From an unidentified eubacterium SCB49 (lineage in GTDB: Bacteria; Bacteroidota; Bacteroidia; Flavobacteriales; Flavobacteriaceae): DNA of 32,000 nucleotides. Below, one piece after another: positions 1 through 32,000 of the stretch; position 1 is the stretch's first letter; the number at the start of each line of letters is the position of its first letter. The translations under genes and the position numbers were made by a program. The stretch lies in assembly GCA_000170815.1 (NCBI GenBank), contig ABCO01000010.1, positions 81,652-113,651 on the forward strand, written 5' to 3'. The notes beneath the pieces were generated by a model, which ran no database searches, had not been told where the DNA came from, and worked only from the letters and a program-made list of their open reading frames with translations.

Positions 1-36
1 ATAGGAGCGGTTTGGGCTATTTTATAAAAATAAGAC

Positions 37-1812
37 TTAAATCTTAGCCTGATAGGTATATAAATCGTGATATCTACCTTCTGTGGCAATTAACGCATCG
101 TGATCACCACGTTCTGCAATCTCACCATTTTCTATTACTAAAATTTGGTCTGCTTTTTTAATGGTACTTAAACGGTGAGCGATAATAATTGTGGTTCTGT
201 CTTTAATTAATTTATTAAGCGATTTTTGAATTAAAGCTTCACTTTCTGTATCTAGGTTAGAGGTAGCCTCGTCTAAAATTATAATTTTTGGGTTGGCTAG
301 TATGGCGCGAGCAATAGAGATACGCTGGCGTTGACCTCCAGAAAGTTTTACACCACGTTCGCCAATTAGTGTGTCTAAACCATCTTCAAAACGATCTGTA
401 AACTCATTAACATATCCTGCAGTAACTGCGGCTTGTACTTCTGCCTCCGTAGCATTAGGACGCGGAAACATAATGTTTTGGCGTATGGTTCCTTCAAATA
501 AAAACTCGTCTTGTAACACCACGCCTAAGTTTTTACGGTAGCTGCTCAGTTTTACAGTGCTTAAATCTACACCGTCAATACTTACAGTTCCAGAAGTAGG
601 CGTTAAAAAAGTAGCGGCAAGGCCTGCCATAGTAGATTTACCAGAACCAGAGCTTCCTACAAGGGCAATCACTTTACCAGCCTCTACGTTAAGGTTTATG
701 TTGTGTAGTACGTTTTTGTCTTCTTCGTAAGCAAAAGACACGTTTTTAAACTCAAGATGCCCTTTAATGTCGCCAAGAGTCTCTGTACGGTTTTTCATTT
801 CTTCTTCGGGTACAAGATTCATTAGCTCTTCTGTTCGGTCAAGACCAGCAAGGGCTTCTGTAAGTTGGCTCCCTATGTTACTCATTTGTACGATAGGCGC
901 AATCATTAGACCTAAAAACAAAGTAAAAGATAAAAACTCACCCGTTGTCATGCTGCCTTCTATCATAAAGTAACCACCTATTCCCATAATCCCCACAGAG
1001 GCAAGTCCTAATAAAAATGTAGAAGAACTAGACATGAGGGCAGTGGCAATGAGGCTCTTTTTTACATTCTGAAATAACTGATCCACACCCTTTTCAAAGA
1101 TTTTGTTTTCTTGTTCTTCTGCGTTAAAACCTTTTATTACTCTAACACCAGCTAGGGTTTCTGTCAATCTTCCTTTTACTTCGGCATTAATTTTTCCTCT
1201 CGCTCTAAAAATAGGACGGATGTATTTGAATGCCTTAAGCGCTACAATACCAAATAATATAACAGGAAGAAACACAAATAGGGTCATCCACGGATTAATT
1301 CTAATTAGCATTACAGTAGAAACAATCGCCGTTAATGTTCCACCTACAAGCTGAACCAGTCCTGTTCCTATTAAATTACGAACTCCTTCTACATCGCTCA
1401 TAATTCTAGAAACCAATGCGCCAGATTTTGTATTATCAAAAAAGCTAATAGGCAATGAGAGTACTTTTTTCTGCACTTTAGCACGTAGTTCGCTAATAAG
1501 GTATTGTGCTTGAACGCTTAATACTTTGGTTAAAAAGAAAGAAGTAATCGCTTGTACTAACAAGGCAACACCCACAAAAATGAGTAACTCTGTTAAGGCA
1601 GACATATCTTTATTTGGGATTACAGTATCTAAAAGCGCTTTAGATTTCCACGGAAGCACTAAACTTGCTAGTCTTCCAATAATAATGAGTATTAACCCCA
1701 CAAAAACAATATTTCGACGTGGCCAGATAATGGTCTTAAATGCCGAAAGCATGGTTACTTTATTTTCTTTGTTTTTAGTTTTGGGCTGTTTTTCTTGAGC
1801 GTAGTGTTGCAT
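37..1812 (-). CDS. ABC transporter, fused permease/ATP-binding protein (MsbA-like exporter)
   Basis: 591-aa ORF with an N-terminal multi-helix membrane domain followed by an NBD carrying Walker A GSSGSGKST, ABC signature LSGGQRQR and Walker B IIILDEATS. The true start is probably the internal Met (MLSAFKTII..., ATG at 1752), because a TAccTTTG -7 box lies at 1817-1824, only 5 nt upstream of the longest-ORF ATG. Confidence 0.92.
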   Translation of the reverse strand: MQHYAQEKQPKTKNKENKVTMLSAFKTIIWPRRNIVFVGLILIIIGRLASLVLPWKSKALLDTVIPNKDMSALTELLIFVGVALLVQAITSFFLTKVLSVQAQYLISELRAKVQKKVLSLPISFFDNTKSGALVSRIMSDVEGVRNLIGTGLVQLVGGTLTAIVSTVMLIRINPWMTLFVFLPVILFGIVALKAFKYIRPIFRARGKINAEVKGRLTETLAGVRVIKGFNAEEQENKIFEKGVDQLFQNVKKSLIATALMSSSSTFLLGLASVGIMGIGGYFMIEGSMTTGEFLSFTLFLGLMIAPIVQMSNIGSQLTEALAGLDRTEELMNLVPEEEMKNRTETLGDIKGHLEFKNVSFAYEEDKNVLHNINLNVEAGKVIALVGSSGSGKSTMAGLAATFLTPTSGTVSIDGVDLSTVKLSSYRKNLGVVLQDEFLFEGTIRQNIMFPRPNATEAEVQAAVTAGYVNEFTDRFEDGLDTLIGERGVKLSGGQRQRISIARAILANPKIIILDEATSNLDTESEALIQKSLNKLIKDRTTIIIAHRLSTIKKADQILVIENGEIAERGDHDALIATEGRYHDLYTYQAKI

Positions 1813-1816
1813 TTTG

Positions 1817-1824
1817 CAAAGGTA
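1817..1824 (-). promoter_or_regulatory. Bacteroidota-type -7 promoter box (TAccTTTG) for the ABC exporter gene
   Basis: The minus strand reads TACCTTTG, an exact match to TAnnTTTG. The -33 position reads GTG rather than TTG. Confidence 0.4.
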
Positions 1825-1893
1825 GAATTCTAATGGGTAATGTCACGGCATTTAACATTCTGTGTTATAGAAAATTTTAGTCTTTGGCTTTTT

Positions 1894-1949
1894 GGGGAAT
1901 AGGGAATAGGAATTAGAGATTTGGCATTAGAGAATAGAAAATAAAATAG
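1894..1949. repeat. Degenerate heptad tandem repeat, 8 units (GGGGAAT AGGGAAT AGGAATT AGAGATT TGGCATT AGAGAAT AGAAAAT AAAATAG)
   Basis: The 7-bp register was read directly from the sequence. There is only one C (1925) on the + strand. It belongs to the same family, in inverse orientation, as the TCCATAY heptads inside array B. Confidence 0.8.
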
Positions 1950-1973
1950 TTCTATGTGGTTATTTTTGCTCAA

Positions 1974-1994
1974 GACTCACGACTCACGACTCAT
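1974..1994. repeat. Heptad tandem repeat, 3 units (GACTCAC GACTCAC GACTCAT)
   Basis: Read directly. It overlaps the stop codon of the 1991-2557 gene and is the reverse complement of the GTGAGTR heptads at 2578-2654. Confidence 0.75.
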
Positions 1995-2557
1995 TGCTTT
2001 TCTCCAATCTTCTCAATTATTTTTTCGGCTCTGTTTTTATAGCCTGCGGTTCCAGAAGGTAATTTCTGCTCTAAAATCACTTTTAGTTCTGGGTGAATCC
2101 AGTCTATTTCTGTGCCTATTAAATACAAACAGGTCATAGCGCGTGCGGTACAAGCTACTTTTTTGTCTTCTATAATCCAGTCAAAACAGGCCTCGGTAAG
2201 TATTTCTTTATGGGCTGCGGTTAATGGTGGTTTGCTGTATTTTTTAGAGGTTTTGTAATACGCTAGGCATAATTTCTCAGCAATATTAGCAAGCGGTCGT
2301 ACCGTTTGTTCTTTCTTCGGAAACGTGATGCGTTCAAAAAATAGGTCTAAATGATTATGGAGTAGGCTAGGGTTTTCAATTACCACAAACTCGAGTACCC
2401 AAGCCGCCTTATGAGTTATTTCCTCTTGAGTTTCTAAATACACATAATCAATTAGTTCTGGAATGGTCTCGGGATGTTCTATTACCCAATGTGCAGCAGC
2501 AAGCCTGTTTGCTCGGTAGGCTTTTGCGTAGTTTATTTGGGCTAGGAGGGTGGACAT
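1991..2557 (-). CDS. Hypothetical protein, probably all-helical (ARM/HEAT-like repeat fold suspected)
   Basis: 188-aa ORF with normal composition. I recognise no catalytic motif. Helix-rich periodic hydrophobic pattern (e.g. AAWVLEFVVIENPSLLHNHLDLFFERI). It is bracketed by heptad tracts. Confidence 0.65.
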   Translation of the reverse strand: MSTLLAQINYAKAYRANRLAAAHWVIEHPETIPELIDYVYLETQEEITHKAAWVLEFVVIENPSLLHNHLDLFFERITFPKKEQTVRPLANIAEKLCLAYYKTSKKYSKPPLTAAHKEILTEACFDWIIEDKKVACTARAMTCLYLIGTEIDWIHPELKVILEQKLPSGTAGYKNRAEKIIEKIGEKQ

Positions 2558-2577
2558 GTTATAAAGATAAGGAGAAA

Positions 2578-2654
2578 GTTGTGAGTGGTTAGTAGTGAGT
2601 AGTGAGTTTTTAGTATTGAGTAGTTAGTATTGAGTGGTTAGTATTGAGTAATAC
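2578..2654. repeat. Degenerate heptad tandem repeat, 11 units (GTRRTKA: GTTGTGA GTGGTTA GTAGTGA GTAGTGA GTTTTTA GTATTGA GTAGTTA GTATTGA GTGGTTA GTATTGA GTAATAC)
   Basis: Read directly. The + strand has no C over 2578-2653, so the stretch is G-free in the sense of the minus-strand gene whose ATG lies 21 nt away at 2557. Confidence 0.85.
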
Positions 2655-2683
2655 GTATTAAATTCATAAATGAATTTCTCATT

Positions 2684-3508
2684 TTGTATTTTAACTAAAA
2701 CAGCAGCCTCTTGTCAGTCTGAGCGCAGTCGAAGACAATATTCTTCGCTATTTTAAAATTGTGGAGAGTTTCTTTCCTTTAACAATTTGGGCTTCACTAT
2801 GCATTTCGACTGCGCTCAATGTGACAAAAATTATTTTTTTTATTTCAACTAAAGCAGCAGCCCCTTGTCAGTCTGAGCGCAGTCGAAGACAATTTTATTC
2901 GCTATTTTAAAATAGTGGAGAATTACTTTCCTTTAACAATTTGGGCTTCACTATGCATTTCGACTGCGCTCAATGTGACAAAATTTAAAAGTTTGTTATT
3001 CAAGTAAAGCAGCAGCCCTTGTCAGTCTGAGCGCAGTCGAAGACAATTTTATTTGCTATTTTAAAATTGTGGAGAATTCCTTTCCTTTAACAATTTGGGC
3101 TTCTATACGCATTTCGACTGCGCTCAATGTGACAAAATTTAAAAGTTTGTTATTCAAGTAAAGCAGCAGCCCTTGTCAGTCTGAGCGCAGTCGAAGACAA
3201 TTTTCTTCGCTATTTTAAAATTGTGGAGAGTTTCTTTCCTTTAACAATTTAGGCTTCACTATGCATTTCGACTGCGCTCAATGTGACAAAAGTTAAAAGT
3301 TTGTATTTCAACTAAAGCCAAAGCATCTTGTCAGTCTGAGCGCAGTCGAAGACAATATTCTTCGCTATTTTAAAATTGTGGAGAGTTTCTTTCCTTTAAC
3401 AATTTAGGCTTCACTATGCATTTCGACTGCGCTCAATATGACAAAATTTAAAAGTTTATAATTCAACTAAACCCGAAGCCCTTTGTCAGTCTGAGCGCAG
3501 TCGAAGAC
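2684..3508. repeat. Array A: 5.3 tandem copies of a 154-155-bp palindromic (long-hairpin) unit
   Basis: The left arm GTCAGTCTGAGCGCAGTCGAAGAC starts at 2713, 2867, 3021, 3175, 3330 and 3485. The inverted partner TTTCGACTGCGCTCAATGTGAC starts at 2804, 2958, 3112, 3266 and 3421. The loop is 67 nt and the linker 41 nt. There is no ORF of 60 aa or more on either strand. Confidence 0.95.
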
Positions 3509-3527
3509 AATCATGTAGCAGAGAGCA

Positions 3528-4202
3528 TTAGTTGTTAATCATTTCAACCACCTTCAAAACTCCTGTACTTGCTTTTTCTGCTACTACGGTTAGTTTGCTA
3601 TTAGAAGACAAAGAGGGCTTAGGATCTACAAAATAAAGAGAAGCATGTTGGGGAGCGTATTGCATTAATCCAGCTGCAGGATATACTTGCATAGAGGTAC
3701 CTACAATAATAACGACATCAGCTTTTTCTACAATAGAGATTGCCTTGTCTAGTGCAGGAACTTCTTCGCCAAACCAAACAATATGCGGACGCCATTGATG
3801 TCCTTTTTCACATAAGTCGCCCACTTGTATGTCTTTGTCCCAATATTTAATGTCTTTACTGTTTCCGGAGCTACGTATTTTAAGGAGTTCGCCGTGAAGG
3901 TGTAGTACATTTTTACTTCCTGCCCGTTCGTGAAGATCATCTACGTTTTGAGTAATCACATACACATTGTGTTGTTCTTGCAATTGAGCTAGGGCTAAGT
4001 GTGCAGCATTCGGTTTTACTTCTAGTAACTGCCTACGGCGCTGGTTATAAAAATCTAAAACTAATGCTGGGTTTTTAGCAAAACCTTCTGGAGTGGCAAC
4101 CTCCATCACGTCGTGACCTTCCCATAAGCCATTAGCATCTCTAAAAGTTTTAATGCCGCTTTCTGCAGAGATACCAGCGCCTGTTAATATTGTGATGTTC
4201 AT
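3528..4202 (-). CDS. cobB: NAD-dependent protein deacylase, class III sirtuin (CobB/Sir2 family)
   Basis: 224 aa with GAGISAESGIKTFRD (NAD-binding), QNVDDLHERAG, catalytic HLHG, VWFGE and GTSMQVYPAA. It aligns colinearly by eye with E. coli CobB. A Y-x-x-R pair (FYNQRRR) is typical of class III deacylases. Confidence 0.92.
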   Translation of the reverse strand: MNITILTGAGISAESGIKTFRDANGLWEGHDVMEVATPEGFAKNPALVLDFYNQRRRQLLEVKPNAAHLALAQLQEQHNVYVITQNVDDLHERAGSKNVLHLHGELLKIRSSGNSKDIKYWDKDIQVGDLCEKGHQWRPHIVWFGEEVPALDKAISIVEKADVVIIVGTSMQVYPAAGLMQYAPQHASLYFVDPKPSLSSNSKLTVVAEKASTGVLKVVEMINN

Positions 4203-4274
4203 TTTTGTTTTGATTTTAATCGTTGGCTCTAAACCGTTAGTATTGTGTTTTATTCTGTGAGTAAAAATAGTGAT

Positions 4275-4918
4275 AAAGGTAACATTGCTGATTATTAAAA
4301 TAAAGTAGCTAATCTATATTCCATACTCCATATTCTATTTTCCAAAAATTAAGAGCTGTAATTTTCTTATTCTTCACAGTCATGTTGAGCCTGTCGAAGC
4401 ACAACAAACAGCAAGTAATTTTAATCCGTTAAGTATTGCCCTTCGACAAGCTCAGGGTGACTGTATCATTAATTAAGATAAAGTAACTTGTCTATACTCT
4501 ATATTCCATACTCCATATTCTATTTTCCAAAAATGAAGAGCTATAATTTATTTATTCTTCACAGTCATGCTGAGCCTGTCGAAGCACAACAAATAGCAAG
4601 TAATTTTAATCCGTTAAGTATTACCCTTCGACAAGCTCAGGGTGACTGTATCATTAATTAAGATAAAGTAACTTGTCTATACTCTATATTCCATACTCCA
4701 TATTCTATTTTCCAAAAAATAAGAGCTGTAATTTATTTATTCTTCACAGTCATGCTGAGCCTGTCGAAGCACAACAAACAGCAAGTAATTTTAATCAGTT
4801 AAGCATTGCCCTTCGACAAGCTCAGGGTGACATGCTGATTATTTGAGTAAAGCAAATCGTCTATATTCCATACTCTATTCTCCATATTCTATTTTCCAAT
4901 CGACAAGCTCAGGGTGAC
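4275..4918. repeat. Array B: 3 full plus partial copies of a 185-bp palindromic unit (second arm family)
   Basis: The left arm GTCATG(C/T)TGAGCCTGTCGAAGCAC starts at 4379, 4564 and 4749. The inverted partner (G/A)CCCTTCGACAAGCTCAGGGTGAC starts at 4438, 4623 and 4808. The loop is 35 nt. A truncated extra right arm lies at 4900-4918 and a degenerate remnant at 4278-4283. The roughly 50-nt flank at 4278-4327 is repeated at 4913-4962. Confidence 0.93.
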
Positions 4919-4947
4919 ATTGCTGATTATTAAAATAAAGTAGCTAG

Positions 4948-5010
4948 TCTATATTCCATACTCTATTCTCCATATTCCAAATACCTTACTCCACTCTTCA
5001 TTTTCTGTTT
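4948..5010. repeat. Degenerate heptad tract, about 9 units (TCTATAT TCCATAC TCTATTC TCCATAT TCCAAAT ACCTTAC TCCACTC TTCATTT TCTGTTT)
   Basis: Read directly. The + strand has no G over 4948-5006. The same heptads (TCTATAT TCCATAC TCCATAT TCTATTT TCCAAAA) occur in every array B unit, e.g. 4313-4347. Confidence 0.8.
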
Positions 5011-5072
5011 TTCCTGAAAACAAAAGTCTCATTAATAAAAAAGCACACAAACCTTGTCCGTTTGCTTCCTGT

Positions 5073-5771
5073 TTGCTTATTTTACAACTAAAATTACAGT
5101 ATATTTTGGATATAGAACTATTAGAATATTTAAAAGGTTTTTTAACCGAAGAACGTATGGAACGTTTTGAGAAAATACTTAGTGAACGCACCAAGCATTT
5201 TACGGTCGTTACAGAAGATGTGTATCAAATTCATAACACAAGTGCCGTAATGCGTTCTTGTGATGCTTTTGGGATTCAAGACTTACATCTTGTAGAGGAG
5301 AAGTTTGGAAAACGTGTAGACAAAGAGATTGCAATGGGGGCTCAAAAATGGGTAACGTTGCATAGACATTCTAATCTTGAAGACTGTGTTTCTACACTTA
5401 AAGATAAAGGATATCAGATTGTTGCTACCTCACCACACGCAGATGCAAGTTATTTGCATGATTTTGATTACACAAAGAAGAGTGCCATTTTCTTCGGAAC
5501 TGAAAAAGACGGATTAACAGAAGGTGTTTTAGAGCAAGCAGATGCGTTAATAAAAGTGCCGATGTATGGTTTTACCGAAAGTTTAAATATTTCTGTTTCT
5601 GCTGCTATTATTATGCAGCACTTAGTGACTAAGCTAAAATTAAGTGATATTGACTGGCGCATTTCCGAAGAAGAAAAACAAGAATTAGAGCTGCAATGGG
5701 CAAAAAATACGATTAAATCACATAAGAAAATAGTTGATCGCTTTAATGAAAATAGAGCCTTGAAAGGTTAA
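5073..5771 (+). CDS. trmH: SpoU/TrmH-family tRNA/rRNA 2'-O-ribose methyltransferase
   Basis: Contains HNTSAVMRSCDAFG, FFGTEKDGLT and VPMYGFTESLNISVSAAI, the three SPOUT/SpoU motifs, and aligns with E. coli TrmH from about MERFEKIL. The start is uncertain: ATG 5073, TTG 5106 or ATG 5157. Confidence 0.88.
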   Translation: MLILQLKLQYILDIELLEYLKGFLTEERMERFEKILSERTKHFTVVTEDVYQIHNTSAVMRSCDAFGIQDLHLVEEKFGKRVDKEIAMGAQKWVTLHRHSNLEDCVSTLKDKGYQIVATSPHADASYLHDFDYTKKSAIFFGTEKDGLTEGVLEQADALIKVPMYGFTESLNISVSAAIIMQHLVTKLKLSDIDWRISEEEKQELELQWAKNTIKSHKKIVDRFNENRALKG

Positions 5772-5820
5772 ATGTAAAAAGTAAAATTCAAAATGTAAAA
5801 GTTAAGTAGAAAGTGTAAAA
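5772..5820. repeat. Degenerate heptad tract, 7 units (ATGTAAA AAGTAAA ATTCAAA ATGTAAA AGTTAAG TAGAAAG TGTAAAA)
   Basis: Read directly. It starts at the first base after the trmH stop codon and ends 5 nt before the next ATG. The + strand has a single C (5789). Confidence 0.75.
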
Positions 5821-5825
5821 ACCTT

Positions 5826-6356
5826 ATGAAGTTAGTCATCTTTTTATGTATTCCTTTTGCTGTGTTATCACAGCAATCACCAAGGTATTTGGGGTTTATG
5901 AAGACTATAAGTCCTGTAGATTCTTCCAAGGTTATTAAAAAGTACAAGAACGGTCAGCTACGAGAAGCGGGTAAAGAGTATGTCTTTGAAACGGAAGATT
6001 ATTTATACACTTCTCTTGTTGGTGAAAACTTGAGTTATTTTAAGTCTGGAGCTTTGTCTAGAAAAACAATTTTTGATGATTTGGGTATTCAACTTTCAGA
6101 TATCTATTATGATGAAGATGGTCAGATACTTCAAGAGAACTTGACTCAAAAACTTGATACTTCTGTAAAAACTGCTGAAGAATTTTTTGATGATACAAAC
6201 TTTGATATAACAACATATGCTAAGTTTTATTCGTTTTCTGTAAAGTTTTGTAGGTATTACCTAAAGAAAGAAGGGGCTTGTTTTAATTATAAAAAAACGG
6301 GAGTTTGGAAAATATACAATCCAGATGGTTCACTCAAAAAAGAAAAATCATACTAA
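5826..6356 (+). CDS. Hypothetical secreted protein (possible MORN-variant/YwqK-like repeats)
   Basis: 176 aa with an N-terminal signal-like segment MKLVIFLCIPFAVLSQ. The motifs YKNGQLREAGKEY and GVWKIYNPDGSLKKE resemble MORN-variant repeats. It is bracketed by heptad tracts. Confidence 0.65.
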   Translation: MKLVIFLCIPFAVLSQQSPRYLGFMKTISPVDSSKVIKKYKNGQLREAGKEYVFETEDYLYTSLVGENLSYFKSGALSRKTIFDDLGIQLSDIYYDEDGQILQENLTQKLDTSVKTAEEFFDDTNFDITTYAKFYSFSVKFCRYYLKKEGACFNYKKTGVWKIYNPDGSLKKEKSY

Positions 6357-6358
6357 AA

Positions 6359-6449
6359 ACTCAATACTCACTACTCACTACTCACTACTCACCACTCACC
6401 ACTAACCACTCACTACTAATCACTCACCACTAACCACTCAATACTAATT
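6359..6449. repeat. Degenerate heptad tandem repeat, 13 units (ACTCAAT ACTCACT x3 ACTCACC x2 ACTAACC ACTCACT ACTAATC ACTCACC ACTAACC ACTCAAT ACTAATT)
   Basis: The register was verified base by base. It is 91 nt with no G on the + strand and fills the whole spacer between the upstream stop (6354-6356) and the rdgB ATG (6452). Confidence 0.9.
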
Positions 6450-6451
6450 TA

Positions 6452-7024
6452 ATGAAACTCGTCTTTGCTACCCACAATCAAAACAAATTTAAAGAAGTAA
6501 AAGCTTTGCTACCTTCAAGTATAGAATTATTAAGCTTAACAGATATAGACTGTAATGAAGATATTCCAGAAACCGAAGAAACGATAGAAGGGAACGCAAA
6601 ATTAAAAGTAGCCCACGTAAGAAAACATTATAATTTAAATTGTTTTGGCGATGATACAGGGCTGGAAGTTGCTAGTCTTAATAATGAGCCAGGTGTATAT
6701 AGCGCCCGTTATTCTGGTAAAAATGCTACTGCAGATACCAATATGGATAAATTGCTCACTAATCTAGAGGGTAAAGAAGATCGCTCTGCACGTTTTAAAA
6801 CTGCTATTGCATTAGATATAGATGGTAAAGAAGAACTATTTATTGGTTTGTGTGAAGGTCGTATTACAGAAGAGCGAAGTGGGAGTGAAGGTTTTGGTTA
6901 CGATCCTATTTTTCTCCCTAATGAAGCTGATGTTACTTTTGCAGAAATGACCATGGAAGAGAAAAGTAAAATAGGGCATAGAGGAAGAGCAATGCGACAG
7001 TTGATAGAATTTTTAAATGCTTAG
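6452..7024 (+). CDS. rdgB: Non-canonical purine NTP pyrophosphatase (dITP/XTP pyrophosphatase, RdgB/HAM1 family)
   Basis: 190 aa with the N-terminal FATHNQNKFKE motif, DDTGLEV, and FGYDPIF near the C-terminus. Confidence 0.9.
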   Translation: MKLVFATHNQNKFKEVKALLPSSIELLSLTDIDCNEDIPETEETIEGNAKLKVAHVRKHYNLNCFGDDTGLEVASLNNEPGVYSARYSGKNATADTNMDKLLTNLEGKEDRSARFKTAIALDIDGKEELFIGLCEGRITEERSGSEGFGYDPIFLPNEADVTFAEMTMEEKSKIGHRGRAMRQLIEFLNA

Positions 7025-7144
7025 AGGTGTCATGTTTTTAGTGATTTTATTTTAAAAATGTAATGTTTAGGTGTTTTTATTAACCCTAAATACTTCTGAA
7101 GTAATAATAAAATGTTAATAACTAGTTATATCCAAGAAAAAGAG

Positions 7145-7152
7145 TACTTTTG
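7145..7152 (+). promoter_or_regulatory. -7 promoter box TActTTTG, implying a leader of about 285 nt for the DEAD-box helicase gene
   Basis: Exact TAnnTTTG match. There is no clean TTG at -33. It is the only such box I found in the 418-bp spacer. Confidence 0.4.
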
Positions 7153-7442
7153 CACCGCGTTAGCAGAAATGTTACGTAAATACAAAATCCTCAGGGAGAG
7201 GTAGTGCTAAAAGTGAAGTCGTAGGTTATTTGTCGATCGCTTCCCACAGCACACAAATAACCATTCCAATTATAATTTGAAATGGAACTTAAAAAATTTG
7301 AATTATAATGTGACCAAATGAAAAAGAAAATTAAAGCATAGCATTAGCTACGGTTTTATTTTATTTTGAAATATGGGTGCATTAGAAACGAATTTTAAGG
7401 TTTATTATAATTTATTATTGGAATAAAATAAAGACTAAAAAA

Positions 7443-9323
7443 ATGTCAGCATTTAAAGCGTTGGGCCTCAACGATGAATTACTACAGGCCATCACAGACA
7501 TGGGTTTTGAAACCCCATCTGAAGTACAAGAACAAGCAATACCAATCCTTTTAGAAGAAGATACAGATCTTGTTGCCTTAGCGCAAACAGGAACTGGTAA
7601 AACAGCCGCATTTGGTTTTCCAATGCTGCAAAAAATAGACGTAGCAAGCCGCACAACTCAAGGTTTGATACTATCGCCTACACGTGAATTGTGTATGCAG
7701 ATTACCAATGAAATGAAAAGTTACGGTAAGCACATGAAAGGGCTTAACGTAGTTGCAATTTATGGTGGAGCAAGCATCTCTGATCAAGCACGCCAAATTA
7801 AAAAAGGAGCACAAATAATTGTTGCTACTCCTGGTCGTATGAAAGATATGATTAGCCGTAGAATGATTGATATTTCTAAAATAGAATATTGTGTGCTAGA
7901 TGAAGCAGATGAGATGTTAAACATGGGCTTCCATGAAGATATCACAGAAATTTTATCTCACTCACCACAAGAAAAAAGTACTTGGTTGTTTAGTGCAACA
8001 ATGCCAAGAGAGGTGGCGAGTATCGCTAAAGAATTTATGTATCAACCACAAGAAATTACGGTTGGTTCTAAAAATACAGGTTCAGAAAACGTTACACACG
8101 AATACTATTTAGTAAACGCGCGTGATCGTTACCAAGCTTTAAAGCGTCTTGCAGATGCAAATCCAGAAATCTTTTCTGTAGTGTTCTGTAGAACGAAGCG
8201 CGATACACAAAAAGTAGCAGAGCAATTAATACAAGATGGATATAGCGCAGGAGCAATACATGGAGATTTAAGTCAAAATCAACGTGACATTGTGATGAAG
8301 CAGTTCCGTAGTCGTCAAATTCAAATGATGGTTGCAACAGATGTAGCTGCTCGTGGAATTGATGTAGATAATATTACACACGTTATCAATTATCAATTAC
8401 CTGATGAGGTAGAGACATATACGCACCGTAGTGGTCGTACTGGTCGTGCTGGTAATCAAGGTATTTCTATTGTAATTGTTTCTAAAAGTGAAGTTCGCAA
8501 GATTAGAAGTATTGAGAAAAAAATACAAAAGAAATTTGAAGTAAAAGAAGTTCCTTCTGGAATGGAAATTTGCGAAAAGCAGTTAATGCACCTTGCAAAT
8601 AACATTAAAGACACAGAGATCAACGATGATATCGAAGCATATTTACCTGCTATTAATGAGTCGTTAGAAGATTTCAGCAAAGAAGAATTAATCAAGAAAT
8701 TCTTTTCTGTAGAATTTACACGTTTTTATAACTACTATAATAAAGCAAAAGATATTAATGTTAAGCCAGGTCACGAAAAAGACTACAGAGATGATACGGG
8801 TAGTACTCGTTTCTTCTTAAATGTAGGTGAGAAAGATGACTTTAACTGGATGTCTCTAAAAGACTTACTTAAAGAAGTTCTTAATTTAGGGAAAGATGAT
8901 GTTTATAAGGTAGATGTTAAAGATTCGTTTTCATTTTTTAATGTAGATGAAAAACACAAAGATCTTGTAACAAGTGTATTTGCAGATTTTGAAATTGAAG
9001 GTCGTAAAGTAAATGTTGAAGAGTCTTCTGGTGGAGGCGGAGGTCGCAAAGGTGGCGGACGCGGACGCGGAGGAAGATCTGGAGGTAGAGGTCGCAGTGG
9101 TGGCGGAGGCTACAAAGGCGGAAGACGTCGTGATGATGATCGTGGTGGAAGAAGCAGTGGCGGCTACAAAGGAAAGAGAAGCAGTGATGGAGGGTCTAGT
9201 GATTCTTCTAAACGAGGAAGATTTGGCGGTAGCTCTGAAGGTAAATCTAGATTTAGCGGTAAACGTAGAGGAAAATCTAAACCAGAAGGTGGAGGAACCG
9301 GAGGTCGTAGAAGAAGAGATTAA
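7443..9323 (+). CDS. deaD: DEAD-box ATP-dependent RNA helicase with DbpA-type RNA-binding domain and Arg/Gly-rich C-terminal tail
   Basis: 626 aa with a Q-motif region, AQTGTGKT (I), PTRELC (Ia), DEAD (II), SAT (III), ARGID (V) and HRSGRTGRAG (VI). A DbpA-like segment follows (TRFFLNVGEKDDFNWMSLKDLL...), then a tail of about 100 aa rich in RGG/GGR. Confidence 0.93.
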   Translation: MSAFKALGLNDELLQAITDMGFETPSEVQEQAIPILLEEDTDLVALAQTGTGKTAAFGFPMLQKIDVASRTTQGLILSPTRELCMQITNEMKSYGKHMKGLNVVAIYGGASISDQARQIKKGAQIIVATPGRMKDMISRRMIDISKIEYCVLDEADEMLNMGFHEDITEILSHSPQEKSTWLFSATMPREVASIAKEFMYQPQEITVGSKNTGSENVTHEYYLVNARDRYQALKRLADANPEIFSVVFCRTKRDTQKVAEQLIQDGYSAGAIHGDLSQNQRDIVMKQFRSRQIQMMVATDVAARGIDVDNITHVINYQLPDEVETYTHRSGRTGRAGNQGISIVIVSKSEVRKIRSIEKKIQKKFEVKEVPSGMEICEKQLMHLANNIKDTEINDDIEAYLPAINESLEDFSKEELIKKFFSVEFTRFYNYYNKAKDINVKPGHEKDYRDDTGSTRFFLNVGEKDDFNWMSLKDLLKEVLNLGKDDVYKVDVKDSFSFFNVDEKHKDLVTSVFADFEIEGRKVNVEESSGGGGGRKGGGRGRGGRSGGRGRSGGGGYKGGRRRDDDRGGRSSGGYKGKRSSDGGSSDSSKRGRFGGSSEGKSRFSGKRRGKSKPEGGGTGGRRRRD

Positions 9324-9358
9324 TTTTTTTCTTCGGAAATATTAAAAATATCAATTGT

Positions 9359-9395
9359 AAATCCGTGTCAATATTTTGGCACGGATTTTATTGTT
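9359..9395 (+). terminator. Intrinsic terminator after the helicase gene
   Basis: A perfect 9-bp stem, AAATCCGTG (9359-9367) with CACGGATTT (9380-9388), has a 12-nt loop and is followed by T-rich sequence. Confidence 0.6.
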
Positions 9396-9479
9396 ATATT
9401 TAGCTCTTGATAAAATGTGATTTCACATTGAAATTTTGCTGCATTTTTGTCGTCTATATATGTACATTTGTATTACTCT

Positions 9480-10247
9480 ATGAAAAAATTTGCCCTTCTT
9501 TTTTGTTTGTTTTTAGTCACATCTATGACCTTTGCTCAAGATGACTTAATTATTGAGGGTACTGTTCTTAATGATGATGATGATGCACCATTAGAGAATG
9601 TAAACGTTGTAAATCTTAATGAGGTTAAAGGAACTACCACAAGTCAAAAAGGTGTTTTTAAGATACAAGCTAAAGTAAACGACACACTTTATTTTAGTTA
9701 TTTAGGTTTCAAATCTATTAGAGTTCGAGTTACAAATGACTGGCTAAAATTTGGAGACATAAAAGTAAAAATGACAGAGCTAGGTATTGCGCTTGAAGAA
9801 GTGGTAGTACGTCCTGTAAATCTTACAGGGTATGTTGAGGTAGATGCAAAAATAATTCCTGTATACGATAATTATCGCTACCGCATATCTGGAATTGGTT
9901 CTGGTTATGAAGGTGGGCAGCAACAACCTGGAGCAATATCTAAAGTTTTAGGTGCCATCTTTAATCCCGCAGATTTTTTATATAATGTTTTTGGGAAACG
10001 TCCCAAACAGATGCGTAAACTTCGCCAAATGAAGGAAGATGATAATATTAGAAATCTACTTCAGAGTAAATTTGATCGCGAAACTCTTATGGCTGTCTTA
10101 CAGTTAGAGCGTGTGGATGTCGATGAAATTTTAAACAACTGTAGTTATAGTGAAGATTTTATACGTTCTGCAAATGACTTACAGATCCTTGACGCTATAA
10201 GTGAATGTTACGAGGAGTATAAAGTGTTAAATAGAGATCGAGAGTAA
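9480..10247 (+). CDS. Secreted CarboxypepD_reg-like domain protein
   Basis: The signal peptide MKKFALLFCLFLVTSMTFAQ is followed by IIEGTVLNDDDDAPLENVNVVNL..KGTTTSQKGVFKI, typical of the carboxypeptidase-regulatory-like beta-sandwich. I chose the ATG at 9480 over 9447 because promoter-like boxes (CAttTTTG at 9442-9449, TAcaTTTG at 9463-9470) overlap the longer ORF. Confidence 0.75.
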   Translation: MKKFALLFCLFLVTSMTFAQDDLIIEGTVLNDDDDAPLENVNVVNLNEVKGTTTSQKGVFKIQAKVNDTLYFSYLGFKSIRVRVTNDWLKFGDIKVKMTELGIALEEVVVRPVNLTGYVEVDAKIIPVYDNYRYRISGIGSGYEGGQQQPGAISKVLGAIFNPADFLYNVFGKRPKQMRKLRQMKEDDNIRNLLQSKFDRETLMAVLQLERVDVDEILNNCSYSEDFIRSANDLQILDAISECYEEYKVLNRDRE

Positions 10248-10411
10248 TCTGTTTTAATACATATTAGATGGGCATATTATTCTTTTCATTGTCTACAAAT
10301 ACGACCAGACTCACATCATTTTTTATTCTTGGATTATGTGATTCGGGACATAACTAATATGAATTTCAAACTAAATTTTTAATAGCAATACGTATTTTTT
10401 AAGTATTAAAT

Positions 10412-11776
10412 ATGACAAACTACATCGAAGCTCAAAAAGCATTTTTTATAACGCAGGCTACTAAAGATGTTTCTTTCAGGATTAAACAACTTAAAAAACT
10501 CGCTAAGCTTTTAGATGACAATGAAGCGGCTCTTCATAAAGCGATACACGACGATTTTAAAAAATCTGCTTTTGAGAATTATGTAACTGAGTTGGCCTTT
10601 GTACAGCACGATATTAAAGAAGCAATTCGCAATATTGATCAATGGACAAGAGTACAAGATGTTCAAACCAATATTGCTAATTTTCCAGCAAAAAGTTACA
10701 TTATTCCAGAACCTTTAGGAACATGTTTGGTAATAGGTGCCTGGAATTATCCTTACCAATTATCACTGGCTCCAGCTGTTGCGGCAATTGCTGCTGGCAA
10801 TACTGTAATCATAAAGCCTAGCGAAATGCCTAGTAATACGGCAAGAGTCATGGCAACATTAATCAATAAAGCTTTTGACCCAAGAGTACTAAAAGTAATT
10901 GAAGGGGGTGTAGCAGAGACTACAGCGCTGCTTAATCAAGATTTTGACAAGATTTTCTTTACAGGAAGTACTACTGTTGGTAAAATAGTATATAAAGCTG
11001 CAGCAGAAAAGTTAATACCTGTAACCCTTGAGTTAGGAGGTAAAAGTCCTGCCATTATAACTAAAGATGCTAATCTTAAAATGGCAGCAAAACGTTTAAT
11101 CTGGGCAAAATTTTTAAATGCAGGTCAAACCTGTATTGCACCAGACTATATATTAATACATAAAAGTAAACAAGAAACGTTTTTAAAATATGCAGTTGCC
11201 GAAATAGAAAAAGCCAAATATGCTTTTGAGAATGGTAATTATGTGCAGATTATTAACGATAAAAATTTTGACCGTCTTTTCAAAATGTTAGATGCTTCAA
11301 AAACATATATTGGCGGTCAAAACAACAAAAAAGATAGGTATATAGCGCCTACTGTTTTAACAAATATTTCTTGGGATCATCCTACGATGAAGGAAGAGAT
11401 TTTTGGCCCAATACTTCCCGTAATTAGTTATTATGAAATAGATGAGGTGTTTACTAATGTTAGAAAATTTCCGAAGCCATTGTCATTGTATGTTTTTACG
11501 TCTAATTCAAAAACAAAATCTCGTGTTTTAAATGAATTGTCTTTTGGTGGTGGTGCTGTAAATGAGGCAGTCATGCATATTAGTAATCCGCATTTACCTT
11601 TTGGAGGTGTTGGTACAAGTGGGATAGGGACTTATCACGGTAAAGCAGGTTTTGATTGCTTTACACATTATAAAAGCATATTGGATAAACCTACTTGGCT
11701 AGAATTGCCTATTAAATTTTCGCCGTATTCAAAAACTAAACTCGCTTGGTTGCGACGCTTATTTAAACTACAATAA
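10412..11776 (+). CDS. NAD(P)-dependent aldehyde dehydrogenase (ALDH class 3-like)
   Basis: 454 aa with FTGSTTVG, the catalytic Glu context ELGGKSP, the catalytic Cys context GQTCIAPDY, and EEIFGP. Confidence 0.92.
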   Translation: MTNYIEAQKAFFITQATKDVSFRIKQLKKLAKLLDDNEAALHKAIHDDFKKSAFENYVTELAFVQHDIKEAIRNIDQWTRVQDVQTNIANFPAKSYIIPEPLGTCLVIGAWNYPYQLSLAPAVAAIAAGNTVIIKPSEMPSNTARVMATLINKAFDPRVLKVIEGGVAETTALLNQDFDKIFFTGSTTVGKIVYKAAAEKLIPVTLELGGKSPAIITKDANLKMAAKRLIWAKFLNAGQTCIAPDYILIHKSKQETFLKYAVAEIEKAKYAFENGNYVQIINDKNFDRLFKMLDASKTYIGGQNNKKDRYIAPTVLTNISWDHPTMKEEIFGPILPVISYYEIDEVFTNVRKFPKPLSLYVFTSNSKTKSRVLNELSFGGGAVNEAVMHISNPHLPFGGVGTSGIGTYHGKAGFDCFTHYKSILDKPTWLELPIKFSPYSKTKLAWLRRLFKLQ

Positions 11777-12093
11777 TGTGGCAATCTATTATTCATTACG
11801 GACTTCATTTTTCGTTACCATTATTGGTGGCCATACTTTTTTATAGGTCACAATGGAAAAAAGCTTTTTTAATAATGATTGCGATGATGGTGGTAGATAT
11901 TGATCATCTTCTTGCAGATCCTATTTTTGATCCCGGTCGATGTAGTGTTGGGTTTCACTTTTTACATACTTACTGGGCAATTGGGGTGTATTTTATCTGT
12001 GCTTTTATTAAACCCTTACGACTTTTTTCTTTAGGTTTATTGCTACATATGGTGGCAGATTTTACAGATTGTTGGATGATGGGAACTTGGTAG
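11776..12093 (+). CDS. Small integral membrane protein of unknown function (His/Asp-rich motifs)
   Basis: 105 aa with 3 hydrophobic helices. The start overlaps the ALDH stop (TAATG). It contains DIDHLLAD and LLLHMVADFTD. Confidence 0.7.
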   Translation: MWQSIIHYGLHFSLPLLVAILFYRSQWKKAFLIMIAMMVVDIDHLLADPIFDPGRCSVGFHFLHTYWAIGVYFICAFIKPLRLFSLGLLLHMVADFTDCWMMGTW

Positions 12094-12210
12094 GATTTAG
12101 GTGTTCTCTATGATAAATAACAATCTCTAGAATTCCTTATTTATGCCACGCACAGTAAAACACTTGAAAGAAAATACTCAGATTTCCATTTTCGATTTCA
12201 GTTATGAATT

Positions 12211-12684
12211 CTATCGGTGATGATAGGGTTCATTTTTTAATATTGTAAACCCTCGATAAATTTGCTCTACTACAAATAGACGAACCATTTGGTGGCTGAA
12301 AGTCATAGAAGACAATGATACTTTTCCGTTTGCTCTTGTGTAGATTTCTTCACTAAAACCATAAGGGCCGCCAATTACAAAAATGAGATTTTTAAGGCCA
12401 CTGTTCATGTGTTTTTGTAAGTATTGGCTAAATTTTACAGAGGTGTATGTTTTACCTTTTTCATCGAGCAGAATAAGAGCATCAGATGTTTGTGTACGTT
12501 TTAAAATTTCTTCTCCTTCTAGCTGTTTTTGTTGTGCTTCAGATAAGTTTTTTGCTTTTTTGATATCAGGGATGATTTCAAAAGAGAAGCCTACGTAATG
12601 TTTGAGACGCTTGATGTAGACTTCAGTGAGTTCTATAAGCTTTTTATCGTCTGTTTTGCCAATGGCTAGTAAAGTGATTTTCAT
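12211..12684 (-). CDS. rlmH: 23S rRNA (pseudouridine1915-N3)-methyltransferase
   Basis: 157 aa, the SPOUT-class RlmH length, with the typical LDEKGK...FVIGGPYGFS...SLSSMTFSHQMVRLFVVEQIYRGF pattern. Confidence 0.9.
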   Translation of the reverse strand: MKITLLAIGKTDDKKLIELTEVYIKRLKHYVGFSFEIIPDIKKAKNLSEAQQKQLEGEEILKRTQTSDALILLDEKGKTYTSVKFSQYLQKHMNSGLKNLIFVIGGPYGFSEEIYTRANGKVSLSSMTFSHQMVRLFVVEQIYRGFTILKNEPYHHR

Positions 12685-12731
12685 TGTTTAATTTTCTTGA
12701 ATGTATTGTTTTTTAGTTTTAAAAAGTAGTA

Positions 12732-13571
12732 TCAAGAACATTCTTCAGGATATCTGTTAATAATAATGTTTCTATAAATTCCCACCTCTTCATCATTTAA
12801 CAATGCTTCATCCCAATCTTTTTTTAAGGCATGCCAAGTAGTAGAAGTAACTAGTGTGTTGAAAATATCTTTATTTATGGGCCTATTTAATAATACAAAT
12901 TCTCCATTTGGCTTAATAAGAACAGCATAATAATGCCTTAAATATTTAAAAAACTCTTTTTCAATTATACCTGTATGGTCCTTTTGCCAAAACCCTTTTG
13001 GATAAAAATAGTGTTCGCCGCCACTATTTTTATTAAACATAGCAAAATCTAAAGGGAGTTCTGTTGCTAGACGCTCTTTACATTTCACAGATTTATCTGC
13101 ATATTTACTTATGCGGTTAGCGTATTTTTTTTTAATCAAATTTTCGTTCGTAAAAACGTAAGAGTTTTTATCAAATTTAATTAGTGACTTTATCTTTTTG
13201 TTATTGGTTTTATATTGTTTTTTGTCGCTAGAATCTATTGGTTTAACACTCTTAGATTTTTGTCTATAAATGATTAGGGCAGCTCTATTATTATCAAAAT
13301 AAGTGATTGAATCATGATTTAAAATAGACTTTACTTGTGCTAATTTTTCTGAACTTAACTTGCCAAATTTAAGATAGGGAACCATTTTTTTTATGGTTTG
13401 ATTTTCAGTGTTGTAAGTTAGAACTGTCTTGAATCTATTATTGCTTAATACATCAAACACGTCTTTAGGAATTTGAATGTTATTTTCATCAAGATATATT
13501 AGCTCTTGCGCCTTTACAATTTCCGAAGAAAAAAGAAGCGAGAGTATGATAATTATGAGATTTTTATACAT
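12732..13571 (-). CDS. Hypothetical secreted protein
   Basis: I chose the Met of MYKNLIIIILSLLFSSEIVKAQ (signal peptide, ATG at 13571) over the longer ORF start at 13592. The protein is Lys/Asn-rich and I recognise no motif. Confidence 0.65.
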   Translation of the reverse strand: MYKNLIIIILSLLFSSEIVKAQELIYLDENNIQIPKDVFDVLSNNRFKTVLTYNTENQTIKKMVPYLKFGKLSSEKLAQVKSILNHDSITYFDNNRAALIIYRQKSKSVKPIDSSDKKQYKTNNKKIKSLIKFDKNSYVFTNENLIKKKYANRISKYADKSVKCKERLATELPLDFAMFNKNSGGEHYFYPKGFWQKDHTGIIEKEFFKYLRHYYAVLIKPNGEFVLLNRPINKDIFNTLVTSTTWHALKKDWDEALLNDEEVGIYRNIIINRYPEECS

Positions 13572-13600
13572 TGAGTTGCTTTCAGTCCTCAAAAATACTA

Positions 13601-13608
13601 TATTTTTG
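13601..13608 (+). promoter_or_regulatory. -7 promoter box TAttTTTG upstream of nadC
   Basis: Exact TAnnTTTG match 20 nt upstream of the nadC ATG. A TTG at 13576-13578 has non-ideal spacing (22 nt). Confidence 0.4.
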
Positions 13609-13628
13609 AGTCTTTAAATTAGGAATAG

Positions 13629-14486
13629 ATGATTTCAGAAAAACAATTTAACAAGGAAATACACATTACAATTGCAAATGCGATACGTGAAGATATAGGT
13701 GATGGAGATCACAGCTCGCTGGCTTGTATTCCAGAAGATGCACAAGGAAAGGCAAAATTGCTAGTGAAAGATGATGGTATTATTGCGGGTGTTGAGTTTG
13801 CAAAACAAGTGTTTGATTATGTTGATCCGGGATTGAAAATTGAAGTGAAAATAGAAGATGGTACACCTGTAAAATATGGTGATATTGCTTTTTATGTAGA
13901 AGGAAACTCACAGTCTATCTTAAAAGCTGAACGATTAGTGCTTAATGCTATGCAGCGTATGAGCGCGATTGCTACAAAAACGAATGCTTATGTAAAGCTT
14001 CTAGAAGGTACAAAAACAAAAATACTAGATACCAGAAAAACCACACCGGGAATTAGAGCTTTAGAAAAATGGGCTGTAAAAATAGGAGGAGGAGAGAATC
14101 ATCGTTTTGCGCTTTACGATATGGTTATGCTAAAAGATAATCATATTGATTTTTGTGGAGGCATTACTAAAGCTATTGAAACTACGGTTAAATATTTAGA
14201 CGATAAACATTTGGATTTAAAGATTATTGTAGAAGCTCGTAATCTTGAAGAAATTAAAGAGATACTTTCAGTTAAAGGGGTGTACAGAATTTTGATTGAT
14301 AATTTTAATTATGAAGATACTCGAAAAGCAGTAGCTTTAATAGGAAATCAGTGCCTTACAGAGAGTAGTGGAGGGATTACCTTAGAAACAGCAAGACACT
14401 ATGCAGAATGTGGTGTAGACTTTATATCAAGTGGTGCATTAACGCATTCTGTTTATAATATGGATTTAAGTCTTAAAGCAGTCTAG
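13629..14486 (+). CDS. nadC: Nicotinate-nucleotide pyrophosphorylase (carboxylating), quinolinate phosphoribosyltransferase
   Basis: 285 aa with the QPRTase pattern ERLVLNAMQRMSAIAT, TRKTTPG.R, DMVMLKDNH and SSGALTHS. Confidence 0.9.
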   Translation: MISEKQFNKEIHITIANAIREDIGDGDHSSLACIPEDAQGKAKLLVKDDGIIAGVEFAKQVFDYVDPGLKIEVKIEDGTPVKYGDIAFYVEGNSQSILKAERLVLNAMQRMSAIATKTNAYVKLLEGTKTKILDTRKTTPGIRALEKWAVKIGGGENHRFALYDMVMLKDNHIDFCGGITKAIETTVKYLDDKHLDLKIIVEARNLEEIKEILSVKGVYRILIDNFNYEDTRKAVALIGNQCLTESSGGITLETARHYAECGVDFISSGALTHSVYNMDLSLKAV

Positions 14487-15427
14487 TGAGCGAAATTCAA
14501 GAAGAATATAATACTAATATTCCTGTAGTAAAACACATTGTAAAATGGAGTAGGAAAGTAAAACTTCCTGGCTTACATGGATTAACTTTATATCGATTAG
14601 TTGATATATATGGCACAGGAATTATAAAAGGCTCATTTTCGCCTCGAGCGAGTTCTATTGCTTATAGTTTTTTTGTAGCACTTTTTCCATTTTTGTTATT
14701 CATTTTAAACTTACTTCCATATATAAAAATTGAAGGTTTTCAAACCCGCTTTTTAATTTTTATAGAAGAAGCATTACCTGCACAAACGGCCGATTTGTTT
14801 TATCCTGTGATTGCAGATATTGCTGTAAACCCTAGGGGTGGCTTACTCTCTTTTGTGATTATACTGTCTTTGTTTTTAGCCGCAAATGGTGTAAACGCAG
14901 CTTTCAGTGCTTTTGAAGAATCTTATTACGTAACATTAAATAGGGGCTTTTTTAAACAATATGCTTATGCTTTTGCAGTCTCTTTGCTCTTGGCATTGTT
15001 GTTGATTATTACAGTAGGAGTCATTGTATATGGAGAATTTTTGATAAATGACTTGGCAGGTCGGGCGTATATAGAGAACGATTTTTTTTGGATCTCTTTA
15101 TTACAAGTATCGGTCTTTGTTGTAATGGTGTATGTGGCAGTAGCAACTTTGTATTATTTTGGGACACGAGAAAGTAGAAAAATTAGATTTTTTTCACTTG
15201 GAGCATTAATAACCACCTTGCTTTTTATTGTGACCACTTATCTATTCGGTATCTATATTAATAACTTTTCAAATTATAACGAATTATACGGTTCTTTAGG
15301 GGCATTGTTGATAATGATGTTATATATTTGGATAAATGCAAACCTACTTTTATTAGGGTTTGAATTAAACATCACGCTTTTTAAACTTGATGTAAAAAGA
15401 AAGCGCACAAAAACGAACAGTAATTAA
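14486..15427 (+). CDS. YihY/BrkB-family integral membrane protein
   Basis: 313 aa with about 6 TM helices. The N-terminal LTLYRLVDIY...SFSPRASSIAYSFFVALFPFLLF is characteristic of the YihY family. The GTG start overlaps the nadC stop (TAGTG). Confidence 0.8.
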   Translation: MSEIQEEYNTNIPVVKHIVKWSRKVKLPGLHGLTLYRLVDIYGTGIIKGSFSPRASSIAYSFFVALFPFLLFILNLLPYIKIEGFQTRFLIFIEEALPAQTADLFYPVIADIAVNPRGGLLSFVIILSLFLAANGVNAAFSAFEESYYVTLNRGFFKQYAYAFAVSLLLALLLIITVGVIVYGEFLINDLAGRAYIENDFFWISLLQVSVFVVMVYVAVATLYYFGTRESRKIRFFSLGALITTLLFIVTTYLFGIYINNFSNYNELYGSLGALLIMMLYIWINANLLLLGFELNITLFKLDVKRKRTKTNSN

Positions 15428-15440
15428 AAATATAAAAAAA

Positions 15441-24335: not shown

Positions 24336-26054
24336 CTAACTAGTTAAATTATTTAACGAAGTCTGAATATCCTTAATTCTTTGGTCTAATACTGTGTCAG
24401 TATTGCCTCCTTGCACTGTCACGCTCATATAAAATTTAATTTTAGGCTCTGTTCCGCTAGGTCTTGCTGCTATTTTGCTACCATCTTCAGTATAATAGAT
24501 AAGTACATTTGATTTTGGTATCTCTATTGTTTCTGAAATATTCTTAACCAGATCTTTTGATTCACTTGTTAGGTAATCTTCTATTCTAACTACTTTGCTA
24601 CCGTTAATTTCTGTAAATGGGTTTTCGCGTAATTGTTTTAGTATTTCGGCAATTTCTTCGGCACCCTTTTTTCCTTTTTTCACTACGGAAATGAGATGTT
24701 CTTTGTAATAGCCCACTTCGTTTTGAACTGTATTAAAATAATCTAGCAATGTATTTCCTTTTGCTTTCTCTATTGCTGCAATTTCGCAAGCGAGTAGGGT
24801 AGCGGTTACGGCATCTTTATCTCTAACAAAATCACCTACCATATAACCAAAACTTTCTTCGCCACCACCTACAAAATCTAACTCTGGAAAGTCTTTCACC
24901 ATTTTTGCAATCCACTTAAAGCCAGTAAGTCCTTCTTTGTACATAACGCCAAATTTTGCTGCGATCTTAGCAATCATAGGTGTTGATACTATAGTAGATG
25001 CAATAAAGTGCTTTTGGTTGAGTGCTTTTTGTTCTTTTAATTGGTCTAACAAGAAATAGGTTTTTATAGCCATTGCTTGGTTCCCGTTTAAAATTTGCAT
25101 TTTGCCATCACTGTCACGAACGGCAATACCTAGGCGGTCACAATCTGGGTCTGTACCAATCACGATATCTGCCTGTTCTTTATCTGCTAGTGCTATTGCC
25201 ATTGATAATGCCTCTGGTTCTTCTGGATTAGGAGAAACAACGGTTGGGAAATCGCCATCAGGGCTTTCTTGTTCTTTTACTAGATGTACATTAGTATAAC
25301 CAGCATCTTCGAGTACTCTTGGAATCATTGTGATTGATGTTCCGTGTAGCGAAGTGAACACGACTTTAAGATTTTCGCGCAAGCTGTTATCTTTTACTTT
25401 GCAGCCATTTTTTAAAGATGCGGCTGCAAAAGCATCATCTACTTCTTTGTCAATCGCTTTAATAAGCGTGTTATCGCCTTTAAAGTTAATATCGTTATAA
25501 TCTAGACTGTTTATCAAATCTATGATCTCTCCATCTTGTGGCGGAACTAGTTGGCCTCCATCTTGCCAGTACACTTTGTAGCCGTTGTATTCTGGTGGAT
25601 TGTGTGATGCTGTTAAGACAATCCCACAATGACACTCTAGGTGTTTTACAGCAAACGAAAGTTCTGGCGTAGGGCGAAGGTCAGTAAAAAGATATACGTG
25701 TATTCCGTTTGCGGAAAATACATCTGCTACCACTTTTGCGAGTTCTTTACTATTGTGTCTGCAATCATAAGCGATGGCAACTTTTAAAGTTTCAGAAGGA
25801 AATTGTTTTTTTAAGTATTCTGAAATTCCTTGTGTGTTTTTTCCTAGCGTATATTTATTGATTCTGTTATCGCCAACTCCCATTACACCACGCATACCAC
25901 CTGTTCCAAACGCTAAAGATTTGTAGAAACTATCTTCTAGACCTTCAGGGTCGTGGGCGATCATTTCTTTAATCTCTTCTTGAGTTTCTTTATCAAAAGT
26001 AGGGGTGAGCCAGGTATTAACTTTGTCTAATATGCTTGGGTCTATGTGTATCAT
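24336..26054 (-). CDS. Phospho-sugar mutase (phosphoglucomutase/phosphomannomutase family)
   Basis: 572 aa with the active-site loop [13 protein letters not shown], the Mg-binding GTDPDCDR, and the sugar-binding GEESFG. Confidence 0.92.
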
Positions 26055-26215
26055 TTGTTTGCTGAAATTGTAGTGTAAAAATACGAGTTTTTAAAAGAAG
26101 TATTTTATCGCATTTAATGTTGTGAGATTGAGCGAAATAAAATTGATTACATCGCTAAGTTAATTGTCTTGGGCTATGCTAAGACTAACATTTTTTTAAA
26201 CTCTAGGCTTCTAGA

Positions 26216-27157
26216 TTAAATCGTTTCTTTAATAATATAATCTGCGGTGTTCTTTTTTGTTCTTAAAATAAGTTCGCCGATAAAGCCTGCTAAAAAGAGT
26301 TGAGATCCTAATAGCATTGCGGTCAACGAAATATAAAACTCTGGTCGTTCTGTAATGAGACGGCCTGTTTCATTAATAAATAACTTATCTATACCAAGAT
26401 ACATCGCAAAACAGAAACCGATAAATAACATAATCGCTCCCCAGGCGCCAAAAAGGTGCATAGGTCTTTTGCCAAAACTTGATAAAAACCAAATGGTAAT
26501 TAAATCTAGAAAACCACGAATAAAGCGTTCTGCGCCAAATTTAGTTTCACCATATTTACGTGCTTGGTGTTGCACTACTTTTTCGCCAATTTTTGCAAAG
26601 CCTGCGTTTTTGGCAAGTACAGGTATGTAGCGGTGCATTTCGCCAGTAACTTCTATGGTCTTAATCACTTCATTGCGATAGGCTTTAAGACCGCAGTTAA
26701 AATCGTTTAACTGTACACCCGATGTTTTACGAGCTGCAAAGTTGAAGAGTTTTGAGGGAAGATTTTTACCTAGTATTGGATCAAAACGTTTTTTCTTCCA
26801 TCCAGAAACGAGATCGTATTTCTCGTTAGTAATCATAGTATAGAGTTCTGGTATTTCTTCTGGATTATCCTGTAAATCTGCATCCATTGTAATCACAACA
26901 TCGCCCTTCGCCATAGCAAAGCCGGCATGTAAAGCTTGCGATTTTCCGAAGTTTTTAAGAAAACGAATTGCTTTAACCTCTGTATGTGCTTTATGTAATG
27001 CTGAGATTATTTTCCAAGAACTATCTGTACTACCATCATCTATAAAAATGACTTCATATAAAAGACCATTGGATTGCAAGGTTTTTGCAATCCAATGGTA
27101 TAATTCTTCTAAAGACTCCTCTTCATTGAGAAGTGGTATGATGATAGATAAATTCAT
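26216..27157 (-). CDS. Family 2 glycosyltransferase, polyprenyl-phosphate sugar transferase type (DPM1/ArnC/GtrB-like)
   Basis: 313 aa with LSIIIPLLNEE, DDGSTDSS and DADLQD (DxD), plus two C-terminal TM helices as in the GtrB/ArnC class. Confidence 0.88.
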   Translation of the reverse strand: MNLSIIIPLLNEEESLEELYHWIAKTLQSNGLLYEVIFIDDGSTDSSWKIISALHKAHTEVKAIRFLKNFGKSQALHAGFAMAKGDVVITMDADLQDNPEEIPELYTMITNEKYDLVSGWKKKRFDPILGKNLPSKLFNFAARKTSGVQLNDFNCGLKAYRNEVIKTIEVTGEMHRYIPVLAKNAGFAKIGEKVVQHQARKYGETKFGAERFIRGFLDLITIWFLSSFGKRPMHLFGAWGAIMLFIGFCFAMYLGIDKLFINETGRLITERPEFYISLTAMLLGSQLFLAGFIGELILRTKKNTADYIIKETI

Positions 27158-27691
27158 TTATTCTAAATGCGCTGGTTTCTCTACTTTCATAATTAAACCA
27201 CTAATTAAAGAGATAACAAAGCCAAAGAAAAGTGACATAATAATACCCATAGCAGCCATAACTACTGGGCTAGTCATTTTTTCTGTGATAGACAAAGCCA
27301 TTTCCATTTGCTCTTCTGTCATATTAGGGTTTTGTTCTACCATATCATTACTGGCTTTTTCTATGATGTTTGCAGTAAAATCTGGCTCTATAACTGTTGT
27401 AAATATAAAGTTGAAAAATACGCCTATAATACCAGCAAGAAGAGCTACTGCTAATCCTACTTTTATGGCTTCACTAAGCGATAAAAAACCGCTATTATCT
27501 TTTTTAAACGCCTTTAATGCATAAACGATACACCCTAGCATTATTACAAAACTTAATACGCTTTGCCACCAAGGCTGCTCATAGGTTTGCCCCATAGCAT
27601 ACACTACTACAGATAGCATTACAGATGCTAACCCTAGAATTAGCCCATATTGCATGGCTACTTTTTTTACAGATCCTTTTTCGATTTCCAT
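27158..27691 (-). CDS. DUF4199-like integral membrane protein
   Basis: About 4 TM helices. I chose the start at MEIEKGSVKKVAMQYGL (ATG at 27691) over the longer ORF start at 27730. Its stop codon abuts the GT2 start codon (TAA at 27160-27158, ATG at 27157-27155). Confidence 0.7.
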   Translation of the reverse strand: MEIEKGSVKKVAMQYGLILGLASVMLSVVVYAMGQTYEQPWWQSVLSFVIMLGCIVYALKAFKKDNSGFLSLSEAIKVGLAVALLAGIIGVFFNFIFTTVIEPDFTANIIEKASNDMVEQNPNMTEEQMEMALSITEKMTSPVVMAAMGIIMSLFFGFVISLISGLIMKVEKPAHLE

Positions 27692-28069
27692 TTTTAAAAA
27701 ATTTAGTTGGTTTGTATGGTTAGTAAACAAAAGTACTGAAATGTTACGGGATGGTCATAAAATTTATTGGGTGATTACTATATATTAGTGTTTTCATAAA
27801 AAAACAGAAAATGTTTTTTAGCGATTAAGGTTGTGATGATACAATAACTTCTCAAATATGAATGTCTTAACTATTGTGTAAGAGATGATTCTCTTTTTGA
27901 TGCTATTTAATTAAGGTACATGATGTTTTATACTTGATGTTTTTTAAGAAAGCTCTGTAAAAAATGATTTGTTGTATTGGATTTCTTAGTATTTTTGTTG
28001 GAACAATGCTTAATTTGATAGGTAAATTAAGCGTCGCTAAAATTTTATAAAAAAAAACAAAATATTGTG

Positions 28070-28099
28070 TTGCTATTTTAGTAATAATACTTAAATTTG
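28070..28099 (+). promoter_or_regulatory. Consensus Bacteroidota promoter (TTG-N19-TAaaTTTG) of rpmE
   Basis: TTG lies at 28070-28072 and TAAATTTG at 28092-28099, with exact 19-nt spacing, about 48 nt upstream of the ATG. Confidence 0.7.
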
Positions 28100-28147
28100 C
28101 ACTCGCATTTCCGAAAGGTCGGTGATGCTATTTTAAAAGAATAAAAG

Positions 28148-28429
28148 ATGAAAAAAGGTATCCATCCAGAAAATTATAGATTAGTAGCATTTAAAGACAT
28201 GTCAAACGACGAAGTTTTTATCACTAAATCTACAGCAAATACAAAAGAAACAATTGAAGTTGATGGCGTTGAGTATCCTGTTGTAAAAATGGAGATCTCA
28301 AGAACTTCTCACCCATTTTACACTGGGAAATCTAAACTTATTGATACTGCAGGACGTATTGACAAGTTTAAAAACAAATATGCAAAATTTAAGAAGCCAG
28401 CAGCTGCACCAGCAAAAGACGCAGAATAA
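28148..28429 (+). CDS. rpmE: 50S ribosomal protein L31, type B (no zinc-binding cysteines)
   Basis: 93 aa with [10 protein letters not shown]...HPFYTGK. The protein has no Cys at all, so it is the non-Zn (type B) form. It has an Ala/Pro/Lys-rich C-terminal extension. Confidence 0.93.
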
Positions 28430-28450
28430 TCTTTTAGTGCTTAGCTAATG

Positions 28451-28526
28451 ATGTATGTTTTTACATACATTTTGGTTTTATTATCATAGAATAGCCTTCG
28501 GTATTTTACCGAGGGCTTTTTGTTTT
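28451..28526 (+). terminator. Two tandem intrinsic terminators after rpmE
   Basis: The first hairpin is ATGTATGT-TTTT-ACATACAT (28451-28470) followed by TTTGGTTTT. The second is AGCCTTCGG (28493-28501) with CCGAGGGCT (28509-28517) followed by TTTTTGTTTTT. Confidence 0.7.
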
Positions 28527-28624
28527 TCTTTTTGTCTGCTATTTTAATAATGGTAGTTTAAGTTAATAACTTGTTTAATTCTAGTTACTTTTAGCTTTAG
28601 AATTCATTTAAACACAATACATAT

Positions 28625-29272
28625 ATGCCTCCAATAGATATTGCGACCCTTATTATAATTGCAGCAAACGTACTAATATCGATCAAAGGATTTAACGACT
28701 TTACATTTTTTGAAAAATATAAATTTAATATTGCTAGTATAAGACGAGGTGAGCATTTAAGAATGTTTTCATCTGGTTTTTTACACGCAGATTTTTCACA
28801 TTTGCTTTTTAATATGCTTACGCTTTATTTTTTTGCAGGCGTCGTTATTAATTTTTTAGGGACACCAAAGTTTGTAATTATCTATATCGCAAGTTTGTTG
28901 CTAGGTAGTTTGTTGTCTTTTTATTTTCATAAAGATGAGTACCATTATAGTGCAATAGGTGCTAGTGGAGCAGTAACAGGAATTTTATACGCTGCTATTT
29001 TGTTTGTGCCAGATCAAAATTTGTATTTGTTTTTTGCCTTGCCAATACCTGCGTGGTTATTTGGAGTAGGTTATTTATTATACTCTATTTATGGAATGAA
29101 AAATAGAGTTGGTAATATAGGGCACGATGCACATTTTGGAGGTGCGATAGCGGGTTACGTGTTAACGATTGCTTTTGCTCCGGGATTAATTACGCATTCT
29201 ACCTGGATAGTTCTGTTGCTTGCTGTGCCAATAATTTTGTTATTTGTGCTTTATAAGCTAGGGAAGATTTAA
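28625..29272 (+). CDS. Rhomboid-family intramembrane serine protease
   Basis: 215 aa with 6 TM helices, HADFSHLLFNM (H-x4-H-x3-N), the catalytic Ser in GASGAVTG, and the catalytic His in HDAHFGGAIAG. Confidence 0.88.
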   Translation: MPPIDIATLIIIAANVLISIKGFNDFTFFEKYKFNIASIRRGEHLRMFSSGFLHADFSHLLFNMLTLYFFAGVVINFLGTPKFVIIYIASLLLGSLLSFYFHKDEYHYSAIGASGAVTGILYAAILFVPDQNLYLFFALPIPAWLFGVGYLLYSIYGMKNRVGNIGHDAHFGGAIAGYVLTIAFAPGLITHSTWIVLLLAVPIILLFVLYKLGKI

Positions 29273-29283
29273 GGCTACAGAGA

Positions 29284-29328
29284 TTAAATTAGTTAAAAAA
29301 AGAAATCCATTTCAAATTGAAATGGATT
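29284..29328. terminator. Bidirectional intrinsic terminator between convergent genes
   Basis: A perfect 13-bp stem, AGAAATCCATTTC (29291-29303) with GAAATGGATTTCT (29309-29321), is flanked by A7 upstream and T7 downstream. Confidence 0.85.
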
Positions 29329-29356
29329 TCTTTTTTTAATATGTTTTGCTAGAGAT

Positions 29357-30469
29357 CTAGTCAAGTAGCTTTGCTATTTTAGCTCCTAAAGCAGGACCTC
29401 TTAGGTTTTTTGCAATAATCTTACCGTTTTCATCTAATAAAAATGTAGCAGGAATAGAGCGTACGTTATATTGTTTTGCAATAGGGTCGTTCCAAAACTG
29501 AAGGTTAGAGACGTGATACCAGTCCATATTGTCATCTTCAATTGCTTTAATCCATCTTTCTCTTTGGCCTTTTCGATCTAGAGAAACACTTATGATGTTT
29601 AAACCTTTATCGTGATATTTGTTGTATACAGAAACCACGTTTGGGTTTTCCATTCTACACGGTCTACACCAAGATGCCCAAAAATCTATAATGGTATATT
29701 TACCTAGTGCATCATCAAGTGATAGTGTTTCGCCTTCTGGTGTTGGTGCAGAAAATTTAGGCGCATCACCACCAATAGATGATTTTGCAACCGCATTTAC
29801 TGCTGCTTTAATTTTTGTTGCTTGTGTTGATTTACTCACTTTAGGTGATAAATTGTTGACAGAAGCTAAAGCTTTATCTGCTGTGATATCTCCTTTTGTG
29901 AACATTTCAGAAATAAGCATAGCGCTATATAGTGCATTAGGATTCTCTTCTATAAAAGATAATTTAACCTCTTTTTCTCTACCCGCATCACCTCTGTTCT
30001 GTTGCTGTATTTGGATCATTTTATCACGGTCATTTGCCATACGTGCTTTGTTAAATTCGGTGGTGCGTTCTCTTCTCATAGCTGCAATCGCAGATAGATC
30101 TTTTTGAAATTGATTAAAATTATCATTTTGAGGACTTCCAGTAATTGAAGATGCGTCTATACTGTCTTTATAGATAACAGCTTTTAGATTTGTGTTTTCT
30201 GGAAAATAGAAAAGCATTTTTTTGGTATAGTCTGGTTTTAGGTAATTCATTCCTAAGGCATCTGTTTTAGGATAGGTGCCAGAAAATGATGCGTCTTGAA
30301 TAATAAGGGTGTCAATTACTTTAGGTTGATTGTTTGCGTCTAGACTGTAAACGTAAACTCTAGCTCCATCAGGATAGCCAACAGTAGTTCCTTGTAAGGT
30401 GTATGTTGTAGAATTATCTGCACAACTCATTAGTAGTAACAGAGAAGAAAGTGCGAAAAGGTATCTCAT
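29357..30469 (-). CDS. TlpA/ResA-like thiol-disulfide oxidoreductase lipoprotein (thioredoxin fold with N-terminal beta-rich domain)
   Basis: 370 aa with the lipobox LLLMSC and the C-terminal thioredoxin domain active site WASWCRPC. Confidence 0.88.
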   Translation of the reverse strand: MRYLFALSSLLLLMSCADNSTTYTLQGTTVGYPDGARVYVYSLDANNQPKVIDTLIIQDASFSGTYPKTDALGMNYLKPDYTKKMLFYFPENTNLKAVIYKDSIDASSITGSPQNDNFNQFQKDLSAIAAMRRERTTEFNKARMANDRDKMIQIQQQNRGDAGREKEVKLSFIEENPNALYSAMLISEMFTKGDITADKALASVNNLSPKVSKSTQATKIKAAVNAVAKSSIGGDAPKFSAPTPEGETLSLDDALGKYTIIDFWASWCRPCRMENPNVVSVYNKYHDKGLNIISVSLDRKGQRERWIKAIEDDNMDWYHVSNLQFWNDPIAKQYNVRSIPATFLLDENGKIIAKNLRGPALGAKIAKLLD

Positions 30470-30609
30470 AACGTGATCTTTTTTTGTAAAAATATAGAAT
30501 TTAAAATAGTCTTTAGGAGAGACATCAAATATTTGTTAAAAATTGACCTGTTTCTCGTAAAACGTGTGTAATATTGCTATATTGAAGTACTGTTAAGTTG
30601 TGTAAAGAA

Positions 30610-32000
30610 ATGATGACAAAAGGAGATTTTCCATTTAAGATAAAGGTAGGTTTTAAGAAACTTATAGACCAATATGAGGTTTTAGCTTCTTCAGATAATG
30701 ATATAGTAGCTCAAAAAGCTCAAAGTATACTTGCTTATGCTAAAGAGGATAGTCGGCTTATTGATGGTTATGAAACACTGGAAGAACTGAGTGAAAATAA
30801 GGTTGTAATAGAAAAAGTTACAGAAGACTTGTTTACTTCTGTTTTGGAGCATAATGAAATTAAATTTGCAACATTACCTTTTCAAGAGATTATATTTAAA
30901 TCTACACAACGATTTAAAAACATCATAAATGAAGCTGGTGCTGAGTATGTGCCAACCATACAAAATTTTGATGAAGACCATTATTATATAATGGGTTGTA
31001 GTATTATTTTAAACCTATATTATGGTTTTCAATTAGATTTTAGAAGGCCATTTTATTATGAAATTCCAGATGAAAGAGGGTTGATTAAAACCTATCGTAT
31101 TCTCTATAATGGTGATTTTATTGAGTTAGAAAAAACCGAGAATGCTAAAGAAATTACAGATGAAGACGTAGCAGATTTATTAGATAATTTTGAAAACATA
31201 GATATCTGGAAAGAGAAATTTCCGCCCCATAGTTGGATATTTAAAGGATTTGTAATAGCTAATTTAATTGATGTTACTGCAGATGCAGCAATATCAAGTT
31301 TTAAAACTTTTTTGTTAAATCAAGATAGTTTGCGACCAACCTTAACTGAAAATATTGAAGAGATTTTTAGAAACCTTTTAAATTTACCAGAGTTAAAAGT
31401 TGGATTTACAGATTTTAATGAAGAGGATGATACCTTTGAGAGAATGCTCTATAAAAATGTTAAGAGCTTTATTTTAGATGGTAAAAAAACACAGGTGAGT
31501 AGAGAGGCATTATGTGATGCTTCTTATTACACTTTGTTTAAGAAAAACGAATATTATTGTATTTCAGACACAGAGCGATACCATAGACTTTATCCAGAAA
31601 ACATATTATATAAAAAGCTCTTAGACCAAAATATTAAGAGTGCAATACTAGTACCTGTTGTTCAAAACGGAAATGTTATAGGTTTGCTAGAATTGGTAAG
31701 TTATCATTCAAGAAGACTTAATAGCATAAAGGCACACAAACTTAGAGATGTGATGCCGTTTTTAGAAGACGCAGTTATTAGAGCTAAAGAGGCTATAGAA
31801 AATGAACTAGAACTCATTATTCAAGAAGAATGTACTTCTATTCATAAGAGTGTACACTGGAAATTTAGACGAGAAGCCAAACGGTATGTTATGGCTGCAG
31901 CACAGCATAATCCTGTATATTTTAGAGAGATTGTCTTTGAAGATGTGTACCCTTTATATGGTCAAATGGACATAAAAGGTTCTTCTACCGCTAGAAATAC
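30610..32000 (+). CDS. GAF-domain-containing signalling protein, 5' part (ORF runs off the window)
   Basis: This ORF is not in the supplied track. I translated 30610 to 32000 codon by codon: 463 codons with no stop (MMTKGDFPFKIKVGFKK ... YPLYGQMDIKGSSTARN). The segment SAILVPVVQNGNVIGLLELVSY looks like the end of a GAF domain. The rest is unrecognised. Confidence 0.75.
   Translation, partial: MMTKGDFPFKIKVGFKKLIDQYEVLASSDNDIVAQKAQSILAYAKEDSRLIDGYETLEELSENKVVIEKVTEDLFTSVLEHNEIKFATLPFQEIIFKSTQRFKNIINEAGAEYVPTIQNFDEDHYYIMGCSIILNLYYGFQLDFRRPFYYEIPDERGLIKTYRILYNGDFIELEKTENAKEITDEDVADLLDNFENIDIWKEKFPPHSWIFKGFVIANLIDVTADAAISSFKTFLLNQDSLRPTLTENIEEIFRNLLNLPELKVGFTDFNEEDDTFERMLYKNVKSFILDGKKTQVSREALCDASYYTLFKKNEYYCISDTERYHRLYPENILYKKLLDQNIKSAILVPVVQNGNVIGLLELVSYHSRRLNSIKAHKLRDVMPFLEDAVIRAKEAIENELELIIQEECTSIHKSVHWKFRREAKRYVMAAAQHNPVYFREIVFEDVYPLYGQMDIKGSSTARN

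What the first reader, a model, noticed from the sequence alone, without database searches (positions are those of the whole stretch)
2684..3508. Array A: 5.3 tandem copies of a 154-155-bp long-hairpin unit with invariant arms, filling the ~970-bp spacer downstream of cobB
Read directly from the sequence. The 24-nt arm GTCAGTCTGAGCGCAGTCGAAGAC starts at 2713, 2867, 3021, 3175, 3330 and 3485 (spacings 154, 154, 154, 155, 155). Its inverted partner TTTCGACTGCGCTCAATGTGAC starts at 2804, 2958, 3112, 3266 and 3421. Each left/right pair can form a GTCA:TGAC stem (4 bp), a 3-nt mismatch bubble, and a perfect GC-rich 14-bp duplex TGAGCGCAGTCGAA:TTCGACTGCGCTCA around a 67-nt loop. Each right arm can alternatively pair with the NEXT left arm across the 41-nt linker, so the array has two mutually exclusive folding registers. 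The arms are identical in all copies, apart from one G>A in the fifth right arm. The loop and linker carry several substitutions per copy (e.g. AATATTCTTCGC / AATTTTATTCGC / AATTTTATTTGC). That pattern suggests constraint or gene conversion acting on the arms. There is no ORF of 60 aa or more on either strand. Most spacers in this window are under 170 bp, so a 970-bp structured, non-coding, non-CRISPR array is unusual. Candidate roles, all inferred, are a REP/BIME-like element cluster, a stack of transcription terminators or mRNA-stabilising hairpins for cobB, or tandem structured RNAs.
Basis: partly seen in the sequence, partly recalled or inferred. Interest (0 to 1): 0.72.

Follow-up and report, generated by a model that had tools for sequence, protein, structure and literature searches.

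The report
Cluster of nuclease-linked hairpin repeats
The 154-bp array is a locally amplified cluster of a tiny hairpin repeat that is scattered through Bacteroidota genomes and brackets the genes of small GIY-YIG nucleases, so it is a variant of the recently described Ssn nuclease/repeat system and not a new RNA or CRISPR-like array.

Summary
Array A spans 2683-3511 with period 154-155 and 5.4 copies. It has six left and five right arms at the stated coordinates, and the arms vary far less than the spacers (1/51 vs 27/104 columns, p=1e-4).

The proposed anatomy needs revision. Each arm is a separate copy of a ~26-nt oriented motif, (T)GTCA-N3-TGAGC-N2-3-GTCGAA-N3'.

The exact 24-mer occurs in at least 115 stretches across many Bacteroidota genera. 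It appears as solos, inverted dimers, other alternating arrays, and in-frame inserts in genes.

Motif copies in inverted orientation tightly bracket a ~104-aa single-domain GIY-YIG nuclease gene. This held in 10 motif-selected loci, 3 of 3 genome/metagenome checks, and 29 of 80 protein-selected metagenome loci. That is the architecture of the Ssn ssDNA nuclease and its SRM/NTS repeats (Chenal 2025). However, the published SRM pattern matches 0 of 410 copies.

Relatives with 81-85% identical CobB lack array A, so it is a lineage-specific amplification. No RNA family, Y1 transposase signature or ssn gene was found in the window.

Verdict: a BIME/NIME-like cluster, a new variant of a known kind.

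The parts
2683..3511 (.). Array A: 5.4 tandem units of 154-155 bp. Each unit is a left motif, a 64-67-nt tail-to-tail spacer, a right motif and a 37-41-nt head-to-head linker.
   Evidence: TRF; sequence; unit alignment
2712..2736 (+). Motif copy L1, TGTCA-GTC-TGAGC-GCA-GTCGAA-GAC (tag T plus the 24-mer)
2801..2826 (-). Motif copy R1, TGTCA-CAT-TGAGC-GCA-GTCGAA-ATG-C read on the minus strand
2866..2890 (+). Motif copy L2
2955..2980 (-). Motif copy R2
3020..3044 (+). Motif copy L3
3109..3134 (-). Motif copy R3
3174..3198 (+). Motif copy L4
3263..3288 (-). Motif copy R4
3329..3353 (+). Motif copy L5
3418..3443 (-). Motif copy R5. Its stem is TAT/ATG, which is a T.G wobble on the motif strand, and it is the only arm substitution.
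3484..3508 (+). Motif copy L6, the terminal half unit, 19 nt from the cobB stop codon
2737..2800 (-). Tail-to-tail spacer of unit 1; the same spacer recurs in units 2-5. The ~40 nt next to the left arm align weakly with the 3' end of ssn-like genes, so it is a possible remnant of an internally deleted nuclease cassette.
   Evidence: nhmmer: left-arm hits score 27-30 bits and reach into the spacer, against 23.6 bits for the terminal arm alone. Suggestive only.
3528..4202 (-). cobB (Sir2-family deacylase), bracketed by arrays A and B
   Evidence: Pfam SIR2; 100% identical to the protein of 'unidentified eubacterium SCB49'
4313..4977 (.). Array B: 3.2 units of 185 bp plus a partial 88-bp repeat, carrying the same motif with a 2-nt spacer. 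Plus-strand copies GTCATGCTGAGCCTGTCGAAGCA start at 4379, 4564 and 4749. Minus-strand copies GTCACCCTGAGCTTGTCGAAGGG lie at 4442-4461, 4627-4646 and 4812-4831. A truncated copy lies at 4899-4918.
24247..24318 (.). Single head-to-head dimer: an intact copy at 24250-24269 (minus strand) and a decayed partner GTCAGGCTGAGCTTTTCGTAA at 24298-24318 (plus strand), between an ABC transporter gene and a phosphoglucomutase gene
1991..2557 (-). Conserved 188-aa ORF of unknown function downstream of array A. It is the syntenic neighbour of cobB in relatives.

Best explanation
Array A is a locally amplified, BIME/NIME-like cluster of a dispersed REP-type hairpin element.

The element. It is a ~26-nt oriented motif, (T)GTCA-N3-TGAGC-N2-3-GTCGAA-N3'. 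On its tag strand it can fold into a short hairpin. The outer 3-5 bp covary. I infer an invariant inner part made of U:A, tandem G.A/A.G and G:C pairs, closing a 5-6-nt loop.

The partner protein. In Bacteroidota, and in at least one Sphingomonas plasmid, two inverted copies of the motif bracket the gene of a ~104-aa single-domain GIY-YIG nuclease. This is the architecture of the Ssn site-specific ssDNA nucleases and their Ssn-related motifs (NTS/dRS3 in Neisseria). I therefore infer that the motif is the cognate single-stranded-DNA recognition site of such a nuclease. That nuclease, or recombination at nuclease-cut or hairpin-stalled ssDNA, would spread and maintain the copies.

The array unit. 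The 154-bp unit is one tail-to-tail dimer plus a head-to-head linker. The dimer is possibly an internally deleted nuclease cassette. The unit was multiplied about five-fold in the SCB49 lineage, by unequal recombination or replication slippage between the identical arms. The arms stay identical through selection for recognition and/or gene conversion, while the spacers drift.

Shown: the anatomy, the dispersal, the stem covariation, the strand asymmetry, the nuclease-gene association, and the lineage-specific amplification.

Inferred: binding and cleavage by the nuclease, the inner non-Watson-Crick pairs, the amplification mechanism, and any effect on cobB. That effect might be ssDNA 'restriction' of incoming DNA, as for the NTS-gene-NTS arrangement in Neisseria.
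For: Dispersal. The degenerate motif hits at least 120 viral-contig stretches. The base before GTCA is T in 129 of 133 copies.

Stem covariation. Copies were chosen only by their invariant parts. All three stem pairs form in 153 of 223. On 103 distinct copies, 131 compensatory cells are seen against 42 in shuffles (0/500), and the covariation score is 0.439 against 0.123 or less than 0.15 for slid partners.

Strand asymmetry. There are 37 G.T against 3 A.C on the motif strand. This fits a single-strand, one-orientation ligand, as reported for SsnA.

Nuclease association. The GIY-YIG gene (Pfam PF01541, E 3e-18) has a plus-strand motif upstream and a minus-strand motif downstream in 8 motif-selected loci, with partial cases in 2 more. 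The same holds in G. forsetii, A. ruestringensis and a metagenome contig chosen by protein. It holds on both sides in 29 of 80 protein-selected metagenome loci and on one side in 12 more. The spacer type (2 nt or 3 nt) partly follows the protein clade. A Sphingomonas plasmid homologue (48% identity) has the core GGC-TGAGC-GAA-GTCGAA-GCC upstream.

Known system. Ssn/NTS properties and the IS-like NTS-ssnA-NTS layout are described in PMC11893778.

Lineage specificity. Three syntenic relatives lack array A. Two carry a single decayed dimer where array B sits. One carries a single-copy homologue of the array-A unit at another locus.

Arm constraint. Similar alternating arrays elsewhere.
Against: No ssn-like gene lies in the 32-kb window, and I could not examine the rest of the SCB49 genome.

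Membership of the Bacteroidota protein in the Ssn family proper (CDD cd10448) was not testable. Its nearest solved structures are UPF0213 proteins and Slx1.

The published SRM search pattern matches none of 410 copies.

39 of the 80 protein-selected loci show no strict motif. Three more distant plasmid homologues show none either.

The local hairpins of the array-A arms are thermodynamically weak under standard parameters (-0.9 to -2.3 kcal/mol, no better than shuffles).

The 2:1 co-orientation of solo copies with neighbouring genes would also fit an RNA-level role.

Cleavage, mobility and any phenotype are untested.
Confidence: 0.75

Rival explanations
1. A classical REP/BIME cluster mobilised by a Y1 HUH transposase (RAYT), as the first reader proposed checking.
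For: The alternating-orientation arrangement with two linker classes resembles E. coli BIME-2, and inverted dimers resemble REPINs (general knowledge). A Bacteroidetes-specific RAYT subclass 2.6 exists (PMC6006769).
Against: The tag is TGTC, not GT[AG]G. The REPs listed for subclass 2.6 (for example GCTAGCGCGAGCGTCCCGCTCGTG) are unrelated, and that paper's REP table holds no TGAGC...GTCGAA-type sequence apart from two Pseudomonas GTAG REPs. No HUH...Y signature was found in six-frame translations of the window or of any fetched locus. A different nuclease gene is the one bracketed by the motif.
Confidence: 0.05
2. The array works mainly at the RNA level, as a stack of terminators or 3'-stabilising hairpins for cobB, or as tandem structured RNAs.
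For: Both strands fold far better than shuffles as RNA (z -9.5 and -9.3). The array starts 19 nt after the cobB stop. Solo copies are co-oriented with the upstream gene about 2:1 (72 against 36). G.U-compatible changes on the motif strand would also fit RNA.
Against: No Rfam family matches, even at E 10. The motif alternates strand, so only half the copies could be read on any one transcript. Array B lies in a divergent promoter region, not a 3' UTR. The terminator-like sites lie only on the strand antisense to cobB. Relatives with the same gene order lack the array. Copies also sit inside coding genes and flank a nuclease gene on both sides.
Confidence: 0.1
3. A neutral local tandem duplication with no trans-acting partner. 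The arms look conserved only because they are the youngest or most converted parts.
For: The array is absent in relatives. Units differ by 4-12%. Assemblies break at it: a 935-bp Logan contig ends inside the repeats.
Against: The identical 24-mer recurs in at least 115 stretches of unrelated genera. Its stems covary. It brackets a nuclease gene. Arms against spacers differ at p = 1e-4. Local amplification is part of the best explanation, but it does not account for the motif itself.
Confidence: 0.08
4. An assembly artefact: collapsed or expanded repeats.
For: Short-read assemblies break here.
Against: The units carry distinct substitutions in an ordered pattern, with units 2 and 3 the most alike and units 4 and 5 alike. 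This is not expected from artefactual concatenation. Similar arrays occur in independent assemblies.
Confidence: 0.02

Closest known systems
Ssn nucleases and their Ssn-related motifs (SRM; NTS, the oriented dRS3, in Neisseria), Chenal et al. 2025, PMC11893778
   Same: An oriented hairpin repeat with a 5' xGTCA tag. Hundreds of dispersed, mostly intergenic copies that cluster around genes. Inverted copies bracket the gene of a ~100-aa single-domain GIY-YIG protein. A strand-specific signature fits ssDNA recognition. The motif-gene-motif layout is IS-like.
   Different: The core is TGAGC-N2-3-GTCGAA, with only 3-5 Watson-Crick pairs and an inferred tandem G.A, not an 8-bp perfect palindrome. 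The published degenerate SRM pattern matches 0 of 410 copies. The hosts are Bacteroidota, which the paper's text does not mention. The protein carries a conserved C-terminal ECRNxTHxKY tail. Its assignment to cd10448 and its enzymatic activity are untested.
CGTC-tagged REPs (Di Nocera et al. 2013, PMC3733652), including Neisseria dRS3 (CGTC-1) and Rickettsia RPE-4/-6
   Same: A terminal CGTC/TGTC tag, small size, dimers in inverted orientation, in-frame intragenic copies, and no associated transposase. Flavobacterial G. forsetii is listed as a host.
   Different: Those families are described with 8-9-bp complementary stems starting A-T/T-A, 4-5-nt loops and a CCA tail, and 'clusters rare'. Here the inner stem is non-Watson-Crick, the tail differs, and clusters occur. 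That paper's figures were not available, so I could not check whether its G. forsetii family is this motif.
E. coli BIMEs and Pseudomonas REPINs with RAYT
   Same: Alternating-orientation REP copies with two linker classes repeated in tandem. Inverted dimers form long hairpins. There is a single-copy, apparently vertically inherited nuclease partner flanked by the repeats.
   Different: The tag (GTAG) and the enzyme class (Y1 HUH transposase) are different.
Neisseria intergenic mosaic elements (NIMEs)
   Same: Intergenic mosaics in which 50-150-bp units are separated by dRS3/NTS copies, flanking particular genes.
   Different: NIME units are heterogeneous repeat families. Array A is a homogeneous tandem amplification of one unit.
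MITEs (internally deleted IS derivatives)
   Same: The tail-to-tail dimer has the two terminal repeats of the nuclease cassette with most of the gene missing.
   Different: No target-site duplication was seen. Homology of the spacer to the gene's 3' end is weak. GIY-YIG proteins are not known transposases.

Membership tests
Ssn-related motif (SRM/NTS) repeats | Oriented unpaired 5' tag (HGTCW) in front of a hairpin-forming repeat of 20-50 nt | tested here: met
   TGTCA in all 11 array-A copies. T precedes GTCA in 129 of 133 copies. The stem is supported by covariation.
Ssn-related motif (SRM/NTS) repeats | Copies flank, on both sides, the gene of a small single-domain GIY-YIG protein | tested here: met
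   10 motif-selected loci, 3 of 3 protein-selected genome or metagenome loci, and 29 of 80 metagenome loci on both sides. This is not shown for the SCB49 genome itself, and there is no such gene in the window.
Ssn-related motif (SRM/NTS) repeats | Fits the published degenerate search pattern HGTCWYN(0-2)YYVSBRHN(0-5)WNVSBRGN(0-2)RNCYNB | tested here: not met
   0 of 410 copies and 0 hits in the window. NTS and NTSvar controls match.
Ssn-related motif (SRM/NTS) repeats | Bound and cut only as single-stranded DNA, on one strand only | tested here: inconclusive
   37 G.T against 3 A.C mismatches on the tag strand fit a single-strand ligand of fixed polarity.
Ssn nuclease family (CDD cd10448) | The partner protein belongs to cd10448 / is a BLAST homologue of N. 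meningitidis SsnA | not testable with these tools
   No CDD library or SsnA sequence was available. Pfam gives GIY-YIG only and NCBIfam gives nothing. The nearest structures are UPF0213 BH0048/EF2693, then Slx1.
CGTC-tagged REPs | Terminal CGTC (or TGTC/CCTC) tag not involved in pairing | tested here: met
   TGTC
CGTC-tagged REPs | 8-9-bp complementary stem beginning A-T, T-A, with a 4-5-nt loop | tested here: not met
   Only N3/N3' covary. The A:T closing pair is present in 45 of 103 copies. The inner positions UGAG/CGAA cannot form four Watson-Crick pairs.
CGTC-tagged REPs | No transposase gene flanked by the repeats | tested here: met
   No Y1 signature in any locus. A GIY-YIG nuclease gene is flanked instead.
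GTAG REP / BIME with RAYT | 5' GT[AG]G tag and a RAYT gene flanked by the REPs | tested here: not met
   The tag is TGTC, and there is no HUH/Y motif in the window or the fetched loci. The regex test covers the fetched sequence only.
GTAG REP / BIME with RAYT | Clusters of REPs in alternating orientation with regular linkers | tested here: met
   Six plus-strand and five minus-strand copies alternate, with 67-nt and 41-nt intervals.
CRISPR array | Direct repeats in one orientation separated by unique spacers | tested here: not met
   The repeats alternate orientation, and the 'spacers' are themselves repeated at 88-96% identity.
Curated structured RNA families (Rfam 15) | Match at or above a family's gathering score | tested here: not met
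   0 matches at gathering score. In array A only chance-level hits at E 0.6 or higher.

The most novel reading that the evidence does not exclude
The TGAGC-N2-3-GTCGAA hairpin and its bracketed ~104-aa GIY-YIG proteins form a distinct, cross-phylum branch of Ssn-like ssDNA nuclease/repeat pairs. The branch spans Bacteroidota and at least some Alphaproteobacteria. It has its own recognition logic, namely a tandem-G.A core with a free-to-vary outer stem, and the published SRM definition misses it. Its amplified clusters on both sides of cobB would act as ssDNA cleavage 'fences' that limit recombination of incoming DNA at that gene.
Probability: 0.4. Interest if true: 0.6.

Novelty: new variant of a known kind. 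Interest (0 to 1): 0.5.

Why it matters
It changes what the array is taken to be. A puzzling 'structured non-coding array' becomes a recognisable genome parasite or domesticated repeat system.

It also extends the one-year-old Ssn/SRM picture in three ways. It adds a phylum and a motif class that the published search pattern does not detect. It gives a covariation-backed model of what is recognised: an invariant core and a free outer stem. It shows that these motifs can be amplified into tandem arrays and inserted in frame into housekeeping genes.

If the nucleases cut this motif as ssDNA, they would add new specificities to a family proposed as ssDNA tools.

For annotation, the motif explains many spurious 'VSLSAVE/LSLSKG/FDKLR'-type peptides and many assembly breaks in Bacteroidota genomes. 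The link to those peptides rests partly on my own recollection.

Tried and rejected
- Rfam at gathering score and at E up to 10 gave nothing relevant.
- A hammerhead-like reading of CUGA...GAA was rejected by inspection, because the G8/A9 positions are missing.
- tRNA-derived, attC, dif and CRISPR readings were rejected on motif order, consensus or orientation.
- A full-text search for six exact 16-mers of the motif returned no paper.
- A RAYT/Y1 regex over six-frame translations of all loci returned no hit. The REP table for RAYT subclass 2.6 holds unrelated sequences.
- tblastn of the GIY-YIG protein against the window gave only noise.
- The source contig could not be recovered. Only a 935-bp Logan contig was found, and none of the 115 genome loci is the source. 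The organism was instead named through the CobB protein.
- More distant GIY-YIG homologues on Rhizobium and Legionella plasmids show no flanking motif. A Methylobacterium homologue shows only a related inverted repeat with an inner hairpin.
- The AlphaFold model and Foldseek search confirmed the GIY-YIG fold but found no solved Ssn structure to compare with.
- Promoter-like hits inside the array are sigma-70 consensus matches created by the motif itself. I did not take them as evidence.

Full report
1. Observation

The array is real and is as described. TRF finds 5.4 copies of a 154-bp unit at 2683-3511, with 92% matches and no indels. The left arm occurs six times on the plus strand and its partner five times on the minus strand, at the stated positions. 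That is 11 matches where shuffles give 0.04. Both folding registers exist. The arms are much less variable than the rest of the unit: 1 of 51 columns against 27 of 104 (p = 1e-4). No ORF of 60 aa or more lies in the 970-nt gap, which is the largest in the window. The gene upstream on the minus strand is a Sir2/CobB deacylase. Its protein is 100% identical to one from 'unidentified eubacterium SCB49', a marine flavobacterium.

2. The arms are independent motif copies

A second array lies on the other side of cobB (array B, 4313-4977, period 185). It carries arms with the same fixed letters but one base fewer in the middle, and a lone dimer sits at 24247-24318.

I searched the degenerate pattern GTCA-N3-TGAGC-N2-3-GTCGAA in viral contigs. 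In genuine copies, the three bases after GTCA pair with the three bases after GTCGAA: CCC/GGG, TGC/GCA, CAC/GTG and so on. In array A the left arm reads GTC...GAC and the right arm, on its own strand, CAT...ATG.

Copies were chosen only by their invariant letters. All three pairs form in 153 of 223. On 103 distinct copies, compensatory changes occupy 131 cells against 42 in shuffles (0/500). The covariation score is 0.439, against 0.123 for shuffles and at most 0.148 for slid partners. Mismatches are strongly asymmetric, with 37 G.T against 3 A.C on the motif strand. The hairpin therefore matters on one strand as a single strand.

The invariant middle can be drawn as U:A, G.A, A.G, G:C closing a 5-6-nt loop. 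That part is my inference, because invariant positions cannot covary.

3. The motif is dispersed

The hosts include Dyadobacter, Pedobacter and many Flavobacteriaceae genera. The copies take several forms.

- Many are solos.
- Many are inverted dimers, including a ~110-bp composite repeated in Flavivirga.
- Some are alternating tandem arrays, for example period 109 x 4.3 in L161.
- Some are in-frame inserts in coding genes. One HisA carries CQSERSRRP and a HemN-like protein carries VSLSAVED. HisA relatives at 84-87% identity lack the 10-residue insert, while others carry it in other frames or with a nested copy.

4. The array is lineage-specific

Three relatives with 81-85% identical CobB keep the gene order SpoU | cobB > 187-aa ORF > ABC transporter. 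None has array A. Their cobB-downstream gaps are 413, 208 and 664 nt. One holds a single solo copy right after the stop codon. At the array-B position, two relatives carry one decayed dimer and one carries nothing. One relative has a single-copy homologue of the array-A unit at another locus, with both arms and a partly conserved ~77-nt spacer. The arrays are thus recent tandem amplifications of a single dimer.

5. The partner protein

Among the motif-selected loci, a ~104-aa ORF recurs. It is tightly bracketed by a plus-strand copy upstream and a minus-strand copy downstream. It is a GIY-YIG domain protein (Pfam E 3e-18). Two of the copies are frameshifted or carry a stop codon.

Starting instead from the protein, the same bracket is seen in G. 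forsetii, A. ruestringensis and a metagenome contig. Of 80 metagenome loci, 29 have the motif on both sides and 12 on one side. The 39 without it are mostly the most divergent. The 2-nt and 3-nt spacer variants partly follow protein clades. A Sphingomonas plasmid homologue (48% identity) has the same core, with a GTTCA tag.

No Y1 transposase signature was found anywhere. No such GIY-YIG gene lies in the window.

6. Comparison with what is known

Di Nocera et al. (PMC3733652) defined CGTC/TGTC-tagged REPs. These lack a transposase, form inverted dimers, occur inside genes, and include Neisseria dRS3 and some Rickettsia RPEs.

Chenal et al. 2025 (PMC11893778) showed that N. meningitidis SsnA is a 94-aa single-domain GIY-YIG protein. 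It binds and cuts the oriented dRS3 (NTS) only as ssDNA and on one strand only. ssn genes are flanked by such motifs in 42% of homologues, and the NTS-gene-NTS arrangement lowers transformation. The authors noted the IS-like layout and the REP/BIME analogy.

The present motif has the same tag and the same gene association, and it shows a single-strand signature consistent with one. It fails the published degenerate SRM pattern in 0 of 410 cases, while NTS controls pass. Its core is not a Watson-Crick palindrome. I could not test whether the protein falls in cd10448. The nearest solved structures are UPF0213 proteins and Slx1.

7. Mechanism for array A

The unit, read on the minus strand, is an upstream arm, a spacer whose last ~40 nt weakly resemble the 3' end of ssn-like genes, a downstream arm and a linker. 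The spacer resemblance adds about 6 bits over the arm alone and is suggestive only. The simplest reading is a gene-less cassette (MITE-like dimer) multiplied by unequal exchange between identical arms. The arms would then be kept identical by selection for recognition or by conversion.

Rival RNA-level roles are not excluded, but they lack support. Rfam finds no family. The copies alternate strand. The terminator-like sites lie only antisense to cobB. The array is absent in relatives.

8. Verdict

Array A is a BIME/NIME-like cluster of an Ssn-type repeat, a new variant of a known kind. It is of moderate interest, because it extends a very recent system to a motif class and a phylum that the published definition does not capture.

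Noticed in passing
window 4313-4977: Array B: 3.2 copies of a 185-bp unit plus a partial 88-bp repeat, in the divergent cobB/SpoU-methylase intergenic region. It carries the same motif with a 2-nt spacer, so cobB is bracketed by about 19 motif copies. Relatives hold a single decayed dimer there.
   Followed up: partly
window 24247-24318: A lone head-to-head dimer of the motif, with one intact and one decayed copy, between an ABC-transporter gene and a phosphoglucomutase gene.
   Followed up: partly
window 2577-2659 (minus-strand sense) and 6366-6447 (plus strand): G-free heptad arrays about 80 nt long (ACTCACT / ACTAACC ...) end a few bases before the start codons of the 188-aa ORF and of the Ham1 gene. 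The two tracts are reverse complements of each other on the chromosome. Relatives carry other G-poor heptamer arrays at the same positions: CACTTTT, CTTCCAT/CTTCTTT, and GATTGTG with its complement.
   Followed up: no
L127 678-701, L126 2938-2961, L133 3552-3575 and alignment A4: The motif sits in frame inside housekeeping genes of other genera: HisA, a HemN-like radical-SAM protein, and a likely MetH. In HisA the insert is present, absent, in another reading frame or nested in different lineages. One HisA cluster (P0320, 366 aa) is fused to a GIY-YIG domain.
   Followed up: partly
L242 2960-3344 (G. forsetii), L244: The bracketed GIY-YIG gene lies just downstream of ruvB in G. forsetii and a few genes from ruvB in A. 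ruestringensis. This suggests a vertically inherited, single-copy 'master' locus, as for RAYTs.
   Followed up: no
L240 about 5810-5840; L331 flanks of 401-641: Nested or extended variants. In these, a second small hairpin replaces the short loop between the TGAG... and ...TCGAA halves: TGTCACCC[GGTCCCGAAGTGTCGGGA]GTCGAAGGC in L240, and CATCCTGAGG[...]CCTCGAAGGAG flanking a GIY-YIG gene in Methylobacterium.
   Followed up: no
window 4297-4838: Array-B units give sub-threshold Rfam hits to RF02901 (AaHKsRNA41, 24-28 bits against a gathering score of 97) on both strands. That sRNA family may itself contain a repeat of this kind.
   Followed up: no
L001 (Logan SRR9433258 contig, equal to window 3408-4342): An independent short-read assembly holds cobB on a 935-bp contig that ends inside arrays A and B. 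The repeats therefore break assemblies.
   Followed up: yes

What the first reader, a model, noticed from the sequence alone, without database searches (positions are those of the whole stretch)
4275..4962. Array B: a second, distinct palindromic-unit array (185-bp period) on the other side of cobB
Read directly from the sequence. The left arm GTCATG(C/T)TGAGCCTGTCGAAGCAC starts at 4379, 4564 and 4749 (period 185). The inverted partner CCCTTCGACAAGCTCAGGGTGAC starts at 4438, 4623 and 4808, with a 35-nt loop. A truncated fourth right arm (TCGACAAGCTCAGGGTGAC, 4900-4918) is fused directly to a heptad tract. A decayed right-arm end (GGTAAC at 4278-4283) opens the array. The ~50 nt that follow it (ATTGCTGATTATTAAAATAAAGTAGCTA + TCTATATTCCATACT) are repeated at 4919-4962, so the array is bounded by direct repeats. 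Every unit also carries a five-heptad G-free tract (TCTATAT TCCATAC TCCATAT TCTATTT TCCAAAA). The stem has a T:G wobble plus a G/G mismatch after GTCA:TGAC and a single C/A mismatch inside the stem, at the same relative position in every copy. The array occupies about 650 bp of the 870-bp spacer between the divergently oriented cobB and trmH-like genes, where their promoters must also lie.
Basis: partly seen in the sequence, partly recalled or inferred. Interest (0 to 1): 0.68.

Follow-up and report, generated by a model that had tools for sequence, protein, structure and literature searches.

The report
Tandem array of Ssn-type hairpin repeats
The array is real: it is a locally amplified cluster of small GTCA-tagged hairpin repeats, the kind that in other bacteria flank tiny GIY-YIG single-strand DNA nucleases, so it is most likely selfish or recombination-related repeat DNA rather than a dedicated regulator of the two neighbouring genes.

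Summary
Array B exists as described. It has three full units of about 185 bp, one truncated unit and one decayed unit, and it fills the Sir2(cobB)/SpoU(trmH) divergent spacer of a marine Flavobacteriaceae genome.

Each "arm" is an independent ~27-nt module, (T/C)GTCA-abc-TGAGCYTGTCGAA-c'b'a'. The three flanking base pairs covary (14 stem types). Array A uses the same grammar.

The module occurs in more than 15 bacterial phyla and in phage contigs. In 9 of 9 cases, a ~95-aa single-domain GIY-YIG gene of one subfamily is flanked on both sides by head-out modules. This is the architecture published in 2025 for Ssn ssDNA nucleases and their "SRM" hairpins, and in 2013 for CGTC/TGTC-tagged REPs.

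Two related genomes carry one unit at the same site, and a third carries none, so this lineage amplified an older insertion.

The module does not match the published SRM consensus (0 of 679), so it is a variant of a known kind.

Not shown: cleavage by Ssn, an ssn gene in this genome, or any effect on cobB/trmH.

The parts
3528..4202 (-). Sir2-family deacylase gene ('cobB'), left flank of the spacer
   Evidence: Pfam PF02146, E=2e-45. Homologues are Flavobacteriaceae Sir2 proteins.
4278..4283 (-). Decayed head of an arm (GGTAAC in place of GGTGAC) that opens the array
   Evidence: Read from the sequence. It is followed by the same S segment that follows every intact right arm.
4284..4461 (.). 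Unit 1: S segment 4284-4312, five G-free heptads 4313-4347, connector 4348-4378, left arm 4379-4402, loop 4403-4437, right arm 4438-4461
4462..4646 (.). Unit 2 (185 bp): S 4462-4490, six heptads 4491-4532, connector 4533-4563, left arm 4564-4587, loop 4588-4622, right arm 4623-4646
4647..4831 (.). Unit 3 (185 bp): S 4647-4675, heptads 4676-4717, connector 4718-4748, left arm 4749-4772, loop 4773-4807, right arm 4808-4831
4832..4918 (.). Truncated unit 4: S 4832-4859 and heptads 4860-4899, joined directly to a partial right arm at 4900-4918 (TCGACAAGCTCAGGGTGAC). Connector, left arm and loop are missing.
4919..5010 (.). Terminal partial unit: S copy 4919-4947 (near-identical to 4284-4312), then a heptad tract that decays toward trmH
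4564..4590 (+). Example of a left-arm module. The 5'-GTCA head is on the + strand: GTCA-TGC-TGAGCCTGTCGAA-GCA-C. The same module lies at 4379-4405 and 4749-4775.
   Evidence: Module scan. Grammar and covariation.
4620..4646 (-). Example of a right-arm module. The 5'-GTCA head is on the - strand: GTCA-CCC-TGAGCTTGTCGAA-GGG-T. The same module lies at 4435-4461 and 4805-4831. Heads point outward, so each unit is a head-out heterodimer.
5073..5771 (+). SpoU/TrmH-type methyltransferase gene, right flank (the start codon is uncertain)
   Evidence: Pfam PF00588, E=8e-38. The exact product is not on record, so the called start may differ.
2683..3511 (.). Array A: 154-bp period, 5.4 copies. Its arms follow the same grammar with a 14-nt core (TTCGACTGCGCTCA) and stems GTC/GAC and CAT/ATG.
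24243..24324 (.). A solitary intact module (24243-24269, CCC/GGG type) with a decayed inverted partner (24299-24324), heads inward. It lies between the phosphoglucomutase and ABC-transporter genes.

Best explanation
Array B is a tandem amplification of an intergenic cassette. The core of the cassette is a head-out inverted pair of two ~27-nt GTCA-tagged hairpin modules. These modules belong to the class of repeats described as CGTC/TGTC-tagged REPs, and since 2025 as Ssn-related motifs (SRM). SRMs are hairpins that flank small single-domain GIY-YIG nucleases (Ssn), and those nucleases recognise them as single-stranded DNA. The gene-less pair in each unit stands to the 'module-GIY-YIG gene-module' arrangement as a REPIN stands to its RAYT.

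History. One pair, together with a heptad microsatellite, sat in the Sir2/SpoU spacer of the common ancestor of this genome and two relatives. In this lineage the cassette was reiterated to about 3 full copies plus partial copies. The likely cause is unequal recombination or replication slippage between the repeated S+heptad flanks and the hairpins.

Mechanism. As duplex DNA the array is inert. When the region is single-stranded (lagging-strand synthesis, transformation or conjugation, repair), each arm or the 82-nt two-arm hairpin folds and offers binding and cleavage sites for a cognate Ssn-type nuclease. The resulting nicks or stalls favour local rearrangement and spread. Any effect on cobB or trmH expression is incidental.

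Shown:
- the anatomy of the array;
- the module grammar and covariation;
- the distribution across phyla and phages;
- the flanking of GIY-YIG genes;
- the single-copy orthologous units and the empty site.

Inferred:
- that those GIY-YIG proteins are Ssn enzymes that cut this hairpin;
- that the source genome encodes one;
- the amplification mechanism;
- the lack of a regulatory role.
For: 1. All arms of arrays A and B and the solitary copy fit abc-TTCGAC-N2-3-GCTCA-c'b'a'-TGAC.

2. Across fetched loci, 212 of 256 instances have complementary triplets of 14 types, and TGAC follows in 230 of 256. On 146 distinct instances the covariation score is 0.277 against 0.116 in shuffles (0 of 500 reach it), and slid controls are at most 0.11.

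It also hit 55 stretches of viral contigs.

4. A profile of the small GIY-YIG ORFs finds 9 members in 2.2 Mb of loci. All 9 are flanked within about 150 nt on both sides by modules, in most cases in inverted, head-out orientation. They are 90-120 aa (90-113 for the eight intact ORFs) and the three tested carry PF01541 only.

5. Flavobacteriaceae encode homologues. In one Flavobacteriaceae MAG (L305) the gene is flanked by TGAGCGGAGTCGAA modules. Winogradskyella and Lacinutrix use another GTCA-headed hairpin.

6. The published system has the same architecture, the same 5' GTCA tag and ssDNA-only cleavage 5' of the hairpin (PMC11893778). The published REP survey describes TGTC/CGTC-tagged elements with these properties: HH heterodimers are common; clusters are formed by dimers reiterated in tandem with flanking DNA; the elements occur in Bacteroidetes; and they are not linked to Y1 transposases (PMC3733652).

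7. L122 and L125/L126 carry one unit at the same site and in the same orientation. L123/L124 carry none there, but L123 has an A-type unit at a locus that is empty in the window.

8. An analogous array of module dimers, 127 bp x 5.9 copies, exists in another Bacteroidota genome (L061).
Against: - No GIY-YIG gene lies in the 32-kb window, and the rest of the genome could not be read.
- The module fails the published degenerate SRM search sequence: 0 of 679 instances, while NTS and NTSvar controls match.
- Single arms are not predicted to be stable hairpins on their own (z about 0 to -1.3). The stem is supported by covariation only.
- Whether the flanked nucleases fall in cd10448 (Ssn) rather than the neighbouring UPF0213 group is unresolved. 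The nearest solved structures are UPF0213 proteins.
- No insertion boundaries or target duplications could be defined, so mobility is inferred from presence/absence only.
- The unit is about as conserved between genomes (77-83%) as the Sir2 coding sequence (77-79%). This could reflect a host function.
Confidence: 0.65

Rival explanations
1. Each unit is a classical MITE. The two arms are terminal inverted repeats recognised by a DDE transposase encoded elsewhere, and the array arose from repeated insertion or duplication.
For: - The ends read TGTCA...TGACA, which resembles TG...CA transposon termini.
- Presence/absence polymorphism between relatives, and an A-type unit at a different locus.
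- Arms are far better conserved than loops.
Against: - Each arm is individually structured, with its own covarying stem.
- Arms occur singly, in either relative orientation, and as short direct arrays.
- The two arms of a unit are heterotypic.
- The only gene family found between head-out arms repeatedly is a GIY-YIG nuclease, not a DDE enzyme.
- No target-site duplication was seen.
Confidence: 0.1
2. The array is a functional cis-acting RNA or DNA element for the divergent cobB/trmH pair. It could be an insulator or terminator, an mRNA-stabilising 5' structure, or a source of small RNAs, with copy number tuning expression.
For: - The two-arm hairpin is very stable on both strands (z -4.9 to -7.5).
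- It sits where both promoters must lie.
- One unit is retained at the same site in two relatives, at coding-like identity.
- G-T/G-U pairs extend the arm stems on one strand only.
Against: - No Rfam family matches at the gathering threshold, and only far-sub-threshold hits appear with a relaxed E-value.
- No terminator-like T-run was found, and promoter-like hits do not exceed shuffles.
- No clear Bacteroidota -7 motif lies inside the units.
- An equally close relative lacks the unit and keeps the same gene pair about 200 bp apart.
- The same arms occur at unrelated loci, in many phyla and in phages.
Confidence: 0.12
3. It is a REP/BIME (REPIN) cluster maintained by a RAYT (Y1/HUH tyrosine transposase).
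For: - The overall organisation is the same: small hairpins, inverted dimers, and clusters reiterated in tandem (PMC3733652).
Against: - The tag is (T/C)GTCA, not GTAG.
- The published survey found CGTC-type repeats not linked to tyrosine transposases.
- tblastn with IS608 TnpA and E. coli RAYT found nothing in 2.2 Mb of module-bearing loci.
Confidence: 0.04
4. The copy number, or the array itself, is an assembly artefact of a repeat collapsed or expanded by the assembler.
For: - An independent short-read assembly of the same organism ends inside both arrays.
Against: - That contig is 100% identical through the array edges.
- The units differ from each other at specific positions, and unit 4 has a distinct junction.
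- Orthologous single units exist in other assemblies.
Confidence: 0.05

Closest known systems
Ssn-related motifs (SRM; Neisseria NTS/dRS3) with SsnA GIY-YIG ssDNA nucleases (Chenal et al., Nat Commun 2025, PMC11893778)
   Same: - A 5' (C/T)GTCA tag directly before a ~21-nt imperfect palindrome.
- Motifs flank a ~95-aa single-domain GIY-YIG gene on both sides.
- Many gene-less copies are dispersed and clustered in intergenic DNA.
- The distribution is wide across phyla.
   Different: - The hairpin body is TGAGCYTGTCGAA. It has a tandem G.A/A.G in the stem, a CYTGT loop and only three freely covarying pairs.
- It matches the published degenerate SRM pattern in 0 of 679 instances.
- No conserved C follows the palindrome.
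- Cleavage has not been tested, and no ssn gene has been seen in this genome.
CGTC/TGTC-tagged REP superfamily, including Neisseria dRS3/NIME arrays and Rickettsia RPE-4/6 (Di Nocera et al. 2013, PMC3733652)
   Same: - The terminal tag, and the geometry of an 8-position stem with a 5-nt loop.
- Predominance of head-out dimers, frequent heterodimers, and clusters made of dimers reiterated with flanking DNA.
- Presence in Bacteroidetes, and no Y1 transposase partner.
   Different: - The stem contains two non-Watson-Crick positions.
- No conserved 'CCA' tail is present.
- Units here carry a heptad microsatellite.
REP/BIME and REPIN-RAYT systems of Proteobacteria
   Same: A small hairpin repeat plus a single-copy nuclease gene bracketed by inverted copies; gene-less inverted dimers as the replicating unit; tandem clusters.
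   Different: The tag differs (GTAG) and the enzyme differs (HUH tyrosine transposase versus GIY-YIG).
Small dispersed repeats (SDR) embedded in heptamer tandem repeats of Nostoc (Elhai et al. 2008; recalled from memory, the paper was not held)
   Same: Elements of 21-27 nt with a structure supported by compensatory changes, often sitting inside heptameric tandem repeats or mini-transposons.
   Different: A different phylum and different sequences. No nuclease partner was described. The resemblance was not tested here.

Membership tests
SRM / Ssn system | A conserved 5' HGTCW tag immediately upstream of the palindrome, which gives the motif an orientation | tested here: met
   G2, T3, C4 and A5 are each at least 90% conserved in 146 distinct instances. 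TGAC follows 230 of 256 cores in the opposite orientation. All window arms carry the tag.
SRM / Ssn system | A 20-50-nt inverted repeat able to form a hairpin | tested here: met
   The three variable pairs covary (CG 70/UA 54/GC 8; CG 98/GC 26/AU 9/UA 5). The score is 0.277 against 0.116 in shuffles, with 0 of 500 reaching it. Caveat: single arms are not predicted to be stable by nearest-neighbour energies.
SRM / Ssn system | A match to the published degenerate SRM search sequence HGTCWYN(0-2)YYVSBRHN(0-5)WNVSBRGN(0-2)RNCYNB | tested here: not met
   0 of 679 module instances match, and none of the four window arm types do. The NTS and NTSvar positive controls match. This is an operational search pattern rather than a biological definition.
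SRM / Ssn system | Motifs flank a small single-domain GIY-YIG gene on both sides | tested here: met
   9 of 9 genes of the subfamily in 2.2 Mb of loci, plus the Flavobacteriaceae locus L305. This could not be tested in the source genome, because no such gene lies in the window.
SRM / Ssn system | The nuclease belongs to the cd10448 (Ssn) clade | tested here: inconclusive
   PF01541 is the only domain in the three flanked proteins tested, and the flanked ORFs are 90-120 aa. No NCBIfam model matches. The nearest solved structures are UPF0213 proteins 1ZG2 and 1YWL.
SRM / Ssn system | Binding and cleavage of the motif as ssDNA only, a few nucleotides 5' of the tag | not testable with these tools
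   This needs a biochemical assay.
CGTC/TGTC-tagged REPs | A terminal CGTC (or TGTC/CCTC) tag | tested here: met
   Column 1 is mostly T, then C.
CGTC/TGTC-tagged REPs | A stem of 8-9 bp starting with A-T pairs, and a loop of 4-5 nt | tested here: inconclusive
   The geometry fits: 8 stem positions and a 5-nt CYTGT loop. However, positions 6-7 are G.A/A.G, and the first pair is A-T in only 61 of 146 instances.
CGTC/TGTC-tagged REPs | A short unpaired 3' tail, consensus CCA | tested here: not met
   Columns 26-29 are not conserved.
REPIN / RAYT | A GTAG tag and a Y1 tyrosine transposase bracketed by the repeats | tested here: not met
   The tag is GTCA.
MITE (DDE transposon derivative) | Target-site duplication, and a cognate transposase with the same terminal inverted repeats | tested here: inconclusive
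   Comparison of filled and empty sites gave no clean boundaries or duplication. No transposase was found between arms.
CRISPR array | A short repeat alternating with unique spacers | tested here: not met
   The whole 185-bp unit, 'spacer' included, is repeated at 85-96% identity.
Any Rfam RNA family | A score at or above the gathering threshold | tested here: not met
   No hits in the window at the gathering threshold. At relaxed E-value the best hit scores 28 bits against a threshold of 97.

The most novel reading that the evidence does not exclude
The TGAGCYTGTCGAA hairpin is an uncatalogued class of Ssn target. It is pan-bacterial and also carried by phages. It has a structured loop (tandem G.A) and a 3-bp variable 'address' that covaries freely. 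Its cognate ~95-aa GIY-YIG nucleases would be new ssDNA specificities. Tandem clusters such as array B would be hot spots of nuclease-triggered single-strand breaks that shape recombination, or uptake of foreign ssDNA, around particular genes in Flavobacteriaceae.
Probability: 0.3. Interest if true: 0.6.

Novelty: new variant of a known kind. Interest (0 to 1): 0.42.

Why it matters
The array explains two large repeat arrays in this window as one phenomenon. It also removes the need to invoke a bespoke regulator of cobB or trmH.

More generally, it points to a hairpin class that the published SRM search pattern misses. This class nevertheless shows the same gene-bracketing architecture across many phyla and in phages.

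If the associated GIY-YIG proteins cut it, three things follow:
- the catalogue of site-specific ssDNA nucleases and their sites, which are of interest as ssDNA tools, is larger than reported;
- these very common repeats are a frequent source of spurious small ORFs and of assembly breaks, and they could then be annotated systematically;
- a role for Ssn-type systems in Bacteroidota and their phages becomes testable.

Tried and rejected
- Cyanobacterial origin and STRR/SDR identity, my first guess from the heptads. Rejected: the window is 34% GC with BamP, SusC-like and MORN_2 proteins, and its Sir2 homologues are Flavobacteriaceae.
- Known RNA families. None matched.
- Hammerhead or other ribozyme cores. 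Inspection showed the core positions do not fit.
- Full-text searches for the arm sequences and for the peptides they encode (LRQAQ, FDKLR). These found nothing relevant.
- The Elhai 2008 SDR paper. It could not be read.
- Similarity of the GGA-type arm to the 5' end of 16S rRNA. Judged coincidental, because it holds for one stem type only.
- RAYT/IS200 transposases. No hits.
- Defining insertion boundaries from filled and empty sites. The flanks are too diverged.
- Promoter and terminator scans. Uninformative.
- Exact-protein look-up of the trmH product. Not on record.
- A profile search for GIY-YIG genes in the phage pieces. None found.
- Supplementary tables of the Ssn paper. Not held.

Full report
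**1. The observation**

The region 4275-4962 holds a tandem array. TRF reports a 185-bp period at 4313-4899, 3.2 copies, 92% matches. The repeat finder places three in-register 185-nt copies at 100%, 96% and 85% identity.

Dissection of the sequence gives this order:
- a decayed arm end, GGTAAC, at 4278-4283;
- unit 1 at 4284-4461;
- unit 2 at 4462-4646;
- unit 3 at 4647-4831;
- a truncated unit 4 at 4832-4918, in which the heptad tract is joined directly to a partial arm at 4900-4918;
- a terminal partial unit from 4919.

Each full unit consists of, in order:
- a 29-nt S segment;
- a G-free heptad tract (five heptads in unit 1, six in units 2 and 3);
- a 31-nt connector;
- a 24-nt left arm;
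- a 35-nt loop;
- a 24-nt right arm.

The arm 19-mer occurs 7 times in the window (up to 3 mismatches), against none in 100 shuffles. The two-arm hairpin is far more stable than shuffled sequence on either strand, as RNA or as DNA.

An independent short-read assembly of the same organism (L001) is identical across 3408-4342 but ends inside both arrays. The flanks are therefore corroborated, but copy number is not.

**2. Context**

The flanking genes are a Sir2-family deacylase (3528-4202, minus strand) and a SpoU/TrmH methyltransferase (5073-5771, plus strand).

The window is 34% GC and encodes BamP-like, SusC-N-terminal-like and MORN_2 proteins. The nearest named Sir2 homologues are from Ulvibacter, Aequorivita and Algibacter. 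The source is therefore a marine Flavobacteriaceae, not a cyanobacterium as the heptads first suggested.

**3. The arms are independent modules**

A scan of the window shows that every arm of array B, every arm of array A (2683-3511) and a solitary copy at 24243-24269 fit one grammar: abc-TTCGAC-N2-3-GCTCA-c'b'a'-TGAC. The three bases on either side of a 13-14-nt core are complementary to each other.
- Array B uses TGC/GCA in its left arms and CCC/GGG in its right arms.
- Array A uses GTC/GAC and CAT/ATG.

They are where two different, internally consistent stems face each other in the long hairpin.

Read in the 5'-GTCA orientation, the module is (T/C)GTC-A-abc-T-G-A-G-CYTGT-C-G-A-A-c'b'a'-Y. 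That is an eight-position stem containing a tandem G.A/A.G, closed by a G-C pair around a five-base loop.

**4. Distribution and covariation**

The hits come from Bacteroidota, Eremiobacterota/Vulcanimicrobiota, Verrucomicrobiota, Chloroflexota, Nitrospirota, Acidobacteriota, Patescibacteria, Proteobacteria, Spirochaetota, Elusimicrobiota and others.

A lineage-restricted 26-mer also hit the limit in metagenomes. The 20-mer occurs in 55 stretches of viral contigs.

With the flanks left free, 212 of 256 instances have complementary triplets of 14 different types, and TGAC follows in 230 of 256.

On 146 distinct instances the three variable pairs show abundant double changes (for example CG 70, UA 54, GC 8). 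The covariation score is 0.277 against 0.116 in shuffles (0 of 500 reach it), and at most 0.11 when partners are slid.

Single arms are nevertheless not predicted to fold stably on their own. The stem rests on comparative evidence, and presumably on a protein partner.

**5. The partner gene**

A profile built from the nine that belong to one subfamily found no others in 2.2 Mb.

All nine are flanked within about 150 nt on both sides by modules, in most cases with the heads outward. The tenth gene belongs to a different subfamily and has no modules nearby.

The ORFs are 90-120 aa, and the three tested carry only PF01541. The nearest solved structures are UPF0213 proteins.

Homologues are common in Flavobacteriaceae.
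- In a Flavobacteriaceae MAG (L305) the gene is bracketed by TGAGCGGAGTCGAA modules, which have the 14-nt core type of array A.
- In Winogradskyella (L302) and Lacinutrix (L304) the gene is bracketed by a different hairpin that is also GTCA-headed.

No Y1 transposase was detected in the loci (a weak negative).

**6. What is known**

Di Nocera et al. 2013 (PMC3733652) described a superfamily of REPs tagged by CGTC or TGTC. Its properties are:
- stems of 8-9 bp and loops of 4-5 nt;
- mostly head-out dimers, often heterodimers;
- clusters made of dimers reiterated in tandem with flanking DNA;
- presence in five phyla, including Bacteroidetes;
- no link to tyrosine transposases.

Chenal et al. 2025 (PMC11893778) showed the following:
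- Such repeats (Neisseria NTS/dRS3, and SRM in general) bracket ssnA, a 94-aa single-domain GIY-YIG nuclease.
- SsnA binds the hairpin only as ssDNA, and cuts a few nucleotides 5' of the tag.
- In N. meningitidis it restricts transforming ssDNA.
- The authors note that the NTS-ssnA-NTS architecture resembles an insertion sequence.

The module found here shares the tag, the geometry and the bracketing architecture. It fails their degenerate search pattern in 0 of 679 instances, while their own NTS and NTSvar pass. It is therefore best filed as a variant hairpin class of that kind. Membership of the nuclease in cd10448 remains untested.

**7. History of this locus**

Synteny (SpoU, Sir2, a 187-189-aa ORF, ABC transporter) is conserved in three related assemblies.
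- L122 (Sir2 85% identical) and L125/L126 (81%) each carry exactly one B-type unit, in the same orientation and at the same place, next to related heptads.
- L123/L124 (85%) carry no unit there. They have a ~200-bp spacer with a different heptad.
- L123 does carry an A-type unit, with arms identical to those of array A and a diverged loop. It sits between the DEAD-box helicase and carboxypeptidase-regulatory-like genes, a site that is empty in the window.

The units are thus dispersed, gained or lost as blocks, and older than the array. The window lineage multiplied a resident copy.

Nucleotide identity of the unit between genomes (77-83%) is similar to that of the Sir2 coding sequence (77-79%). 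This may reflect constraint on the arms or homogenisation with other copies.

A comparable array of module dimers, 127 bp x 5.9 copies, exists in another Bacteroidota genome.

**8. Function**

No Rfam family matches. No terminator-like site was found, promoter-like sites do not exceed shuffles, and no clear Bacteroidota -7 box lies within the units.

The most economical reading is repeat DNA of the Ssn/REP kind, whose activity is at the ssDNA level. Any influence on cobB or trmH would be a by-product.

The regulatory alternative cannot be excluded without transcript mapping. It is weakened by the relative that lacks the unit, and by the presence of the same arms at unrelated loci and in phages.

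**9. Verdict**

- The element is a new variant of a known kind.
- Interest is moderate. It lies mainly in the uncatalogued hairpin class and its breadth, not in this particular array.

Noticed in passing
window 2683-3511: Array A (154-bp period, 5.4 copies) lies on the other side of Sir2. It is built from the same module grammar with a 14-nt core (TTCGACTGCGCTCA) and stems GTC/GAC and CAT/ATG. An A-type unit with identical arms sits at a different locus in a relative (L123 4022-4160).
   Followed up: partly
window 2577-2659, 6366-6447 and the H tracts of array B; L122 10750-11150, L123 9650-9870, L125 8850-9100: Heptad microsatellites are common at gene ends in this group of Flavobacteriaceae (AGTAGTG/AGTATTG, ACTCACC, TCCATAY here; GATTGTG, TTTCACT, TCTTCCA and CTAATGC in relatives). 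They differ in sequence between relatives at the same sites.
   Followed up: no
window 24243-24324: A solitary intact module has a decayed partner in the heads-inward arrangement. It lies in the 132-nt gap between the phosphoglucomutase and ABC-transporter genes.
   Followed up: partly
L269, L272, L276, L282, L284, L286 (IMG/VR contigs, 39-42% GC): One phage group carries more than 15 modules per ~10 kb, with many stem types (CAC, CAT, TGG, TAC, GTC, TCT, TGT, CTC ...). They are often back-to-back hairpins with complementary loops, placed in short intergenic gaps just upstream of start codons. No GIY-YIG gene was found in the fetched pieces.
   Followed up: partly
L018 2040-2590 (Solirubrum puertoriconensis): A head-out module pair with extended stems encloses a 133-aa ORF that matches Immunity protein 50 (PF15594, E=4e-8). 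This is a cargo other than the nuclease.
   Followed up: partly
L125 7560-7600 / L126: In the orthologous unit of this relative, the core of the CCC-type arm (TGAGCTT) is replaced by another mini-hairpin (GGTCCCGAAGTGTCGGGA). A similar TCCCG...CGGGA hairpin lies downstream of Sir2 in the same locus.
   Followed up: no
L003, L028, L084, L107, L287, L288 and window 4900-4918: Head-proximal fragments of the module (GCTCAGGRTGAC, or whole 26-30-nt modules) are often reiterated in short direct arrays next to a full copy. The truncated fourth arm of array B looks like the same phenomenon. This may be a footprint of breakage and slipped repair next to the tag.
   Followed up: no
L304 400-1800 (Lacinutrix jangbogonensis): Two tandem copies of a GIY-YIG gene, each with its own GTCA-headed hairpins (GTCACTTCGAGTGGTTT...). 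The gene-plus-repeat cassette can itself be tandemly amplified.
   Followed up: no
window arms; metagenome loci L127-L246: In this lineage the bases 5' of the core in the TTCGAC orientation read GTTG. They pair with TGAC through two G-T wobbles, on the strand opposite to the one carrying the 5'-GTCA tag. On the tag strand the same positions are C.A/A.C mismatches, while the tandem G.A favours the tag strand. It remains unexplained which strand's structure is selected.
   Followed up: no
L001 (Logan SRR9433258 contig, equal to window 3408-4342); L123 3939-4070; ORF ends in L023, L109, L206: The repeats break short-read assemblies at both arrays. They also generate spurious or extended ORFs: a 43-aa 'gene' was called across a unit, and GIY-YIG ORFs read on into the module as ...PSTGSG or ...HPEPVEG.
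   Followed up: partly
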